A stretch of DNA of 64,000 bases, taken from NCBI GenBank assembly GCA_003135555.1, contig PLCF01000053.1:30131-94130 (forward strand). The letters run 5' to 3'. Numbering within the stretch: position 1 is the stretch's first letter; each line of letters opens with the position of its first letter. The notes beneath the pieces were generated by a model. It saw only the letters and a program-made list of their open reading frames with translations, did not search any database and was not told the origin of the DNA. Source of the stretch: Vulcanimicrobiota bacterium (lineage in GTDB: Bacteria; Vulcanimicrobiota; Vulcanimicrobiia; Vulcanimicrobiales; Vulcanimicrobiaceae). The position numbers and the translations under genes are program-made. Below, in pieces: positions 1-64,000 of this stretch.

Positions 1-260
1 TCGAGCGCGTTGACCGACGCGTTGAGCTCGCCGTCGCCGAACCAGCGCGCGAACGGTTCGGTCCACTCGAGGACCTGCGTTGGCGGGGTCATCCACTCGA
101 GCTTGTCGGCCCACGACTTCCACCACGCCAGGTAGTCCTCGGCCTGGGCGTAGACTTCGGGCTGCGCGTTGGCTTGCGCGGCAAAGGCGGGCGGCGGTGG
201 GAAGCGGCGCGCTTCGCTGAAGAGCGCCTCGATGGCATCGCTTTGCGTCGGCGTCGACAT
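1..260 (-). CDS. acs: acetyl-CoA synthetase, N-terminal part (runs off window start)
   Basis: Manual translation from ATG 260: MSTPTQSDAIEALFSEARRFPPPPAFAAQAN...LEWTEPFARWFGDGELNASVNAL, typical Acs N-terminus (RxFPP, WF..G.LNAS.N.LD). Confidence 0.85.
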   Translation of the reverse strand, partial: MSTPTQSDAIEALFSEARRFPPPPAFAAQANAQPEVYAQAEDYLAWWKSWADKLEWMTPPTQVLEWTEPFARWFGDGELNASVNAL

Positions 261-319
261 GGTGCCCGGATTCGCTTCAACCGCGAAACGCCCCCTGCGC
301 CGCGTCGTACTCCACCCGT

Positions 320-1572
320 TCAGCGCGCGAACTCGGTGTAGACCTCACGGACGGTTGCGACCAGCGTATCGGCCGAGAAGCGTCGCTCGAACGTCGCGCG
401 CGCCGCCGCTCCGAGCCGAGCGCGGAGCGCCGCATCGCCCAGCAGCAGGGCGAGCGCGTCCCGTAGCGCGCCCGGATCATCAGGCGCGACCAGCAGACCG
501 TTCTCGCCGTCTGCGACGTCCTCCGGGATGCCGTCGATCCGCGTCGCGACGATCGCGCATCCCGCTTGCATCGCCTCGAGCAGCGAAAGCGATCCGCTGC
601 CCTCCTCGAGCGATGGCAGTACGAACACATCCGCAGCACGCAGAAACGCGGATGCGTCTTCGACGCAACCGGGGAGCGCCGTGGACGACGTGATTCCGAG
701 GCGTGCGGCCAGCGCGCGGTGCGCGCCGAGCAGCGGACCGGTCCCTACGAGGCACGCGCGAAACGAAATGTCGCCGGCGCGCAGCATCGCGAGGGCGTGA
801 ACGAGCCGGTCGATACCTTTGCGCGGGTCTTGGCGCGATACCGCGACGATCAGGGGCGCCTCTTCCGGCAGGAGACCCACCACGGCGTCAGCTACGGCGC
901 GCGAGTACGGAGCTCCGGCGGCGGCGCCGAGGTCCGCGTCGGCAAAAGCCGTGAGCGGCGCGTACGGTACGCGCCGAATCGGAACGGTGAGCGCGTAGTC
1001 GGCATGCAGCAGCGCTCGTACCGAGTCGTAGTTTACCAGCACGAGCGACATCGCGGCGTAGCCCCGGCGCTCCGCGTGGCGAGCGGCCGCCCGGGCCCAG
1101 CCGTGCTCGAGTAATGCTCGCAGCCGGTCGCGTGCGCTGTGCTCCGCGCTGACGCTTGCCAGCTTCGAGCGCATCTCGTGGCCGAGCGTGGTGTATGCGC
1201 TGGCGATTGGCGCGATGCGCCGGCCGACGCGGCGCGCGACGACGGCCGCGACCAGCGCCCAGGCGCCGAACGCGTGAACCGTAATCGGCCCAGGCGTCCG
1301 CGTGATGAACCGTTCGATCGCCCGTGCCAGGAACGGCGCATGCGCGCTCGCCATCAACCCCCGGAGCGGTCGCACGGGCGAGCGTATCGGATGCGGCGTC
1401 CATCCGCCGACCATCGCAGGTGGCGTGCGCGCCGCGGACACGTAGAACACGTGCGTGTCGAAGCCGGCGCGGATCGCCGCCTCGGCGTGCGCAAGCACGA
1501 AGGTTTCGTGCCCCCCGATGCGCACGAACGGGTCGGTTCCTCCGATAAGCACCGCGGTGGGCGTCGGGGGCA

Positions 1573-1573
<1 letters not shown>
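320..1573 (-). CDS. glycosyltransferase family 4 (GT-B)
   Basis: RKGIDRL, ADVFVLPSLEEGSGSLSLLEAMQAG (EX7E-like), GENGLLV motifs. Confidence 0.9.
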
Positions 1574-4317
<2,744 letters not shown>

Positions 4318-4331
4318 CTGATGTAGCGATC

Positions 4332-5186
4332 GTGACCGTGTTCGACGGACGCACGGAGGCGTTGCACGCGGTCGTCCGAGAAGCCAATCACGAGGTACTG
4401 GTCCTCCTTTCACCGGAACACGATGAAGCGCGCCGTCTGTTGCACGGTTTGCGCTTCGCGGGCTTCGGGGTCCATCTCGTCGAGTGGCCCGTCGAACTCG
4501 CCGAAGCGCCGGCGTTGCGCGAGGTCGCACGAGTCGCCGCACACTATCTGCGAGCGCGCTGGATCGTGCCACTTCGGCTCGGCGAAGCGAAGTCCTCGCG
4601 TGCTGAGCGAGACGAAGAAAGGCTGGACGGCGACGTCTTGCGCGCCGAGCCGCCGCTGACGTATTCGCCCCGCGCCGGGGACCGGCGCGTCGTGGTCCGC
4701 ACCACGACGGTCCCCGGCCCAGCGCACAAGGAGCACGTCGTGATCGTCATGCGGCCGGGATCTCCGCGCAGCGTGTTTCTGCCGCTGCACGTTCCGATGG
4801 ATACGACGGCCGTCCGGGTCGCGTTCGAGGGCCTCGGATGCGTGCGCGTGCGCATCGATGCGGTCCGAGTCTTCCGCCACGGCGTCGCCGGGCCGGTCGA
4901 CATCGAACTGTCGGAGCTGTCGAGCGTCATACGGATCGTCGGCCCGGCGATGCTGCCGTTCGCGCGTCCGCTCGGCGCGCTCGCGCTGGACGGGGTCTTC
5001 GAGCTGATCCTCGACATCGGCGCGCTATGGCAAGATGGTCCGTGCGCGGCTGTCGAGTTGCGCATGACCGCAACGCCTCTCGCGCCGCAGCGCGCGCTAG
5101 CGTCGGCGACGCTCGCCGAACACGTCTCGAATTTTTGCGACCCGTGGTTTGAGGCGGGTGATGCAACGGGTTTGGCGCACGCGTGA
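4332..5186 (+). CDS. hypothetical protein with degenerate GT2-like N-terminus
   Basis: ORF translationally coupled to the next gene; N-terminus parallels the GT2 at 6031 but lacks DxD; start uncertain (GTG 4332 or TTG 4308). Confidence 0.55.
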   Translation: MTVFDGRTEALHAVVREANHEVLVLLSPEHDEARRLLHGLRFAGFGVHLVEWPVELAEAPALREVARVAAHYLRARWIVPLRLGEAKSSRAERDEERLDGDVLRAEPPLTYSPRAGDRRVVVRTTTVPGPAHKEHVVIVMRPGSPRSVFLPLHVPMDTTAVRVAFEGLGCVRVRIDAVRVFRHGVAGPVDIELSELSSVIRIVGPAMLPFARPLGALALDGVFELILDIGALWQDGPCAAVELRMTATPLAPQRALASATLAEHVSNFCDPWFEAGDATGLAHA

Positions 5187-6034
5187 CCGTTCGTGAGCTG
5201 CTGGCACGCTACCGTGGCACGCGGGCGCACGTGTTGCCGAATCCCGGCAACGCCGGAGACGGCTTGATCCTGCGCGGCTTGCGGCGTTTATGCGCCGAGT
5301 TCGACCTCTCGGTGACCGAGCTGAACTATCCGCACCCTGCGTCGGGTCGGCTCCTTTTGGCGCCTGGTAACGGCAATCTCTGCGTGCCGTACCACAGCGT
5401 CGTGGAGCGGGTCGGCGCCTACGCCGAACGGTTCGACATGCTTGCGATCCTTCCGTGCAGCGTGGAGCTGGCGTCGGACGCCGTGCGAGGCTTTCTGACG
5501 ACGCTGCCCTCGCACGCGCACGTCTTCTGCCGAGAAGCGTACAGCTTCGGGCTCGTGCGCGACCTCCTCGGGCCCGGGCGCAACGTCTGGCTCGATCACG
5601 ACCTCGCGGTAGAAGCGGATCTGAGTGCATGGAAGCACGCGGGACGCGGAACGCTCTACGCGTTTCGCGTCGACCGGGAAAGCACCGGCGAGCCGCCGCC
5701 GCTCGGAAACGTCGATGTCAGCGCGCTCACCGGTGAGTGGATGACCGATCTGCTGCTCGACGTCATCTCCACGTTCGCGAGTGTGCACACCGACCGCGCG
5801 CACGTTGCGATCGCGGCCGCGCGTCTCGGTCGCGAGACGCATATCTACCCCAATAGCTACCACAAAGTCCGTGGGATCTACGAGCAATCGCTCGCGCGCT
5901 ATGACAACGCGCATCTTCACCTGGTCAGAACGGCGTTGCCGCCGCTCGAGGTCGACCCGCGGTTTGCGACGTGGCGGGCGCGCTCTGCCGCTGAGACGTC
6001 CCGGCCAATGCGTGATGCCGAAGGGTTCGCGTGA
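5183..6034 (+). CDS. polysaccharide pyruvyl transferase family protein
   Basis: NPGNAGD, VFCRE, HDLA, TDRAH (TDRLH-like), NSYHK motifs. Confidence 0.8.
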   Translation: MTVRELLARYRGTRAHVLPNPGNAGDGLILRGLRRLCAEFDLSVTELNYPHPASGRLLLAPGNGNLCVPYHSVVERVGAYAERFDMLAILPCSVELASDAVRGFLTTLPSHAHVFCREAYSFGLVRDLLGPGRNVWLDHDLAVEADLSAWKHAGRGTLYAFRVDRESTGEPPPLGNVDVSALTGEWMTDLLLDVISTFASVHTDRAHVAIAAARLGRETHIYPNSYHKVRGIYEQSLARYDNAHLHLVRTALPPLEVDPRFATWRARSAAETSRPMRDAEGFA

Positions 6035-7068
6035 TGCGCAGCGCGGTGACCGTTGCAGGACTCGCGCGCGTGAAGAACGAGGCGGACGTCATCGAAGCGT
6101 TTGTGCGGCATCACACCGCGCTGCTGGACCACCTGGTGGTCGTCGACAACGCGTCGGCGGACGGCACGCGCGACATTCTAGACGCGCTGGTCGAGGAAGG
6201 TCTGCCGATCACGGTCCTCGACGATGCGACGTTCGTCTATCGGCAATCCGAGATCATGACGTTCTTGACGCGCGCAGCGTTCGCGGAGCTGGGTTGCGAA
6301 CGGCTCTTCCTGCTGGATGCCGACGAGTTCCTGATCGCGGACGTTGGCTGCACGCTCGACCGCGGCGCGCTCGACGCCGCGCTAGGGAGCCTGGCGCAGG
6401 AAATGCACGGAACCGTGCCGTGCATGACGTATGTTCCTACCGCCGCAGACGATCCTGAACAGACGGAGCCGCTGAGCCGCATCGTGCACCGGCGCGTGCG
6501 CGAAGCGGTCGTGTACCAGAAGATTGCCGTGTCGGCGTCGTTCTTGCGCGATCCGGACGCCGTTGTCGAACAGGGCAATCACGCGGTTTCCGGCCGTCCG
6601 CCGGCCGCGACGGCCGCCGCGCTGCCCGGCGTCGCTCTGGCGCACTTCCCGGCAAGAAGCATGCAGCAACTCGCGTCCAAGGTGCTCGTTGGCTGGAACG
6701 CCTACTTGGCGATGGGCTACGGCGATGCGGGGCTCGGGAAGCAGTGGCAGTATGCGTACGACGCCGTGATGCGAGGCGGCGGCATGAGCGTGCAGATGTA
6801 CTTGATGCTCGCTGCGGGCTACCCGGGCGAACCGATTGATCCGTCAGCGGTGAACGTCGTTCGAGCACCGTTCGCGGCGCCCGCGCTTCGTTATGCGCAC
6901 CTGCGCGTCCCCGATCCGACCGTGATCGTGGCAAAGGCGCTGGAGCAGCTCAGCCGGCAATTCGCGGCGGCAGCCGCCGCGCACGCGGAGCGCGCGAAGA
7001 ACGGGACGGTTCCGCGGCGAACCCCGAAGCTGTGGTCCGGTGGATCGACGGCTTCTACGGCGGGCTGA
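6031..7068 (+). CDS. glycosyltransferase family 2 (Glyco_tranf_2_4-like)
   Basis: VKNEADVIE, DNASADGT, LDADEFL, GNH, HFPARS motifs. Confidence 0.85.
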   Translation: MMRSAVTVAGLARVKNEADVIEAFVRHHTALLDHLVVVDNASADGTRDILDALVEEGLPITVLDDATFVYRQSEIMTFLTRAAFAELGCERLFLLDADEFLIADVGCTLDRGALDAALGSLAQEMHGTVPCMTYVPTAADDPEQTEPLSRIVHRRVREAVVYQKIAVSASFLRDPDAVVEQGNHAVSGRPPAATAAALPGVALAHFPARSMQQLASKVLVGWNAYLAMGYGDAGLGKQWQYAYDAVMRGGGMSVQMYLMLAAGYPGEPIDPSAVNVVRAPFAAPALRYAHLRVPDPTVIVAKALEQLSRQFAAAAAAHAERAKNGTVPRRTPKLWSGGSTASTAG

Positions 7069-7502
7069 TCGCGGGCGGGACGAGCGCGTTGTTCTACGCG
7101 GTCGTCGCGGTCGCGTGGCTCCACGACACGACGCCGGCCGGGTTCTTTGCGCGGATCGCGCAGGGGTTGCCCGCCTTTCACACCGCTCCGGAGTCGTTCG
7201 CGCTCGCGGCGCTCGGCGCGCTGGTGTACGCCGTGCTGGCGGCCGGATTCGGCATCGTGTATGCCTCATTGGCCCGCCGGCTGCCCTCGATGTGGCAGGC
7301 GCCGACCTCGGTGCTGTGGGGACTGTTCTACGGCTTGCTCGTGTGGTGGGCGATCAACGACGTGCTCGCGCCGGTCAGCGGCGCGGTCGTCGATCTGCCG
7401 CTCTGGGAGGGGCTGGTCGGGACGGTGATCTTCTACGGCGTCGTGCTCTCCGAGCTGACGACGTTGGCGCACCGGCGCGAGACGACGGGGCTCGCGCCTT
7501 GA
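7032..7502 (+). CDS. hypothetical four-helix membrane protein
   Basis: Four hydrophobic segments, GLFYGLLVW pattern. Confidence 0.65.
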   Translation: MVRWIDGFYGGLIAGGTSALFYAVVAVAWLHDTTPAGFFARIAQGLPAFHTAPESFALAALGALVYAVLAAGFGIVYASLARRLPSMWQAPTSVLWGLFYGLLVWWAINDVLAPVSGAVVDLPLWEGLVGTVIFYGVVLSELTTLAHRRETTGLAP

Positions 7503-7527
7503 CCCTCGACCGTGGGGGTGCTACGCT
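7499..7527 (+). promoter_or_regulatory. sigma70-type promoter of hrcA
   Basis: TTGACC (7499-7504), 17-nt spacer, TACGCT (7522-7527), directly upstream of CIRCE. Confidence 0.7.
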
Positions 7528-7538
7528 ACCATGAAAGC

Positions 7539-7565
7539 CTGGCACTCCGCAGGCCCGACTGCTAA
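7539..7565 (+). promoter_or_regulatory. CIRCE operator (HrcA binding site)
   Basis: CTGGCACTC-N9-GACTGCTAA versus consensus TTAGCACTC-N9-GAGTGCTAA, immediately upstream of hrcA. Confidence 0.9.
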
Positions 7566-7603
7566 GTCGGGATCCCGATGTGCCGGCTGCTGGCGGTAGC
7601 CCG

Positions 7604-8668
7604 GTGAACGACAAGCTCGAACTCGACAAAAGAAAGGCCTTCATCCTCGCCACGGTCGTGTACGAGTACATCAACACGGCCGAACCGGTCGGCTCGGTGA
7701 CGCTCACCCAGAAGTACAACCTGGGGGTCTCCTCGGCGACGATCCGCAACGAGATGGCCGAGCTGGAAGCAGGCGGCTACCTGGTGCAGCCCCATACTTC
7801 GGCCGGCCGCGTCCCCTCGGATGCGGGCTACCGCGCCTACGTCGACCGCCTCATGCAGCCCGAGACGCTCACCAGCGACGACACGCGGCGCATCCGGGAC
7901 CAGTTCCGCGAAGCCTCGCGCGAGCTGAGCGACGTGATCGACCAGACCACGCGCCTGCTCTCGGGCCTGTCGGGCAACCTGGCCATCGCCATCGCGCCGT
8001 CCCGCGACACGCACGCCTTCAAGCACGTCCAGCTCATTTGGCTCTCGCCGCGTACCAGCTTGGCGGTGGTCGTCACCTCGGGCGGCGTCGGCGCGCAGCG
8101 CGCCTTCGAATGGTCGACCGACGTCGATGCGGACGACCTCACGCGGCTTTCCAACGCGCTCAACTCGCGCTTCGGCGGGCGCGTGATGGAAGACGTCGGC
8201 GAGACGGAGATCGACTCCATTTGCGCCGAGCTCAAGGTGAGCACGGAGATCCGCGATGCGGTGCGCGCGGCGTTCGCGACGGCGCGCCGCCCCGGCGAGC
8301 CCGAGATCGCCGCCGCCGGCGCGCAGAACTTGCTCGACCAGCCCGAGTTTCACGACCTGCGCAAGCTGCGCGCGATCCTGCGCATCGTCGAGGAGCAGCG
8401 CACGCTCTACGACCTCATCGCCGACGAGCTCGCCTCGGACGGCGTCGGCACCGATCCGAGCCCGCACGTGCGGATCGGCCACGAGCTGCGTGCCGACGAG
8501 CTCGCGGAGTGCAGCGTCGTGACGGTGCCGTATCGTTTCGGCGACCGCGGCGTCGGGATGCTCGCGATCCTCGGCCCGCGGCGCATGCCGTACGGGCGCC
8601 TCATCGCCCTCGCCTCGGGAACGGCGCGCTCGTTGGGCGACCATCTCAACGACGTTGAAATCAGGTAG
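7604..8668 (+). CDS. hrcA: heat-inducible transcription repressor HrcA
   Basis: EPVGS, SSATIRNEMAELE, QPHTSAGRVPSD.GYR, GPRRMPY; start 7604 or 7580. Confidence 0.97.
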   Translation: MNDKLELDKRKAFILATVVYEYINTAEPVGSVTLTQKYNLGVSSATIRNEMAELEAGGYLVQPHTSAGRVPSDAGYRAYVDRLMQPETLTSDDTRRIRDQFREASRELSDVIDQTTRLLSGLSGNLAIAIAPSRDTHAFKHVQLIWLSPRTSLAVVVTSGGVGAQRAFEWSTDVDADDLTRLSNALNSRFGGRVMEDVGETEIDSICAELKVSTEIRDAVRAAFATARRPGEPEIAAAGAQNLLDQPEFHDLRKLRAILRIVEEQRTLYDLIADELASDGVGTDPSPHVRIGHELRADELAECSVVTVPYRFGDRGVGMLAILGPRRMPYGRLIALASGTARSLGDHLNDVEIR

Positions 8669-8679
8669 TTGCGGCACTG

Positions 8680-9801
8680 ATGGCGGCGGACTACTACCAG
8701 GTTCTCGGGGTCGCGCGGGACGCTGACGACGGCGCGATCAAGCGCGCCTACCGTGAGCTTGCGCGCAAGTACCATCCCGACGTCGCCAAGGACAAGACCA
8801 CGGCGGAGAGCCATTTCAAAGAGATCAACGAGGCCTACGAGGTACTCTCGGACGCGCAGAAGCGAGCGAACTACGACCGGTTCGGTCACGCGGGCGTCAA
8901 CGGCGGCGGCGGCGGCGGTTTCGGCCCTTTCGGCGGCGACGGTTTCGGCGACATCTTCGATATGTTCTTCGGCGCCGCGCGCGGCGGCGGTGCGCAGCAG
9001 CGCCGCTCCGGCCCAACGCGCGGCAGCGACCTGCGCTACGACGTCGAGATCACCCTCGAGGAAGCATACGCCGGGACCACGCGCGAGATCACGTTTCGTC
9101 ATTTGGCGACCTGCAAGACCTGCCGCGGCAGCGGCGCCGAGCCCGGAACGCTGGTCGTTCCGTGCGATCGCTGCAGCGGCAGCGGGATCCAACGCCAAGT
9201 TCGTCAGACGCCGCTGGGCCAATTCGTCACCCAGACGACCTGCTCGAAGTGCAGCGGCGACGGCCAGATCGTGCAGACGCCCTGCGTGGTGTGTCGTGGC
9301 CGTGGGCGCATCGAGGCCGAGAAAGCGTTGCAAGTTCGCATCCCGCCCGGGGTCGACGACGGCTCGCGAATTCGCATCACCGGCAGCGGCGAAGCGGGGC
9401 TGCGCGGCGGCCCCGACGGCGACTTGTACGTCTACCTCACCATCGCGCCGCACCGGGTATTTCGGCGCGACGGCCTCGACGTGCTCGTCGACGTGCCGAT
9501 CTCGTTCCCGCAAGCCGCGCTGGGCGGCGAGATCCTGGTCCCGTCGCTCGAAGGTCAGATCCCGCTGACGCTGCACGCCGGAACGCAGAGCGGCTCGCAG
9601 TATCGCTTGCGCGGGCGGGGGATGCCCAGCGTCCGCGGCGCCGCGAAAGGCGACGAATTGATTAGCGTGCACGTCGTCGTTCCGTCGAAGCTCGGTAAGC
9701 GCGAACGCGAGCTGCTCGAAGACTACGCGCGTGCCGGCGGCGATCAGATCGAGGAGAAGTCGTTCTTCGACCGGATCAAAGACGCGTTCACCGCGGACTA
9801 A
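8680..9801 (+). CDS. dnaJ: chaperone DnaJ
   Basis: J-domain HPD, G/F-rich region, four CxxCxGxG repeats. Confidence 0.97.
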   Translation: MAADYYQVLGVARDADDGAIKRAYRELARKYHPDVAKDKTTAESHFKEINEAYEVLSDAQKRANYDRFGHAGVNGGGGGGFGPFGGDGFGDIFDMFFGAARGGGAQQRRSGPTRGSDLRYDVEITLEEAYAGTTREITFRHLATCKTCRGSGAEPGTLVVPCDRCSGSGIQRQVRQTPLGQFVTQTTCSKCSGDGQIVQTPCVVCRGRGRIEAEKALQVRIPPGVDDGSRIRITGSGEAGLRGGPDGDLYVYLTIAPHRVFRRDGLDVLVDVPISFPQAALGGEILVPSLEGQIPLTLHAGTQSGSQYRLRGRGMPSVRGAAKGDELISVHVVVPSKLGKRERELLEDYARAGGDQIEEKSFFDRIKDAFTAD

Positions 9802-9812
9802 AGAGCCTGGCG

Positions 9813-10439
9813 GTGATTCCGACGCAACTCGAACGTCCCGTCCTCGTCGCCGTCGACCTGCATCGCGGCCACCTCGATCCCGCCGTCGCGATGCTGCCGC
9901 TACCGGCCGAGCGCAGCCGCGCGCTGATCGCGCGCGCGGCGCCGATCTTCGCCGCGATTCGAGCCGCGGGGATCCCGGTCGTGCAGGTCGTGACGACCTA
10001 CCGCACGCCGCACGAGTCGGACTCGAACCCGTTCTGGGGCGGGAAAAGTTCGGCTACCCGCGCGCGCTCGCACGAGCACAACCTCGCCGGGTCGCCGGGG
10101 ACGCAGATCGTTGCGGAGCTCTTCGCGCCCAGCGACATCGTGGTGAACACCAAGAAGCGCTACAGCCCGTACCTGCACACCGACCTGGAGTTCGTGCTGC
10201 GCGATCTCGGCGCACGCACCGTGCTGCTCGCCGGCGTGAACACCAACAGCTGCATCCTGTGCTCGGCGTTCGAGACCGTCAATCGCGATTTCGAACTGAT
10301 CGTGATGAAGGACTGCGTGGACTCGATGGACGGCGAGGATGCGCACCGCATGGCCCTCACGCTGATCGAGACCTGTTTGGGACGCGTCATGGGCTGGGAG
10401 GAGCTGCGCGCAGCGCTCGCGATCCCGGCCCTCGCCTAA
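9813..10439 (+). CDS. isochorismatase-like cysteine hydrolase
   Basis: VAVDL, KKRYS, AGVNTNSC catalytic D-K-C triad. Confidence 0.85.
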   Translation: MIPTQLERPVLVAVDLHRGHLDPAVAMLPLPAERSRALIARAAPIFAAIRAAGIPVVQVVTTYRTPHESDSNPFWGGKSSATRARSHEHNLAGSPGTQIVAELFAPSDIVVNTKKRYSPYLHTDLEFVLRDLGARTVLLAGVNTNSCILCSAFETVNRDFELIVMKDCVDSMDGEDAHRMALTLIETCLGRVMGWEELRAALAIPALA

Positions 10440-10783
10440 GCGCTCGTCGCCGGGCCGCCGAGCTCGGCGCCCGTCGCGGCGTTCGCGCGCGCCAACTCGG
10501 CGTCGAGCGTGCCGGTGAGAATCCCCCAACACATCCGATAGTCGCCGGCGAGCGAGCGCAGCGGAGCGCTGAACGTCTCGGGCTTGTTGTGCTCGACGAA
10601 CGCGTGCGCGTACCAGGCCGGACCGTAGCCGCAAATCAGCGCCGCGCCGAAAAGCCTGGGGTCGCCGCGCACGATCGCGACGGTCCCCAGGAGGCTGGCC
10701 ACGATCGTCCCCGCGGCGTGGAGCGTCCGGGTTCGCGGGTCGGCGTGGGCACGCAGGTAACGCAGCCAGAAGGCATCATCCAT
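10436..10783 (-). CDS. DUF962/Mpo1-like membrane protein
   Basis: FW..YLRAH...R.LH..GT, GYGPAWYAHAFVEHNKPETF. Confidence 0.8.
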   Translation of the reverse strand: MDDAFWLRYLRAHADPRTRTLHAAGTIVASLLGTVAIVRGDPRLFGAALICGYGPAWYAHAFVEHNKPETFSAPLRSLAGDYRMCWGILTGTLDAELARANAATGAELGGPATSA

Positions 10784-10824
10784 GCGCGGGCCTTCCGCTC
10801 TGCCGGATCGAACGGCCTGCCGCG

Positions 10825-11559
10825 ATGCGCGATCGGTTCTTCGTCGAGGGCGCCCACGCGGTCGGGGACCGCGTCGCGTTCGCGCCCGACGACGCGCGTA
10901 AGCTCGTGACAGTGCTGCGCAAGCACAGCGGCGATCGCGTCGAGGTGGTGGACTCGGGTGGGGCGGCCTACGCCGCGACGCTCGACGTCGCCGGCCGCGC
11001 GGTCGGTGCGACCCTCGACGAGCGGCTCGACCGGGGAGCGGTCGAGACGGCGCTGCGTGTCACGCTGGCGCAGGCGGTGCCGAAGGGGCAGAAGATGGAC
11101 CTCGTCGTCGAGAAGGCGACGGAGCTGGGCGCTGACGCGATCGTCCCGGTACGCAGCGCGCGCGTCATCGGCCACGACACGAGCCCCGCGAAGGTCGAGC
11201 GCTGGCGCCGCATCGCGCGCGCCGCGGCGCAGCAATCGGGGCGCGTCCGCATCCCGGAGATCGCCGACGTCCACGACTGGGACGCGCTGCTCGCGACGTT
11301 CGCGCGCTACGATCGGGTGTACGTGCCGTGGGAGCTCGCCGAACCGCTGCCGCTGCGCGAGGTCTTCGAACGCGACGCGTGCGACGCATGCAGCGTGCTC
11401 CTCGTCGTCGGGCCGGAGGGCGGTTTCTCCGCCGAGGAAGTGGCGCGCGCGCGCGCTGCCGGCGCGCGCGCGATCTCGCTCGGACGGCGCATCTTGCGCA
11501 CCGAGACGGCGGCGCTCGTCGTGCTCAGCGCGCTGCTCTACGCGCGCGGCGAACTGTGA
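10825..11559 (+). CDS. rsmE: 16S rRNA m3U1498 methyltransferase
   Basis: KMDLVVEKATELG, VGPEGGF, LGRRILRTETA. Confidence 0.95.
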   Translation: MRDRFFVEGAHAVGDRVAFAPDDARKLVTVLRKHSGDRVEVVDSGGAAYAATLDVAGRAVGATLDERLDRGAVETALRVTLAQAVPKGQKMDLVVEKATELGADAIVPVRSARVIGHDTSPAKVERWRRIARAAAQQSGRVRIPEIADVHDWDALLATFARYDRVYVPWELAEPLPLREVFERDACDACSVLLVVGPEGGFSAEEVARARAAGARAISLGRRILRTETAALVVLSALLYARGEL

Positions 11560-11599
11560 AGCAGCATCCGAAAGCCGCCGGTTGCGGTTGCAAGGCGTT

Positions 11600-12529
11600 G
11601 TGAAAGCCGTCGTCGTCGAACGCGCCGCCCCGGGCGGTCTCAACCTGTCCGAAGTCCCGGATCCCGAGCCGCTCCCCTTCGAAGCGCTGGTGCGCGTCGG
11701 AGCGATCAGCCTCAACTTGGGCGAGGTGCGCCGCACGAAGAACAAGCCCGACGGCTGGCGTCCCGGCTGGGACTTCGCCGGAACAGTCGAGCGCGCGGCG
11801 CCCGACGGCAGTGGCCCGCCGGCCGGCGCGCGGGTCGTCGGGATGCTCGACGAGGGCGCGTGGGCCGAGCGGCTCGCCGTCCCCACCAAGAACCTCGCCG
11901 CGCTGTCCGACGGCGTCACGTTCGAGCGCGCCGCCACGCTCCCGATCGCGGGCCTGACTGCGCTGTACGCGCTGGGCAAGCGCGGCTCGCTGCTCGGCCG
12001 CCGCGTGCTGGTGACCGGTGCGTCGGGGGGTGTCGGTATCTTCGCGACCCAGCTCGCGCGGCTTGGCGGCGCTCGCGCCGCCGCGCTGGTTCACCGGCCG
12101 GAGAAACGCGACGCGGTGGTGCCCTATGCCGACGACGTCTACGTCGGCGCGGACGCGAGCGCAGCGCGCGACGGCGGCCCCTACGACCTCATCCTAGAGT
12201 CGGTCGGCGGCGAGGTCTTCGCCGGCGCGCTGCAACTGCTCGCAAGAGACGGGCTGCTGGTGACGTTCGGAACGTCGGCCGAAAGCCGCAGCACCATCGA
12301 CGTCGCGCCGTTCTATGCGCACGGCGGGCGGTCGATTTACGGCTTCATCATCTTCCACGAGCTCGAGCGCGAACCGGCCGGGCTCGGGCTCGCGCGGCTC
12401 GCCGCGCTGCTCGCCGCCGGAACGCTCGACGTCCACATCGACGACGTGCTGCCGATCGCGCGCATCGGCGAGGCCGCGGAGCGTCTGTGGAACCGCGGCG
12501 TCACCGGCAAGCTGGTTGTGACGTTCTGA
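11600..12529 (+). CDS. MDR-family (zinc-binding ADH/quinone reductase-like) oxidoreductase
   Basis: MKAVV start at GTG 11600, PGWDFAG, VLVTGASGGVG, GKLVV end. Confidence 0.85.
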   Translation: MKAVVVERAAPGGLNLSEVPDPEPLPFEALVRVGAISLNLGEVRRTKNKPDGWRPGWDFAGTVERAAPDGSGPPAGARVVGMLDEGAWAERLAVPTKNLAALSDGVTFERAATLPIAGLTALYALGKRGSLLGRRVLVTGASGGVGIFATQLARLGGARAAALVHRPEKRDAVVPYADDVYVGADASAARDGGPYDLILESVGGEVFAGALQLLARDGLLVTFGTSAESRSTIDVAPFYAHGGRSIYGFIIFHELEREPAGLGLARLAALLAAGTLDVHIDDVLPIARIGEAAERLWNRGVTGKLVVTF

Positions 12530-12530
12530 G

Positions 12531-13577
12531 CTAGCTGTTCGGCGCGGTGCGCAGCACCTCGAAGCTCAGCGGCTGCGTGCACGCATAGGCACTGCCCTGC
12601 GTCGTGAGCTGCGGCGTGCACCGGCCGTACCCGATCGACGAGATCAGCGGGACCGTCGCGGGCCCGGCTCCGGTATTGCGGATCTGCACGGTGCCGACAT
12701 CGCCGTAATGTCCGCGCGTCACGAGCCGCATCCACAGCGTGGGGCTGATAACGCTCCACGGCGAGTCCAAGGTCGAAACGTCGGCCGCCTGGATCGGGGC
12801 AAACGTGCGGCTGAGCGAGGCAAAGTCGTTCGCCTGGCCGATGATCTGCGAGCGCATGTCGCGCAACTCGAGGACCAGCTGTCCGGCGCCGCCGAGTTGG
12901 CCGAGGATGCTGTCGAGCGACGGTCCGCCGACCGCGCTGGAGAGCGAGCTCCACTTGCCTTGGATGTCGTCGAGCGTGCTCGTTGCGAGCAGCCCTTTGT
13001 ACTCGGGGATCAGCGCGTCGACGATCCCTCTCGGTGCGGCCGGAAAGTCCGTATACCCCAGGCCGCCCTGGATCGTCCACGAGGTCGTCTGGATCGGGCT
13101 GAACTGGTACGGCGTAGACGAGGCGCGAGAGTTCATCGCGATGATCGCCGGCGCGCGCTTGCCGCGCATCGGACCCAGGACGAACGCGAGCGGCGAGCGT
13201 GCCGGCCGCGAGTGGCTCATGCAAAACTGACGTACCGCGACAGCGTAGTCGCCCGGCGGGAGCGAGACGATACCCGTGCTCGAGCCCTTGAGCTGCCCGA
13301 TGATCGACGCGGTCGTCGCGGCCGAAGCGCTAGCCGCGGGAACAAACGGAGCTCCCGGCAACGCGACGACCGTCGGGTAGAGCTCGACGGGGTCCAACCG
13401 GATCGGATTCTGCTCGGCGATGTACGGCGCGAGCTGCTTCGCCGCGGCTCCGAGCGCCGCGCGCTTCGGGTCGAGCCCGCCGGGCAAGTTGAACTGGGCG
13501 GACGCGGAGCCGCACAGTGCGGTCGCGACGAGCAAGACGGCCAGCGCCGTAACGAAAGAGCGTCGGAAGAGAGGCAT
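12531..13577 (-). CDS. secreted hypothetical protein (possible thioester-domain protein)
   Basis: Signal peptide ending ASA-Q; FCM and QxxxW motifs. Confidence 0.65.
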   Translation of the reverse strand: MPLFRRSFVTALAVLLVATALCGSASAQFNLPGGLDPKRAALGAAAKQLAPYIAEQNPIRLDPVELYPTVVALPGAPFVPAASASAATTASIIGQLKGSSTGIVSLPPGDYAVAVRQFCMSHSRPARSPLAFVLGPMRGKRAPAIIAMNSRASSTPYQFSPIQTTSWTIQGGLGYTDFPAAPRGIVDALIPEYKGLLATSTLDDIQGKWSSLSSAVGGPSLDSILGQLGGAGQLVLELRDMRSQIIGQANDFASLSRTFAPIQAADVSTLDSPWSVISPTLWMRLVTRGHYGDVGTVQIRNTGAGPATVPLISSIGYGRCTPQLTTQGSAYACTQPLSFEVLRTAPNS

Positions 13578-13669
13578 GGCCCTCCCCGTTCGGCGCGCCG
13601 CCGCGCAGGTCTTACCGGCGGCGACCGATGCGGCAGTCGCGCAGGGCGCCGGGGTGCTAGGGTGACGAG

Positions 13670-14830
13670 ATGAACCGGGCCGTCATCCTGGTCGGCTGCG
13701 TGCTGTTCGTCGCCATGTTGGGAAGCAATCTCCCCGCGCCGCTGTACGAAGCCTACCGGGTCCGTTTTGCGTCGAGCACGTTCGCGATGACGGTGGTCTT
13801 CGCGGTCTATCCGCTCGCGTTGGTTGCCACGCTGTTCGCGCTGTCGCGCTTGCCCGACCGCCTCGGCCGGCGTCCGACGCTGGCGCTCGGGCTCGTGGCC
13901 GCCGCACTCGGATCGATCGCGTTTGCCACCGCGACGAGTCTTGCGGCGCTCATCGTCGGCCGGCTCTGCGCCGCGGTCGCAATCGGCGCGATCGGGGCGG
14001 CCGGCCCACCGGCGCTCGTCGAGCTCGACGCCGCGCACGATCGCCGCCGCGCCGCTCTGGTCGCCACGTTCGCACTCTCGCTCTCGTGCGGCATCGCCCC
14101 GTTTCTGACCGGCGTGCTGGTCGTCACGACGTCGACCGGTTTCGTCGCGCCGTACGTCGCGAACGTGGTGCTCTGCGCGCTCGCGCTCGCATCCCTCGCG
14201 CTCGTTCCCGAGACCCGACCGCTCGTTGCGTCTCAGCCCGATGCGACGACGCCGCCGGAGGTCGTGCCCACGCTCGATGCGGCCGGGCGACGCACGTTTC
14301 TCGTCGCCGCGTTGACCAGCGGTGTCGTCTGGTGGCTGGCGTCGTTGTTCGTCTCGATCGTGCCGGCGTTCGTGGGGACGCTGCTCGACGCGCGCAGCCC
14401 GGCGCTCCAGGGCGGGCTCGCGCTGATCGTCTTCGTTCTCTCACCGCTCGCGCAAATGCTCGGACGCAGCCTCTCCGACGGCGCGGCGTTGCGGGCCGGC
14501 CTCGTCGGCACCGTGCTCGCGCTCGCGGCGCTGCTCGGTGCGGTGCCCTTGCACTCTCTCGGACTTTTCACCGCAGGCAGCGCGATCGCAGGCGTGGCGC
14601 ACGGACTCGGTTTCCTGGGCGCGCAAAGCGCTGTAAACCGGATCGGTACGCCGGCGGCGCGTGCGCGGCTCTCGGCGCGTTTCTACGCACTGACCTACCT
14701 GTGCATCGGGATCACACTGTTGGTCGTGGGTGCGCTCACCGCGCCGCTGGGGCTGTACGGAGCGCTCGCCGTCGTTGCCGGGGTGGCCGCACTTGCCGCC
14801 CTGCTCCTGGCACGCGTTACAGCGCGATGA
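13670..14830 (+). CDS. MFS transporter
   Basis: About 12 TM segments, LPDRLGRR motif A, SNLPAPLY N-terminus. Confidence 0.9.
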   Translation: MNRAVILVGCVLFVAMLGSNLPAPLYEAYRVRFASSTFAMTVVFAVYPLALVATLFALSRLPDRLGRRPTLALGLVAAALGSIAFATATSLAALIVGRLCAAVAIGAIGAAGPPALVELDAAHDRRRAALVATFALSLSCGIAPFLTGVLVVTTSTGFVAPYVANVVLCALALASLALVPETRPLVASQPDATTPPEVVPTLDAAGRRTFLVAALTSGVVWWLASLFVSIVPAFVGTLLDARSPALQGGLALIVFVLSPLAQMLGRSLSDGAALRAGLVGTVLALAALLGAVPLHSLGLFTAGSAIAGVAHGLGFLGAQSAVNRIGTPAARARLSARFYALTYLCIGITLLVVGALTAPLGLYGALAVVAGVAALAALLLARVTAR

Positions 14831-14938
14831 GAATCGGGGTCACGGGCTTGACCCACATCATCCTCACAACCTCGCGCCGTACGATGATGGCGACGAATCG
14901 GTGACGACACAATCGCCGGGCGTCATGAGGACACACAG

Positions 14939-15466
14939 ATGCAATCCTTCTCCAAGTTCATGCTCGCGACGGGCGCCGCCGCAGCCGTAACGACCGGCGC
15001 GATGATCCCCCGGCCCGCTTCCGCCGACACGACGTCGACGTTGCTCACGGCTGCCGCGGCGATCGGTGCGATCGTGCTGTACAGCAATTATCAGCACAAG
15101 CAGGCCGCGGCCAACTCGATCGTCGGCTACACCCGCAACGGCGGAACCGTCTACGCCGACGGTCGCGTCGTGATGCCCGACGGGCAGACGTACTACCCGA
15201 ACTCCAACGGTCAGTACGCCTACGCCAACAACGGCGCGTACAACGGAGCGTACAACGGCAACGCCAATGGCGCGTACAACGGAGCGTACAACGGCAACGC
15301 CAATGGCGCGTACAACGGGGCCTACAACGGCACCCGCCGGAGCGACTACAACGGCAACGCCGGGTACGCGAACGGCCGGCAGCACGACGCGCAACCGGCT
15401 GCGCCGTCCGCCTACGTTGCACGTAACGATAGCCGCGGCAACCACAAGGACAATCGCGGCCACTAG
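14939..15466 (+). CDS. secreted Asn/Gly/Tyr-rich repeat protein
   Basis: Signal peptide, then (NGAYNGAYNGNA)x3. Confidence 0.75.
   Translation: MQSFSKFMLATGAAAAVTTGAMIPRPASADTTSTLLTAAAAIGAIVLYSNYQHKQAAANSIVGYTRNGGTVYADGRVVMPDGQTYYPNSNGQYAYANNGAYNGAYNGNANGAYNGAYNGNANGAYNGAYNGTRRSDYNGNAGYANGRQHDAQPAAPSAYVARNDSRGNHKDNRGH
15230..15337 (+). repeat. coding tandem repeat, 36 bp x3 built from 12-bp subunits
   Basis: AAYGGCGCGTAC-AACGGAGCGTAC-AACGGCAACGCC units; third copy diverged. Confidence 0.9.
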
Positions 15467-15511
15467 CCGCGCGGGCGAAACCTCTGCGGTGCGGGGGCGG
15501 TCCAGGCGTGC

Positions 15512-16120
15512 ATGAACGGGCACACCTGGCTCGCCTTCGCGGGCATCGCAGTCGCGGTCTCGCTGCTGCCGGGCCCGGCGGTGTTCGCGGTCGTCTCGAC
15601 CGCGCTGCGCGGCGGGTTTCGCGCATCGCTGGCCGCCAATGCCGGCGTGCTGCTCGGCGACGCCGCGTTCGTCAGCGCGGCGGCGCTCGGGCTGGGCGCG
15701 CTCTTGGTCGCCTCACACGGTGTGTTCATCGCGGTGAAGTGGGCGGGGGTCGCGTACCTCGCATACCTCGGCATTCGCGTCTTCCTCGAAGGCGGCAGCG
15801 CATTCTCCGTCGAGGCCGCCGGCGCCGGGCGCCGGGCGTTCCGGTTCGGGCTCGCGACCCAGCTGTCGAACCCGAAAGTGATCCTGTTCTTCGGCGCGCT
15901 GCTGCCGCAGTTCGTCGATCCGGCGCGGCCGGCGGCCGTGCAGTTCGTCCTGCTCGGGGTGACGTTCATCGTCAGCGACGCGCTGGTGTTCGCGGCCTAC
16001 GGCACCCTGGCGCACCGCGCGCGCGTTTTCTTCAAGAGCCCGCGAGCGGCGCGCGCGACCGCGCGGGTGACCGGTGTGGCGATGCTCGGAGCCGCCGCGC
16101 GACTGGCCGCCGAACGCTGA
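15512..16120 (+). CDS. LysE/RhtB family exporter
   Basis: PGPA, KWAGVAYLAYLG, NPKVILFF motifs. Confidence 0.92.
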   Translation: MNGHTWLAFAGIAVAVSLLPGPAVFAVVSTALRGGFRASLAANAGVLLGDAAFVSAAALGLGALLVASHGVFIAVKWAGVAYLAYLGIRVFLEGGSAFSVEAAGAGRRAFRFGLATQLSNPKVILFFGALLPQFVDPARPAAVQFVLLGVTFIVSDALVFAAYGTLAHRARVFFKSPRAARATARVTGVAMLGAAARLAAER

Positions 16121-16136
16121 GCCCCGGAAGAACTCG

Positions 16137-16742
16137 CTAGGCCGGAACCGCTGCGCGGACCGCGTCCGCATAGCGTTCGAACGCGCTGCGATGCAGCGTG
16201 TGACCGTGACCGTCGAAGCGCTCGACCCGCACGGCGCGACTGAGCCGGGCAAGATCGTCCTGTGCGACGGTCGACTCGAGCCCGGCCAGCAGGATGGTGG
16301 TCGGGATCTTGAGCACCGCCAGCCGGTCGCGCAGATCCCATCCGCCCGCGTCGAGCGCGAACGTGCCGGCCGCGACCCGGATCATCGGCTCGACCAACAC
16401 GAGCGCCCGCGCGACCTTCGGTCCGCCCGCGAGCGCAACCGCGCCGCCCCAGTCGTGTCCGACGACCGCCGCCACGGTGCCGATGCTGTCGGCGACCGCG
16501 CGCAGATCCGCGCTCAGGGTTTCGAGCGCCGGAGGCGCAGCGGTCTCCGCGTCACCGTGCCCGCGCTGGTCGTACGCGAACACCCGGTGCGTGCTCGAGA
16601 GCGCCTCGCCGAGCTGCTCGAAGTCGCGCCGCGAGGTCGCGACCCCGTGGACGCACAGGATGGCGGGACCGGCGTCGCCCCAGCATTCGACCGTCGTCGT
16701 GACGCCGCTCTCGAGGCGCACGCGGCGGGCCTCGGCGATCAT
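16137..16742 (-). CDS. alpha/beta hydrolase
   Basis: CVHG, DQRGHG, GHDWGG nucleophile elbow, GHGHTLH; start MIAEARRV. Confidence 0.8.
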   Translation of the reverse strand: MIAEARRVRLESGVTTTVECWGDAGPAILCVHGVATSRRDFEQLGEALSSTHRVFAYDQRGHGDAETAAPPALETLSADLRAVADSIGTVAAVVGHDWGGAVALAGGPKVARALVLVEPMIRVAAGTFALDAGGWDLRDRLAVLKIPTTILLAGLESTVAQDDLARLSRAVRVERFDGHGHTLHRSAFERYADAVRAAVPA

Positions 16743-17647
16743 ATGCCGAGGCGTCCGGGGAACGTCAGCTCGGCGATCGCCGACTTGTCGAGCTCGCCGA
16801 GCCCAAGGGCTACGAGCCGGTCGTACTGCGCTTTGGTCGCCGCGGCGAGCGGCATCCGCACGCCGCACCGCTCGCCCAAAGCCAACCCGATCCCGGAGTC
16901 CTTGGCTGCGTGGGCGGCGGAGAAGTAGACGTCGTGCTCGCGCGAAACCATGTCGGCCCCATCGGTTTGGAGCACGCGCGAGTTGGCGCCGGTGTGCGCG
17001 AAGACGTCTTGCAGCAACGCCAGGTCGAGCTCGAGCGCGGCGCCCAGGCCGAGCGCTTCGGCCAGGCCGGCCGTGTTGATGTTCATCAGCATGTTCACCA
17101 GCGCTTTTACCTGCGCGGCCCGTCCCGGCCCCCCGACCCAGCGCAGCGCGACGCTCATCGAGCCGAGCAGGGGGCGAACGCGCTCGAACGCGCTCTCGTC
17201 GCCGCCGCAGATGAGGTACAGCGAGCCGTCGCGCGCCTGCGGAATCGAGCTCGCCATGCACGTTTCGACCGCGGCCGCGCCGGCCGCTCGCGTAAGGCGA
17301 TCGATCTCGACGTGGAGGTCGGGCGAGATGGTCGCGCAGTTGACGAAGACTTTGCCGGCGGCGTCCTGCAGCAGCGAGCCGGAGCCCGGACCGAAAATCG
17401 AACGCGTCGCCGCGTCGTCGGTCACGACGGTGAGTATCACGTCGGAGACGGCGGTCACCCCGGCCGGCGCCGGCGGCGTTTGCGCCCCGAGCTCGCGTCC
17501 CAGCTCGTTCGCGCGTTCGGCATCGATGTCGGCGACCGCGGCGATCGTATAGCCGACGTCTCGCAGCCGGCGCGCGATGTTCGCCCCCATGCGACCGACG
17601 CCGACGACGCCGACCCGGGTCGAATTCGGTGAAACCTGTGTCGCCAT
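16739..17647 (-). CDS. beta-hydroxyacid dehydrogenase family (3-hydroxyisobutyrate DH-like)
   Basis: GVGRMG, KALVNML, AAKD motifs; start MATQV at 17647. Confidence 0.85.
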   Translation of the reverse strand: MATQVSPNSTRVGVVGVGRMGANIARRLRDVGYTIAAVADIDAERANELGRELGAQTPPAPAGVTAVSDVILTVVTDDAATRSIFGPGSGSLLQDAAGKVFVNCATISPDLHVEIDRLTRAAGAAAVETCMASSIPQARDGSLYLICGGDESAFERVRPLLGSMSVALRWVGGPGRAAQVKALVNMLMNINTAGLAEALGLGAALELDLALLQDVFAHTGANSRVLQTDGADMVSREHDVYFSAAHAAKDSGIGLALGERCGVRMPLAAATKAQYDRLVALGLGELDKSAIAELTFPGRLGI

Positions 17648-17658
17648 CCCGCGACCTT

Positions 17659-18720
17659 CTACGCGCTGCGGGCGATCAGCTTCGCCAGCGCCGGCGCGGT
17701 CAGGAGGACCACGAACAAGCGCAAGGCTTGGATGGCGAGCACGAGCGGGACGTTCGCCCCGCTGCCGAGCGCGATGGCGGTGACCGAGTCGATACCGCCG
17801 GGCGTCGTGGCAAGGTACGCGGTAAGCGGGTCCACGTGCAGCACGGTCACGAGCAACGCCGCCGAGAGGCAGCACAAGAGCACCAGCACGACGGTGGCGG
17901 CGAGCAGCTGCGGCAGCAGGCGCAGCACGTAGCGCACGGTCGCCTGCGTGTAGAGCAGCCCGATGCTCAGACCGATCGTCAGGTACGCCGCGTCGAGCGC
18001 GACCGGCGGCAGCGCGATGCGAACGGCTCCGGCGCCGTGCAGAATCGCGCCGAGGACCATCGGCCCGAGCACCGCGCCGGCAGGGACCTTGAGGCGGACC
18101 GCAACGAGCGCGCCGAACGCGGCGACCGCGATCGTCTCGAACAGCGCGAGCACGTCGCCGCGCGACACCCCGACGCCGGACCACGTGCGGGGCACCAGCG
18201 AATGAACGAGCGCGGCATGCCCAAGCAGTGCTCGCGACACCGCCGAGGCGGACAGCACCACGACGGTCACCCGCAGGTATTGCATGAAGGCGACCACGCG
18301 CGGATCGGCGCCGAACTCCGCGCTCATCGCGGTCATCGCCGACGCGCCGCCCGGTGACGATCCCCAAGCCGCGGTGGGCGCCGATATCGATCCCCAGCGC
18401 GCCAAGCTCCACGCAGCCACCGCCGCAGCGACGATCGTCGTGGCGACAACGACGAGCATGATCGCCCAGGACTGCGCGATCGAAGCGACGACCGGCGGGG
18501 TGAACGTCTGCGCGATCAGCATTCCGATCGTCGCCTGCGCCGCGACGAACGCCGGCCGCGGGACGCGCAGGGCGACGAGCCCGCCGACCGCTGCCACGAT
18601 CGCCACCAGGATCGGAGCGATCAGCCATGGTGCCGGCAGGCCGGCGCGGTCGAGCACCAGCGCCCCGCCCGCGGCGGCTGCGAGCAGCGCCAACCATTCC
18701 AGCGCGGTGCGAGGCGTCAC
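17659..18720 (-). CDS. AbrB (AidB regulator)-family membrane protein
   Basis: Duplicated PGG motifs (SPGGASAM, TPGGID), MQYLRV, IQALRL. Confidence 0.85.
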   Translation of the reverse strand: MTPRTALEWLALLAAAAGGALVLDRAGLPAPWLIAPILVAIVAAVGGLVALRVPRPAFVAAQATIGMLIAQTFTPPVVASIAQSWAIMLVVVATTIVAAAVAAWSLARWGSISAPTAAWGSSPGGASAMTAMSAEFGADPRVVAFMQYLRVTVVVLSASAVSRALLGHAALVHSLVPRTWSGVGVSRGDVLALFETIAVAAFGALVAVRLKVPAGAVLGPMVLGAILHGAGAVRIALPPVALDAAYLTIGLSIGLLYTQATVRYVLRLLPQLLAATVVLVLLCCLSAALLVTVLHVDPLTAYLATTPGGIDSVTAIALGSGANVPLVLAIQALRLFVVLLTAPALAKLIARSA

Positions 18721-18758
18721 CCCCGGTAGGACCCGAGGCGCGACGACCCGGCTGCGGC

Positions 18759-18787
18759 TTGCTTCGCTGATATCAGTATGATATCAT
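18759..18787 (+). promoter_or_regulatory. promoter overlapped by two TGATATCA palindromes (probable RHH operator)
   Basis: TTGCTT-N17-TATCAT; CTGATATCAG 18767-18776 and ATGATATCAT 18778-18787. Confidence 0.65.
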
Positions 18788-18796
18788 AGGGCGACC

Positions 18797-18991
18797 ATGC
18801 GTGCGTTTGCAGCGCGCCTGGACGACCATGTGTACGACGAGCTGAGACGACGGTCGGAGACCGAACGCAAGAGCATGAACGCGGTGCTGAACGAGTCGCT
18901 GGAGCGACACTTCCGCGGCCGGTCGGATGCGAAGGCCGCTTTGCTGCGCGCGCTGGCCGCGCTCGACGCGAGCGAGCGGAGCAAGACGTGA
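18797..18991 (+). CDS. ribbon-helix-helix DNA-binding protein (Arc/FitA-like)
   Basis: MRAFAARLDDHVYDELRRRS...KSMNAVLNESLE strand-helix-helix pattern. Confidence 0.7.
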   Translation: MRAFAARLDDHVYDELRRRSETERKSMNAVLNESLERHFRGRSDAKAALLRALAALDASERSKT

Positions 18992-19299
18992 CGGCGGCGT
19001 ACAATTCTGGTTCGACCATGGCACGCACCCTCGAATCGCTCGACCCCGGAACATCGGTCTTCGCCGGCGCGACGCGCGTGGGCGAGGTTCGCGCGGTCTA
19101 TGCCGAGGGTAATGCGCGCCTGGCCGAGCTGGTAATCGTGCACTGGGATGCCCGCGGCGAAGACGTCATGGTCCCGACCACCGAGATCGAAACGATCGAC
19201 GAGGCCGGCGTACAGCTCATCCGCCGGGAACCCGATCAATACGCCGATTTGGCGCCGTTCGATCCGGCCGGATTCCCGACCATGAAAAAGCTGCGATGA
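18988..19299 (+). CDS. PRC-barrel-like small protein
   Basis: PGTSVF...RVGEVRAV...VMVPTTEIETID pattern; start 18988 or ATG 19018. Confidence 0.55.
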   Translation: MTAAYNSGSTMARTLESLDPGTSVFAGATRVGEVRAVYAEGNARLAELVIVHWDARGEDVMVPTTEIETIDEAGVQLIRREPDQYADLAPFDPAGFPTMKKLR

Positions 19300-20072
19300 C
19301 GGCTTCGCCCGGCTCGGGGCAGGCCGAACGCGCGGCGCCCGACGCGCCGGCGCTCCAGCCCAAGCTGAAGTTCTCCATCGTGGTGCCGACGTACAACGAG
19401 GCCGGCGGGATCGAGAAGCTCGTCACCACGCTGCGCGGCGTGTTCGAGGCCAACGGCCTCGATGGTGAGATCATCGTCGTCGACGACAACTCGCCCGACG
19501 GCACCGGCGCGATCGTCGACCGTCTGGAGCGCGCGGGCCTCCCCGTGCGCTGCCTGCACCGGCCCGCCAAGATGGGACTGTCATCGGGTGTGATCGACGG
19601 GTGGAAGTTTGCGCGCCCGGACTCCGCGGCGCTGGGGGCGATGGACGCCGATTTCTCGCACGACGCCAACATCGTACCGCGCATGGTGCTAGCGCTGCAG
19701 AACGAGGGGTACGGCCTGGCGATCGGGTCGCGCTACGTGGCCGGCGGCGGGATCAGCAATTGGCCCAAGCGCCGCATCATCACCTCGCGCGTGGCGATCG
19801 CGCTGGCGCAGCCGCTCACGCCGATTCGCGACATCACCTCGGGGTTTTTTCTGGTCAAACGCGAGGCCCTCGACGGGGTCGATCTCGATCCGATCGGGTT
19901 CAAGATCGGCCTCGAGGTGATCGCAAAGGCGCACTACGGTCGGGCGCTCGAGGTCCCCTACGTGTTCACCGACCGCGTGGCCGGGACGTCGAAGCTCAAC
20001 CAAGGCGAGATCCTGAACTACCTCAAGCAACTCGCCCGCATCTACGCCGCGAGACTTCGGGGTAAGCGCTGA
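19296..20072 (+). CDS. polyprenol-monophosphomannose synthase-like GT2
   Basis: VPTYNE, VDDNSPDGT, MDADFSH, GSRY, FTDRVAGTSKL. Confidence 0.9.
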   Translation: MTASPGSGQAERAAPDAPALQPKLKFSIVVPTYNEAGGIEKLVTTLRGVFEANGLDGEIIVVDDNSPDGTGAIVDRLERAGLPVRCLHRPAKMGLSSGVIDGWKFARPDSAALGAMDADFSHDANIVPRMVLALQNEGYGLAIGSRYVAGGGISNWPKRRIITSRVAIALAQPLTPIRDITSGFFLVKREALDGVDLDPIGFKIGLEVIAKAHYGRALEVPYVFTDRVAGTSKLNQGEILNYLKQLARIYAARLRGKR

Positions 20073-20074
20073 CC

Positions 20075-20983
20075 ATGGCGATGCCGGAGTGGCTGCGGCT
20101 GCGGCGCGCGAACCCGATCGATCCGGATCAGGCCGCGCAGTGGACCAAGTGTCCCAAATGCGCCGCCATGATCTACCGGCCGGATCTGGCCGCGAACCTG
20201 TGGGTCTGTCCGACCTGTCAGCACCACTTCCGAATGCACGCGTTCGATCGCATCTCGCTGCTGGTCGACTCGGACTTCACCGAGATCGGCGGCGAGCTGA
20301 TCCCCGGCGACCCGCTTGGCTGGACTGACAAAGTCCCGTATCCGCAGAAGCTCCAGCGCGATCGTGAGAAGTCCAAGCTCACCGAAGGCGTCGTCTGCGG
20401 CTTCGCGTCCATCGGCGGGTGCCCGGTCGCGCTGGGCGTCATGGATTTCAACTTCCGTGGCGGGACGATGGGCACCGTCGTCGGCGAGCGGATCGCGCTG
20501 TTGTTCGAGAGCGCCCGCGAGCGCAAGCTTCCTTGTATCGTCTTCACCGCCAGCGGCGGGGCGCGCATGGAAGAGGGGATGCTCGCGCTGATGCAGATGG
20601 CCAAGACGACGCTGACGGTACGCCGGTTCCACGATGCCGGCGGGTACTACATCAGCGTCCTCACCGACCCGACCACCGGCGGTGTCTCGGCCTCGTTCGC
20701 GTTCCAGGCCGACGTCGTGGTGGCCGAAGCGCGGGCCGCGATCGGCTTCGCCGGCCGGCGCGTCATCGAGCAGACGATCCGCCAAAAGCTGCCCGACAAC
20801 TTCCAGACGGCCGAATTCTTGCTCGAGAAGGGCGCGATCGACATGGTCGTCGAGCGCCACGAGCTCAAGGGCCGGCTGGTGCGGCTGCTCGACTACGGCC
20901 TGGGCGCGCAACGGCCCGCCAACGGCCTCGCGGCGCAACCGGCGACCGATACGCGCCCGGCGCCGGCGGAGAGCCGCTCGTGA
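20075..20983 (+). CDS. accD: acetyl-CoA carboxylase carboxyltransferase beta
   Basis: WTKCPKC..VCPTC zinc ribbon, SGGARMEEG, PTTGGVSASFA, GFAGRRVIEQT. Confidence 0.96.
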   Translation: MAMPEWLRLRRANPIDPDQAAQWTKCPKCAAMIYRPDLAANLWVCPTCQHHFRMHAFDRISLLVDSDFTEIGGELIPGDPLGWTDKVPYPQKLQRDREKSKLTEGVVCGFASIGGCPVALGVMDFNFRGGTMGTVVGERIALLFESARERKLPCIVFTASGGARMEEGMLALMQMAKTTLTVRRFHDAGGYYISVLTDPTTGGVSASFAFQADVVVAEARAAIGFAGRRVIEQTIRQKLPDNFQTAEFLLEKGAIDMVVERHELKGRLVRLLDYGLGAQRPANGLAAQPATDTRPAPAESRS

Positions 20984-21933
20984 ACGTCATCGTCGAACGC
21001 GAAAAAGGGTTGCTCGAGCTCGAGCAGCGCATCGCGGAGCTCAAGTCGCAGGCGGCCCAGCAGCCGGTCGACATGACCGCCGAGATCGAGGGCCTCGAGG
21101 CGAAGTACGCGCAGATTCAGCGCGACATCTTCGGCCAGATGTCGCCCTGGCAGCGCGTCAACATGGCGCGCCATCCCAAACGGCCGCTGGGCAGCGACTA
21201 CCTCGCCGCGCTCGATGTGTTCGACGAGCTTCACGGTGACCGGCACTTCCGTGACGACCACGCGATCGTCGCCGGCTTCGCGAAACTCAAGGGTCGCCGG
21301 GTCATGGCGATCGCCCAAGACAAAGGGCGCGACACCAAAGAAAAGGTGCGCCGAAACTTCGGCATGCCGGCGCCCGAGGGTTACCGCAAGGTCAACCGGC
21401 TGGTCCGGCTGGCGGCGCACCTGCGGATCCCCGTCATCACCTTCATCGACACCAGCGGCGCGGACCCCGGGATCGGCTCGGAAGAGCGCGCTCAGGCCGA
21501 AGCCATCGCGCAGTCGCTCTACGAGCTGGCCGACGCTCGCGGCCCGATCGTCGCGACGATCATCGGCGAAGGCGGCTCCGGCGGTGCGCTCGCGCTGGGC
21601 TTGGCCGACCGGGTGCTGATGCTCGAGCACGCCGTCTACTCCGTCGCTTCCCCGGAAGGTGCGGCCGCGATCCTCTGGGGCGACGCCGCGCGCGCGGAAG
21701 AAGCGGCGACGCGGTTGAAGTTGACCTCCGATGACCTGCTACAGTTCGGGATCGTCGACGAAGTGATCCCCGAGCCGATCGGCGGCGCCCATCGCGACGC
21801 CGTCGGCACCGTCGCCCGCGTCCTCGCGGCGGTCGACCGCGCGCTCGACGAGCTGGTGCAGATCCCGGTCGACGAGCTGCGCGACCGGCGCTATCGCAAG
21901 TTCCGCCGCATCGGCTCGGGTACGATCTCATGA
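20980..21933 (+). CDS. accA: acetyl-CoA carboxylase carboxyltransferase alpha
   Basis: ARHPKRP, ELHGDR, FGMPAPEGYRK, GEGGSGGALA; GTG start overlapping accD stop. Confidence 0.96.
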   Translation: MNVIVEREKGLLELEQRIAELKSQAAQQPVDMTAEIEGLEAKYAQIQRDIFGQMSPWQRVNMARHPKRPLGSDYLAALDVFDELHGDRHFRDDHAIVAGFAKLKGRRVMAIAQDKGRDTKEKVRRNFGMPAPEGYRKVNRLVRLAAHLRIPVITFIDTSGADPGIGSEERAQAEAIAQSLYELADARGPIVATIIGEGGSGGALALGLADRVLMLEHAVYSVASPEGAAAILWGDAARAEEAATRLKLTSDDLLQFGIVDEVIPEPIGGAHRDAVGTVARVLAAVDRALDELVQIPVDELRDRRYRKFRRIGSGTIS

Positions 21934-22262
21934 CAGGTCGCGCCACGTTGCGCGCGCTCAGCCGGATCGGCTTGGTCTGCGTCGCGCTCGTCGTGCTGTC
22001 GCTCGTCGGAGCGCAGTACGCGCATGTCATCGGGCGCAATCTGGCCCTGGCGCGTCAGTTGCACGATGTCGAGCGGGACGTCGCGGGCCTCAAGTCACAT
22101 CGCACGCAGCAACAACGCGACATTCGTCGGTTGTCGGACCCGCGCGGCTCGATCCCGGAGATTCACGACCGGCTCCATCTCGTCGGCGACAAGGAAGCGA
22201 TCATCTACCTCAAGCGAGGTCACCCTGCGGCACCGGACCGGCATCACCCGAGCGATCCGTGA
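21930..22262 (+). CDS. septum formation initiator (FtsB/DivIC family)
   Basis: Single TM, coiled coil, LSDP...I.DRLHLV...E tail. Confidence 0.7.
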   Translation: MTGRATLRALSRIGLVCVALVVLSLVGAQYAHVIGRNLALARQLHDVERDVAGLKSHRTQQQRDIRRLSDPRGSIPEIHDRLHLVGDKEAIIYLKRGHPAAPDRHHPSDP

Positions 22263-22642
22263 GCGAGCGCGTCCGCGGTAGCGTCATCAACGTCCACAAT
22301 CTGGGCGCGATCGTGCGCCTCGAGGACGGGCGGCTCGTCGCGGCGCCGATCGGGGACGTGAACAAAAACCGTGCCACGTATACGCGGGCGCTCGAGCACA
22401 AGGAGGTCACGCTGCCGTTCGACCTCGTCGGCAAGATGGTGGTGATCGCGCAGACGCGCATCGACGAGGTCGCCCCGACCGGCGATGTCCCCGCGTTGAC
22501 CGATCCGTCGTTCGAGGCGCAGATCGCGGCCTACCTCAAGTCGACCGAGGAGTGGGCGCCCCCCGACCGCCCGCAGCCGTTCGAACGCCATCTGGTGCGC
22601 AAGCAGCACCGCGCGAAGTTCTTCGAGAGCCGCACCGAATAG
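22259..22642 (+). CDS. divergent S1-domain (YabR-like) protein
   Basis: VRGSVINVHNLGAIVRLEDG and SFEAQIAAYLKSTEE, following divIC as in Firmicutes. Confidence 0.55.
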   Translation: MSERVRGSVINVHNLGAIVRLEDGRLVAAPIGDVNKNRATYTRALEHKEVTLPFDLVGKMVVIAQTRIDEVAPTGDVPALTDPSFEAQIAAYLKSTEEWAPPDRPQPFERHLVRKQHRAKFFESRTE

Positions 22643-22674
22643 GCGACCTGCCCCTTGCCGCAGAAACGCCGCCT

Positions 22675-23553
22675 ATGGCGATCAAGGACGCGCAGGTCGA
22701 TCCCGTCAAGATCCCCGGCTCGGTGGTTCGCCTCGAAGGCGCGTACTCGGGATTGCGCGCGGCCGAACAGCGCGTCGCCGACTTCGTGCTGGCGCACCCC
22801 GAAGAGCTGATCTACCTCACCGTCACGGAGCTGGCAGACCGCACGCACACCAGCGAGTCGACGGTGGTGCGCCTGTGTCAAAAGATCGGCTACAAGGGCT
22901 ATCAAGAGTTCAAGATCGTGCTCGCGCGCGATCTGGTCGAACCGACCCACGCGATCTACGCGGCGATCGAACCCGGCGACGACCTCGCGACGGTGAAGAC
23001 GAAGGTCTTCCAAGCCAACGCCCAGGCGCTGCGCGATACGATCGAGGTGCTCGACGACGACGAGCTGCGCCGATCCGTCGACGCGCTGGCCTCGGCTCGG
23101 CGGGTCGAGATCTACGGCGTCGGCGGCAGCGCCCCGCTCGCGCTCGACGCGTACCACAAATTCCTCAAGGTCGGGATGCAAACGATCGCGCTTTCCGACG
23201 GCGACCTCATGGCGATGTCGTCGGCGCTGCTGGGGCCGCACGACGTCGCGCTGGGGATCTCCCACACCGGTGCGAGCCGCGACGTCACCGATGCGCTGGC
23301 GCGTGCAAAGTCGCACGGCGCGACGGCGATCTGCATAACTCACCGCTCGAACTCGCCGATCACCAAAGTCTCCGACATCGTCTTGGTCACTGCCGCCAAG
23401 CAAACCGCTTTCCGGAGCGACGCCAGCTCGAGCCGCATCGCGCAGCTAGCGATCATCGACACGCTCTACGTCGGCGTCGCGAACCGCAACCACGAGCGTT
23501 CGTTAGAGATGATCCAGCGCACGCGCGAAGCGACGGCATCGAAGCGCTATTAA
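22675..23553 (+). CDS. RpiR/MurR family transcriptional regulator
   Basis: SESTVVRLCQKIGYKGYQEFK HTH; SIS domain YGVGGS, GISHTG. Confidence 0.93.
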   Translation: MAIKDAQVDPVKIPGSVVRLEGAYSGLRAAEQRVADFVLAHPEELIYLTVTELADRTHTSESTVVRLCQKIGYKGYQEFKIVLARDLVEPTHAIYAAIEPGDDLATVKTKVFQANAQALRDTIEVLDDDELRRSVDALASARRVEIYGVGGSAPLALDAYHKFLKVGMQTIALSDGDLMAMSSALLGPHDVALGISHTGASRDVTDALARAKSHGATAICITHRSNSPITKVSDIVLVTAAKQTAFRSDASSSRIAQLAIIDTLYVGVANRNHERSLEMIQRTREATASKRY

Positions 23554-23608
23554 GGGCATCCGGTCGTCCGGCCGGCGTGCCGGCCAGCGGTTCGACGCGG
23601 ACCACGGC

Positions 23609-24199
23609 GTGACGACTGAGGCATTGGTATTCTTGGGCGAGCTCGACCCGCAAGCGATCGGTCCGTCACTCGAGCATGCCACACACTACGAGCCGACGCC
23701 GGTGGCGCAAGCGGAGGCGCTGCTCGCCGCCTCGCCGCTGCGGCCCGAGGACGCGACGTTTATCGATCTCGGCGCCGGCATGGGTCGCGTGGTGCTGCTG
23801 GCCGCGCGGCGGCCGTTTCGCGCCGTGATCGGCGTCGAGATCTCGCCGGCGTTGGTCGAGATCGCCCGCGAGAACCTCGCCTCGGCGCGCGATCCGCTGC
23901 GAATCGTGCGTGACGTCAAGATGGTCCGGGCCGATGCGGCCGGGTACGTCTTCCCGCGTGGCCATCTGGTGGTCTATCTCTACAACCCCTTCCGTGCACC
24001 GCTGCTCGACACGGTATTGGCCAACCTGGCCTCGCGCGGCGAGCGCCGCGAGGTGATCGTGCTCTACCACACGCCGGTCGAACGCGCGACCCTCGATACG
24101 AATGCGGCGTTCGAGCCGCTCGACGATCTGGGCTTCGGCCTGGTCTACCGCCTCAGGGGAGCGACAAAGCAAATCCCCGAACCGCTTCGGCGCGGGTGA
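23609..24199 (+). CDS. class I SAM-dependent methyltransferase
   Basis: FIDLGAGMGR, GVEIS, YLYNPF. Confidence 0.85.
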   Translation: MTTEALVFLGELDPQAIGPSLEHATHYEPTPVAQAEALLAASPLRPEDATFIDLGAGMGRVVLLAARRPFRAVIGVEISPALVEIARENLASARDPLRIVRDVKMVRADAAGYVFPRGHLVVYLYNPFRAPLLDTVLANLASRGERREVIVLYHTPVERATLDTNAAFEPLDDLGFGLVYRLRGATKQIPEPLRRG

Positions 24200-24232
24200 G
24201 CTCCCTCGACGCGCGGAGGCGACCACGCCACG

Positions 24233-27118
24233 GTGAACGGCAAAGTCCGCACAGATAACGGCGAACGAGCCGCTCCCGGCAAGCAGGCGGCTGCGCTTCC
24301 CACGGGGACGGTGACGTTCCTATTCACCGACGTGGAGGGCAGCACGCAGTTGTGGGAGCGCCATCACGACGCGATGCGCAGCGCACTGGCCGACCACGAC
24401 GCACTGCTGCGCGCCGCGGTCGAGGCGCACCGCGGGTTGGTCTTCAAAACGGTCGGCGACGCGGTGTGCGCGGCTTTTCTGCGGCCCGAGGACGCGCTGG
24501 CCGCCGCGCTCGAAGCGCAGCGGGGGCTCAGCGGCCATCCCTGGCCCGAACCGATCGAGCGCTTGCGCGTGCGTATGGCGATCCACACCGGCAGCGCGGT
24601 CGAGACCGAGGGCGACTATTTCGGTCCGACGGTGAATCGCGTCGCGCGGTTAATGTCGATCGGGCACGGCGAGCAGATCCTCGTTTCGAGTACGTCGGCG
24701 CTGCTGTTGCGCGACGTCCTTCCGGCGCAAACCTCACTGCGCGATCTGGGGTCGCATCGCCTCAAGGACCTCAGTCATCCGGAGATCGCCTACCAAGTCG
24801 TTGCGGACGGTCTGCGGGACGACTTCCCAGCGCTGCGTTCGCTCGACGCGCAGTCCAACGGCGCCGTCCCGGATCACAACCTGCCATTGCCGCTGACGAG
24901 CTTCTACGGCCGCGACGGTGAGCTCGCCGCGCTGACGCGCGAGCTGGAAGACCATCGGCTCGTCACCCTGACCGGCTTCGGCGGCGTCGGCAAGACGCGC
25001 TTGGCGCTCGAAGCCGGCTGGAGTTTTCTCGATCAGTTTCCCGATGGCGTGCACATTGTCGAGCTCGCGCCGCTGAGCGATCCGAATCTGGTCGCGCCGC
25101 GCATCGCAACGGCGCTCGGATTGCCCGAGCAAAGCGGTCAGTTGCCCGGCAACCTGTGGGTCGACGCGCTGCGCGCCAAGCGTGCGCTGCTCATCGTCGA
25201 CAATTGCGAGCACGTCTTGCACGCGGTCGGGGACGTGGTCGAGCGTTTGTTGCAGCGCTGTCCCGACTTTCGCGTGTTGGCGACGAGCCGCGAGCCCTTG
25301 CACGTGCGCGGCGAGCGCGTCGTGCGGCTCAGCCCGCTCGCGCTCGCAGCCGCCGGGGCCGGGAGCGGCGCGACGCGCAATGCGCCCGCAGTATCGCTGT
25401 TCCTGGATCGCATCTCCGATACCGCACCGGAGTTCACGATCGCCGATGACGACGCCGAGAGTTGGAGGGCGGTCGCCAACGTCTGCAGCAAGCTCGACGG
25501 GATCCCGCTGGCGCTCGAGCTCGCCGCGGCCCGTGTCTCCACGCTGGGACTGCAAACGCTCGAGCGCGGCCTGGAGAACCGCTTCCGCGTCCTGCGCGGC
25601 GGCTCGCGGACCTCGCTGCCGCGCCAGCAGACCTTATTGGCGACGCTGGAATGGAGCTATACGGTACTCGATGAGCGCGAGCAGTCGGTGTTCAACCGGC
25701 TGGGTGTGTTCGCCGGAACCTTCGCGTCCGACGCGGTCGCCGCCGTGTGCTCGGACGAGCAGATCGACCCCGACGACGTGCTCGACATCCTGTCGTCGTT
25801 GGTCGACAAGTCGCTCGTCGTCGCCGCCGGCGCGCGCCCGGCGACGCGCTACCGTCTGCTCGAGACGACGCGCGCGTACGCGCTGCAGCGCTTGACGACC
25901 GATGCCGCCGCGACAGCGGCGCGCCGGCGCCAGGCCGAGCACTTTCACGGGCTGAGCTTGCGGTTGAATGCGACCTTCGGCAGCGGCCCGTTGGCCGACT
26001 GGTTTGCCACGTACTCGCAGGACGTTGACAACTTCCGCGCCGCGTTGACCTGGACCATTGACGAAGGCGGCGATGCGCTGCTCGGTGCGGGGATCTTGTG
26101 GAACCTGCGGCGCTTGGTGGAATGGCTCAACCTCAACGCCGAAGGCTTGACATGGTGCCAAAAGGCGTTGTCCGCGCTCGGCAGCGCAGCGCCGCCACTG
26201 GTCGAAGCCAACATCCAAATCATCGCGACCCGAATGCATGCCGGGCTGGGCGCGTTTCATGCGGCGATTCCGACCTCGAAACGCGCCGTCGAACTCTATC
26301 GCGCCGTCGGCGCCGAGGTACCGCTGGCGTGCGCGCTGGCGTTCTACGGACGCGCCCAGGCGTCGGTTCCCGACATGCGCGAAACGGCCGATCGCGCGTT
26401 GGACGAATCCCTGGCGATCTTTGCGCGCACCGAAAACCGGCCCGGGTCCGCCGATGATCCCGAAGGCGGCCCGGTCGTACGAGCTCTCTTTACCGCGTTC
26501 GCCACGGCGTACAAGTCGTATACGATCGACCCAACCGACTTTCCGCGGCGACGCGCGTACCTGGCCGAGGCGGTCGAACGCTATCGGGCGATCTCGCCGG
26601 GCCATTTTATCATCGGGACGATGCTGGTCAACCTGAGCGAACTCGAGCTCGAAGCTGCGCAGTACGAGCGCGCCATCGAGCTGGCGCGGCAGGGCCTTGC
26701 ATTTTACCACGGTTCCGGTACGCTCTCCGGTTACATGGGTGCCCTCAATGCGGCAGGTACGGCGGCGCTTGCACTCGGCGACGTCGCCGCAGCCCGGGCC
26801 GACGCCGGCGAGCTGCTCACCCAGGCGCGCCGCCTCGGCAGCGCCCCGGGGCTCGGCATGACGCTGCTGTTGCTTGCCGCAATCGAAGCCATGTCGGGCG
26901 ACGGCACGCGTGCCGCGGGCCTGCTCGGCGCTTGGAGCAGTTGCGGCGGGAAGATCGATACGCCGCAGGCGACGACGCGCTTTTTGTGCGATCGCGCCAA
27001 CGAGTTGCTCGGTACGGCGCTCGGCGATGCCGCTTTGGCGACAGCGGTCGCCGATGGAAGCCGCTGGACGATCGACGAGGCGATCGAGATCGCCCAAGTC
27101 GTGCTCGAAGCGCGCTGA
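24233..27118 (+). CDS. class III adenylate cyclase - STAND NTPase - TPR-like protein
   Basis: FTDVEGST, FKTVGDA, DYFGPTVNRVARL; Walker A GFGGVGKT, Walker B LIVDNCEH, LDGIPLALELAAAR. Confidence 0.9.
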   Translation: MNGKVRTDNGERAAPGKQAAALPTGTVTFLFTDVEGSTQLWERHHDAMRSALADHDALLRAAVEAHRGLVFKTVGDAVCAAFLRPEDALAAALEAQRGLSGHPWPEPIERLRVRMAIHTGSAVETEGDYFGPTVNRVARLMSIGHGEQILVSSTSALLLRDVLPAQTSLRDLGSHRLKDLSHPEIAYQVVADGLRDDFPALRSLDAQSNGAVPDHNLPLPLTSFYGRDGELAALTRELEDHRLVTLTGFGGVGKTRLALEAGWSFLDQFPDGVHIVELAPLSDPNLVAPRIATALGLPEQSGQLPGNLWVDALRAKRALLIVDNCEHVLHAVGDVVERLLQRCPDFRVLATSREPLHVRGERVVRLSPLALAAAGAGSGATRNAPAVSLFLDRISDTAPEFTIADDDAESWRAVANVCSKLDGIPLALELAAARVSTLGLQTLERGLENRFRVLRGGSRTSLPRQQTLLATLEWSYTVLDEREQSVFNRLGVFAGTFASDAVAAVCSDEQIDPDDVLDILSSLVDKSLVVAAGARPATRYRLLETTRAYALQRLTTDAAATAARRRQAEHFHGLSLRLNATFGSGPLADWFATYSQDVDNFRAALTWTIDEGGDALLGAGILWNLRRLVEWLNLNAEGLTWCQKALSALGSAAPPLVEANIQIIATRMHAGLGAFHAAIPTSKRAVELYRAVGAEVPLACALAFYGRAQASVPDMRETADRALDESLAIFARTENRPGSADDPEGGPVVRALFTAFATAYKSYTIDPTDFPRRRAYLAEAVERYRAISPGHFIIGTMLVNLSELELEAAQYERAIELARQGLAFYHGSGTLSGYMGALNAAGTAALALGDVAAARADAGELLTQARRLGSAPGLGMTLLLLAAIEAMSGDGTRAAGLLGAWSSCGGKIDTPQATTRFLCDRANELLGTALGDAALATAVADGSRWTIDEAIEIAQVVLEAR

Positions 27119-27138
27119 GCCGCTAACGCGAGGAAACC

Positions 27139-27822
27139 CTAGCCGTCGGGTTCGCGGATCCCGACCTCATCGAGGTGCCGTCCGAGATCGGCCGGATCTT
27201 CGTAGACGCGGTACGCGCCGCCGCTCTGCAACTCGTCGGACCCGTAGCCGCCGGAGAGCAGGCCGACGCCCAGCGCGCCGGCGCGGCGCGCGGCGAGCAG
27301 ATCCCAGACGGAGTCACCGACGACGATGCTGTGCTCGATCGCGACGTCGAGCCGCTCGGCGGCGCGCAAGAAGAGATCCGGATCGGGCTTGGCATGAGCG
27401 ACGTCGTCGCGCGTAACGACCGGCACGTGCGACGGTACGTCGAGCAGCGCCACGGTGCGCGCCGCGACCTCGCCGCCGCCGCTGGTGGCGATCGCCCACG
27501 GCGCGCCGAGCCGCGTCAGGGTTTCTAGCAGCTCACGCGCTCCGGGCAGCGGCGTCACCTCGTGGAAGCGCGCGGCGTACGCGGCGGCATGGCGGCGCCG
27601 CAGCTCGGCGGCGACCTCCGGATCGAGCTCGCGGCCCAGCTCGCGCATCAGACCGCGCACGAACAAGCCTCCGCTCATCCCGATCTTGCGATGGATGCGC
27701 CACATCGAGAGCGTGATGCCGCACCCGCTCAGCGCCTCGTGCCAGGCTGCAACGTGCTGATAGACCGAATCGACCAGCGTCCCGTCGAGGTCGAAGAGCA
27801 TCGCGGGTGCCCGGCGTGCCAT
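27139..27822 (-). CDS. HAD-family phosphatase
   Basis: FDLDGTLVDS, ATS, KPDP, VGDSVWD. Confidence 0.9.
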   Translation of the reverse strand: MARRAPAMLFDLDGTLVDSVYQHVAAWHEALSGCGITLSMWRIHRKIGMSGGLFVRGLMRELGRELDPEVAAELRRRHAAAYAARFHEVTPLPGARELLETLTRLGAPWAIATSGGGEVAARTVALLDVPSHVPVVTRDDVAHAKPDPDLFLRAAERLDVAIEHSIVVGDSVWDLLAARRAGALGVGLLSGGYGSDELQSGGAYRVYEDPADLGRHLDEVGIREPDG

Positions 27823-27859
27823 GCGGGTCGCTTCGCGTTGCCGCTCGAACCGCCCGCCC

Positions 27860-28798
27860 GTGGTGCGCGCGCTGTTCTCGATCGGGACGAACTCGACGCG
27901 GCTGCTCGTCCTCGACGGCGACGCACGTCGCGCGGCGGAGTCGCGCGGGACACGTATCGGCACGGCGCTCGGCGCGACCGGGACGATTGACGCCCAGGCG
28001 CGCGAGCGCACCCTCGCGGTGATCGACGAGTATGCCGGCATCGCGCGCAGGTGGGGCGCCGGCGCAGTCGATGCGATCGCGACCAGCGCGCTGCGCCGCG
28101 CATCCGACGGCGTCGGATTCGGCGACGAGATCGCCGCCCGGGTCGGCGTCGCGCCGCGCATCCTGAGCGGTGCGGAAGAGGCGACCTACTCGTTCCTCGG
28201 CGCGACCGCGGGGCGCGAGGGCGGCGGGGCGGTCGGGGTGCTCGACGTCGGCGGCGGCAGCGCCGAGCTCGCCGTGGACCACCCGGCCCGCGCCCGGGCG
28301 AGCGGCACGGTGCAGCGCGCGATCTCGCTCGAGATCGGCGCGGTACGCCTCTCCGAACGCCATCCGGCGCTGCTCGGTGAGCACGCGCTGGGCGAGAGCG
28401 AGCGGCGCGCGCTCGAAGCGGAGGCGCGCGCCGACGCGGCCATGGTCCTCGCACCGTTCGCCGAGCTGCGGGGATTCGAGGAGCTGATCGCGGTCGGCGG
28501 GACGGTGTTTACCGCAGCCGCGATGGTCGCCGGGGACGTTCGCGACGGCGCGACGATGACGCGCGACGACGCCCGCCGTCTGATCGACGCGCTCCTCGCC
28601 CGCGACCTCGACGCGCGCAAAGCGATGCCGCAGATCCGCCCGCAGCGCGCGGACATCCTACCGGCCGGGCTGATCGTCGTCGACGAGGCCTGCCGGCTGC
28701 TCGACGTCGAGCGGTTCACGGTGAGCGAAGCCGATCTGCTCCTCGGCTACCTCACCTCGGCGCAGTTCCGCGCGGCCCCGTTGCCTTCGAGGCGGTAG
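27860..28798 (+). CDS. ppx: Ppx/GppA family phosphatase (short form)
   Basis: IGTNSTRL, ATSALR, GAEEA, DVGGGSAE, RADIL..G; start approximate. Confidence 0.85.
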   Translation: MVRALFSIGTNSTRLLVLDGDARRAAESRGTRIGTALGATGTIDAQARERTLAVIDEYAGIARRWGAGAVDAIATSALRRASDGVGFGDEIAARVGVAPRILSGAEEATYSFLGATAGREGGGAVGVLDVGGGSAELAVDHPARARASGTVQRAISLEIGAVRLSERHPALLGEHALGESERRALEAEARADAAMVLAPFAELRGFEELIAVGGTVFTAAAMVAGDVRDGATMTRDDARRLIDALLARDLDARKAMPQIRPQRADILPAGLIVVDEACRLLDVERFTVSEADLLLGYLTSAQFRAAPLPSRR

Positions 28799-28827
28799 CG
28801 AGTCCAGATGCGGCGAATCGCCGCCGC

Positions 28828-29173
28828 GGGATGATGGTGGAATTGGCAGACACAGCAGACTTGTGAACGATGAGCCGGCCGGACGGAAACGCCGGTCGGG
28901 ATGCGCTCAAAGTCGGCGAACTCGTCGCAGCGAAGCACGACAACGCCGAGCCAAGCCCGCTTCACGGCCCAGGCCGTGCGCGGGAAGGTGTAGAGACTGG
29001 ACGGGCGCGGCCTACCCTCGTTCGCGATAACGAACGAGTACGGTCAAGGCACAGTCCGGACCACGAACGGAGATGTCACCCTGAGCCGGTGCCCCTCGGG
29101 CGGCGAAAGCCGAAGTGGTGCGAAAATTTGCAGCCCGTAAAACGGCGTCCGGGTTCGAGTCCCGGTCATCCCA
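28828..29173 (+). tRNA. trnL-UAA: tRNA-Leu(UAA), interrupted by a group I intron; exons 28828-28862 and 29123-29173
   Basis: Acceptor GGGATGA/TCATCCC, D-loop GGAATTGGCAGAC, anticodon stem GCAGA/TTTGC, spliced loop CU-UAA-AA, long variable arm, GGTTCGAGTCC; CCA not encoded. Confidence 0.92.
28863..29122 (+). ncRNA. self-splicing group I intron (IC3-like), 260 nt, no ORF
   Basis: CAAAGTCGGCGAAC, AACGCCGAGCCAAGC, GAAGGTGTAGAGACTGGACGG, AAGGCACAGTCC core segments; U before the 5' splice site; terminal G at 29122. Confidence 0.92.
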
Positions 29174-29252
29174 TCAGACGAACCGCAACCGCGCGCAAAT
29201 CGCGCAACGTGTTGGTGCGCGCCCGGAGAAGCCGCAGGCTGTCGCGCACCAC

Positions 29253-29816
29253 CTACGCGCCGTCGGTGGCCGCTGGGCGGCCGAGCCCTTCCAGGACGAC
29301 GGCGTTGGGCAGTTCCGCGAGTGCCGCGCCGGGGAGTGAGATTTTCGAGCGTCTGAGCCCGCTGCCGACGACGACGCGGTCCGCTGCCGCGACCGCCGCG
29401 TCGATGAGGATGGGCCACTCGACAGGAAGACCGATCGGCGTGATCCCGCCGAACTCCATCTCCGACGCCGCCGTCGCCGCGTCCATCGACGCGAACGAGA
29501 TCTTGCTCGCACCGAGTTGACGCTTCGCCAGCCCGTTCACGTCGGCGCGCGTGGTCGCGAGCACGACGCACGCGGCGAACCAGCTGCGCCCTTCGCGGCG
29601 CGCGGCCAAGATCACGCAGTTCGCCGAACGATCCATCGGGACGCCGTAGCGCGCGCAGAAGGCCTGGGTGTCGGCGAGCTGCGGGTCGATCTCGGCCACG
29701 AACATCGCGTCCGGCGACACGGCTCCCGACCACGCTTCAACCGCCGCGGCGACGGGCACGGCGACCAAGTCCGGTCGCGCGCGGATGGGTTGTGCGTCCA
29801 AGGTCCCGATCGTCAT
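29253..29816 (-). CDS. YbaK/EbsC (aminoacyl-tRNA editing) family protein
   Basis: SANCVI, MEFGGITPIGLP, GSGLRRSKI; start MTIGTLD. Confidence 0.85.
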   Translation of the reverse strand: MTIGTLDAQPIRARPDLVAVPVAAAVEAWSGAVSPDAMFVAEIDPQLADTQAFCARYGVPMDRSANCVILAARREGRSWFAACVVLATTRADVNGLAKRQLGASKISFASMDAATAASEMEFGGITPIGLPVEWPILIDAAVAAADRVVVGSGLRRSKISLPGAALAELPNAVVLEGLGRPAATDGA

Positions 29817-29871
29817 CGACGCTGCGTTCCCGGTTCGCCGCGCGGGAAGCCTGCGTGCACCGAGGGCCGGC

Positions 29872-29900
29872 TTGACCGCGTAAATGGAATATATTAGTTT
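29872..29900 (+). promoter_or_regulatory. probable sigma70 promoter of etfBA
   Basis: TTGACC-N17-TAGTTT in an AT-rich patch. Confidence 0.6.
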
Positions 29901-29999
29901 TAAGCGGTTGCAGGGCATCCGAGCCCCGCAGCCCGAACTGCTGGAGGTTCCCGCAGACCCGGCGAGCCGCCGGGTTTCGTGCGTCCGGAGGTTGGTCCG

Positions 30000-30788
30000 C
30001 TGAAGATCCTCGTCACCGTCAAGCTCGTCCCGGACACGAATGCCGACAAGCGCATCGACCCGGCGACCAAACGCCTCGTCCGTACGGGCGTCGAAACGGT
30101 CCTCAACCCGTTCGACGAGTACGCCATCGAAGCGGCGCTGCAACTCAAAGAGAAGCTCAACGATGGTTCTACCGTGACCATCGTCTCGATGACCAGCCCG
30201 TCGGGCAAAGAGATCGTTCGCAAAGCGCTGGCAATGGGCGCCGATGACGCGGTGATGCTGTGCGACGACGCCGTCGCGGGCAGCGATCTGTGGGGCACGG
30301 CGGTCGCGTTGGCGGCGACGATCAAGACCCTGGGTGCCGACCTGGTGATCACCGGGACGCAGTCGACCGACGCGATCAGCGGCGACCTGCCGGGGATGCT
30401 CGCCGAGAAGCTCGGCATCCCCGGTCTTACCTACGCGCGCAAGCTCGACGTTGCCGACGGGCGCGTGCGAGTCGAGCGCGAGACCGAGACGGGCTACATG
30501 ACGGTCTCCGCCGCGCTCCCGGCGCTGGTGAGCGTGACGAAATCCGCCAACGAGCCGCGTTACCCGTCGCTCAAAGGCATCATGGGCGCCAAGAAAAAGG
30601 AGATCAAGCAGCTCGCGGTCGCCGATCTCGGCTTGACCGTCGCCGTCGGTACCGACGGTGCGAAAGCGCAGCTGACCGATCTCGCCACGCCGCCGGCGCG
30701 CGCAAAGGGTCAAACGATTGCGGCCCCCGATCCCGCAGCGGGTGCCGCGGCGATCGTGCAGTTCCTCAAAGAGCGGAAGTTCCTATGA
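30000..30788 (+). CDS. etfB: electron transfer flavoprotein beta subunit
   Basis: KILVTVKLVPD, NPFDEYAIEAAL, ALAMGAD, NEPRYPSLKGIM; probable CTG start at 30000 after GGAGG. Confidence 0.93.
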   Translation: MKILVTVKLVPDTNADKRIDPATKRLVRTGVETVLNPFDEYAIEAALQLKEKLNDGSTVTIVSMTSPSGKEIVRKALAMGADDAVMLCDDAVAGSDLWGTAVALAATIKTLGADLVITGTQSTDAISGDLPGMLAEKLGIPGLTYARKLDVADGRVRVERETETGYMTVSAALPALVSVTKSANEPRYPSLKGIMGAKKKEIKQLAVADLGLTVAVGTDGAKAQLTDLATPPARAKGQTIAAPDPAAGAAAIVQFLKERKFL

Positions 30789-30917
30789 TTTGCGATCAGG
30801 TTGTTGCGGGCTACCTCGGGGTATCGTGCCCCGTCCGCATGTTGACGAGCCCGCGCTTGCGGGGGCCCCATCGCCTAGCGATGGGGGGCGCGCAGCCAGG
30901 GGCGGAGCGCCGTTAAA
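30785..30917 (+). repeat. MIRU-like intergenic repeat copy 1 with 43-aa bridging mini-ORF
   Basis: GGGGGCCCCA-hairpin-TGGGGGGCGCGCAGC..GCGGAGCGCCGTTAA shared with 36340 and 48556. Confidence 0.75.
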
Positions 30918-31889
30918 ATGCAAAACGTCATTGCTTTTATCGAGCACAAGCACGGCGCGATTCGCCGCTCGTCGCTGGAGGCGGCGACCCAGGCCCGGAC
31001 GCTGGCCGATCAGCTCGGCGGCAAAGCTCACGCGGTCGTCGCAGGCGCGGGCGCTGCGCAAGCTGCCGAAACGCTCAAGAAGTATCCGCTCGACCAGATT
31101 CACGTCTCCGACGAAGACCGCTTCATCGACGGTGCGGTCGACGCGCTCGAGTCCGTGGCCAAGGCCGCCGGATCGGCGCTCGTGCTGGTCGGCAACACGA
31201 TGATCGGCCGCGACGTCGGCTCCCGCTTCGCTGCGCGCGTCGACTGCGGCATCAACGCCGACGTGGTCGACTTCACGACCGACGGTGGCGCGGTGTCGTG
31301 CGTCATGCCCAAGCTGGGCGGCTTGGTCATCACGACGTGCAAGCTCACCGGCTCGGACTTCGGCGTCGCCGCGATCCGCCCCAACGTTTTTGCCGCCAAG
31401 GAAACTTCCGGCGCGGGTGAGATCGTTCAGATTCCGTCGAGCGGGAAGGCCTCTTCGGTCACCGTAGAGGACGAGGTCGAGGAAGCTGCTGCCGAGCTCG
31501 GCGTCGAAGAGGCGTCGGTCGTCGTCAGTGGCGGTCGTGGGATGGGCGGCCCGGAACCGTTCACCACGATCCTCAAAGACCTCGCCGACGCGTTCGGCGG
31601 TGCGGTGGGCGCTTCTCGCGCGGCGGTCGACGCCGGGTGGGTCTCTCACGGACATCAGGTCGGGCAGACCGGTAAGACCATCAGCCCCCAGCTCTACATC
31701 GCGGTCGGAATCTCCGGCGCGATTCAACACAAAGTCGGGATGCGCACCTCTGAAACGATCATTGCGATCAACAAAGACGGTGGCGTTCCAATCGGCGAAT
31801 TCGCCGATCTCCTCGTCGTTGGAGACGCCTTCGCCATCGTTCCGGAGTTGACGAAGCTAGTCCGCGACGCGAAAGCCGCACACGCCTAG
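30918..31889 (+). CDS. etfA: electron transfer flavoprotein alpha subunit
   Basis: SGGRG, GASRAAVDAGW, QVGQTGK, GISGAIQH. Confidence 0.96.
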   Translation: MQNVIAFIEHKHGAIRRSSLEAATQARTLADQLGGKAHAVVAGAGAAQAAETLKKYPLDQIHVSDEDRFIDGAVDALESVAKAAGSALVLVGNTMIGRDVGSRFAARVDCGINADVVDFTTDGGAVSCVMPKLGGLVITTCKLTGSDFGVAAIRPNVFAAKETSGAGEIVQIPSSGKASSVTVEDEVEEAAAELGVEEASVVVSGGRGMGGPEPFTTILKDLADAFGGAVGASRAAVDAGWVSHGHQVGQTGKTISPQLYIAVGISGAIQHKVGMRTSETIIAINKDGGVPIGEFADLLVVGDAFAIVPELTKLVRDAKAAHA

Positions 31890-31890
31890 C

Positions 31891-33441
31891 ATGATCCGCC
31901 GCCTCGTTCCCGCCCTCGTCCTCGCTGCCGCCGCGTCGTTCATCGGCGTGCTGGACACGCACCCTGCGACCGCCGCACCGAAGGCTGCCAAAGCGGCCGC
32001 TACGGCCACCCCGGCCCCGACCGCGGCGCCGACGGCGACTCCGGAGCCGCTCGATCAGGCGATTCCACGCCTTGAGAAACGGCTCAAGACCGATCCCACC
32101 GACCGCGCCGCGGCGACCGAGCTGGCGGGTGACTACCTGGCCATCAACCGTCCCGACCTGTCGCTCCCGCTCACTCAGAAGCTCTTGCAGACCGGCACCA
32201 AGACGGCGCAGGTCTACTACTTCGACGGTCTCGCGCAGCAGGCCGTTGGACACCAGAAAGAGTCGCTTGCCGACCTCGAGCAAGCGGCGAATCTGGAGCC
32301 CACGAACGCGGGGGTGCTGGGGACGCTCACCAGCATGTACTTGCAGCAAAACCGGCCGCAGGACGCCGAGCGCATCGCCAAGCGTGCGGTGGCGTTCAAC
32401 AAGAACGACAAGAACGCGTTTCTTGCCTACGGTCAGGTGTTGGCTGCGCAAGGGAAGTTCGACGAGGCGCGCCAGCAGCTTGAAGCCGCGGCGGCCCTCG
32501 ATCCCAAGGACGTGCGCGCCATCCTCGTCGAGGCGCAGACCTACATGAGTCAGAACGCGATCGCGCTGGCCGCGGGTCTCTACGACCGCGCCATCGGCAT
32601 CGATCCCAACAGCGTCGACGCGCTCATCGGTAAGGCTCGTCTCGCGGCCGTGCAGCACAACGTCAAGGACGCGATCGCGACGTACGAGGTGATCTACAAG
32701 CTGCAGACCGACCCCAACGACAAAGTCGCCGTCATCGACCAGGAAGCCGCCGTCTACGCCAACGAGAAGATGGACTCCGACGCCGATGCGACCTTCAAGC
32801 GCGCGATCTCGGAGTTCCCCGCGGTGATGAGCGCGCATACGACCTACGGCGAGTATCTCCAGGCGAAAAAGGACTATGCCGGCGCCGAGCGCGAGTTCAT
32901 CGCCGGGGTCGGCCCGAACCGCGACCAGGTCGATGCGCTCGCGCGGTTGGGCCAGCTCTACGCGGGTCAGCGCCAGTTCCCCAAAGCGATCGAGCAGTTC
33001 AAGCGCGTCATCGAGCTTGCGCCCAACGATCCGCGCTCGCACCTGCTGCTCGGCGCGACCTATTCGGCGAACGGGCAGTTCGACAAATCCATCGGCGAAT
33101 TCAAGGCATCGTACGCCCTGCAGCACACGCCGGATGCGCTCATGGGGCTGGGTCAAGCCGACTTGCAAATGCACAACTACAACGAGTGCGCGCAGGTCTA
33201 CGATGCGCTCGACAAGGGCGCGCCGGACCTCGCCAAACAGAATCCGCAGATCCTCTACGGTTTGGGCAAGTGCTACGAGGGCTCCAAGCACCCCGACAAG
33301 GCCAAGGTCGCGTATCAAAAACTGCTGACCTACTTGAAACCGGGATCGCAAGCGGCCAACGAGGTCAAGTCGCTCATCGCCGCGATCGACAAGCAGCAGA
33401 AACCCGCGCCCAAGAAGTCCTCGACCACCAGCAAGAGGTAG
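31891..33441 (+). CDS. exported tetratricopeptide repeat protein
   Basis: Signal peptide, Ala/Pro/Thr linker, many 34-aa A..L.P TPR units. Confidence 0.88.
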   Translation: MIRRLVPALVLAAAASFIGVLDTHPATAAPKAAKAAATATPAPTAAPTATPEPLDQAIPRLEKRLKTDPTDRAAATELAGDYLAINRPDLSLPLTQKLLQTGTKTAQVYYFDGLAQQAVGHQKESLADLEQAANLEPTNAGVLGTLTSMYLQQNRPQDAERIAKRAVAFNKNDKNAFLAYGQVLAAQGKFDEARQQLEAAAALDPKDVRAILVEAQTYMSQNAIALAAGLYDRAIGIDPNSVDALIGKARLAAVQHNVKDAIATYEVIYKLQTDPNDKVAVIDQEAAVYANEKMDSDADATFKRAISEFPAVMSAHTTYGEYLQAKKDYAGAEREFIAGVGPNRDQVDALARLGQLYAGQRQFPKAIEQFKRVIELAPNDPRSHLLLGATYSANGQFDKSIGEFKASYALQHTPDALMGLGQADLQMHNYNECAQVYDALDKGAPDLAKQNPQILYGLGKCYEGSKHPDKAKVAYQKLLTYLKPGSQAANEVKSLIAAIDKQQKPAPKKSSTTSKR

Positions 33442-33445
33442 CGCG

Positions 33446-34471
33446 ATGTTGGTCGCGTACGACGACGGACTCACCACGCACCTCAGCGGCGTGCCGCATC
33501 CCGAATCTCCGGATCGCGTGCGCGTCGTGGCCCAGGAGTTGCGGCGGCGCGGGATGCTCGGCGAGCGCGTCGATGCCCGCATCGCTCGTCCCGACGAGCT
33601 CGCCCGCGTTCACCCGGCGGCGTACATCGAGCTGGTGCGCCGAACGTGCGCCGCGCTCGAAGACGGCGACGTCACGCAACTCGTCACCGGCGACACGCTC
33701 GTCGACGCCGGCTCGTACGACGGTGCAGCGCGCGCTGCGGGTGCCGCGTTGGTCGCGCTCGACGCGGCCGTCGACGGGCGGCGCGGCACGTTCGCGCTCG
33801 TTCGGCCGCCCGGGCATCACGCCGAGCCGGCGCGCGGGATGGGTTTCTGCGTGTTCAACAACGTCGCGATCGCGGCGCGCACCTACGCGCAGCTCGAGGG
33901 TAAGCGCGTGCTGGTCCTCGATTTCGACTACCATCACGGCAACGGCACGCAGGCTTCCGTCGGCGGAGGCGTGTCGTTTTTCGGCACGCACGCCGATCCG
34001 GCGTACCCCGGGACCGGCGACCCGCGTGACAACCGGGTGACCTCGGGCGCCGCGCTGGTCAACGTGCCGATCGACGCGCGCGGCATCTCGACCGAAGGGT
34101 TCATGGCCATCCACATGCGCGCGCTGCGCGCGCTCGCCGATTGCGTGCGGCCCGGGCTGATCGTGGTGAGCGCCGGCTACGACGTGGTGGCGGGCGATCC
34201 GGTCGGCGATCTGGGCGTCGATCCGGCCTTCGCGCGGCACATGGGACGGCTGGTGCGCGAGATCGCCGACACGCATTGCGACGGCCGCGCCCTGTTCGTG
34301 CTCGAGGGCGGCTACGACCCGATGACGCTCGCGGGCTGCGTGGCCGAGACGATCCTGGGCTTCGAAGAGAGCGTCGAGGCCGAAAAGACGGACGTGCACG
34401 CGATCCCGCCGGCGCAGCGCGCGCTGGTGCGCGAGGTGGAGGAAGCCGCACTCTACCGGACGGCGCGATGA
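33446..34471 (+). CDS. histone deacetylase family amidohydrolase
   Basis: HPESPDR, RPPGHHAE, GFCVFNN, DFDYHHGNGT, SAGYD, LEGGY. Confidence 0.93.
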   Translation: MLVAYDDGLTTHLSGVPHPESPDRVRVVAQELRRRGMLGERVDARIARPDELARVHPAAYIELVRRTCAALEDGDVTQLVTGDTLVDAGSYDGAARAAGAALVALDAAVDGRRGTFALVRPPGHHAEPARGMGFCVFNNVAIAARTYAQLEGKRVLVLDFDYHHGNGTQASVGGGVSFFGTHADPAYPGTGDPRDNRVTSGAALVNVPIDARGISTEGFMAIHMRALRALADCVRPGLIVVSAGYDVVAGDPVGDLGVDPAFARHMGRLVREIADTHCDGRALFVLEGGYDPMTLAGCVAETILGFEESVEAEKTDVHAIPPAQRALVREVEEAALYRTAR

Positions 34472-34923
34472 ACCCCCGCGTGGTCGACGCGATCGTGCTG
34501 CTGGTGCGCGTCGTGCTGGGCGCGATCCTCATCGTCGCCGGCGCGTCGAAGGTCGGGCACGCGGCCGAGTTCGCCGCCCAGATCGCCGGCTTCCGGCTCT
34601 TGCCGCAGGTGGTCATCGCCCCGCTGGCGCTGCTCCTGCCGTTCTTGGAGATCCTCACCGGCGGCTACTTGATCCTCGGACTGTTCACCCGCGGCGCGGC
34701 GTGGGTCGCGACCGCGATGTTCGCGGTGTTCGATGCCGCAATCGCCTCCGCGGTCGTGCGCGGGATGACGGTCTCGTGTGGCTGCTTCGGCCCCAACGAC
34801 CGCACCGTGACGACCTGGGCGGAGGTCGCGCGGGACGCGATCTTCGTTCTCCTTGCCGTCGTGATCGCGCTGCGAGCCCCCGGGATGCTCGCGCTCGACC
34901 GGAGAATCGGAAAAGCACCATGA
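34468..34923 (+). CDS. MauE/DoxX family membrane protein
   Basis: LPFLE, SCGCFG, ARD motifs. Confidence 0.88.
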   Translation: MNPRVVDAIVLLVRVVLGAILIVAGASKVGHAAEFAAQIAGFRLLPQVVIAPLALLLPFLEILTGGYLILGLFTRGAAWVATAMFAVFDAAIASAVVRGMTVSCGCFGPNDRTVTTWAEVARDAIFVLLAVVIALRAPGMLALDRRIGKAP

Positions 34924-35474
34924 GCCGTCAGACGATCCTCTACGCGACGCTCGCGATCGTCGTCATTGCCATCGTCGTCGCGGTCGGGCTCGCCTCGCGC
35001 GTCCCCAAGGCCGCCTCGGACACCTTCGCGCAGTCCAGCCTCAAGGTCGGCGACACCGCGCCCGAGTTCTCCGTCGCCACCAATGCCGGCCCGTTCGACC
35101 TCGCCCAGGTATCGACGCCGGTGTTGCTCGAGATCTTCGCGACCTGGTGTCCGCACTGTCAGCGCGAAACGACCGTCCTCAACGACGTCGCCGCGAAATA
35201 CGCCGGCAAGGTCGCGCTCGTCGCGGTCAGCGGCAGCGAGCGGGCGATGGACGGCAACTCTCCGGAGTCGCTGGCCGACGTCAACACCTTCGGCCAGCAA
35301 TTCGGCGTGCGCTACCCGATCGCGTTCGATCCGGATCTCAAGGTCGCGCACGCGTACATTCAGGCTGGGTTCCCGACGCTCGTGCTCATCGACAAGACCA
35401 AGAAGGTCGTCTGGGTCCGGGACGGCGAGATCCCAGAGGCCGACATCCTCAAGGCGGTCAAGGCCGCGATCTAG
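34920..35474 (+). CDS. TlpA/ResA-like thiol-disulfide oxidoreductase
   Basis: N-terminal TM, GDTAPEF, FATWCPHC, GFPT. Confidence 0.9.
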   Translation: MSRQTILYATLAIVVIAIVVAVGLASRVPKAASDTFAQSSLKVGDTAPEFSVATNAGPFDLAQVSTPVLLEIFATWCPHCQRETTVLNDVAAKYAGKVALVAVSGSERAMDGNSPESLADVNTFGQQFGVRYPIAFDPDLKVAHAYIQAGFPTLVLIDKTKKVVWVRDGEIPEADILKAVKAAI

Positions 35475-36309
35475 CGGCGTCGCGCTCGAGCGCCGCGCGC
35501 ACCGCGCCGACGAGCGCCGGATCGCGCGTGTCCATCCCCCACTCGAGCTGCGCGGCGCCACGACCGAAGGCCCCCGTCGCGTTGCCCGATCCGAGCCAGG
35601 CGGCGCCGCCGGCCAGCGCGAGCTTCTCGTTGGTCCCGGTACGCCGAACGTCGACGCCGTCGGCTTCGAGTCGCGCGATGGTGGCACGCTCGCGCGGCGA
35701 GCGTTGCTTGGCACGGCCGACGATCAGCGTGGTCGGCGCACCGGCGCGCGCGTGGCGGCGCAGCGCCGCGGTGAGCGGTGAGCTGCCGACCCGTTCGGTC
35801 TCCAGCATGACCGGCACGCCGCGCGCACCGTCCACCAGCGCGACCTCGCGCCGCTGGGCTTCGTCCTTGCGCGTCGCCAGCGTCGCGTCCGCGCCGCCTC
35901 GGCCCGCCAATGCGGCTTGCACTAGGGCAACATCGTTCGGATCGTCGTCGGCCACGACGATCTCCGGGCCGCGTTGCGTGAAGTTGCGGTCATCGAGGTA
36001 GGCGACCCCGTCGCACACCGCCGCCTTGAGATGAAACGGAACGGTGTCACGCGCGAGCAGCGACACGCTCGCGCCGGCCGTGCGCAGCAGGCGCGCCGTG
36101 TCGGCGTTGGCGCGCGCTCCATAGCTATTGCGGTATGGGTCCGCCTGCAGCGTCACCGCGACATGGGCGCCGCGCTGCGCCGCGCCGGCGAGAGCATCGC
36201 GCACCGGGCCGCGACCCAGAAAATACGAACCGAACGCGACCTCGTGCGCCGAACCGATGCGCGCCAACACGTCGGAAACAGATGAAAGCAAAACCGCCAC
36301 GCCCCCCAA
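35458..36309 (-). CDS. phospholipase D-superfamily protein (one intact, one degenerate HKD motif)
   Basis: HLKAAVCD intact; second motif NEKLALAG...GSGN; start uncertain. Confidence 0.7.
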   Translation of the reverse strand: MGGVAVLLSSVSDVLARIGSAHEVAFGSYFLGRGPVRDALAGAAQRGAHVAVTLQADPYRNSYGARANADTARLLRTAGASVSLLARDTVPFHLKAAVCDGVAYLDDRNFTQRGPEIVVADDDPNDVALVQAALAGRGGADATLATRKDEAQRREVALVDGARGVPVMLETERVGSSPLTAALRRHARAGAPTTLIVGRAKQRSPRERATIARLEADGVDVRRTGTNEKLALAGGAAWLGSGNATGAFGRGAAQLEWGMDTRDPALVGAVRAALERDAARSRP

Positions 36310-36339
36310 TCACGCAGATTTACACGCGAACAAGATGAT

Positions 36340-36454
36340 GGTGACGGACCGAGCCCAGCAGCATCTGCGGCGTAGCTATAGTGTTGTTGCGAGGTCGGAC
36401 CCGGGGGCCCCACGCAAAGCGTGGGGGGCGCGCAGCGAGAGCGGAGCGCCTTTA
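36340..36454 (+). repeat. MIRU-like intergenic repeat copy 2
   Basis: Aligns end to end with 48556-48670 (GGTGA.GGACCGAGC.CAGCAG...GAGGTCGGACC.GGGGGCCCCACGC...GCGTGGGGGGCGCGCAGCGAGAGCGGAGCGCC.TTA). Confidence 0.85.
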
Positions 36455-36468
36455 GACCAGAAGTCCGG

Positions 36469-37557
36469 CTAGGGCACCACGCTGGTGGCGATGCGTGACA
36501 GCTCGCGCAGATCCAAGTCGCCGACGAGCGCGAACGAGAGCCCCTGCTCGCGCCATGAAAGCAGCGTCGTGGGGCCGTCGCGCACGTATTTCGCATCGTG
36601 GTCTTCGAAGCGGGTCGACTGCACGTGCATGCCGCCGAAGTCGATCGCCTTGCCGGTCGCGTTCTCGAAGAGCGACATGGTGCGCAGCCCGTCCGAGTAG
36701 ATGAGGTGCAGGTTGCGCACACCTTTCACGACCGTGACGTCGGCGCCGCTCAGGACGAAGCCGTCAGGAAGATACTTCGGCTTGATCGGTTTGAAGCCGG
36801 CATCCGGAACGGTGTTCGGTATCGTCTTGAGTTCCTGGTAGCTGCGGCCGGAGATGGCCCGATAGCCGTGCGGGATCGCCGACGTGAAGAGCGACTGCGG
36901 GATGCCGTCGGTATAGCGAATGTCGTCGAAGCGGGTGCGCCAGGCCGGCGAGCCGTCGCTGTGGTACGCCTCTTTGGCCAGCACGACGTGCGTTTGCTGG
37001 TCGATCCACAGCCGCATCGTGCGCTCGCCGGTGTAGCGGCTCACGAGGTCGACCACGTCGGCCCGGCGGTTGGCAACGTCGTCGGAAGCGCTGCGCACGG
37101 CGCGATAGTTCGCGTCGACCAGTGCGATGTCGTCGACCACCGCGACCGGGTCGACGGCGGCCTTGTTTTCGGTGACGACGACGCGCTTGCGCTCGGGATC
37201 GAAATCCCACGATTTCGCCCCCCGGCTCACGACGTACTGACCGTACAGCGAGCGCGGCGTGAGATAGGTGCGGCGCGTCTCGTCCGGAGCGCGGTGCTCG
37301 ATCTTGGAGAGGACCGCGGAGGCGCGGTTCGTCCCGCTGCGGATGGTGAGCTGTTGGCCGACGAACGAGACGTGCTTGGGCGCGGCGACCGCGGCGACGA
37401 TGAGCGGCCGGGCGTCGCTGCCGGGCGAGAGCGGCGCCGGCGCGGCGGCAAACACGGACGACGGAGCGGTGCGCGGGGCGGGCGTTGCAGCACTCCCGGG
37501 CAGCGCGCTCAACGTCAAAAACGCGAGAGCGAGGAACCCGGGGCTAGTGTACTGCAC
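36469..37557 (-). CDS. RseB/MucB-like (LolA-fold) exported sigma-regulatory protein
   Basis: Signal peptide, LWIDQQT.VVL, PKYLPDGF, LIYSDGL..MSLFE; follows the anti-sigma gene. Confidence 0.75.
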   Translation of the reverse strand: MQYTSPGFLALAFLTLSALPGSAATPAPRTAPSSVFAAAPAPLSPGSDARPLIVAAVAAPKHVSFVGQQLTIRSGTNRASAVLSKIEHRAPDETRRTYLTPRSLYGQYVVSRGAKSWDFDPERKRVVVTENKAAVDPVAVVDDIALVDANYRAVRSASDDVANRRADVVDLVSRYTGERTMRLWIDQQTHVVLAKEAYHSDGSPAWRTRFDDIRYTDGIPQSLFTSAIPHGYRAISGRSYQELKTIPNTVPDAGFKPIKPKYLPDGFVLSGADVTVVKGVRNLHLIYSDGLRTMSLFENATGKAIDFGGMHVQSTRFEDHDAKYVRDGPTTLLSWREQGLSFALVGDLDLRELSRIATSVVP

Positions 37558-38077
37558 CGGCGGCGTCGTCGAGGGTGGCGGCGTCGGCGGTGTCGATGTA
37601 GGCGGCGGCCGAGGACGCGCGATCCTGCGAGTCGGCGCTGTAGACCGCGGGCGAAGCCCCCGGCCCGAACGGGTTCTGCTGGGTCTGCGCGTTGTGCTCG
37701 TCGAGGTAGAACGCGGCCTCGATCCCGGGTGCCGGCGGGCGCGTCAAAACCGGCGTACCGAAGTACGCGGCCAGCGCGACGGCGGCCGCGACCGGGACGG
37801 CGACGCGCGGGCCCCAGATCGTGCGCAGTCGCTCCGTCCAGGACGGCTTCTCGCGCCGCAGGGCATCCCACACGCGCGCCTTGACGAGCGAGGGGAGCTC
37901 CAGCTCTTCGGCGCGCGCGGCGGCGCGCAGCGCCTCGCCCAGCGCCGCCTCTTCGTCGTAGACGCCGTTGCACGCCGCGCAGCCTCGAAGGTGCGCAAAA
38001 GCGGAAGCGTCGGCGTCGGGCGTGAGCGCGCCGTGCAAGTAGTCGATCAGGGTTTCGCGGTCGTAATGCGTGGTCAT
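37544..38077 (-). CDS. zinc-finger (HxxxCxxC) membrane anti-sigma factor
   Basis: LIDYLHGAL...HLRGCAAC, one TM segment; coupled to the sigma gene. Confidence 0.85.
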   Translation of the reverse strand: MTTHYDRETLIDYLHGALTPDADASAFAHLRGCAACNGVYDEEAALGEALRAAARAEELELPSLVKARVWDALRREKPSWTERLRTIWGPRVAVPVAAAVALAAYFGTPVLTRPPAPGIEAAFYLDEHNAQTQQNPFGPGASPAVYSADSQDRASSAAAYIDTADAATLDDAAGAVH

Positions 38078-38643
38078 CGTTGTTCCTGTTGCGCCCTGGT
38101 CACCAGCCGTCGGAGCAGCGCCCGAGCGCGGTGAAGCCGCGAACGAACCGTTCCGATCGAACATCCCATGATGTCGGCGATCTCCTGGTAGCTGTACTCC
38201 TCAATGTCGGCGAGAATGACCACTTGACGTTGCTCCGGGGAGAGCTGTGCGAGCGCCCGTGAAAGCGGCTCCCCCAGTTGCCCCGAGACGTAGTCCTCGA
38301 TGGGATCGACCGCCAGCGGCCGCTGCCCAGCGTACTCCTGCGGAGCGTTGTCTTCCGGTATCTCCTCCTGGAAACGCCCTTTTCGCCGCCGAAGTTCATC
38401 CCGATACAGGTTCGTGACGATTCGGTAGATCCAGGAGAGGAACGAGGTGCCTGGTTGGAACGAGTGCCACGCCCGGTAGACGCGGATGTAGGCGTCCTGC
38501 GTCAGGTCGCGAGCATCCGCCTCGTTCCCGGTGAGCCGGAAGGCGAAGTTGTACGTCGCCTTGCCGTACTGGGTCATCGCCTGCTCGAGGAAAGCCGACG
38601 CTTCGGGCGTGGCCGGCTCGATCGGCTTTCGCGGGACCCCCAT
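38074..38643 (-). CDS. ECF RNA polymerase sigma factor
   Basis: DARDLTQDAYIR, SWIYRIVTN, SYQEIA..MGCSIGTVRSRLHRAR. Confidence 0.95.
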   Translation of the reverse strand: MGVPRKPIEPATPEASAFLEQAMTQYGKATYNFAFRLTGNEADARDLTQDAYIRVYRAWHSFQPGTSFLSWIYRIVTNLYRDELRRRKGRFQEEIPEDNAPQEYAGQRPLAVDPIEDYVSGQLGEPLSRALAQLSPEQRQVVILADIEEYSYQEIADIMGCSIGTVRSRLHRARALLRRLVTRAQQEQR

Positions 38644-38701
38644 CGGGATCAGAGCCTTCGGGGGACGACCGGCCGCGGCCTCGCGACGAGGCGCGCGCGG
38701 A

Positions 38702-39484
38702 CTACTTACACGCGTTCGCGGCGGGGATGATCAGCTTCGCGGCGACGTCCTCGTACTTGGTCGTGAACGCCGAGATGTCGGCCAAGTCGCGGTCGAGCAG
38801 GTGGGCGTCGTTGAGGCTGCTGACAACCCGGTGGTTCGGGTTGAACGTCGTCTGCGAATCGCGCAGAAACGCGCCCAGCGGGGGCGGGGTCTGCAGCGGG
38901 CCGCCACCCGGCTGACTGAGGTTGGGACCATTGGAGCGCTGCATGTTTTTCTCGCTCTCGCTCAACTCGCCGAAGCGGCGCATCCGCTCGGTTTCCACGA
39001 AGCCGCTCATGGCATTGAGCTGCACCTTCTGCGCGACGAGCACGTTGGCCAGAGACGCGCGCACGTCGCGCAGCGTCTTGGCGTCTTCGGGCTTGGCGGT
39101 TGCCGGGATGTCGAGCGCGGGCGATTTGATCGCCTGCTCGAGCGTCTCGATGTTCTTCACCATCGCGTCGACCTGGCGGTCCATCTGCGTCAGGTGCAGA
39201 TCGCGGGCTTCCTCCGAATCCTTGACGACGTAGTCGAAGATTTGGGCGCGGATCGCCCCATAGGTCTTGTCGTTTTTGAGCGAGGCGGCGACCGCAGGTG
39301 CGATCGCCCGGCGGATCGCCGTGCAGACCGGCTTGGCACGCGTCGTCCCGATCACCGGCAACGAGGGGGCTGCCTGGGGGATCGGGTTGAGGTTGAACGG
39401 GTTGGTCGGTTCCGGCCTGGGGGCCGGCGCCGGGGTCGCAACGGCGACCAACAGCGCACCGAGGGCGACATGTGCGAGCACCAC
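38702..39484 (-). CDS. secreted hypothetical helical protein
   Basis: Signal-like VLAHVALGALLVAVA, two Cys near the termini, GC3-biased codons; start approximate. Confidence 0.65.
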   Translation of the reverse strand: MVLAHVALGALLVAVATPAPAPRPEPTNPFNLNPIPQAAPSLPVIGTTRAKPVCTAIRRAIAPAVAASLKNDKTYGAIRAQIFDYVVKDSEEARDLHLTQMDRQVDAMVKNIETLEQAIKSPALDIPATAKPEDAKTLRDVRASLANVLVAQKVQLNAMSGFVETERMRRFGELSESEKNMQRSNGPNLSQPGGGPLQTPPPLGAFLRDSQTTFNPNHRVVSSLNDAHLLDRDLADISAFTTKYEDVAAKLIIPAANACK

Positions 39485-39605
39485 GCTTGCTTCGATGCCT
39501 CGGCGGGACGTCCCGGGCAGGGCGAGCGGCGAAAGACCCCCCGTTCCCAGGAGAGAGTTCCGGCCTCGGTATCGGTACGACCTCATACGGAAGGGGAGGT
39601 GAGCG

Positions 39606-40010
39606 GTGCGGACGATATGGATGGTCCAGGACGAGGCAGACCGGGTTTTGCGCCAGCGCCGCTCGTTCCGCGACTGCGTGGCCGCGCTGGCCGAGCCCGC
39701 CTCCGACGTTTCCGGTGCCGAGCTCATCTACGGTGAGCTGGTCGGCAACACGGTACGCTACGCGGCCGGGCCGGTCGAGGTGCGGCTCGAGGTCCACAAC
39801 GGCGACGCGCCGGTGTTGACGGTGCGCGACCACGGCCCAGGGCTGCACTGCCACCCCTGGACCCCGCGCCGCGACCCCTACGCGGAGTCCGGACGCGGCT
39901 TGGGGATCGTCGAGCTGCTGGCGCGCGCCGTCGCCGTCGACCGGCCCAGCGATGGCGGCACCCTCATCCGCGCCGTCCTACCGGTGACGCCGCGGGCGAA
40001 GGTCGCGTAA
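39606..40010 (+). CDS. RsbW-like ATP-binding protein (HATPase_c_2)
   Basis: ELVGNTVRYA, VRDHGPG, ESGRGLGIV. Confidence 0.85.
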   Translation: MRTIWMVQDEADRVLRQRRSFRDCVAALAEPASDVSGAELIYGELVGNTVRYAAGPVEVRLEVHNGDAPVLTVRDHGPGLHCHPWTPRRDPYAESGRGLGIVELLARAVAVDRPSDGGTLIRAVLPVTPRAKVA

Positions 40011-40021
40011 CGCCGAGCCGC

Positions 40022-42379
40022 CTAGCGTTCGAGCCGATAGTTCAACTCCACCGATCGCGGGCGCGCGATGTGGTTTCCTTGCGCGTTCGCGAACGTCACG
40101 AAGTAGCGGTCGTCGAAGAGGTTGCGCACGCGCAGCGCGACCGCGCCCTTGCCGAGCGGCACGCCTTTTTCGACGTCGAAGGTGAGGTGCGGGGCAACTT
40201 TGCAGGCGCCCGACCCGAGACCGGTACGCGGATCCGGCGGGCAGTACCGGTTGAAGAAACCGGTCGAAACGTCCGACGGTGCGGTGGTGAGCCCGCTGCC
40301 GTACTCCCCGCTCGCTGAAAACCAGCCGTTGTGCCGATCGTTTATCAACAGGCCTGCGTTGGCGTCCCAGCGTTCGTCGTGATCGGCCGGCGTCCAGTCC
40401 GCCGCGGGGCCGCCGGCGCACGGCGCGAGCAACGCCGTTTCGCAGTTCTTCACCACGGCATAGGTATGCGCGAGCGACCAATAGACGCGGCCGCCGCGCT
40501 CGAGCGGGCGCTGATAGGCCATGCTTTGGGTGCCGATGCGTCCGAGTGCGAAGTTGATGTCCTGGTGCAGGTTCGTCGTCCCCACCTGGGTGTCGTCGAT
40601 GAGGTCGGTGGCGTTTTTCTGCGCGATCCGAACGCCGAGATCGCCGCGCCCCAGCGCGATGTGTCCGCCGAGCTCGTAGTCGGAGTCGCGTTGCGGCCGC
40701 AGGTCGAAACCGCCGCTGGTGGGCTGGATGACCCGCGCCACGGACGGTGAGACGTTTTCGAGCGAGAACGGCGTGAAAAAGCGGCCGTAGTAGACGTAGA
40801 GGCTGGCCGTCTGCCCGAACGAGCGGGTGAGCTTGAGCCGCGGGCTGAGCTGCGAGAACCCGTTCGCGAACTCCAGCGAGGCCAAGATGAACACGTCGGC
40901 GCGCAGACCGTAGTCCAAGCGCCACGCCGGTCCCATGCGCCAGCTGTCTTGCAGGTAACCCTCCGCGAGGTGGCCGGTATTGGGAGCGTTGTCGACGACG
41001 TTGAACGCCAGGGTTGAAAACGGGTTCGACGGCTGCAGCCCGATCGCGTAGCGCTTCGTCACGGTCGTCACGTCGTAGACGGCCCCGGCGCGCACCTCGT
41101 GGGCCGCGCTGCGCAGATCGTAGTCGGCGTTGAGCCGGTAGTCGATCGAGGTCCGGTCCGAGAACAGCGACAGCGCACAGGTGGTGACGTCGCCGCTGCA
41201 GTCGGCGGTTCCGCCGTTCGCGATCCCCGCGGCGAAGTCGTTGGCGGGGTCGGGGAAGTCACGGATGTGCGAGCGTTTGAGCGACGGCCCGAACGAGAAT
41301 GCGCCGCGATCACCGATGGCGCGCCTGAACTGGACCGATGCGAACAGATCGTCTTGCTTTTCGACGTCGTCGCGCCGGGCGGGCTCGCCCGCCCCGATGT
41401 CGGGCGGAATCTGATAGGTCTGCAGCGTGTGGGACAGCGTGAAGTTGGCGAACGAGGCGGCGCCGTAGGGAAGCGAGAGGCGCACGAACTGATTCGCGCT
41501 GCTGCCGGCGTCGTGCGGTGCGTCCGCCGAGGCCGGATCGAGGGCGCGGCCGTCGCGGCCCGTGCGCGAGGCGAGCAACAGCGAGCCGCCGTGTCCGACC
41601 GGCGCGTGATAGCCCAGGGTCATCTCGTAGCGCGCATACGCGCCGCTCGTGGCATCGAAGGTGAAGCCGGGCGGACCGGGCGTGCCGCCGCGCGTGGCGA
41701 GGTTCAGAACGGCGCCGAAGCGTTCGCCGTATTGCGCCGGGTACGCGCCCTCGAGTACCTCGGCGAATCCGACGTTGCTCGCGTCGACCTCGTTGCCGAT
41801 GACGCGGTTGAGCGCTTGTGGTAACGCCACCCCGTCGACGATGTAGTTGATGTCTCCGTGGTCGCCGTTGACGTGAACCACGCCGTTGGCGCCCCGCGCC
41901 GCGCCGGGGACCTGTAACAGCATCCCCGGGAAACTGTCGGCGGCGGGCGCGCGCGCGATCGTCTCGGTATTGAGCGTCACGTCGGTACCGGCGCGGCGCG
42001 CCTGCGTCGCGTGCGACACGACCGAGGTCGCGGTACGGCCGATCGCCCGAATCGCTTTGAGCTGCAAGTTGACGCTTTCGCCGTTGGAGGCGACGTCGAC
42101 GTCGACCGCAGCGCTGAGCGTTCCGCTCGCACCCGCGAGCGTGTAGCGCCCCAACGGGACGGCGCTGAAGGCGAACGCGCCGTGCGCGTCCGTCGTGGTC
42201 TCACGATGGAGCGTCGCGCCGTTGAGCTGCACGGCGGCCCCCGCGACGGCCTGACCGTTGGCGGTGACGACCCCCGAGACGAACGACGTGGCTTGCGCGC
42301 GAGCGGCGGTGCTCGTGATGAGGATAATGGCGATGAACAAGGCGAGCGACCGAAGCGGCGCGCCGAAACGACTGAACAT
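40022..42379 (-). CDS. TonB-dependent outer-membrane receptor with N-terminal carboxypeptidase-regulatory-like domain
   Basis: Signal peptide, plug YIVDGV / GAYPAQYG..FGAVLN, SPRL, NLFDDRY...PRSV C-terminus. Confidence 0.88.
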   Translation of the reverse strand: MFSRFGAPLRSLALFIAIILITSTAARAQATSFVSGVVTANGQAVAGAAVQLNGATLHRETTTDAHGAFAFSAVPLGRYTLAGASGTLSAAVDVDVASNGESVNLQLKAIRAIGRTATSVVSHATQARRAGTDVTLNTETIARAPAADSFPGMLLQVPGAARGANGVVHVNGDHGDINYIVDGVALPQALNRVIGNEVDASNVGFAEVLEGAYPAQYGERFGAVLNLATRGGTPGPPGFTFDATSGAYARYEMTLGYHAPVGHGGSLLLASRTGRDGRALDPASADAPHDAGSSANQFVRLSLPYGAASFANFTLSHTLQTYQIPPDIGAGEPARRDDVEKQDDLFASVQFRRAIGDRGAFSFGPSLKRSHIRDFPDPANDFAAGIANGGTADCSGDVTTCALSLFSDRTSIDYRLNADYDLRSAAHEVRAGAVYDVTTVTKRYAIGLQPSNPFSTLAFNVVDNAPNTGHLAEGYLQDSWRMGPAWRLDYGLRADVFILASLEFANGFSQLSPRLKLTRSFGQTASLYVYYGRFFTPFSLENVSPSVARVIQPTSGGFDLRPQRDSDYELGGHIALGRGDLGVRIAQKNATDLIDDTQVGTTNLHQDINFALGRIGTQSMAYQRPLERGGRVYWSLAHTYAVVKNCETALLAPCAGGPAADWTPADHDERWDANAGLLINDRHNGWFSASGEYGSGLTTAPSDVSTGFFNRYCPPDPRTGLGSGACKVAPHLTFDVEKGVPLGKGAVALRVRNLFDDRYFVTFANAQGNHIARPRSVELNYRLER

Positions 42380-42429
42380 GATTCCCTTCGCTACTGTGAC
42401 GTGAGGACGTGCGCGCTAGGCGCACGGGG

Positions 42430-42996
42430 TCAGGTAGCGAGCGGTGGGGGCGGGCGGTTCGGGACGAAGAGCCGGTAGGGAACCGTGGCTTGCGCGGGCC
42501 GCGCGACGAGGCGGCGCAAGGCCGGCGGTCGCGTCGTGTCGGCGACCGCCGCGACGAGCGCGGCGAGCAAGGCGACGACGCGCTCGCGCGTGGCGCGGAA
42601 CAGCAGCGTCGCACACAGCAGGGCGACGAGCCCACAGAACAGGGCGACCAGCAACCGCTCGGGCTCGAGCGCGGCGCCTTCGGCGGCCAACAGCAAGGCC
42701 GCGACGGCGGCTTGGCTCAGCGCCGCGAAGCCGGCCTGCCCAAGGGTGAGCGGCCCGAGCCCGGCCCGCACCAGCGCCAGCCGGCGGCGGCGCTCGCGGC
42801 GTGATCCGACGAGACCCAGCGGTGCGGCGACCGCGGCCAGCAAGCCCAGGGCGGCGACGAGCATGACGAGGTGCGCCGGCGAATCCCACACGAATGCCCG
42901 GGCGCCGACCGCATGGACGACGCCGTGGACCAGCACGGCGCTCGAGAACGTCAGGGCGGCCCACAGGGCGTACGCCGCTCGACGCTGGGGAGACAT
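42430..42996 (-). CDS. membrane protein ending in NRPPP; candidate ribosome-arrest leader of the TonB receptor
   Basis: Several TM segments, His residues, C-terminal VPNRPPPPLAT; stop lies 50 nt before the receptor ATG. Confidence 0.7.
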   Translation of the reverse strand: MSPQRRAAYALWAALTFSSAVLVHGVVHAVGARAFVWDSPAHLVMLVAALGLLAAVAAPLGLVGSRRERRRRLALVRAGLGPLTLGQAGFAALSQAAVAALLLAAEGAALEPERLLVALFCGLVALLCATLLFRATRERVVALLAALVAAVADTTRPPALRRLVARPAQATVPYRLFVPNRPPPPLAT

Positions 42997-43195
42997 GTAC
43001 GGATTCTTCCGTACGCCGCTCTCCGACCCTGCCCATAGGCCGCCGGGCCGCCACCGCCGGGCGCCGGGCGGCGTCCTGGGGATACTAGCCGGACCGGGAC
43101 GCCGGCGCAGAGGGGCATCGGGTCGCCGCGACAGGTGCCGGCGCGGGCCCGGTCATATCCAACGTCCCCCCACCCGTCGCCCCATCGAGAAAGCC

Positions 43196-43753
43196 ATGTA
43201 CACCGCCCGTCCGTCCGCCTTCGAGTCCACCGACACCGTCAGCCGGGTCGTGGCGCTGCTGGTCCGCTTCCCGGCGATCCACAGCGTGCGTGCGAACCCG
43301 TCCGACGCGACGTTGACCCTCTCGTTCGCGGTCCGCGAGCGGCTCGACCGCGTGAAGACGCAGGCGCTCGCCGAGCGGGTCGGCGAGTACGTGCGCGCGT
43401 TCCTCGATCTGCGCGGTGAGGCCCCGGCGAAGATCGCCGTCGCGTGCGATCGCGACGCGACCGTCACCTTCGTACACGTGACGCGGGACAGCGCGTCGTT
43501 CGCGCGCGAGGAGCTCGAGCTGCTCGTCGCGCTCTTCGCCGACCAATACGGCGACCGGCTCGTGCGCGACGATTCCGGTGCGACGCCGGTCGACGAGGAT
43601 CCGATCGCGCGCGACGACGTCGTCGAAGTGGCCCTCGATGCGCTGCGCGATCCGACCCAGCGCCAGCGTCTGGTCGGCTTCCGCGAGGAGCAACGGGTGC
43701 TGGTCTACTTCGTCCATGCGCGAAAGCGCGCGAAAGCCAGGGCGCGATCCTAA
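43196..43753 (+). CDS. conserved hypothetical protein
   Basis: ORF from ATG 43196 (MYTARPS...LVGFREEQRVLVY) with coding-like codon use. Confidence 0.6.
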   Translation: MYTARPSAFESTDTVSRVVALLVRFPAIHSVRANPSDATLTLSFAVRERLDRVKTQALAERVGEYVRAFLDLRGEAPAKIAVACDRDATVTFVHVTRDSASFAREELELLVALFADQYGDRLVRDDSGATPVDEDPIARDDVVEVALDALRDPTQRQRLVGFREEQRVLVYFVHARKRAKARARS

Positions 43754-44550
43754 GACCGGCCACCGTCACGATCCTGATCGTCGGCGACGTGGTCGGGTCG
43801 CCGGGGCGGGACGTCCTCAAGAAGCACCTCGCGCTTGCGCGCGAGCAACACCACGTCGACGCGGTGATCGCCAACGGCGAGAACGCGGCGGGCGGCTTCG
43901 GCTTGACCAGTCAGACCGCCGAAGAGATGTTCGCGGCGGGGGTCGACTTCATCACCTCGGGCAACCACATTTGGGACAAGCGCGAGTTCCGCAACGCGCT
44001 CGACGAGACCGATCGCATCCTGCGACCCGCCAACTATCCGCCCATGCTCCCCGGCCGGGGCGCCGGGACGTTCACCGCCAACGGCGTCACCATCGGCGTG
44101 CTGAACCTCATGGGGCGCGTCTTCATGCCGCCGGTCGACGATCCGTTCCGGATCGGCAAGGAGCTCGTCGACGAGCTGCGCGCGCAAACCCGCGTGATCG
44201 TCGTCGACGTGCACGCCGAAGCGACGTCGGAGAAGATGGCGTTGGGGCGGTTCCTGGACGGCTCGGTATCGCTGCTGTTCGGGACGCACACGCACGTGCA
44301 GACCTCCGACGAGCAGATCTTCCCGGGCGGGACGGCCTACCTGACCGACGTCGGGATGACCGGGCCTTCCGACGGGGTGATCGGGATGGAATCCGCAGCG
44401 GTCCTGGAGCGTTTTACCAATGCGGTATCCGAACGCTTCGCGGTCCTGAAAACGGGTACACGACAATTTTGCGCGGCTGTGGCGACCGTAGACGTCGCTA
44501 CGGGCCGTGCGCTCGACATCAAACGCATCAATCTTCGAGGCCTAGCATGA
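43747..44550 (+). CDS. ymdB: YmdB/TIGR00282 metallophosphoesterase
   Basis: GDVVG, NGENAAGGFG, SGNH, RPANYP, HAEATSEK, GTHTHVQT, DVGMTG; no canonical start nearby. Confidence 0.9.
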   Translation: MLRPATVTILIVGDVVGSPGRDVLKKHLALAREQHHVDAVIANGENAAGGFGLTSQTAEEMFAAGVDFITSGNHIWDKREFRNALDETDRILRPANYPPMLPGRGAGTFTANGVTIGVLNLMGRVFMPPVDDPFRIGKELVDELRAQTRVIVVDVHAEATSEKMALGRFLDGSVSLLFGTHTHVQTSDEQIFPGGTAYLTDVGMTGPSDGVIGMESAAVLERFTNAVSERFAVLKTGTRQFCAAVATVDVATGRALDIKRINLRGLA

Positions 44551-44867
44551 TCGAGCCGCCGAGGACACCGGCGTCAGGCGTCCTCAAAGTGTCTGCTCAT
44601 TCCAACCCCAACTCGGTCGCCGGCGCGCTCGCGGGCGTGCTCCGCGAAAGGCCGACGGCCGAACTCCAGGCGATCGGCGCCGGGGCGACCAATCAAGCGG
44701 TCAAGGCGATCGCGATCGCCCGCTCGTACCTGCGTGCCAGTTCGATCGACCTGGTCTGCGTGCCCGAGTTCACCGACGTGGAGATCGAAGGGAACGTGCG
44801 AACGGCAATTCGCCTGCTGGTCGAACGGCGCGCCGCGGGCGCGCAGCCTGGGGCGGAGCGCAGTTAA
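44547..44867 (+). CDS. spoVS: stage V sporulation protein S family
   Basis: VLKVSAHSNPNSVAGALAG, QAIGAGATNQAVKAIAIAR. Confidence 0.92.
   Translation: MIEPPRTPASGVLKVSAHSNPNSVAGALAGVLRERPTAELQAIGAGATNQAVKAIAIARSYLRASSIDLVCVPEFTDVEIEGNVRTAIRLLVERRAAGAQPGAERS
44838..44867 (+). repeat. 3' fragment of the MIRU-like repeat forming the spoVS C-terminus
   Basis: GGCGCGCAGCCTGGGGCGGAGCGCAGTTAA versus etf copy GGCGCGCAGCCAGGGGCGGAGCGCCGTTAA (28/30). Confidence 0.75.
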
Positions 44868-44868
44868 C

Positions 44869-45669
44869 ATCACCGTCGACTTTCATTCCCATACGCACGA
44901 GTCCGACGGAACGCTGAGCCCGGCCGAGCTGGTCGCGCGGATGCGTTCGCGCGGCGTCTCCTGGTTCTCGATAACCGACCACGACACCACGCGCGCGTAC
45001 ACCGATCTCGACGCGCCCGGACAGCGTGTCGTCCCGGGGATCGAGATCAACACGACCTGGCAGGGCAGCGACGTCCACATCCTGGGCTATCACATCCCAA
45101 CCGGACCGTCGCCGCTCGCAGACGTCATCGAACGCAACCGGCAGCACCGCCGCGCCAGGATCGATACGATGGTCGCCGGCCTGAACCGCGCCGGGTATCC
45201 GGTCACGGTCGACCAGGTGCTTGCCGAGTCGGGGGGCGGCCACGCGCTGGGGCGGCCGCACGTGGCCAAGGCGCTGGTGCGCAGCGGGATGATCCGCGAC
45301 GTGCAGACCGCCTTCACCGAGCTGCTGTCGCGCGACAAACCCGGGTACGCGCCCTCACACCACATCTCGCCGCTCGAAGCGATCGAGGTCGTGCGGCGCA
45401 GCGGCGGCGTGCCCGTCTTGGCGCACCCCGGGCGCCTCAAAGACGAGACGATCCTCGACGACCTAGCCGACCAGGGACTGGCCGGGTTGGAGGTCTTCTA
45501 TCCGACGCACACCGTTGCGATGACGGCGCATTTTCGCGCCAAGGCCCAGCGCTACGCGCTGGTGATGACCGCCGGATCCGACTTTCACGACGAGCGCTGG
45601 AACACACGCGGGGTCGGCGTCGACGTCGACGAGGTCGACGTGCGGCCGTTCCTCGACCTCGTCGCCTAG
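44869..45669 (+). CDS. PHP-domain phosphoesterase (YciV/TrpH-like)
   Basis: DFHSHT..SDG, ITDHDT, GIEI, HILGY, GRPH, LAHP, GSDFH; probable ATC start. Confidence 0.9.
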   Translation: MTVDFHSHTHESDGTLSPAELVARMRSRGVSWFSITDHDTTRAYTDLDAPGQRVVPGIEINTTWQGSDVHILGYHIPTGPSPLADVIERNRQHRRARIDTMVAGLNRAGYPVTVDQVLAESGGGHALGRPHVAKALVRSGMIRDVQTAFTELLSRDKPGYAPSHHISPLEAIEVVRRSGGVPVLAHPGRLKDETILDDLADQGLAGLEVFYPTHTVAMTAHFRAKAQRYALVMTAGSDFHDERWNTRGVGVDVDEVDVRPFLDLVA

Positions 45670-45733
45670 CGGCGGGAACCGCTGCACGGGGTACAGGGGA
45701 CGAAAGCAACGATATCGAGGAAAGCGCAGCACC

Positions 45734-45973
45734 ATGACAGATGATGAAGTCCGGCCCTACGTCGGCAAACCCGTGCGGATCACGCTCGACGACGGTCGCG
45801 TCTTGGCGGGTACGCTCCACGCCGACGACGGCCACGGCCACGGCCACATGCACTACGCGCTCGTCTCGGACCCCGTTCGCGAGGGCGGAGAGAAGGTGAC
45901 CGAGGTCGTCCACGGCGCCGGGCGGATCACCACGATCGACGACGCGTCCGACGATCCCGCGGCGGTCGAATGA
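45734..45973 (+). CDS. small Sm/LSm-like protein with His-rich loop
   Basis: RBS GAGG; YVGKPVRITLDDGRVLAGTLHADD..HMHYAL resembles the Sm1 motif. Confidence 0.55.
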   Translation: MTDDEVRPYVGKPVRITLDDGRVLAGTLHADDGHGHGHMHYALVSDPVREGGEKVTEVVHGAGRITTIDDASDDPAAVE

Positions 45974-46557
45974 CCGGCGATCTGAGCCTGCTCGCGGCGC
46001 GGCTCGCGCTGGGCTTGGGGTACGCGTCGCACGGCGCCCAAAAAGCGTTCGGCTGGTTCGACGGACCGGGGCCCCAAGGGGCCGCGAAGTTCATGCAGAG
46101 CCTGGGGCTCAAGCCCGGCGAGCAGTACGCTACGCTGGCGTCCTACGGGGAGTTGGCGGCGGGGACGCTGATCGCGCTGGGGCTCGGCGGGCCGCTCGGG
46201 CCCGCGATGCTGCTCTCGGGGATGGTCGTCGCCGAGACGACGGTGCACGCGAAGAACGGATTTTACGCCGGCGGAAACGGCATGGAAGTCGGGATGCTGT
46301 ACTCGGCGGGGGCGCTGGCCTTGGCCGCGTCGGGCTACGGCGAGCTCTCGTTGGATCACGTGCTGGGCTGGCGCAAGAGCCTGCGTAACCCGCTGTTGAC
46401 GGCGCTGGCGCTCGCGGGCGGCATCGCCGCCGGATACGCGGTCCTGGCCAAGCGCGACACCTCGCCGCCCGACGGAACGCTGGCTACGCCGACGGTCGCC
46501 GGCAACCGGGCCAGAAACGGCACCGCCGGTTCCAAACCCTCGCCTGCCGCCAGCTAA
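45970..46557 (+). CDS. DoxX family membrane protein
   Basis: RLALG..HGAQKAFGWFDGPG, GMEV, GYGELSLD. Confidence 0.9.
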   Translation: MTGDLSLLAARLALGLGYASHGAQKAFGWFDGPGPQGAAKFMQSLGLKPGEQYATLASYGELAAGTLIALGLGGPLGPAMLLSGMVVAETTVHAKNGFYAGGNGMEVGMLYSAGALALAASGYGELSLDHVLGWRKSLRNPLLTALALAGGIAAGYAVLAKRDTSPPDGTLATPTVAGNRARNGTAGSKPSPAAS

Positions 46558-47159
46558 GGCAGGCGCGGCACCAAACGCTCCAGCGTCTCGTACGCGATCG
46601 CCACGATCGCGACGAGACGCTCGTCCTGCGCCGCGACGACCGCGCGCTCGTCGATGAAGCGATGGTTGATGCGGACGTTCGCGATGCTCGCCGCGAGCGC
46701 CGCCCGGAAAAAGTGCAGCGCGCACTCGACGTCACTCACGAGATGCGCGTTGCCCAGCGCGTTGGCGCGCGCCGCGAGCGCGATCCCTTCGGCGCACAGC
46801 CCTGCGGCGACGAGCGGGGCTTCAGCCGCGCCGATCAGCGCCGACTGCAGCGCGGCGCGGCGATCGCGCTGCTCGTCGTCGCTGCCGTTGGGTAGCGCCG
46901 AGGCGGTCACGACGGCACCGTACGCCGCTTCGTCGAGCGGCCGCGCGGCCGCAAGCCGTTCCCGAAGCGCATCGGCGGCGGCGGCGATCGCCACGGCTTC
47001 GTCCCGCACGGCGGCAAAGCGCTTGGCGCCGGCGGTGATGCGGGCGACCATCGCGCACAACGCCGCGCCCATCGCGCCGACCAAGGTCGCAGCCGAGCCG
47101 CCGCCGGGGGTGGGGTCGCCCGACGCCAGCCGGTCGAGGTATGCATCGATTCCGTCCAC
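46554..47159 (-). CDS. formiminotransferase-cyclodeaminase C-terminal / cyclohydrolase family
   Basis: LASGDPTPGGGSAA, GNAHLVSD, NVRIN. Confidence 0.88.
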   Translation of the reverse strand: MDGIDAYLDRLASGDPTPGGGSAATLVGAMGAALCAMVARITAGAKRFAAVRDEAVAIAAAADALRERLAAARPLDEAAYGAVVTASALPNGSDDEQRDRRAALQSALIGAAEAPLVAAGLCAEGIALAARANALGNAHLVSDVECALHFFRAALAASIANVRINHRFIDERAVVAAQDERLVAIVAIAYETLERLVPRLP

Positions 47160-47280
47160 GCGGCGGTTTACCAGGCAAGAACCCGAGACGCCTCGCGGCG
47201 AAGAAGGTTCGGAGCGCCGGTAGAGCTGGTTTCAAAAAGCACGGTCGCCTAGCCACAATCAAATCAGCCAGGAGACGACC

Positions 47281-48555
47281 TTGCAAACTCTTGAAAAGAC
47301 GCGCGGGGACGTGAAGGATCTTGCGCTCGCCGATGCCGGAAAAGCGCGCATCGAGTGGGCCGCGAGCTTCATGCCCGTGCTCGCCCAAATCCGCGACCGC
47401 TTCGCGAAGACCAAGCCGCTCGCCGGCGTGCGCATCGGTGCGTGCCTCCACGTCACCACCGAAACGGCCAACCTGATGCTGGCCCTCAAGGCCGGCGGCG
47501 CCGAGATCGCGCTGTGCGCGTCGAACCCGCTTTCCACCCAGGACGACGTCGCGGCCGCGCTGTGCGCGCACTACGAGATCCCGACCTTCGCGATCAAGGG
47601 CGAGAACGAAACGACGTACTACGGCCACATCGAGTCGGTCATCGCTTCGAAGCCGCACATGTCGATGGACGACGGCTGCGACCTCGTCACGACCATCTAC
47701 ACCAAGCACAACGCGCTGCTCAAAGAGATGATCGGCGGTTGCGAGGAAACGACCACCGGCGTCATCCGGCTCCATGCCATGGAGAAGGACGGCGTCCTGC
47801 CGTACCCGGTCATCGCGGTGAACGACGCGCTGACCAAGCACATGTTCGACAACCGGTACGGGACGGGCCAATCGACGATCGACGGCGTCATCCGCGCGAC
47901 CAACGCCCTCATCGCCGGCTCCACGGTCGTCGTGGTCGGCTACGGCTGGTGCGGACGCGGCGTCGCGTCGCGCGCCAAAGGGCTGGGAGCTCACGTCATC
48001 GTGACCGAGATCGACGCCCGCAAAGCGCTCGAAGCCAAGATGGACGGTTTCGAAGTGCTGCCGATGGCCGCAGCAGCGAAGCTGGGCCACATCTTCATCA
48101 CCGTGACCGGCAATTTCCACGTGATCGCCAAAGACCACTTCGAGGTGATGCGCGACGGCGCGATCGTGTGCAACTCCGGGCACTTCAACGACGAGCTCGA
48201 CCTCGACGCGCTCGAAGCGCTGTCGACCGCCAAAGAGACGCCGCGCGAGTTCGTCGAATCGTACACGCTGCGGAACGGCCGCACGGTGCGCGTCCTCGGA
48301 CAGGGCCGGCTGATCAACTTGGCCGCCGGCGAAGGCCACCCCGCGTCGGTGATGGACATGTCGTTCGCCAACCAAGCGATGGCCGCGGCCTATCTCGCGC
48401 AGAACTACAAGACCTTGGAGAAGAAGGTCTACTCCGTTCCGGACCACATCGATGAGGAGGTCGCGCAGCTCAAGCTCGCCGCCTTTGGGATCGAGATCGA
48501 CACCCCAACCCCCGAGCAAGTAAAATACATGGCATCCTGGAGCGAAGGTACTTAA
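47281..48555 (+). CDS. ahcY: adenosylhomocysteinase
   Basis: ACLHVTTETA, SNPLSTQD, EETTTG, KHMFDNRYGTGQS, GYGWCGRG, GHPASVMDMSF. Confidence 0.97.
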   Translation: MQTLEKTRGDVKDLALADAGKARIEWAASFMPVLAQIRDRFAKTKPLAGVRIGACLHVTTETANLMLALKAGGAEIALCASNPLSTQDDVAAALCAHYEIPTFAIKGENETTYYGHIESVIASKPHMSMDDGCDLVTTIYTKHNALLKEMIGGCEETTTGVIRLHAMEKDGVLPYPVIAVNDALTKHMFDNRYGTGQSTIDGVIRATNALIAGSTVVVVGYGWCGRGVASRAKGLGAHVIVTEIDARKALEAKMDGFEVLPMAAAAKLGHIFITVTGNFHVIAKDHFEVMRDGAIVCNSGHFNDELDLDALEALSTAKETPREFVESYTLRNGRTVRVLGQGRLINLAAGEGHPASVMDMSFANQAMAAAYLAQNYKTLEKKVYSVPDHIDEEVAQLKLAAFGIEIDTPTPEQVKYMASWSEGT

Positions 48556-48671
48556 GGTGATGGACCGAGCGCAGCAGAGTCTTCCGCGTCGCACGAAGTT
48601 CTTGGGAGGTCGGACCTGGGGGCCCCACGCTTTGCGTGGGGGGCGCGCAGCGAGAGCGGAGCGCCGTTAAA
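48556..48671 (+). repeat. MIRU-like intergenic repeat copy 3 with 36-aa bridging mini-ORF
   Basis: Fills the whole ahcY-metK spacer; ORF 48560-48670 MDRAQQ...AERR*. Confidence 0.85.
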
Positions 48672-49901
48672 ATGGCGTACCGCAGGCTGTTTACGTCTGA
48701 GTCGGTCACCGAGGGCCATCCCGACAAGCTTGCCGATCAGATCTCAGACGCGGTGCTCGACGCGATTCTGGCCAAGGACCCGCAGGGACGCGTCGCGTGC
48801 GAGACGTTTGCGATCACCGGGCAGATCCACATCGCGGGCGAGATCTCGACCACCACCTACATCGACATCCCCAAGATCGTGCGCGACACGATCCGCGAGG
48901 TCGGCTACGACCGTTCGGCGATCGGCTTCGACTACGAAACCTGCGGCGTTTCGGTCTCGGTCGACGAGCAGTCCGCCGACATCGCGATGGGCGTCGACAA
49001 GTCGCTGGAAGTCAAGGAAACCGGCGACCGCGATCCGTTCGAGCTCATCGGCGCCGGCGATCAAGGGATGATGTTCGGCTTCGCGTGCCGTGAGACGGAG
49101 CAGCTCATGCCGCTGCCGATCACGCTCGCCCACCAGCTGACGCAGATGCTCGCCGCCAAGCGCAAGAGCGGCGAGATCAGCTACTTGCGCCCCGACGGCA
49201 AGTCGCAGGTGACCGTCGAGTACGACGGACACAAGCCCGTCCGCGTCGACGCCGTCGTCATCTCGACCCAACACGACGACGACATCCCGCTCGACCTCAT
49301 CCGCCGCGAAGTGACCGAGAAGATCATCGACGTCGTGATCCCGCGCGGGCTGCGCGACGAGCACCTCAAGATCTTCGTGAACCCGACCGGCCGGTTCGTC
49401 ATCGGCGGCCCCAAGGGAGACGCCGGCCTCACCGGTCGTAAGATCATCGCCGACACCTACGGCGGGATGGCGCGCCACGGCGGCGGCGCGTTCTCGGGCA
49501 AGGACCCGACCAAGGTGGACCGCTCGGCGGCGTACGCCGCTCGCTACGTCGCCAAGAACGTCGTCGCGGCCGGCCTCGCCGAGCGCTGCGAGCTCCAAGT
49601 CGCGTACGCCATCGGCGTCGCGCACCCGGTCAGCGTGCTGGTCGAAACGTTCGGCACCAACCAGATCGACGAAGAGAAGATCGCCGAGCTGGTCAAGGTG
49701 CATTTCGACCTGCGTCCGGCCGCGATCATCCACAACCTCGACCTGCGCCGGCCGATCTACCGCCAGACCGCCTCGTACGGTCACTTCGGCCGTACCGAGC
49801 TCGACCTGCCGTGGGAGCGGCTGGACAAAGCCGATGCGTTGCGCGCGGATTCGGGGCTGCGCGGCGAGCGCGACCGCGAGCTCGCTCCGCTGACCGCCTA
49901 G
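48672..49901 (+). CDS. metK: S-adenosylmethionine synthetase
   Basis: [28 protein letters not shown]. Confidence 0.98.
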
Positions 49902-49927
49902 CGGGGGAGCGGCGGTCGAAACGCACG

Positions 49928-49957
49928 AGAGGCGCCGATGGTGACCGGCGCCTCTTT
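49928..49957 (+). terminator. probable intrinsic terminator after metK
   Basis: AGAGGCGCCG/CGGCGCCTCT stem followed by a short T tract. Confidence 0.55.
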
Positions 49958-50023
49958 GCTTGCGCCGGGAACGCCTTGGCGGTGCGGAGCGTTATCCTGA
50001 CGACTCCCCTCATGAGGTATTCG

Positions 50024-50728
50024 ATGCTCCGTAAATCGCTCCACGTACTCGCCATCGCCGCCCTGGCGGCCCTGCCGCTCGCGGCGTCCGCCCAGTACAA
50101 CGGTCAGTCCAACGGTCAGTCCAACGGCCAGTACAACGGCAACACCGGTGACACTCTGCTACCATCCCAGTCGGTCATCACCGGGACGCTCGAGCAGTCG
50201 ATCAGCAGCAAAACTGCTCAAGTGGGCGATCCCTTCGTCCTCGACCTCGCGACGCCGTACCCGGCTGACGACCAGCGCTATCAGGGCGCCAAGGTCTACG
50301 GTCACGTTGCCTCGGTCCAGCGCGCCAGCGGGACCAAGAAGGGTGGCGTGAACCTCGGATTCGACCGTCTCACCCTGGTCGACGGCACGACCGCCTCGCT
50401 CACCGGACAAGTGCTCTCGCTGGATGCAAAGCAAGGCGGCAATTCGACCGCGCGCGGAATCGCCGGCGGCTTCATCGGGCAAGTTCTCGGTAACTACATC
50501 GGCAAGCACATCGGCACCGATGTCGGTGGTGCGGTCGGCATGATCGGCGGCGCGATCTACGCCGGCAACCTCGGCACGAACGTGACGATCGGTCAGGGCA
50601 CGCAGGTGTCGCTCAAAACGACCACGCCCGCAACGGTCCTCTCGCGCCGTCAGGCCGGCTATCCCAACGGCAACGGCACCTACCAGAACCAGCCGTACCC
50701 GACCCCGTACCCCACCCCGTACCATTAA
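50024..50728 (+). CDS. secreted protein with QYNG/QSNG repeats, beta-rich core and glycine zipper
   Basis: Signal peptide; ISSKTAQVGDPF...GAKVYGHV...LGFDRL; GxxxG helices; PYPT tail. Confidence 0.7.
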   Translation: MLRKSLHVLAIAALAALPLAASAQYNGQSNGQSNGQYNGNTGDTLLPSQSVITGTLEQSISSKTAQVGDPFVLDLATPYPADDQRYQGAKVYGHVASVQRASGTKKGGVNLGFDRLTLVDGTTASLTGQVLSLDAKQGGNSTARGIAGGFIGQVLGNYIGKHIGTDVGGAVGMIGGAIYAGNLGTNVTIGQGTQVSLKTTTPATVLSRRQAGYPNGNGTYQNQPYPTPYPTPYH

Positions 50729-50760
50729 GGCTTTCGTCGCGCAACGCTGACGAATGAGGC

Positions 50761-50793
50761 GAGGTACCGCTCCGGCGGTGCCTCTTTCTTTTT
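50761..50793 (+). terminator. intrinsic terminator
   Basis: GAGGTACCGC-TCCG-GCGGTGCCTC followed by TTTCTTTTT. Confidence 0.8.
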
Positions 50794-50800
50794 CCCGCGC

Positions 50801-51967
50801 TCAGCGTCGCGGAAGGGCCACTCGCGCGGCGCCCAACCACTCCGCCATTCGCCCCAGCTCGACGCGCAGCGCCGCCGTCACGGCACGCCGGTCGGCCCCC
50901 GATTCGACGTGGACGGCGTGCGCGCGCAACGTCCCGGCCGCGCGATCGTGCTTGAGATCGACGCGGGCGACGAGGCGCTCGCCGAGCAAGAACGGCAGGA
51001 CGTAGTAGCCATGGACGCGCTTGTGCTGCGGTGTGTAGATCTCTAAACGGAAATCGAACTCGAACAGCTCGCGCGTGCGCGAGCGCTCCCAGATCAACGA
51101 ATCGAACGGCGATAGCAACGCGCGCGCGCCGATCGTGCGCGGTAGTCGAGCCCCGCGCGCCAGGTAACGGTCGCCGCGCAAGCCTTCGACGGCGACCCGC
51201 TGCAGCTCGCCGGCCTCGACGAGCTCCGCGACGCGAGCGCGCGCGTCGAGGAGATCGAGCCGGAAGTAGTCGCGCAGGTCGCGCTCTGCCGCGATTCCCA
51301 GCGCGTGCGCCGCAATCCGGACGAGCTCGCGCTGGGCGTCGCTCTCGACGGGCGTCGGCGCGTCGACGACGACTCGCGGCAGCACGCGCTCGGGGAGGTC
51401 ATAGACGCGCTCGAATCCCTTGCGGTAGGCGGTGGTAATCTCGCCGCACCAGAACAGCGCCTCGAGGCCGATCTTCACGTCGCTCCAGCCCCACCACGAG
51501 CCTTTCCCGCGTGCGCCCTCGAACTGGCTCGCCGACAGCGGCCCGCGTTCGGCGATGACGGCTCGGAGGCGTTTGAGCTCCTCAGGCTGGCTGCGGACGA
51601 TCTGGGCGATCCGGCCCCAGGTGCCGAGCCCGCGCCGCGCGCGCTCCATCCGCCAGCGCAGATACGGGTGCAGCTCCAGCGGCAACAGCGACGCCTCGTG
51701 GCCCCAGTACTCGAAGAGCCTGCGCTCGCGGCCGTAGGCCGCGCGCTCGAGCAGCGCCGGATCGTACTCGCCCAGGCGTGAGAAGGCCGGGAGATAGTGC
51801 GAGCGCACGACGACGTTGACGCTGTCGATCTGGATCGCGCCGACGCGATCGAAGACGCGCCGCAGCAGCCGTCGGTCCACCGTTCCGCCCGGTGCGGGAT
51901 CGGCGAACCCTTGTGCCGCGAGCGCGATGCGGCGCGCTTCGGCTAGGGAGAGGTCCCCCTTCGACAA
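50801..51967 (-). CDS. YcaQ/AlkZ-like (HTH_42) DNA crosslink glycosylase
   Basis: IQIDSVNVVVRSH, FEYWGHEAS, LLSPFD, EIYTP..KRVHGYYVLP; start approximate (TTG 51967). Confidence 0.88.
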   Translation of the reverse strand: MSKGDLSLAEARRIALAAQGFADPAPGGTVDRRLLRRVFDRVGAIQIDSVNVVVRSHYLPAFSRLGEYDPALLERAAYGRERRLFEYWGHEASLLPLELHPYLRWRMERARRGLGTWGRIAQIVRSQPEELKRLRAVIAERGPLSASQFEGARGKGSWWGWSDVKIGLEALFWCGEITTAYRKGFERVYDLPERVLPRVVVDAPTPVESDAQRELVRIAAHALGIAAERDLRDYFRLDLLDARARVAELVEAGELQRVAVEGLRGDRYLARGARLPRTIGARALLSPFDSLIWERSRTRELFEFDFRLEIYTPQHKRVHGYYVLPFLLGERLVARVDLKHDRAAGTLRAHAVHVESGADRRAVTAALRVELGRMAEWLGAARVALPRR

Positions 51968-51973
51968 GCTCAG
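51957..51973. repeat. short REP-like repeat fragment
   Basis: CCCTTCGACAAGCTCAG, similar to 53302. Confidence 0.55.
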
Positions 51974-51992
51974 CCCGACGCCGGCAGGAGCG

Positions 51993-53288
51993 TTACTTGA
52001 AGCTGCGCAGGAACTGGGTGGTGCGCTTGAACGCGCCCGGTCGCGGACCGCGGTCGGGGCGCCGCTGGGCGACGACGTGATACGCTTGCAGCGCGTCGAC
52101 GCGGAAGCCGTAGCTGCCGGTCCACAGGTAGACCCGCCATAAGCGATAGATCTGTTCGCCCCACTTCGCGATGATCGCGTCCTTGTTCTGTTCGAAGCGC
52201 TGGGCCCAGTGCAGCATCGTGAGCTCGTAGTCGTGCGTCTCGTTCTTGGTCTCGACGATGTCGAAGCCATGAAAGAGCAGCTCCTGCACGATGTCTTGCA
52301 CGCACAGAAACGAATGCGCGCCCGGCCAGATGTAGCGGCGAATGAAGTCGCTCGAGTCGTACTTCTGCACGCTCGCCGAAGCGTCGAGGTAGAGCCGGCC
52401 GCCGGGCTTGAGCAGGTCCCACACGCGGGCGCAGAAGCGGCGATAGTACGGGATGTGCTCGATCACCCCGTAGATGACGATGGCGTCGTACTGCTGGGCA
52501 GGTTGGTGAACCAGGAAGTCCTCGAGCTTCACCGCGCAATTGTCCAGGCCTAGCCGCGCATCGAGCGCGCTGATGAATTTGAACGAGTCTTCGGCGATTG
52601 TCAACGAGGTGACGTCGACGCCGCGGGGCCCGCAGTACTGGTGGACCGGACCCCAGCCCCCGCCGATGTCGAGCAGCCGCATCCCCGGCTTGAGCTGCAG
52701 CGCGTTCCACATCGACTCGAGCTTGTGCTCCGCCGCCTCTTCGAGCGTCTCGTCGTCGGAGTGATACAGCACGTGCGAGTAAAAGCGGTACTTCGTGTCG
52801 ATGTACGACAGGTAGAAGTCGTCTCCAAACGTGTAGTGCTTGTCGATCGCGTTCTTGTTGATCCGGGTCGCCGGAATCGCCACGAGCTGCCACAGGAACC
52901 CCAGCAGGATCGCCAGGTTGCCGTCGGGTTTGAGCAGGCCGCGCACTTCCTGCATCGCCATCATGTCGCCGTCGATGTCGAACTCGCCCTCGATGTACGC
53001 TTTGCCCAGCGCGTACTCGGTCATCGGTCCCAGCAACGGCTTGTCGCTGCGAAAGCGCAGCGTGAACTGCGGCTCGCCGGGTCCGAAGCGCAGGCTCTCC
53101 CCCGACGCGAGCACGACGGCGCACGATATGCCGCTGCGGGCGACCGCACGCTCGACCACTGCGCTGATCTTGCGCCCGGCCAGCGATCGGGCGCCTGTCG
53201 CCGGTGCCGCTTGCGGCGTCGTCGCGGCGGCCGGCGGTGGCGACGGCGGTGCGGCGGTCATGAACGCGTCGTCTGTGGTCGTCTGCAT
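51993..53288 (-). CDS. cyclopropane-fatty-acid synthase-like methyltransferase
   Basis: AIDKHY, TLEEAAEHK, LLDIGGGWG, FIRRYIWPG, YELTMLHW, RLWRVYL. Confidence 0.88.
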   Translation of the reverse strand: MQTTTDDAFMTAAPPSPPPAAATTPQAAPATGARSLAGRKISAVVERAVARSGISCAVVLASGESLRFGPGEPQFTLRFRSDKPLLGPMTEYALGKAYIEGEFDIDGDMMAMQEVRGLLKPDGNLAILLGFLWQLVAIPATRINKNAIDKHYTFGDDFYLSYIDTKYRFYSHVLYHSDDETLEEAAEHKLESMWNALQLKPGMRLLDIGGGWGPVHQYCGPRGVDVTSLTIAEDSFKFISALDARLGLDNCAVKLEDFLVHQPAQQYDAIVIYGVIEHIPYYRRFCARVWDLLKPGGRLYLDASASVQKYDSSDFIRRYIWPGAHSFLCVQDIVQELLFHGFDIVETKNETHDYELTMLHWAQRFEQNKDAIIAKWGEQIYRLWRVYLWTGSYGFRVDALQAYHVVAQRRPDRGPRPGAFKRTTQFLRSFK

Positions 53289-53301
53289 CGGGCTCCTCGG
53301 G

Positions 53302-53326
53302 CCCTTCGACAGGGCTCAGGGTGACA
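53302..53326. repeat. REP-like repeat
   Basis: CCCTTCGACAGGGCTCAGGGTGACA; last 14 nt are the exact reverse complement of 29074-29087. Confidence 0.6.
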
Positions 53327-53428
53327 GGGGGATGTATGCGGGAGCAGTGACGGAATCAAGCAACCGATAGAAGGCAGGGGCGGAATACGCCGCCGGTTCG
53401 GTTCATTCCCGGCGGGTACATCGAACGT

Positions 53429-53839
53429 ATGCGTACGTTGAGAGTGCTCGCAGCCACGGCCGCCATCGCGGCCCTAGCAACTGGGACGTCGGCCGCTCAG
53501 CAGGTGGCCGGCGACAACGGGACCGATGCGAACGGTCCCATCACCATCCTCAAGAACATGGTCGCGGAGCCGGCCGGCGTGCAGGTAACCGTCGACGGCC
53601 AAAACATCGACGACCTTTCGTCGGTCGCCTACGCCGACATCACCACGATCGTACACAAAGGCACCAACACGCTGACGGTCCGCTGGAACGGCGCGCTTAC
53701 GCGCTTGAACTTCACGGTCGCCTACGCGCCGACGCGCAACGCGTTCAAGAACGTGGCCGTGATACAAGGCGACTCCTCGAAAGATACGTCGTTGCGCCGG
53801 GCCGGATCCCGGACGATCAGCTTCACCATCCCGGGCTGA
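53429..53839 (+). CDS. secreted beta-rich hypothetical protein
   Basis: Signal peptide; VQVTVDGQ, DITTIVHKGTNTLTV. Confidence 0.65.
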   Translation: MRTLRVLAATAAIAALATGTSAAQQVAGDNGTDANGPITILKNMVAEPAGVQVTVDGQNIDDLSSVAYADITTIVHKGTNTLTVRWNGALTRLNFTVAYAPTRNAFKNVAVIQGDSSKDTSLRRAGSRTISFTIPG

Positions 53840-53858
53840 TCTGCGCGCCTCGTAGGGT

Positions 53859-54206
53859 TTAGCCGCCAGCGCGTTTGACGCGCCGGCCGCGCCCTTCGAA
53901 GAACGAAATGACGGCGTCGCGATGATCGCCTTGGAGCTCGACCAGGCCGTTTTTCACCGTTCCGCCGGTCCCGCAGCGGCGCTTGAGCTCCTTGCCCAGC
54001 GCCTCCACCTCCGTCGCGGCCAAGCCGTGCACGACGGTCATCGCGCTGTTGCGGCGCTTCTCGCGGGCGACACGGATGGTGCCGTCGTCGGGCAGCGCGC
54101 GCGGGGCGGCGGCGGCGGCCTTGCGCCGCGCCGGGGCCGGTAGCGAGAGCGTTCCATCGGTGGAGTAGACGAGCACGCGTTCGTCGCGGACGCGGTCGTC
54201 CTTCAC
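53859..54206 (-). CDS. yciH: translation initiation factor 1/SUI1-like (YciH)
   Basis: LVYSTDG, LKRRCGTGGTVK, ELQGDHR, KRAGG; start approximate. Confidence 0.85.
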   Translation of the reverse strand: MKDDRVRDERVLVYSTDGTLSLPAPARRKAAAAAPRALPDDGTIRVAREKRRNSAMTVVHGLAATEVEALGKELKRRCGTGGTVKNGLVELQGDHRDAVISFFEGRGRRVKRAGG

Positions 54207-54249
54207 GCGGGTTGCAACCTCGCAGCCATGCGGCCGGGTTCGGCGTGAG

Positions 54250-54867
54250 GTGACGGTGGTTCTGCCTGTTGCGCCGCCCGCTGTGGTCGAAGAGATCGCC
54301 GCGTTCGGCCGCCTCGCCGCCGCGCGCGGCTGGGTCCCCGCAACGTCGGGGAATTTCTCGTGCCGGGTCGGCGCTGGGCACGCCGCGGTGACGCGCAGCG
54401 GGATCGACAAGGGCACGATCGCAGCCGCCGACCTGGTCGTGCTGGCGCTCGACGCGCCGCCGACTGCCGGGGTCTCGGCCGAGACGCCGCTGCACCTCGC
54501 GCGGTACCGTACCGATCCGGCGATCGGCGCCATCTTCCACGTGCACACCGTCGCGTCGACGGTGCTCTCGCGGCGCGACCAACCTGCGGGCGCCGTCCGG
54601 ACCGAAGGCTACGAGATGCACAAGTCCGTCGGGCTGCGCTCCCACGACAGCAGCGTGGAGATCCCGGTGTTCGCCAACGACCAAGATACGTTCGCGCTCG
54701 CGGCGGCGATCGAAGCGCGACTCGGTTGCGGCGCCGCCGTGCCGGGGTTTCTGCTCGCCGGCCACGGATTGTACGCCTGGGGCGAGTCGGCAGCCCAGGC
54801 CCGGCGCCACGTCGAAGGGCTGGAGTTCCTGCTGGCCTGTCACCTCGAAGAACGGAGACTGCGATGA
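54250..54867 (+). CDS. mtnB: methylthioribulose-1-phosphate dehydratase
   Basis: GWVPATSGNFS, SAETPLH, HVH, GHGLYAWG. Confidence 0.93.
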   Translation: MTVVLPVAPPAVVEEIAAFGRLAAARGWVPATSGNFSCRVGAGHAAVTRSGIDKGTIAAADLVVLALDAPPTAGVSAETPLHLARYRTDPAIGAIFHVHTVASTVLSRRDQPAGAVRTEGYEMHKSVGLRSHDSSVEIPVFANDQDTFALAAAIEARLGCGAAVPGFLLAGHGLYAWGESAAQARRHVEGLEFLLACHLEERRLR

Positions 54868-55421
54868 ACACGACGCTCACCTCGACGTTGCGGGTCTTCG
54901 ACGATGCCGACGGGGCGCGCCCGCTGATCGATACCACGGACCGCGCGGAGATCGCACGGATTCTGGGCGCCAACGACATCATCTTCGAGCGTTGGGAAGC
55001 GGGCGCGCCGCTGACGGCCGAGGCTGATTCCGAGACGATCCTGCGAGCGTACGCCGCCGACATCGAGCGCCTCAAGCGCGCGTATGGCTACACCACGGTC
55101 GACGTGATCCGCGTCGGGCCGGCGACCCCCGGCCTTCCGGCGCTGCGCGAAAAATTTCTGCGCGAGCACACGCACACCGAGGACGAAGTCCGGTTCTTCG
55201 TCGAGGGGAGCGCGTCGTTCTACCTGCGTCTGGGCGGCAAGGTGTACCAAACGATCTGCACGCGCGGCGACCTCTTGAGCGTTCCGGCGAACACCTCGCA
55301 TTGGTTCGACATGGGGCCGGCGCCGCAATTCGCGGCGATCCGGTTGTTCGTCAACCCCGAAGGGTGGGTGGCAAACTACACCGGCGACGACATCGCGGCG
55401 CGTTTCCCCAAGTTCGAGTAG
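54864..55421 (+). CDS. mtnD: acireductone dioxygenase
   Basis: KFLREHTHTEDEVRFF, SVPANTSHWFDMG. Confidence 0.95.
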   Translation: MNTTLTSTLRVFDDADGARPLIDTTDRAEIARILGANDIIFERWEAGAPLTAEADSETILRAYAADIERLKRAYGYTTVDVIRVGPATPGLPALREKFLREHTHTEDEVRFFVEGSASFYLRLGGKVYQTICTRGDLLSVPANTSHWFDMGPAPQFAAIRLFVNPEGWVANYTGDDIAARFPKFE

Positions 55422-55443
55422 CAGCGCCGAGCGGGCGTTCGCT

Positions 55444-56157
55444 GTGAGTACTCCCGTCGCGGCTCGGGCCGTGCTGGTCGACATCGAGGGCACCACGAGC
55501 ACGATCGCCTTTGTGCACGAGGTGCTCTTCCCGTACGCCGACGCGCGGCTCGACGCGTACGTCGCCGCGCACCGCCGCGAGCCCGAGGTCGCGGGTGCGA
55601 TGCGCGACGCCGCACTGCTGGCGGGCGAGGCAGCGGGCGCGCCCGATGCGACGGTACTCGCCCACCTGCATCACTGGCTCGCGCACGACGTCAAGGCTAC
55701 GCCGCTCAAGACGCTGCAGGGGTTGATTTGGGCCGAGGGCTACGTCCAGAGCGGGTTGCGCGGTCACGTCTATCCCGACGCCGCCGCCGGCCTGCGCCGC
55801 TGGCACGCTGCCGGATTGGTGCTCTACGTGTACTCTTCGGGCTCGGTCGAGGCGCAGAAAGTGCTGTTCGGGAACAGCGTGCACGGCGATCTCTCGCCGC
55901 TGTTGCGCGGGTACTTCGACACCACCACGGGACCCAAGCGCGAAGCGGCGTCGTATGCGAGCATCGCCGCCGCGATCGGCGTCGCCCCGCTCGACGTCGT
56001 CTTTCTCAGCGACGTCGACGCCGAGCTCGACGCGGCGCGCGGCGCGGGGATGCAGACGATTCGCCTGCTGCGCCCGGCCGACACGCCGCCCGGCGCGACG
56101 ACGACGCACCCGAGCGCGACGAGCTTCGAGCAGATCGACATCACCCCGCCGGCCTGA
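55444..56157 (+). CDS. mtnC: enolase-phosphatase E1
   Basis: DIEGTT, VLFPY, LKTLQGLIW, YSSGS, FLSD. Confidence 0.95.
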   Translation: MSTPVAARAVLVDIEGTTSTIAFVHEVLFPYADARLDAYVAAHRREPEVAGAMRDAALLAGEAAGAPDATVLAHLHHWLAHDVKATPLKTLQGLIWAEGYVQSGLRGHVYPDAAAGLRRWHAAGLVLYVYSSGSVEAQKVLFGNSVHGDLSPLLRGYFDTTTGPKREAASYASIAAAIGVAPLDVVFLSDVDAELDAARGAGMQTIRLLRPADTPPGATTTHPSATSFEQIDITPPA

Positions 56158-56167
56158 ACCCGATCGA

Positions 56168-57391
56168 TCAGCGCCGCTCGCGGCGCAGCGTGGGTGAGAA
56201 CGCGAGCAGCGCGGTGAACGCGCAGAAGCCGACCGCCGAGATGAGCATCGTGGTGCGGACACCGACATGATCGGAGAGCCAACCGCCGAGGACCGAGCCG
56301 GGCAGGATCCCCACCAGCACCACCATCCGTACGACGCCGAAGACGCGCCCGACGAGCTCTTCGGGGATCACGCGCAAGCGCCACGAGACGATCGAGGTGA
56401 CGACGTAGCCCGAACACAAGCTGGAGAACGCGACCCCGCCGATCGCCATCCACACCGAGTGCGTCCACGGGAGCGGTAACCAACCGAGGCCGTCGAGGAA
56501 ATACGCCGCGATCATCGCCGGGCCGAACGCCCAATGCGTGCGCCCGGCGAGGTACGCGCCGGCCGCCGCGCCGGCGGGGAAGCAGCCGAAGGCGAGGCCG
56601 ATGACGTGGTCGCCCGCGCCGAACGCGAGCTTGAAGTACGGGATGAGCGAAACGAACCCGATCGACCCGATGAAGTTGAACCAGCAGCTCGAGACCGAGA
56701 GCACCGCCATGGTTTTGTCCGCCCACAGAAAGCGCCAGCCCGCCGCGATGTCGCCCGCGAGTTCGCGCAGCGACGGCAGGCCGCGCGATTTGTCCGGTCC
56801 GAACGTGCGCACCGACGCGACCGCGATCTGCGAGGTCAGGTAGGTGACGGCGTTGATCGCGAGCGCCGGCAACGGTCCGACCAGCGCGAACAGCACGCCG
56901 CCGATCGGAGGTGCGACGAGGTTGACGCTCTGCTCGGTCGCGTAGAGCACCGCGACGGCTCCCTTGACGCGTTCCTTCCCGAGCAGGTAGGGGATCGACG
57001 GGGTCTGGGCGCCGAGGAAGATCGCTCCGCCCGTGGCCAGCACCAGCACCCCGGCGTAGATCATCCAGAGCACCAGGTGGCCGGTGGCAAACAGCACGGC
57101 GAAGAGCGCCATGACGGTGAACCGCAGGCCGTCGCAGGTCAGCATCAGGCGGCGGCGGTCGACCCGGTCCGCGAGCGAGCCGGCGATCAGGCTGACGAAG
57201 GCATAGGGCAGCAGCTCGAGCCCCCACGTCCAGCCGATCGCGGTGGCGGAGCCGGTGAGGCGGAACACCAGCAGCGGAATTGCCAGCAGGCGCAGCCCGT
57301 CACCCAGATAGCTGAGCGCCTGACCGGCGTAGAAGCGGCTGAATGCGGACGAATGAAAGACGCTCGCCGGGCGAGCTGACGTGGTGGCCAT
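56168..57391 (-). CDS. MFS transporter (DHA3/EntS-like)
   Basis: GQALSYLGD, GSLADRVDRRRLM, IPEELVGRV. Confidence 0.9.
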   Translation of the reverse strand: MATTSARPASVFHSSAFSRFYAGQALSYLGDGLRLLAIPLLVFRLTGSATAIGWTWGLELLPYAFVSLIAGSLADRVDRRRLMLTCDGLRFTVMALFAVLFATGHLVLWMIYAGVLVLATGGAIFLGAQTPSIPYLLGKERVKGAVAVLYATEQSVNLVAPPIGGVLFALVGPLPALAINAVTYLTSQIAVASVRTFGPDKSRGLPSLRELAGDIAAGWRFLWADKTMAVLSVSSCWFNFIGSIGFVSLIPYFKLAFGAGDHVIGLAFGCFPAGAAAGAYLAGRTHWAFGPAMIAAYFLDGLGWLPLPWTHSVWMAIGGVAFSSLCSGYVVTSIVSWRLRVIPEELVGRVFGVVRMVVLVGILPGSVLGGWLSDHVGVRTTMLISAVGFCAFTALLAFSPTLRRERR

Positions 57392-57557
57392 ACGAGATTC
57401 CCAATGCGTGCGAGGGTGAAGGGGGTCGGCACGGGCCGCGCCGGGGATCCGGCGCGGGGAATCTACGAAAGCATGGCCTCGCGGAGTTGGGCGCCCGCGG
57501 AGCCGACTCCTCGGGGGCTGGAAACTTTCTGGGCGATCTCTTAGTATATTAGTTATC

Positions 57558-58208
57558 ATGCAACTCGGATCGCGCCCGCGTCCCAGGCCCTCGCTCGAGG
57601 TACTCGGCGAAGCGCGCCTCGAGGATGGTCTGATCTCCACCTTGGCGCTCGACTTCGACCTGTGCTGGTCACCGCGAACCGGCGGCGCCCAGGCGGTCGT
57701 GCTGGTCGCATCGCGCGGCACCTACCGCGAGGACCTGGCGCGGCTGCGCAGCCGCACCGGGGCGCCCACCGTGCTGCTGCTGGGCGGGGCCGACCTCACC
57801 GACCGCGTGCGGGCCCTCGAGGAGGGCGCGGACGACGTCCTCGTCGCGCCGTACGACGGCTCGGAAGTGCTGGCGCGGCTGCGCGCCGTGATGCGTCGCA
57901 CGAGCCGCTCGGGCGCCGAGGTCTTCAACGTCGACGACCTCGAGATCAACGTCGAGCATCACGTCGTGAGGCGCGGCCGCCGCACCGTGTCGCTCTCGCG
58001 CACCGAGCTCGCGCTGCTGACCACGCTGGCGCGGCACGACGGTGCGGTCGTCGATCACGGGATGCTCAACCGCGAAGTCTGGGGCGCGCCCAAGAGCAAG
58101 GCCCTGATCCACACCTACATCGCATACCTGCGGGCGAAGCTCGACGGCCCCGGCGAACGCCCGCTCGTGCACACCGTGCGCGGCGTGGGCTACGCGCTGC
58201 GGACGTAA
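57558..58208 (+). CDS. OmpR-family regulator with degenerate receiver domain
   Basis: Winged-helix LSRTELALL, YIAYLRAKLD, HTVRGVGY; receiver lacks acidic pocket and phospho-Asp. Confidence 0.8.
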   Translation: MQLGSRPRPRPSLEVLGEARLEDGLISTLALDFDLCWSPRTGGAQAVVLVASRGTYREDLARLRSRTGAPTVLLLGGADLTDRVRALEEGADDVLVAPYDGSEVLARLRAVMRRTSRSGAEVFNVDDLEINVEHHVVRRGRRTVSLSRTELALLTTLARHDGAVVDHGMLNREVWGAPKSKALIHTYIAYLRAKLDGPGERPLVHTVRGVGYALRT

Positions 58209-58213
58209 GGCGG

Positions 58214-59212
58214 TCAGCGAATCCCGATCACGCGTCCCGCGGCGAAATCGTAGGTACCGAAGTCCGGCGCGAGCGGCCGCCGGTTGGGAACCTCGAGCCA
58301 CAGCCGTAGCATGTGCCGCTTGCGCTCGGGCTCGGCGTAGTCGTCGTAGGCCGTGCGGTCGTGCAACGTGACGTAACTGTTGAGCAACTGCAGATCGCCG
58401 GTCTCGAGGTCCATCGAGAGCGCATGGTCTTCGCAGACGTCGTAAAACGTGTCGATCGCTTCGGCTTGGGCCGCGTTGAGCGGGCGACCGACGCGCTCTT
58501 GTCCCGAACGGATGTAGGTCGCGTTCGCCCCGCAGCTGAGCGAGCCGCCGTAGTAGCTGAACACCGGCCGGTAGTAGACCGGCGGTTCGCCGGGCCGTTC
58601 CTCGCCGCGCAGATCGATCGCGAACGGCGTGTACAACGCGCCGAGCTGCCACGGAAACGACTGCAGCATCTCGTTGTAGACGCGCATCGAGCTGACGACG
58701 CGGCTGATCCCGCCCGATTTCGCTTTGTTCACGCAGAGGAGGCCGACCACGTCGCACCGGTCGACGTGCAGGCTCTGGGCGACCCGCGTTTGGTAACCGC
58801 GCGCGAAGGGATCGGCCAGCTCGCGGCCTTCGTCGCGCACGTGGCCGACCAGATCGCCGCGCGCGTTTTGCGGAATCGCGCGGCCCAGGTACGTGCCGAT
58901 GCCCCAGAGCGCACGGGCGGTTTCGAGCGCCCCCCAGCGCGCGACCGGCAGGCCGCGCAGGAGGTACATGCCGCGTCCAGCCTCGAGGTGCTCGCCGATG
59001 CGGGCCAGCTGCGCGTGCAACGTCGCGAGCGGGAAATCGTCGCGCACGCCGTGCTCGACGATCGGACGCCGTTCGCGCGCGACCGCGAGCGCCGCGTCGA
59101 GCTCTCCGACATCGCTGACGCTCAACCGGTAGGTCCAGGATTCGTCGGCGGCCAGTTCGCGACCGCTCCAGGCAACGGGCCCGCGGACCGCTTCGGTCAG
59201 AATCGCCCCCAT
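58214..59212 (-). CDS. TauD/TfdA family Fe(II)/2OG dioxygenase
   Basis: HVD, DVVGLLC, GDLQLLN..TLHDRT, RHMLRLWL. Confidence 0.9.
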   Translation of the reverse strand: MGAILTEAVRGPVAWSGRELAADESWTYRLSVSDVGELDAALAVARERRPIVEHGVRDDFPLATLHAQLARIGEHLEAGRGMYLLRGLPVARWGALETARALWGIGTYLGRAIPQNARGDLVGHVRDEGRELADPFARGYQTRVAQSLHVDRCDVVGLLCVNKAKSGGISRVVSSMRVYNEMLQSFPWQLGALYTPFAIDLRGEERPGEPPVYYRPVFSYYGGSLSCGANATYIRSGQERVGRPLNAAQAEAIDTFYDVCEDHALSMDLETGDLQLLNSYVTLHDRTAYDDYAEPERKRHMLRLWLEVPNRRPLAPDFGTYDFAAGRVIGIR

Positions 59213-59278
59213 TGAGGAGGCGTTCGCAATCGGCGGAACAATCCTCTTTCGAGCGCCGCCGCTCGTGAGGGTTCGTTC

Positions 59279-60259
59279 ATGACGTTACGCCGTACGTTTC
59301 TTTCGATCGTGGCCGCGCTGGCCATCACCGGCCTCGCCGCCGGCCCCGTCCCGGCCGCAAGCGATGCGCCGCCGACCGTGACGATCGCCTATCAACCGGG
59401 GATCGGCTACGCGACGCTGACCATCATCAAGCAGTTAGGCACGCTCGAAAAGCGCTTTCCGGGGACGAAATTCGATTGGCGCGTGCTCTCGAACGGCGAC
59501 GCGATCCGCGACGGCATCATCGCCGGCCAAATTCAAATCGGTGCCGGCGGAAACGGCCCGTTTCTCATCGGTTGGGACCGCGGCGTGGGCTACAAGCTGA
59601 TCGCGCCGATGAACGTGATGAACCTCTGGATGGTCGCGCGCGCCGACGAGCCGAACATCCGGTCGATCAAGGACATTCCGGCCAACGCAAAGATCGGCAT
59701 GCCGTCGCCCGACGCGGTGCAGGCGATCGCCCTGCGCAAAGCCGCTCAGGAGACGTTCGGCGACGCGCACAAGTTCGACACGAACATCGTCGCCATTCAG
59801 CACCCGCTGGGCGTCCAGGCGCTGGCGGCGAAACAGCTCGAGCTCCACATGAGCTCGCCGCCGTTTCAGCAGCAGGAGGTCGAAGCCGGAGGGCACGTCG
59901 TCTTTCGTAGCTTCCTGGCCTTTGGCCGCAGCACGTTCAACTGCGTTTATACGACCGAAACGTTCGCCAACCAGTATCCGGTATTCGTGAGGACGTTGTT
60001 CGACGATATGCGCAACGCCACCGAGATGCTCAAGAAGGACCCCGATCAGGCAGCGGCGCTGCTTTCGAAAGACGCGGACGGCAAGACGCCGGCGGCGCGG
60101 TTCAAGGGCTGGATCACCGGCCCCGACGTCTCGTGGGACATGACGCCGCATGCGTTCTTGCGGACCGCCGCCTTCATGAAAGAGATCGGCTTTCTCAGCA
60201 AGGTCCCCGCGAACATTCGCGAGCTCGAGCTGCCGTATCTCAAAGGTGTGGGCGACTGA
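59279..60259 (+). CDS. ABC substrate-binding protein (SsuA/TauA/NMT1-like)
   Basis: Signal peptide, IAYQPGIGY, SSPPF; heads an ABC operon. Confidence 0.85.
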   Translation: MTLRRTFLSIVAALAITGLAAGPVPAASDAPPTVTIAYQPGIGYATLTIIKQLGTLEKRFPGTKFDWRVLSNGDAIRDGIIAGQIQIGAGGNGPFLIGWDRGVGYKLIAPMNVMNLWMVARADEPNIRSIKDIPANAKIGMPSPDAVQAIALRKAAQETFGDAHKFDTNIVAIQHPLGVQALAAKQLELHMSSPPFQQQEVEAGGHVVFRSFLAFGRSTFNCVYTTETFANQYPVFVRTLFDDMRNATEMLKKDPDQAAALLSKDADGKTPAARFKGWITGPDVSWDMTPHAFLRTAAFMKEIGFLSKVPANIRELELPYLKGVGD

Positions 60260-61068
60260 CCGCGGTCGCTTCGGCCACGCCGCTCGTCGTCGCGGACGGC
60301 GTAGCGATCGAGTATGTCGGCCCGGATGGGCGGCGCTCGCTCGCGGTTGAAAACGCGAGCTTCGAGGTGCGCCAAGGCGAGACGTTCGTCATCATCGGCC
60401 CCTCGGGGTGCGGGAAGACGACGTTGCTCAAGGCGATCGCCGGTTTTCTTCGCCCGGCCCGCGGCCGGCTGTTGGTGGAGGGGTCTCCGGCGCGCGAACC
60501 CGGCCCCGACCGCGCGGTCGTCTTTCAAGATTTCGACCAACTCTTCGCCTGGCGCACGGTCCGTGACAACATCGTCTACGCGCTGCGCGTGGCGTGCCGC
60601 GTACACGGTGCGGCCGCGGGCAAGCGGGCCGACGACGTGCTCGCACTGGTTGACATCACGCGCGCCGCGGACCGCTATCCGCACGAGCTTTCCGGCGGGA
60701 TGAAGCAGCGGGCGGCGATCGCCCGCGCGCTGGCCCTCGAGCCCACCATGCTGCTCATGGACGAGCCGTTCGGCGCGCTCGATGCGATCACGCGCAACCA
60801 GTTGCAGATCGAGCTGGCCAACATCCACCGGCGGACCGGCGTGACGATCGTCTTGGTAACCCATTCGATCCAGGAAGCGCTGTATCTGGGCGATCGCGTT
60901 ATGGTGATGACGGCGCACCCCGCGCGCATCCGCGAGATCGTCGACACCTCGGCGGCGCGCGACGTCGAAACGGCCGAGTTTGCCGCCCTGACCGGCCGGT
61001 TGCGCGAGTTGCTGGTCCATCGTGAAGAAGATGATGCCGGCGAACCACCGGATGCCGCGCTCGCATGA
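60256..61068 (+). CDS. ABC ATP-binding protein (SsuB/TauB-like)
   Basis: GPSGCGKT, LSGGMKQR, LMDEPFGALD, VTH; probable CTG start overlapping the upstream TGA. Confidence 0.92.
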   Translation: MTAVASATPLVVADGVAIEYVGPDGRRSLAVENASFEVRQGETFVIIGPSGCGKTTLLKAIAGFLRPARGRLLVEGSPAREPGPDRAVVFQDFDQLFAWRTVRDNIVYALRVACRVHGAAAGKRADDVLALVDITRAADRYPHELSGGMKQRAAIARALALEPTMLLMDEPFGALDAITRNQLQIELANIHRRTGVTIVLVTHSIQEALYLGDRVMVMTAHPARIREIVDTSAARDVETAEFAALTGRLRELLVHREEDDAGEPPDAALA

Positions 61069-61850
61069 AGTGGTCGCGGATCCCCGTCGCGGTACGGTAC
61101 GCGCTGCTCGTCGCGGCGATCGTGCTGATCTGGCAGGCCTACGTGACGTTCTCGCACGTCAACAAGCTGTTGGTTTCGTCGCCGGTCGACGTCGCGGTAG
61201 CGCTGGCGGGGGATCTGCGGTCGGGGCAGCTCGTCTCGGTGACGCTGGCGACGTTGAAGAACCTGGTGATCGGCATGATCGTGGGCGCGCTGGTCGGGTT
61301 CGCGCTGGCGTCGTTCGCGGTGTTCTCCAAGGTCGGCCACGATCTGCTCAGCGTGCTCAGCGCGATCTTCAACCCGCTGCCGTCGATCGCCATCTTGCCG
61401 CTGGCGATGATTTGGTTCGGACTCAAGCCCGAATCGATCATCTTCGTGGTCGCGCTGGCGAGCGTGTGGCCGGTCGCGATCAACACCGACACCGGATTTC
61501 GCACGATCAGCCCGACCACCCAGCTTGCCGCGCGCAACCTGGGTTTGCGCGGATGGCGGCTGGTCATCGACATCTTGCTGCCGGCCGCGCTGCCCTCCAT
61601 CATCACCGGGCTCAAATCGTCATGGGCGTTCGGCTGGCGCACCGTCGTCGCGGCGGAACTGGTCTTCGGGGTCGCCGGGTCGGCCGGAGGCTTGGGGTGG
61701 TACATCAACAACGCGCGCTACTTCTTGCAGACCTCGACGATCTTCGCCGGGCTGGTCGTGATCTCGGTGCTCGGGATCCTGGTCGAAGCGATCTTCGGCA
61801 TCGTCGAACGCAACACGGTCGTCAAGTGGGGCATGAAGCGCTCCGGCTAA
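61065..61850 (+). CDS. ABC permease (SsuC/TauC-like)
   Basis: PLPSIAILPL..WFG, LPAALP, WRTVVAAE, GLGW. Confidence 0.92.
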   Translation: MKWSRIPVAVRYALLVAAIVLIWQAYVTFSHVNKLLVSSPVDVAVALAGDLRSGQLVSVTLATLKNLVIGMIVGALVGFALASFAVFSKVGHDLLSVLSAIFNPLPSIAILPLAMIWFGLKPESIIFVVALASVWPVAINTDTGFRTISPTTQLAARNLGLRGWRLVIDILLPAALPSIITGLKSSWAFGWRTVVAAELVFGVAGSAGGLGWYINNARYFLQTSTIFAGLVVISVLGILVEAIFGIVERNTVVKWGMKRSG

Positions 61851-61956
61851 GAAGCGCGCGCAAGCAGACGCCGTGTGGGCCCGAAGGACGGGGACCGGGC
61901 CGTCCGGAAAGGGCAGTTGCCCGAAAGGGGCGATACCCTGGATCGGAGATGCGCAT

Positions 61957-62421
61957 ATGGATCGACGTTCCGCGCTCGTGGTATTGGCTGGACTTCCGGC
62001 GATCGCCGCCCTCCCGCCGCTCCCGGCGCTTGCCGAGCCCCCCGACCCCGCGGTTCGCGCCGCCGCCGCCAAGATACACGCGAGATATCAGAGCGATGCG
62101 GCCTTCAGGGCGCTTGTCGAGCGCGCTCCGTTTGACGCGTTCGCCCAATCCGGCCTTTCAAAAGACATGAGCGCCCGGATCCTCGGCTACGAGATGGGCT
62201 GCACGCGGTTCGCCTGCCCATCGACGACGTGCCGGAACGCGGACGCCATGGCCCCCAAGTTGACAGCCGGAACGGCCCAGACATTCACGCCGCTAGCGGT
62301 GTGCGCGCTGACCTTCGCCGGGAAACCCCCGGCGGGCTTTGCGGAGCGGGCGCACCTTCCGCCGGCGACCGATGTAAAGTCCTGGCGCGCGCTCGGCGGC
62401 GGCGCGAACGCGATGCGCTAA
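61957..62421 (+). CDS. putative lanthipeptide precursor with Tat-like signal, NHLP-like leader and Cys/Thr core
   Basis: RBS GGAG; MDRRSAL...ALA-E; ARYQSDAAFRALVERAP; GCTRFACPSTTC; adjacent to the synthetase. Confidence 0.65.
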   Translation: MDRRSALVVLAGLPAIAALPPLPALAEPPDPAVRAAAAKIHARYQSDAAFRALVERAPFDAFAQSGLSKDMSARILGYEMGCTRFACPSTTCRNADAMAPKLTAGTAQTFTPLAVCALTFAGKPPAGFAERAHLPPATDVKSWRALGGGANAMR

Positions 62422-62476
62422 CGGTTCGCGACCGATAGCCGTCCACGAGATTCTTGCGGCGCTCGGCGCCGACTTC

Positions 62477-64000
62477 GTGGTGGCGCAGTCGCGCGACGGG
62501 ATGTGGATCGCCGTCGAACCGCGTCGCGGCCTCCCTGACGCGGAGGCCGGCTGGAAACTGCACGTCTCCGCCTCGACGCGCACCGCTTTGCCGACGCTGC
62601 GCCTCGCCGTGGCCGTCTTGCAGACGGAGTCGGTCGCGTTCAAGGTCGCCGCTTCGCTGGAACGCCTCGAAGAGTTGAATCACGGCCGCCACAGCCTTTC
62701 GCAAATCGGCAAGTTCGTGACCGTCTACGCCGATGATGCCGCGGCGGCGCGACGGATCGGTTTTGCACTGGCGCGTGCGCTGCGCGGACAGGCGGGACCG
62801 CGCCTGCGCTACGAGCGCCGCGTTGCGCGCGACGCGCCGGTGTGGTACCGGTTTGGCAGCTTTCGGGCCGCGTACGGCTTGAGCGCGCACGGCTCGCTCG
62901 TCCCGCTCCTGTTCGGCGGCGCCGAGCCGATCGCCGATCGCCGGGACGAGCTTGCCGTGCCGACGTGGGCCGAGGCCGACCCGTTCGCAGGCGGCGACGA
63001 CGCGGATCCCGCAGCCAGTGTCATCGGCGGGCGCTTCATGGCACTGCGCACGATGGCGTCGTCGTACAAGACCGACGTGTTCGACGCCGTCGATTTGCAT
63101 GGCGACGGCAAAGCGACCTGCATCCTCAAACGCGCACACGCAGAGACGGTGTGCGATGCGGTTCACGACGCGATCGGATTGCTGCGGCGCGAGCATGACG
63201 CGCTCGAGCGTATCGCCTCGCTGGGGGTCGCGCCCATGCCGCTCGGATTCTTCGAAGCAGGCGGTGACGCGTTTCTCGCGATGACGCTCGAGCCGGGAGT
63301 GACGCTCGATCACTACACCGCCACGTCGCGCGCGCTCGGTCGTCGACTCGATGCCGCCGTGATCGAACGATTCGCCGACACGCTCGCTGCGACCGTCGGT
63401 GCGGCGCACCGGGTCGGCATCGCGCATCGCGATCTCAAAGGGGCAAACCTGATCGTGCGCGACGACGGCGCGCTACGCATTCTCGACTGGGACGCCTCCG
63501 CGGCGCTCGACGATCCCGCGTTTCCGCGCTTGGCGACCTACGGCTACACGACGGGCACTGACAGCCCCGTAGCATCGGACGTGCGCGGCGCCGCAAGCGT
63601 GGTTGCCGCGCTCGCGACGGGGATCGACGCATCTCGGCTGCCGGACCCGGCCCGGCTCGCCGACGCGCTCGATCGCACGCGTGACGATCTCTCCGTGTCG
63701 TTTCGCGCTGCGATCCGCGATGCGCTGACGCAGCCGCAGCAGTTTTCATCCCTGGCTGCCTGGCGCCAGGCGGCGGCCACGCCGCCGCGCTCAGCCCGGT
63801 CGACGCGCGCGCACCACGTTGTTTTCGCGACCGATCGCGAGTTGACGCGCAGCGTGGAGTGGTTGGTCGCGGCTGCGCACGACACGCCTGACGGCGTGGC
63901 GTGGGTCAGCGGTGACCGCGAGCGTTTTGGGGCATCGCTGCGGGATCTCTATGGGGGCGTAGCAGGCATTGCCTTGGTTCTGGACGCGGCCGGGATCGCA
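62477..64000 (+). CDS. class III/IV lanthipeptide synthetase (LanKC/LanL-type lyase-kinase-cyclase), truncated by window end
   Basis: Manual translation, open to 64000: GWKLHVSA, FKV, QIGKFVTVY, WYRFGSF (lyase); ILKRA, HRDLKGANL, DWD (kinase); DLYGGVAGIAL (LanC-like start). First canonical start is GTG 62477. Confidence 0.88.
   Translation, partial: MVAQSRDGMWIAVEPRRGLPDAEAGWKLHVSASTRTALPTLRLAVAVLQTESVAFKVAASLERLEELNHGRHSLSQIGKFVTVYADDAAAARRIGFALARALRGQAGPRLRYERRVARDAPVWYRFGSFRAAYGLSAHGSLVPLLFGGAEPIADRRDELAVPTWAEADPFAGGDDADPAASVIGGRFMALRTMASSYKTDVFDAVDLHGDGKATCILKRAHAETVCDAVHDAIGLLRREHDALERIASLGVAPMPLGFFEAGGDAFLAMTLEPGVTLDHYTATSRALGRRLDAAVIERFADTLAATVGAAHRVGIAHRDLKGANLIVRDDGALRILDWDASAALDDPAFPRLATYGYTTGTDSPVASDVRGAASVVAALATGIDASRLPDPARLADALDRTRDDLSVSFRAAIRDALTQPQQFSSLAAWRQAAATPPRSARSTRAHHVVFATDRELTRSVEWLVAAAHDTPDGVAWVSGDRERFGASLRDLYGGVAGIALVLDAAGIA

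Follow-up and report, generated by a model that had tools for sequence, protein, structure and literature searches.

Is the small membrane protein encoded immediately upstream of a TonB-dependent receptor a leader that governs, while it is still being synthesized, whether the receptor is translated? This question is raised by a locus in a 64,000-nucleotide stretch of a Vulcanimicrobiota bacterium genome (hereafter the window; contig PLCF01000053.1, positions 30,131 to 94,130), in which all features discussed here lie on the minus strand. The leader gene, P0001 (42430..42996), encodes a 188-aa polytopic membrane protein with the C-terminus NRPPPPLAT (translated end ...YRLFVPNRPPPPLAT, then the stop TGA at 42430-42432). 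The putative regulated gene, P0002 (40022..42379), has its ATG at 42377-42379, after a spacer of 50 nt. A preliminary description of this DNA had proposed an arrest leader here, and translation and coordinates agree with its account of a 188-aa multi-TM ORF that ends in VPNRPPPPLAT 50 nt before the receptor ATG. P0002 is a 785-aa protein with a signal peptide, CarboxypepD_reg, plug and barrel regions; CarboxypepD_reg scores 37.5 bits (Pfam cut-off 32.3) and the barrel, PF00593, 36.4 bits (cut-off 27), and the Plug scores 19.9 bits, under a cut-off of 23.9 that several orthologues pass. A search of P0002 against PDB sequences gave no match.

The leader ORF is coding-like (GC of 0.81/0.57/0.89 at the three codon positions), and this, with its conservation and a well-folded AlphaFold2 model, rules out a spurious ORF. 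A profile search found homologues in 49 of 301 genomes of the phylum and in 21 of 100 genera, a tally that counts one unpublished genome (G251) used nowhere else, and the family comprises 148 cluster representatives from 1.84 billion proteins. We assembled 58 non-redundant complete loci from about 21 genera of Eremiobacterota (Vulcanimicrobiota at NCBI); because these loci are related by descent, counts of loci overstate independence. A homologous receptor follows the leader in 57 of the 58, starting 56-240 nt past the Arg codon of the motif described below; it is co-directional with the leader, and its Shine-Dalgarno sequence (SD) is paired to codons under the predicted stall site. No model in Pfam or NCBIfam, DUF2946 included, matches the leader, and P0001 has no family match at E <= 0.1. 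An ESM Atlas search with the leader gave a weak lead to DUF6412 (score 0.81), which the Pfam scan did not confirm, and otherwise only unnamed clusters from the same phylum. Directly 5' of the leader ATG, a hairpin read from the sequence (GUACGGA-AGAA-UCCGUAC, 42997..43014) holds an SD-like GGAA in its loop and the 3' end of its 5' arm; the GTCCGGAAcAATnCGGAC element before the ATG is kept in 12 of the 14 same-genus loci listed, and both arms are changed in locus L001. The promoter scan found no sigma-70-like promoter, and two sites that the terminator scan placed inside the leader ORF were taken as chance. A look through sequencing runs listed no RNA or Ribo-seq run containing the locus.

The leader ends in a conserved peptide, Y174-RLFVPN-R181-P182-P183-P184 (42445..42477; R-x-P-P core 42445-42456), and in P0001 the RPPP at residues 181-184 is 4 residues ahead of the stop. 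Conservation of RxPP among homologs, on which the preliminary description had staked its reading, is complete across the full loci: R-x-P-P is invariant in 58 of 58 (x is P in 50, A in 6 and G in 2), with variable flanking positions, and its columns are among the only invariant ones in our alignment (A1). The 148 representatives were not picked for the motif, and 130 of them carry it (101 RPPP, 20 RAPP, 7 RGPP and 2 RSPP); the 18 motif-less ones are mostly fragments or frameshifted, and two representatives have LPPP in place of RPPP. With few exceptions, members have the motif 2-13 residues before the stop, and the peptide downstream of it is not conserved over the 58 loci. Five different Arg codons and four for each Pro are used across these loci, and selection therefore acts on the peptide. 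Genome-wide, 3 of 3110 coding-like ORFs have R[AGP]PP in their last 16 residues; the other two (contigs C94 and C96), a GNAT-like cytoplasmic protein and a 57-aa ORF, are unconvincing as arrest candidates.

Published mutagenesis (PMC12992588) found x = A or G fully arrest-permissive and S, P or D partly so, with an irreplaceable Arg; RPPP was only partly permissive when placed in ApdA and ApdP. The residues that the leader family allows at x (P/A/G/S) agree with these permissive substitutions, and its Arg, judged by conservation only, appears equally irreplaceable (58 of 58 loci). We infer that ribosomes stall at RPPP, and by analogy with the toeprints of the same study the codon of Pro183 is expected to occupy the P site at the stall, and that of Pro184 the A site.

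The last codons of the leader also contain an anti-SD region (42429..42450) made up of CCC (42448-42450), TCGCTAC (42434-42440) and TGAC (42429-42432, which holds the stop). The 3' arms (42383..42400) are GUCA at 42397-42400 and GUAGCGA at 42388-42394, and they overlap the receptor SD GAAGGGA (42383-42389); between the two sides, the spacer contains an inner GC hairpin, CGUGCGC-CUAGC-GCGCACG (42408..42426). The two stems that had been claimed, TCGCTAC with GTAGCGA and TGAC with GTCA, are exact complements and appear in both the MFE fold and RNAalifold, and the claimed overlap with the 5' edge of GAAGGGA is likewise correct. The inner hairpin, given earlier as 42409-42414/42420-42425, extends to 7 bp (42420-42426 with 42408-42414). 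The MFE fold of 42370-42460 reaches -29.3 kcal/mol (z = -2.44; of 200 shuffles, 2 are as stable or more so) and includes all three stems, with the GGG of the SD paired to the Pro183 CCC codon. RNAalifold on 8 relatives gave the same three stems, and a GC-rich spacer hairpin occurs in most homologous loci. At the P0001 locus the inner hairpin has no U-tract after it.

When 14 spacers were aligned with MAFFT, tails of 3 and 4 codons were put out of register, so we relied on energy-based comparisons of own-locus with cross-locus pairing together with the 8-sequence RNAalifold. The tail/SD duplex has an energy of -19.6 kcal/mol within a locus versus -13.7 across loci, and own-locus pairing is the stronger in 55 of 57 loci, as against 30, 25 and 28 of 57 for three control windows upstream of the motif; the covariation that a genuine stem should display, raised as a check in the preliminary description, is thus present. 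The complementary sequences vary by clade, for example ACTCCTAGC/GCTAGGAGT, GTCCCCTT/AAGGGGAC and TCCTTCGC/GCGAAGGA; inside the genus, double changes are seen in only 2 of 14 pairs.

The position of the anti-SD follows the motif, not the stop codon. Measured from the Arg codon, the centre of its arm has a median position of +18.7 nt, with a standard deviation of 14.4 relative to Arg versus 25.6 relative to the stop, and where the stop is 42-126 nt away, as in six loci, it is still found at +18 to +23.5. Being about 19 nt past the Arg codon even where the stop is distant, it would therefore lie under a ribosome stalled on RxPP. In 48 of 57 loci the footprint of the stalled ribosome takes in at least 5 paired nucleotides, versus 48% in cross-locus and 41% in shuffled-SD controls, and 9 of the 57 have no clear anti-SD there. 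The mean pairing probability of the SD window over the 57 loci is 0.71, and the range +9..+36, counted from the Arg codon, holds a median of 85% of its partners. When the modelled footprint is masked, the predicted pairing of the SD drops no further than from about 0.70 to 0.55, which counts against the arrest reading. Over about 21 genera, motif and pairing are conserved and co-vary to an extent that is more than chance.

The remainder of the leader is a putative sensor domain (residues 1-151; 42544..42996), delimited by the AlphaFold2 model and by conservation. The model, built from a 101-sequence alignment, has a mean pLDDT of 80.8 (about 75-96 over residues 1-130) and helices at 3-31, 40-60, 66-80, 85-105 and 112-151, with 66-80 forming a cytoplasmic ERRRR helix. 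Four membrane helices are predicted, and P0001 hence carries the N-terminal localisation signal typical of the RAPP-like class; the distribution of positive-inside charges points to an N-in/C-in topology. H24, H/E/D28, H42, Q95 and E106-G107 are conserved and map close to those ends of TM1-TM3 that are predicted to face the periplasm. Among the 101 sequences, H24 is kept in 99, H42 in 99 and E106 in 100, and position 28 is always one of E, H and D (E77/H13/D10). Some relatives have EGCxxC in the TM3-TM4 loop (14 of 148 representatives, 18 of 50 loci), and the assertion that the leader has no CxxC is right for P0001 but does not extend to these members of the family. Foldseek of the leader model against the PDB returned no solved fold at E <= 0.001. 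From TM4 to the Arg the spacing is a median of 50 residues (IQR 49-51), with a linker of poorly conserved sequence, and the tail (152-188) is predicted to be disordered. Given the size of the leader, its well-folded model and its conservation, the mature protein may also serve a purpose of its own.

We propose that the leader is a nascent-chain sensor of the RAPP-like arrest-peptide type, whose stall would unmask the receptor RBS much as in CutF, SecM and CruR. In the free mRNA, as folding and comparison indicate, the receptor SD would be paired with the Pro183 CCC and the L-A-T-stop codons. A ribosome paused in the expected register (Pro183 in the P site, Pro184 in the A site) would shield the anti-SD, its footprint reaching from roughly 6 nt upstream of the Arg codon to roughly 22 nt downstream of it; the geometry, and the precedents of CutF and SecM, suggest that this would free the SD and let a second ribosome start the TonB-dependent receptor. 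The four-helix domain would already be outside the ribosome at the pause, held at the fixed distance of about 50 residues between TM4 and Arg, and may set how long the pause lasts. Under CruR-like logic, a metal-free chain would stay arrested and the receptor would be made; metal-induced packing would pull on the chain, release the arrest and allow the stem to re-form, and this is the least supported step. Taken as a whole, metal logic included, this is the best explanation we have, and a reasonably probable one. The leader probably switches receptor translation on and off. Sequence comparison thus supports the arrest-leader reading of the preliminary description, with a stall and a signal that we infer.

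Could the locus work without a regulated arrest? In plain translational coupling the leader would be an ordinary inner-membrane partner, any passing or terminating ribosome would open the stem, and RPPP would be a slow spot or a structural motif. A leader that is long, well folded (pLDDT 80.8) and conserved end to end exceeds what a minimal leader needs and suits this account, as does an anti-SD that in most loci sits only a few codons from the stop (median -8 nt). EF-P normally relieves polyproline pauses, and its presence in the genome points the same way. Yet coupling calls for neither an invariant R-x-P-P with x limited to P/A/G/S nor a fixed 50-residue spacing from TM4, and it leaves unexplained a motif-adjacent anti-SD at loci where the stop is 42-126 nt further on, at three of which the leader reads through the receptor start; we consider coupling unlikely. 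We are more sceptical still of an arrest governed by force alone, in which insertion of the four helices into the membrane frees an intrinsic arrest (as in SecM, MifM and ApcA) and the leader reports Sec/YidC capacity or membrane energisation to tune the output of an outer-membrane protein. Its appeal lies in the polytopic N-in/C-in layout, the fixed distance from TM4 to the motif and the precedent of all the Sec/YidC-linked RAPP peptides. The gene downstream, however, encodes a TonB-dependent receptor rather than SecA, SecDF or YidC; the best-conserved positions beyond the motif hold polar residues, His/Glu(/Cys), at the ends of helices instead of hydrophobic determinants of insertion; and metal-homeostasis genes adjoin some loci.

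An arrest might also act mainly on transcription, the stalled ribosome blocking Rho-dependent termination or polarity between leader and receptor while SD pairing plays a secondary part. CruR is reported to control a TonB transporter in this manner, and untranslated receptor mRNA is open to Rho in any case, which favours such a route. The spacer, though, is just 50 nt long and folded, the feature that co-varies is SD sequestration, and the terminator scan, which does not score Rho sites, found no terminator-like site in the spacer; we rate control chiefly through Rho as very unlikely. Hardly credible, in our judgement, is the idea that RxPP serves the mature protein in docking or sorting, with SD complementarity a by-product of its Pro codons (CCN CCN). 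Such codons are inherently anti-SD-like, and the cross-locus and shuffled controls still put 41-48% of best duplexes in the motif region, but the own-locus advantage sits in the variable tail codons and co-varies with the SD of each locus, the tail beyond the motif is not conserved as a peptide, and the residue rules of the motif fit arrest mutagenesis (PMC12992588).

The arrest-leader reading can be set beside known systems. CutF of Rhodobacter capsulatus, a DUF2946 protein that regulates cutO, has what is predicted for the leader, a C-terminal PPP stall a few codons before the stop and a sensing part on the periplasmic side (bioRxiv 10.1101/2025.02.05.636593). CutF is secreted by way of a signal peptide, carries a copper site of the CxxxC type and controls a multicopper oxidase, whereas the leader has four predicted membrane helices, no Cys motif in P0001 and a TonB-dependent receptor as its target. 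DUF2946 matched 0 of 15 diverse leader-family members at E <= 10, and the P0001 model is polytopic, unlike the DUF2946 layout of a Sec signal peptide and one soluble periplasmic domain. CruR of Bordetella pertussis, a DUF2946 uORF of bfrG, likewise has R-x-P-P near its C-terminus and lies directly before a TonB-dependent transporter gene; its control is metal-linked and its arrest was mapped by toeprint to the third and fourth codons. CruR is reported to act through Rho-dependent termination and has RAPP, CXXC and a signal peptide, whereas the leader belongs to a different family with four helices and RPPP. SecM, MifM and VemP also arrest near the C-terminus (RAGP/RAPP-like in SecM), open an SD-hiding stem through the stalled ribosome and are released by pulling force; their targets are SecA, YidC2 or SecDF, whereas the leader is followed by an outer-membrane receptor gene and its conserved polar cluster points to a ligand.

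Related in kind are the RAPP/RGPP uORFs surveyed by Fujiwara et al. (PMC12992588), which are over-represented before genes for TonB-dependent receptors and before metal genes. Some of these uORF proteins have four membrane helices and conserved His, with arrest verified in vitro, and the TonB-linked uORF proteins almost all have signal peptides. Because that survey extracted only RAPP and RGPP, the RPPP-dominated leader family (101 of 130 motif-bearing representatives) lies outside it. By eye, actinobacterial four-helix RAPP proteins in its supplement resemble the leader in TM1.

The same genus also has a sister family of polytopic His/Cys leaders (203-238 aa, C-terminus ...RRRPSRAPPxx) before a paralogous CarboxypepD_reg TonB receptor. 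In 11 of 11 relatives its RAPP is 2-3 residues (6-9 nt) from the stop, and the anti-SD overlaps the A-P-P codons; it differs in having the canonical RAPP and conserved Cys37 and Cys67-Pro68. HMMER with the leader-family profile misses it, with a single match in this genome, and profile-profile comparison relates the two families with a probability of 79.8% (E 1.5e-5); they are probably homologous. The published list of RAPP uORFs (PMC12992588) contains, as row 5204, a sister-family member from an Eremiobacterota MAG. Literature searches on arrest peptides in Eremiobacterota/Vulcanimicrobiota and on stalling with TonB and zinc found nothing on the leader family. The switch class is already published, as RAPP-like uORFs before TonB receptors that include polytopic ones, and the protein family, judged by Pfam/NCBIfam models, is new. 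The earlier suggestion of a new family is borne out by the lack of a Pfam/NCBIfam match and is qualified by the published class and by the listing of the probable sister family among known uORFs.

What might the leader sense? Of 50 loci, 8 have a Fur-family gene within 8 kb (in most cases as the immediate neighbour), 5 have a ZnuA/ABC-3 importer and 13 have Nramp within 8 kb, in a neighbour panel of which three queries were taken from loci that they then matched. For background, the 3.57 Mb genome has about 2 Fur-like and 3 Nramp-like genes, and no ZnuA/ABC-3 was detected in it; no gene of the Fur, Znu or Nramp kind occurs within 8.3 kb of the P0001 locus itself. The Fur-family, ZnuABC-type and Nramp genes near some of the loci, taken with the conserved His/Glu on the periplasmic side (replaced by Cys in relatives), give a hint of divalent-metal sensing, and suggest a signal such as Zn or Mn, which the NCBIfam models cannot separate. 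A bolder version, which we put forward as a tentative and rather doubtful possibility, makes the leader a co-translational transmembrane sensor of a divalent metal (Zn/Mn, not Cu): metal on the periplasm-side H24, H/E28, H42 and E106 would pack the bundle, pull the chain from the RPPP arrest and close the SD stem, and the leader would belong to a superfamily of polytopic leaders with RxPP, controlling each CarboxypepD_reg TonB receptor paralogue in Eremiobacterota. If this is true, it would be the first non-copper, non-DUF2946 metal-sensing arrest peptide.

RAPP-like arrest peptides with regulatory targets other than protein secretion are a recently recognised class, which the leader extends to a new protein family in a poorly studied phylum known mostly from metagenomes, with an RPPP core that motif-restricted surveys miss. 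The comparative data set out an unusually clean, testable design, in which an anti-SD under the predicted stalled ribosome co-varies with the SD over about 21 genera. If the His/Glu(/Cys) cluster senses metal, the leader would show that nascent polytopic membrane proteins can act as periplasmic metal sensors for uptake receptors, and this would aid the assignment of a substrate to a large set of uncharacterised CarboxypepD_reg TonB receptors.

The leader open reading frame runs on the minus strand from an ATG start through 188 codons (42996-42430) and ends ...YRLFVPNRPPPPLAT-TGA. The receptor ATG follows 50 nt past the leader end (42379-42377, minus strand), in the context GAAGGGA-N4-ATG. Both the 188-aa frame and the 50-nt spacer are present as the preliminary description had them. 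The codon-position GC of the leader (0.81/0.57/0.89, in a window of 68.6% GC) has the pattern of real genes, and in the 785-aa receptor a signal peptide is joined to CarboxypepD_reg, plug and TonB-dependent barrel domains. Immediately 5' of the leader ATG is a hairpin, GTACGGA-AGAA-TCCGTAC (42997-43014, minus strand), kept as GTCCGGAAcAATnCGGAC in same-genus loci, with both arms changed in the window copy. A conserved GGCTAGTAY box that resembles a -10 element lies ~85 nt upstream (43081-43090, minus strand). Hairpin and box may serve the leader's own RBS presentation or act as an operator.

The leader belongs to what appears to be a new family, as had been suggested. No Pfam or NCBIfam model matches the family, and 15 diverse members did not touch DUF2946 even at E <= 10. 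A protein search returned 115 relatives, whose named entries came, with one exception (Dongiaceae), from Candidatus Eremiobacteraeota or Ca. Elarobacter, a genus that NCBI places in Vulcanimicrobiota. By whole-genome profile search the family occurs in 49 of 301 genomes (one of the 49, unpublished, entered this tally only) and 21 of 100 genera of the phylum, in the taxonomic families f1 (44/206) and f3 (4/22) and no others. A profile search of 1.84 billion cluster representatives gave 148 matches. An AlphaFold2 model built from 101 sequences was confident (mean pLDDT 80.8) and predicts helices at 3-31, 40-60, 66-80, 85-105 and 112-151, followed by a disordered tail (152-188); Foldseek found no solved relative at E <= 0.001.

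The sole invariant columns in a 15-sequence alignment (28-74% identity) were R72, R181, P183 and P184, the last three forming an R-x-P-P motif near the C-terminus. A non-redundant set of 58 loci whose 3' end is complete was used next. Of the 68 loci fetched, seven were left out as repeats of a genomic place already represented, three as truncated at contig ends and one as a frameshifted piece. Conservation of RxPP, proposed earlier as a check on the arrest reading, held in all 58 homologous loci, with x being P (50), A (6) or G (2). The Arg was present in 58/58 and used five different codons, and both prolines after x were likewise present in 58/58, with all four codons used at each. The flanks vary, with N at position -1 in 37/58 loci and 13 different residues at position +4. 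Thus, selection acts on the R-x-P-P peptide rather than on the nucleotides. The 148 representatives, a set not chosen by the motif, have R[PAGS]PP within the last 45 residues in 130 cases (101 RPPP, 20 RAPP, 7 RGPP and 2 RSPP). The remaining 18 are mostly fragments or frameshifted sequences, and two read LPPP. In these two (P0220 and P0238), L-P-P-P-R-L-L replaces R-P-P-P, and these Arg-less variants could be used as natural negative controls for arrest. The residue rules of the family agree with published mutagenesis of ApdA/ApdP, in which the Arg was irreplaceable, Ala-to-Gly fully permissive and Ala-to-Pro/Ser/Asp partly permissive (PMC12992588); random-library screens also recovered RxPP cores in which x was G, A, S or P (PMC12992588). 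Among the 3110 coding-like ORFs of this genome, R[AGP]PP falls within the final 16 residues in only 3. We considered the other two as arrest candidates and set them aside, as they look unrelated to regulation.

A receptor homologue begins 56-240 nt past the Arg codon in 57 of the 58 loci. The exception (L015/L084, on contig C19 of genome G010) has a leader ending NRPPPTFA-stop, followed by a 315-aa secreted protein without a Pfam family; complementarity between leader tail and Shine-Dalgarno (SD) region is retained there. At the window locus, the three pairings named in the preliminary description are exact complements. The minimum-free-energy fold of 42370-42460 contains all three stems (-29.3 kcal/mol, z = -2.44, 2/200 shuffles as good) and additionally pairs the SD's GGG with the Pro183 codon (CCC). 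A terminator scan detected no terminator-like site in the window spacer.

In locus after locus, the codons directly 3' of the motif are complementary to the receptor SD region, with sequences that vary by clade: TCGCTAC/GTAGCGA (tail/SD) in the window locus, TCCTTCGC/GCGAAGGA in L014, ACTCCTAGC/GCTAGGAGT in L044, GTCCCCTT/AAGGGGAC in L054 and AAACTCCA/TGGAGTTT in L066. We compared duplexes of each tail (+9 to +36 from the Arg codon) with the SD window (-35 to +6 from the receptor start) of its own and of other loci. The own-locus energy averaged -19.6 kcal/mol, versus a median of -13.7 with another locus's SD; with a narrower SD window the values were -16.6 and -11.9. The own-locus duplex was the stronger in 55/57 loci, a count over loci related by descent and hence over non-independent trials. 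Three equal-length control windows upstream of the motif gave no own-locus advantage (30, 25 and 28 of 57). The stem covariation that had been proposed as a further check is seen between clades, whose paired sequences differ; within the genus it is thin, with double changes in 2/14 consensus pairs among 8 sequences. Partition-function folding gives the SD window a mean pairing probability of 0.71, and a median of 85% of its partners fall at +9 to +36. In four loci (L065, L047, L043 and L036) a T-run comes after the GC-rich spacer hairpin, as in GCGCGCG-TTTTTTT of L065, and the arrangement resembles an intrinsic terminator; attenuation may therefore be added to, or replace, SD masking in genera with such a T-run. 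The window copy of the hairpin is without one.

The membrane domain carries a second set of conserved positions. Across 101 diverse members (mean column identity 27%, in an alignment selected for carrying the motif), conservation beyond the motif was strongest at H24 (99/101), H42 (99/101), E106 (100/101) and G107 (92/101); position 28 holds a possible metal ligand throughout (E 77, H 13, D 10), and residue 95 is Q, N, E or H in 97. Judged by the leader model and the positive-inside rule, H24, residue 28, H42, Q95 and E106-G107 would sit at the periplasmic ends of helices 1-3. The window clade carries H-G-V-V-H, and its TM3-TM4 loop is rich in Glu and free of cysteine, so the earlier remark that the leader has no CxxC is right for this protein but not for the family, in which E-G-C-x-x-C(-G-H-D) occupies this loop in 14/148 representatives and 18/50 loci.

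The regulatory unit usually consists of leader and receptor alone, often with a convergent next gene. We searched 50 loci (+/-8 kb, some cut by contig ends) by tblastn with queries from loci L070, L072 and L073. A Fur-family gene occurred at 8/50, directly adjoining at 7 of these 8, a ZnuA/ABC-3-type metal importer at 5/50 and an Nramp gene at 13/50, with at least one of the three at 20/50. In this 3.57-Mb genome only some two Fur-like and three Nramp-like genes occur, and none of the ZnuA/ABC-3 type was detected; with so few, chance adjacency should be a few per cent. The NCBIfam AztC and MntC models both scored below cut-off, so that zinc and manganese importers are not separable. The window locus has no Fur, ZnuA/ABC-3 or Nramp gene within 8.3 kb. 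Its neighbours are a divergent YmdB gene and a convergent HATPase_c_2 (anti-sigma-kinase-like) gene (39606-40010, plus strand) that is syntenic in the genus. Downstream of the receptor, on the minus strand, are genes for an ECF sigma factor (38074-38643), a zf-HC2 anti-sigma factor (37544-38164) and a MucB/RseB-like protein (36469-37557). The 341-aa coding-like ORF P0004 (38702-39727, minus strand), which has no Pfam family, overlaps the HATPase gene by ~120 nt at its 5' end, so that translation of P0004 probably begins further 3'. Overall, we infer a metal signal for the leader with moderate confidence.

Comparative evidence argues that leader and receptor are a real, well-conserved regulatory unit, and we think it probable that the leader is a RAPP-like arrest peptide that would unmask the receptor ribosome-binding site. 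Plain translational coupling, in which ordinary termination at the leader stop would suffice, is unlikely by comparison. The position of the anti-SD codons separates these two readings at the level of sequence. Measured from the Arg codon, the median position of their centre is +18.7 nt (IQR 12.6-21.3), with a spread of 14.4 nt relative to this codon versus 25.6 nt relative to the stop. In six loci with a stop 42-126 nt past the Arg codon the anti-SD is still at +18 to +23.5. In three of the six (L017, L020 and L050, of genomes G019, G016 and G010) the leader frame runs ~35-38 codons beyond RxPP, overlapping the receptor SD and start codon, with the anti-SD at +21 to +23.5; continued leader translation would there pass over the receptor start. 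A ribosome footprint usually extends ~15-16 nt 3' of the P-site codon, so a stalled ribosome would cover roughly -6 to +22. At least 5 paired anti-SD bases fall inside this interval in 48/57 loci, versus 48% with cross-locus and 41% with shuffled-SD controls. Masking it in silico lowers SD pairing only from ~0.70 to 0.55.

In the arrest reading the membrane domain would tune the length of the pause. Between the end of TM4 and the Arg, members keep a nearly constant distance (median 50 residues, IQR 49-51) in a linker of unconserved sequence, which fits mechanical or tunnel-length coupling. A monitor of membrane insertion that responds to force only is improbable. We give still less credence to control mainly linked to Rho, as in CruR, and hardly any to a docking motif with incidental pairing. 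For the direction of control we favour a CruR-like logic over a CutF-like ligand-induced stall, because an uptake receptor is the target and the importers nearby are of the starvation type; scarce metal would lead to arrest and receptor synthesis, and metal binding to release. The comparative tests proposed in the preliminary description thus support its reading overall. Comparison of the loci shows that the motif is conserved, that the SD is sequestered by predicted pairing, and that this pairing covaries and is anchored under the expected stall site; we infer the stall itself, the ligand and the direction of control.

The sole other receptor paralogue of this genome (29% identity) has ahead of it a polytopic leader of another kind, rich in His and Cys. 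This locus lies outside the window, on contig C8 (L118, 630-3629, minus strand), and its receptor is likewise of the CarboxypepD_reg TonB type. Leaders of this second family end ...RRRPSRAPPxx(x)-stop in 11/11 same-genus relatives, and their A-P-P codons or tail are complementary to the SD that follows. This assembly has leader and receptor fused in a single 999-aa ORF, with RAPPVVR-stop in another frame, reflecting either an assembly indel or a real frameshift. Profile-profile comparison of the two families (probability 79.8%, E 1.5e-5, 148 columns, a score that low-complexity membrane sequence may inflate) suggests that they are distant homologues.

For CruR, which lies ahead of a TonB transporter gene, a RAPP arrest is reported that copper relieves, with termination by Rho; the arrest toeprint is given in PMC12992588. 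In the survey of Fujiwara et al. (2025, PMC12992588), uORFs with RAPP or RGPP were enriched ahead of TonB-dependent receptor genes and metal genes, and seven S. lividans peptides, four with four membrane helices, were verified; such arrest may differ between species. Each single feature of the leader unit therefore has precedent. That survey took only RAPP and RGPP from GTDB proteomes, whereas the core of the present family is mainly RPPP, and its TonB-linked uORF proteins almost all have signal peptides, whereas the present leader is polytopic (PMC12992588). A literature search, which covered the published RAPP uORF supplement in part, found no publication on the leader family. What is new is a leader family distinct from DUF2946 and without an existing model, its mainly RPPP core, a polytopic leader before a TonB receptor, the comparative support for a predicted anti-SD under the expected stall site, and the phylum for the RAPP-like class. 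The published RAPP uORF table contains one second-family protein from an Eremiobacterota MAG, a 'hypothetical protein' upstream of a 'TonB-dependent receptor' (PMC12992588). We conclude that the leader represents a new family with an RPPP core within an already known type of system, a finding that would carry more weight if the nascent four-helix domain is indeed a Zn/Mn-type metal sensor.

Follow-up and report, generated by a model that had tools for sequence, protein, structure and literature searches.

A class IV-like lanthipeptide locus with a signal-peptide-like segment ahead of an NHLP-clan leader

Lanthipeptide biosynthesis is thought to finish with a dedicated protease and an ABC exporter. 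The cyclase of class IV synthetases (LanL) keeps the Cys-Cys-His zinc ligands, which are absent in class III. Precursors with NHLP/Nif11-clan leaders (TIGR03793, TIGR04509, and NF038399) reportedly go back to Haft, Basu and Mitchell in 2010. Venezuelin and SflA are named as characterised class IV lanthipeptides in the relevant passages of PMC9576775; according to the same source, a C39 peptidase-ABC transporter typically cleaves NHLP members at a double-Gly motif and exports them. In the survey passages of PMC7268733, the NHLP members reported with lanthipeptides belong to class II, and nitrile-hydratase leaders are mentioned for class II families only. Bufferins and related MNIO-modified precursors, as portrayed in parts of PMC12452194 and PMC11626156, carry Sec signal peptides, and some of them are protein-sized; the word 'lanthipeptide' occurs in PMC12452194 solely among its references. 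Our literature searches returned nothing on RiPP precursors with a Tat signal or on TIGR04509 by name and, by title and abstract, nothing relevant on lanthipeptide precursors with a twin-arginine or Sec signal peptide.

The locus described here lies at the 3' end of a 64,000-nucleotide stretch of Vulcanimicrobiota DNA (hereafter, the window), in which a precursor gene directly precedes a synthetase gene. The precursor gene (P0001; 154 aa plus stop, 61957..62421, + strand) has an ATG 8 nt downstream of a GGAG ribosome-binding site read directly at 61945..61948 (+), and its start, M-[DN]-R-[RL]-S, is common to all homologues. The class IV-type lanthionine synthetase gene occupies 62477..64000 (+) with the first 508 of its 841 aa inside the window; on the contig, the gene continues intact to an end 1002 nt past the window, and a tRNA-Asn follows 103 nt further. 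The first-pass annotation had proposed a synthetase ORF running off the window directly behind a 154-aa gene; that gene is in place, and the synthetase motifs GWKLHVSA, QIGKFVTVY, YRFG, HRDLKGAN, and DLYGGVAG are all present. As in class IV LanL systems, a lyase-kinase-cyclase with zinc ligands is accompanied by one upstream precursor gene with Ser/Thr and Cys core motifs, and tailoring genes are absent. Unlike the short peptides of those systems, the precursor here has 154 aa, a signal-like N-terminus, an NHLP-clan leader, and a tail after the core. No dedicated exporter or protease was found adjoining the gene pair at the locus. The neighbours, an importer-type ABC system, TauD, and a regulator, are not kept in G044, a genome from another family of the same class. 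A link to the upstream ABC system was rejected: this system, with its binding protein, is of an importer kind, and the G044 locus lacks it.

The synthetase matches the Pfam domains RamC_N (E 4.7e-33, residues 4–172), Pkinase (7.5e-8), and LANC_like (8.3e-29), and its best PDB match is 8car_A (E 9.1e-33, full length). Its match to the LanL model NF038150 (E 2.4e-131, 439.7 bits) is far above that to the class III LanKC model NF038151 (E 4.5e-76, 256.9 bits) and stays below the curated NF038150 cut-off of 650. In falling under this NCBIfam cut-off, and in being 27–37% identical to the LanL/LanKC homologues of other bacterial groups, the enzyme differs from the LanL proteins of class IV systems. 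Its own LanL clade is at least 65% identical internally, and identity drops to 37% for the next relatives. Across 21 homologues, the lyase columns K27, H29, K79, and R125, which we take to be catalytic from the OspF/SpvC literature, are invariant, as are the kinase columns K218, D319, N324, and D337, with the HRDLKGAN motif present. In the cyclase, the H649 column is invariant, and the C709/H710 (WCHG) and C752/H753 (CHG) columns, presumably zinc ligands as in NisC, are at least 90% conserved. Both motifs are missing from four class III-like relatives of the same bacterial class. Judged by its sequence, the synthetase is class IV-like (LanL) with zinc ligands present, which favours class IV in the choice between classes III and IV that the earlier reading had deferred to the sequence past 64000. 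It is the only LanL-like gene in the genome.

The precursor family comprises seven cluster representatives, an eighth member on a metagenome contig, and two cluster mates at >90% identity, with lengths of 150–180 aa. The part boundaries are visible as steps in conservation, with mean pairwise identities of 0.71 for the signal segment, 0.63 for the leader, 0.43 for the core, 0.18 for the linker, and 0.74 for the tail. The parts originally described in the 154-aa protein can all be recognised, namely DRRSAL and ALA|E, the leader motif, four cysteines (C82, C87, C92, and C116), nine Ser/Thr in residues 83–119 (T83, S89, T90, T91, T104, T107, T109, T111, and T119), and the tail; however, while T83, C87, C116, T119, and T138 are invariant, C82 and C92 are not. 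In 3/3 contexts read (G000, G044, and the metagenome contig), the precursor gene sits immediately 5' of LanL. Two precursor HMMs, one built from the 154-aa family and one from the three short precursors described below, found no second precursor in the genome (84% complete), and no other precursor was found at the three loci. A search of metagenome contigs with the precursor alignment gave one locus, and the corresponding pattern search of genome contigs gave 363 pattern matches with no relative among them. Weak genome matches at L004/L007 in G021 and L005/L008 in G046 were taken as spurious; neither locus gave a LanL in tblastn, the precursor match was confined to a 68-residue stretch in L007, with none in L008, and the G021 match contains one internal stop and overlaps a long opposite-strand ORF. 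Three long proteins with short repeated stretches (P0009–P0011, E 2e-4 to 8e-4) were taken as Ala-rich repeat matches.

The leader (residues 27–80, 62035..62196, +) contains the nitrile-hydratase-like motif ARYQSDAAFRALVERAPFDAF at residues 42–62. All seven members tested match TIGR04509 ('NHLP-related RiPP peptide', NCBIfam) with E values from 0.0072 to 6.5e-6, and two members match NF038399. The TIGR04509 scores, from 16.4 bits in P0001 to 26.1 bits in P0008, are all sub-threshold (cut-off 34). These matches back the suggested resemblance to NHLP leader families in every member tested. Alignment of the leader with the neighbouring canonical precursors by hhalign gave an E value of 1.7e-4 with a probability of 49%. 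In the AlphaFold2 model, helices span residues 31–80 (pLDDT 63–72), and an Os1348 NHLP cluster ranks first among the Atlas structural rows, with a TM of 0.55 by that row. The precursor resembles those of the NHLP/Nif11 clan in three ways: its helical leader is long and conserved at the same positions, its maturase is adjacent, and its core is hypervariable. It departs from them in its added signal-like N-terminus, in the tail behind the core, and in its leader end, E-[ML]-G-[CAV], from which the double-Gly cleavage motif is absent; moreover, no C39 peptidase (PF03412) was found in the genome, at 84% completeness.

The family HMM also finds short precursors (P0012–P0014) beside LanL genes of about 30% identity in three genomes of the same bacterial family. 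In other phyla, the two precursor HMMs reveal short precursors at 10 of 73 loci (Tengunoibacter, Chloroflexia, Acidobacteriaceae, Solirubrobacterales, and others), the best family-HMM match being that of Tengunoibacter (E 2.2e-7). All ten of these that were tested match NHLP-clan models, sub-threshold, and the LanL proteins at the short-precursor loci L015, L017, and L020 have the zinc ligands. The short precursors, 75–100 aa long, begin at the leader start of the 154-aa protein and share its homologous leader and, at the same alignment position, its core start; unlike the 154-aa precursor, they lack a hydrophobic segment at the N-terminus and stop after the Cys/Ser/Thr core. Because the short precursors of related synthetases share the leader and have neither signal nor tail, these two parts of the 154-aa precursor are add-ons.

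The core (residues 81–93, 62197..62235, +) contains T83-x3-C87 and S89-x2-C92. T-x3-C occurs in nine of the ten family sequences, with S-x2-C in the tenth, and [ST]-x2-C is likewise kept in 9/10. A joint alignment with three canonical precursors shows no variation at T83 and C87, and the ring motifs lie at the exact core start of those precursors. The following Ser/Thr-rich linker (residues 94–108, 62236..62280, +) is hypervariable, with in-frame indels and a length of 15–40 columns, and the >90% cluster mates differ mainly in this part. A peat-metagenome contig has 62200–62277 exchanged for 69 other letters, and another contig has ACA added at 62280; in these population variants, core and linker are exchanged without loss of the reading frame, while the leader before them and the tail behind them are conserved. 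The tail, or follower (residues 109–154, 62281..62418, +), measures about 35–45 aa, carries the invariant C116, T119, T138, and W143, and reaches an identity of 0.74 over residues 109–146, the highest of all parts. A phmmer search of 1.84 billion representatives found no tail relatives outside the family. For a RiPP, it is atypical that the tail should be better conserved than the core. An LPxTG sortase reading of 'LPPATD' was rejected by eye, the Thr being misplaced and no hydrophobic anchor following it.

Considering its NHLP-clan leader, its conserved ring motifs, its adjacency to LanL in all three contexts, and the lack of any other candidate precursor in the genome, the synthetase very probably has the 154-aa protein as its substrate, as had been supposed. 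A complex prediction of LanL with precursor residues 27–154 scored 0.00 ('no answer') and is evidence neither way. The AlphaFold2 model of the precursor has a mean pLDDT of 49, with the leader alone helical and the core, linker, and tail below 50; the protein-sized folded substrate envisaged by the first-pass annotation is not supported.

The N-terminal segment (residues 1–26, 61957..62034, +) consists of MDRR within DRRSAL, a 21-residue uncharged hydrophobic stretch, and ALA|E. The hydrophobic stretch holds five prolines (LPPLPALA), which is unusual. By eye, this n/h/c layout is signal-peptide-like, with the choice between Sec and Tat undecided; the segment is conserved in the family and absent from the canonical relatives in the alignment. 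No in-frame start codon lies between the segment and the leader in the P0001 gene. The twin arginine recurs in nine of the ten sequences; the tenth, P0008 of G044, has RL. An AxA-type site (ALA|E or AFA|A, by eye) is likewise present in 9/10 and absent in P0008, a protein that keeps all other features, LPPIP included. Some family members may therefore escape cleavage or export. A Pfam HEAT_2 match to residues 3–57 (23.4 against a cut-off of 27.7), on Ala/Leu/Pro-rich sequence, was rejected.

The analysis shows directly how the genes are laid out, how the family members are related, where they are conserved, and that the adjacency is kept; the mechanism itself is a proposal from sequence. We favour, with moderate confidence and on the strength of these sequence features, a two-gene class IV cassette in which LanL modification in the cytoplasm would be followed by export along one of the general pathways, Sec or Tat. 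In this mechanism, a cytoplasmic synthetase acting as phospho-Ser/Thr lyase, kinase, and zinc cyclase would recognise the NHLP-clan helical leader (about residues 27–80) and dehydrate Thr83 and Ser/Thr89–91, and possibly Ser/Thr of the linker as well. Two small thioether rings would result, from T83 to C87 and from S89 to C92, and the invariant Cys116 may close a third ring, larger than these and spanning the hypervariable linker. The signal-peptide-like segment would then carry the modified peptide over the inner membrane, with cleavage after ALA/AFA, and general export would substitute for the dedicated exporter and protease missing at the locus. At 84% completeness, the genome leaves room for an exporter or protease encoded elsewhere. 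The first destination of the product would be the periplasm, because the host has the outer-membrane markers Omp85 and LpxC. The tail may be a follower element used in recognition, or else a functional scaffold presenting the variable core and linker.

Alternatively, the hydrophobic segment may not be a cleaved export signal but may tether the protein to the membrane or extend the leader by a further recognition element, with a product that is cell-associated or otherwise released. The Pro-rich stretch and its identity of 0.71, above the usual conservation of signal peptides, are consistent with such a role, as are the retention of LPPIP in P0008 without RR or AxA and the failure of both Tat HMMs to match. 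Against it stand the three-part n/h/c layout, which includes AxA in 9/10, and the canonical relatives, which work without any such segment, so that recognition of the leader does not require it in the wider family; in addition, the locus offers no other export route. We consider this alternative unlikely, if arguable.

A true twin-arginine signal, which would export a cytoplasmically cross-linked, folded, protein-sized product specifically by Tat, is quite improbable. Cross-linking before export suits the logic of the Tat pathway, the genome encodes TatC (161.3 bits), and DRRSAL, with its RR kept in 9/10, is similar to Tat-like starts elsewhere in the genome, for example MADRRSFLG. The hydrophobicity of the precursor over 18 residues (1.89) is also near that of four eye-picked in-genome Tat-like starts (1.56–1.82), two of which match Tat HMMs, with many Sec-like segments at 2–3. 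Nevertheless, the Tat signal profiles PF10518 and TIGR01409 (S/T-RR-x-F-L-K context) match none of three precursor N-termini at E<=10, while both in-genome Tat-like controls are matched (PF10518 at 3.5e-5 and 0.14; TIGR01409 at 1.4 and 0.17). RR is replaced by RL in P0008, and RR n-regions are common in this genome of 68% GC, where 124 ORFs begin with RR and a hydrophobic stretch. Furthermore, no folded domain is predicted, and two rings of 4–5 residues need not block Sec. On these observations, the specific Tat assignment of the first-pass annotation is not supported. A more elaborate proposal is a secreted 'lanthi-protein' of about 130 aa, in which the helical domain and tail would form a scaffold presenting a thioether-stapled hypervariable loop (82–108) as a strain-swapped cassette, exported by Tat after cross-linking; we regard it as a distinctly doubtful one. 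The 154-aa protein is very unlikely to serve the synthetase as a secreted accessory, whether for immunity or as partner or target, with the real short precursor encoded elsewhere, for although its length, its tail as the most conserved part, and the incompleteness of the genome (84%) would suit that role, its leader is homologous to those of bona fide short precursors beside related LanL genes, its ring motifs fall exactly at their core start, and neither the genome nor the three loci yielded another precursor.

In the favoured reading of general export after LanL modification, a general-secretion signal before a complete leader would represent a different export logic for lanthipeptides. As far as the parts of PMC12452194 and PMC11626156 on this subject go, the MNIO/bufferin family is the sole case of comparable logic that we found in print, in that cytoplasmic Cys chemistry acts on a precursor with a general secretion signal and a dedicated exporter is unneeded. 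That family relies on an unrelated class of enzyme and unrelated chemistry, and the bufferin signal, as described there, replaces the leader, whereas here the signal-like segment precedes a complete one. The RODEO lanthipeptide survey, according to its passages on candidate selection, dropped ORFs >120 aa (PMC7268733); precursors of 150–180 aa such as these are therefore missed, which reveals a blind spot in mining. A conserved tail after a cassette-like variable core is a layout unexpected under current core-prediction rules. If the lanthi-protein proposal were true, the product would act as a diversified module for binding or killing and not as a classical leader-cleaved peptide. Beyond this family, NHLP-clan leaders in the LanL subfamily of Chloroflexota, Acidobacteriota, Actinomycetota, and others may be under-reported.

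The precursor gene P0001 (61957–62421, plus strand; 154 aa) is an open reading frame with a GGAG sequence 8 nt ahead of its ATG. After a gap of 55 nt, it is followed on the same strand by the synthetase gene LanL, which starts with GTG at 62477, leaves the window and was read on the contig as an 841-aa ORF; the window corresponds to G000:C56:30131–94130, and the contig runs 7.4 kb further. A tRNA-Asn gene begins 103 nt after the LanL end, beyond the window end (65105 onward in window numbering; 9105 onward in the extracted locus L001), and a strong terminator-like hairpin accompanies it at L001 9185–9212. In the stretch containing this tRNA (L001 9105–15394), mixed unrelated genes follow it, namely a Zeta-toxin-like ORF, DUF695, and genes for a glyoxalase and a methyltransferase; the tRNA may have served as the insertion site of an island. 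Upstream of P0001 are a binding-protein-dependent ABC importer (NMT1-like binding protein, ABC_tran and BPD_transp_1), a TauD dioxygenase on the opposite strand and an OmpR-type regulator. The P0001/LanL pair has no protease, exporter or immunity gene next to it.

All the synthetase motifs quoted in the first-pass annotation are found in the LanL ORF, which matches the Pfam models RamC_N (4.7e-33), Pkinase (7.5e-8) and LANC_like (8.3e-29). Against the NCBIfam models, the ORF reaches 439.7 bits for class IV LanL (E 2.4e-131) and 256.9 bits for class III LanKC, both below the respective curated cut-offs. The cyclase domain past the window end retains GYAHG, WCHG and CHG, so that the zinc ligands sought beyond 64000 are present: all 21 aligned homologues have H649, and conservation is at least 90% at C709, H710, C752 and H753. 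Since LanL keeps these Cys and His residues and four LanKC-like relatives in the same bacterial class are without them, its sequence identifies it as a class IV-like enzyme. The best solved relative, 8car_A (E 9.1e-33), aligns over the full length; the next matches, class III LanKC structures, cover the N-terminal half only.

The resemblance of the P0001 leader to nitrile-hydratase-like leaders is borne out by HMM searches, in which TIGR04509 ("NHLP-related RiPP peptide") matches all seven family members tested (E 0.0072 to 6.5e-6) and the Os1348 NHLP-clan model matches two, all below cut-off. Three genomes of the same bacterial family (G355, G205 and G348) encode a LanL about 30% identical with the zinc ligands kept. 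Their loci L015, L017 and L020 are canonical class IV cassettes, in which a 97–98-aa precursor, consisting of a leader plus the core SSCYITCITTCWFTNCVITSIHIS, lies directly upstream of this LanL; the other aligned relatives from the class (L014, L016, L018 and L027) are without zinc ligands and appear to be class III. These short precursors (P0012–P0014) match the P0001 family HMM at positions 31–95 (E 1.4e-3 to 2.3e-2 among 1519 ORFs), and hhalign pairs the two groups with an E of 1.7e-4 and a probability of 49%. Scanning the LanL alignment against all species genomes yielded 73 loci, to which two precursor HMMs were applied, the family's own and one built from P0012–P0014. Short precursors with the same leader were detected by either or both in 10 of the 73, the top family-HMM match being from Tengunoibacter (E 2.2e-7 among 7823 ORFs), and all ten short precursors tested match NHLP-clan models, below cut-off. 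In a joint alignment, the 75–100-aa short precursors begin at the P0001 leader start (approximately residues 27–31) and terminate in a Cys/Ser/Thr-rich core; in the P0012–P0014 cores, the first Thr and the first Cys line up with T83 and C87 of P0001. The P0001 leader is thus genuine, with relatives among canonical precursors. Because the latter start at the leader and end at the core, the N-terminal segment and the tail are additions to an otherwise ordinary precursor.

Two of the wider loci show other precursor arrangements. In Tengunoibacter tsumagoiensis (L086; NZ_BIFR01000002.1), at least six tandem precursor genes at locus positions 120–2050 precede one LanL-like gene and share an NHLP-like leader ending in …DV[AT]GY, with differing short hydrophobic cores. 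On contig JADCDC010000405.1 of the MAG Aestuariivirga sp., a LanL-like gene is preceded by one uninterrupted reading frame of about 274 aa (L038:789–1610). This frame comprises three tandem units, each an NHLP-like leader with a near-identical Cys-rich core (…DCxxxTCRLTxPCGWTVCGKTTNxC), and resembles a "poly-precursor" with several units on a single polypeptide.

The P0001 family is very small. Among 5.8 billion clusters, word-indexed searching recovered six rows, namely P0001's own cluster and five other representatives, and exhaustive phmmer against 1.84 billion representatives returned two real ones; one more member lies on the metagenome contig L029, and two cluster mates (P0035 and P0036) are >90% identical. 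In an alignment of eight family sequences, mean pairwise identity is 0.71 in the signal-like part (residues 1–26), 0.63 in the leader (27–80), 0.43 in the core (81–93), 0.18 in the linker (94–108), whose length changes, and 0.74 in the tail (109–146). Invariant positions include T83, C87, C116, T119, T138 and W143; among the four cysteines singled out in the first-pass annotation, C87 and C116 are thus invariant, while C82 and C92 are not. Nine of ten sequences carry T-x3-C, with S-x2-C in its place in the remaining one; another [ST]-x2-C is likewise kept in nine of ten. P0006, P0007 and the L029 protein form a subgroup whose hypervariable linker contains 3–5 tandem [AQ]-L-T-K-[GA] repeats (ALTKGSLTKGALTK; AQLTKAQLTKGGLTKG), with a Thr in every repeat. 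P0001-region DNA also occurs in peat metagenome runs of several studies, and contigs of four metagenome runs were compared with the window. One contig of run X7 matches 61952–62199 and 62278–62717, with 69 other letters replacing the 78 between (residues 82–107), both lengths being multiples of three; another contig inserts ACA at 62280. P0035 and P0036 differ from P0001 mainly in the linker. The conserved leader and tail thus flank a core and linker that vary in the manner of a cassette.

The precursor lies directly upstream of LanL in all three readable contexts (G000, the source genome; G044; and L029), in keeping with the proposed linkage to a synthetase. G044 belongs to a different family of the class, with LanL 65% and the precursor approximately 50% identical and the other neighbours different; just upstream of its precursor gene, two overlapping ORFs (L006 8416–9358) look by eye like a pair of antitoxin and RES-type toxin. 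Matching lengths of the longest contig place four further precursor/LanL pairs on the same contigs, which establishes that they co-occur rather than that they are adjacent. Such pairs are rare: the precursor has two real cases among 61 relatives, and of 385 genomes of the class, 2 encode the close LanL. The LanL clade is at least 65% identical internally, the next relatives being at 37%. Neither precursor HMM detected a second candidate in G000 (84% complete).

The N-terminus of P0001 shows an n/h/c layout, with MDRR, 21 uncharged residues and, across the family, ALA before E or AFA before A. Nine of ten sequences have RR, and nine of ten have AxA; P0008, the orthologue in G044, carries RL and no AxA but is otherwise well conserved. 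The P0001 gene has no in-frame start that skips this segment yet keeps the leader. The first-pass annotation regarded the product as a protein-sized substrate exported folded by Tat, and TatC is present in G000. However, at E ≤ 10 neither PF10518 nor TIGR01409 matched any of the three precursor N-termini examined, whereas both matched the same two in-genome Tat-like N-termini (3.5e-5 and 0.14; 1.4 and 0.17, respectively). By script count, 124 ORFs of this 68% GC genome start with RR and a hydrophobic stretch; thus, RR alone is not diagnostic. Furthermore, AlphaFold2 on a 7-row alignment gave a mean pLDDT of 49, helical only at residues 31–80 (pLDDT 63–72), and so predicts no folded passenger that would demand Tat. 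Neither a specific Tat route nor a folded product is therefore supported, and export may run through Sec or Tat. Since Omp85 and LpxC are present in G000, export would reach the periplasm first.

The class IV systems described in the available text of PMC9576775 (venezuelin, SflA and two more) have short precursors, in contrast to the 154 aa found here. A large lanthipeptide survey, in its available excerpts, mentions nitrile-hydratase-type leaders for class II families only, never uses the term "signal peptide" and discarded ORFs >120 aa (PMC7268733). Another report, in its accessible part, calls Sec signal peptides rare among RiPP precursors and associates them with MNIO enzymes (PMC12452194). 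In the searched part of PMC, no paper linked lanthipeptides or RiPP precursors to Tat signals. We propose a mechanism in which LanL would bind the helical leader, phosphorylate and eliminate Thr83, Ser/Thr89–91 and perhaps linker Thr residues, and close rings from T83 to C87 and from S89 to C92, while Cys116 may form a larger ring. The tail would serve as a follower recognition element or a functional scaffold. Once the rings are closed, the signal-like segment would steer export via a general pathway, accounting for the lack of an exporter at the locus.
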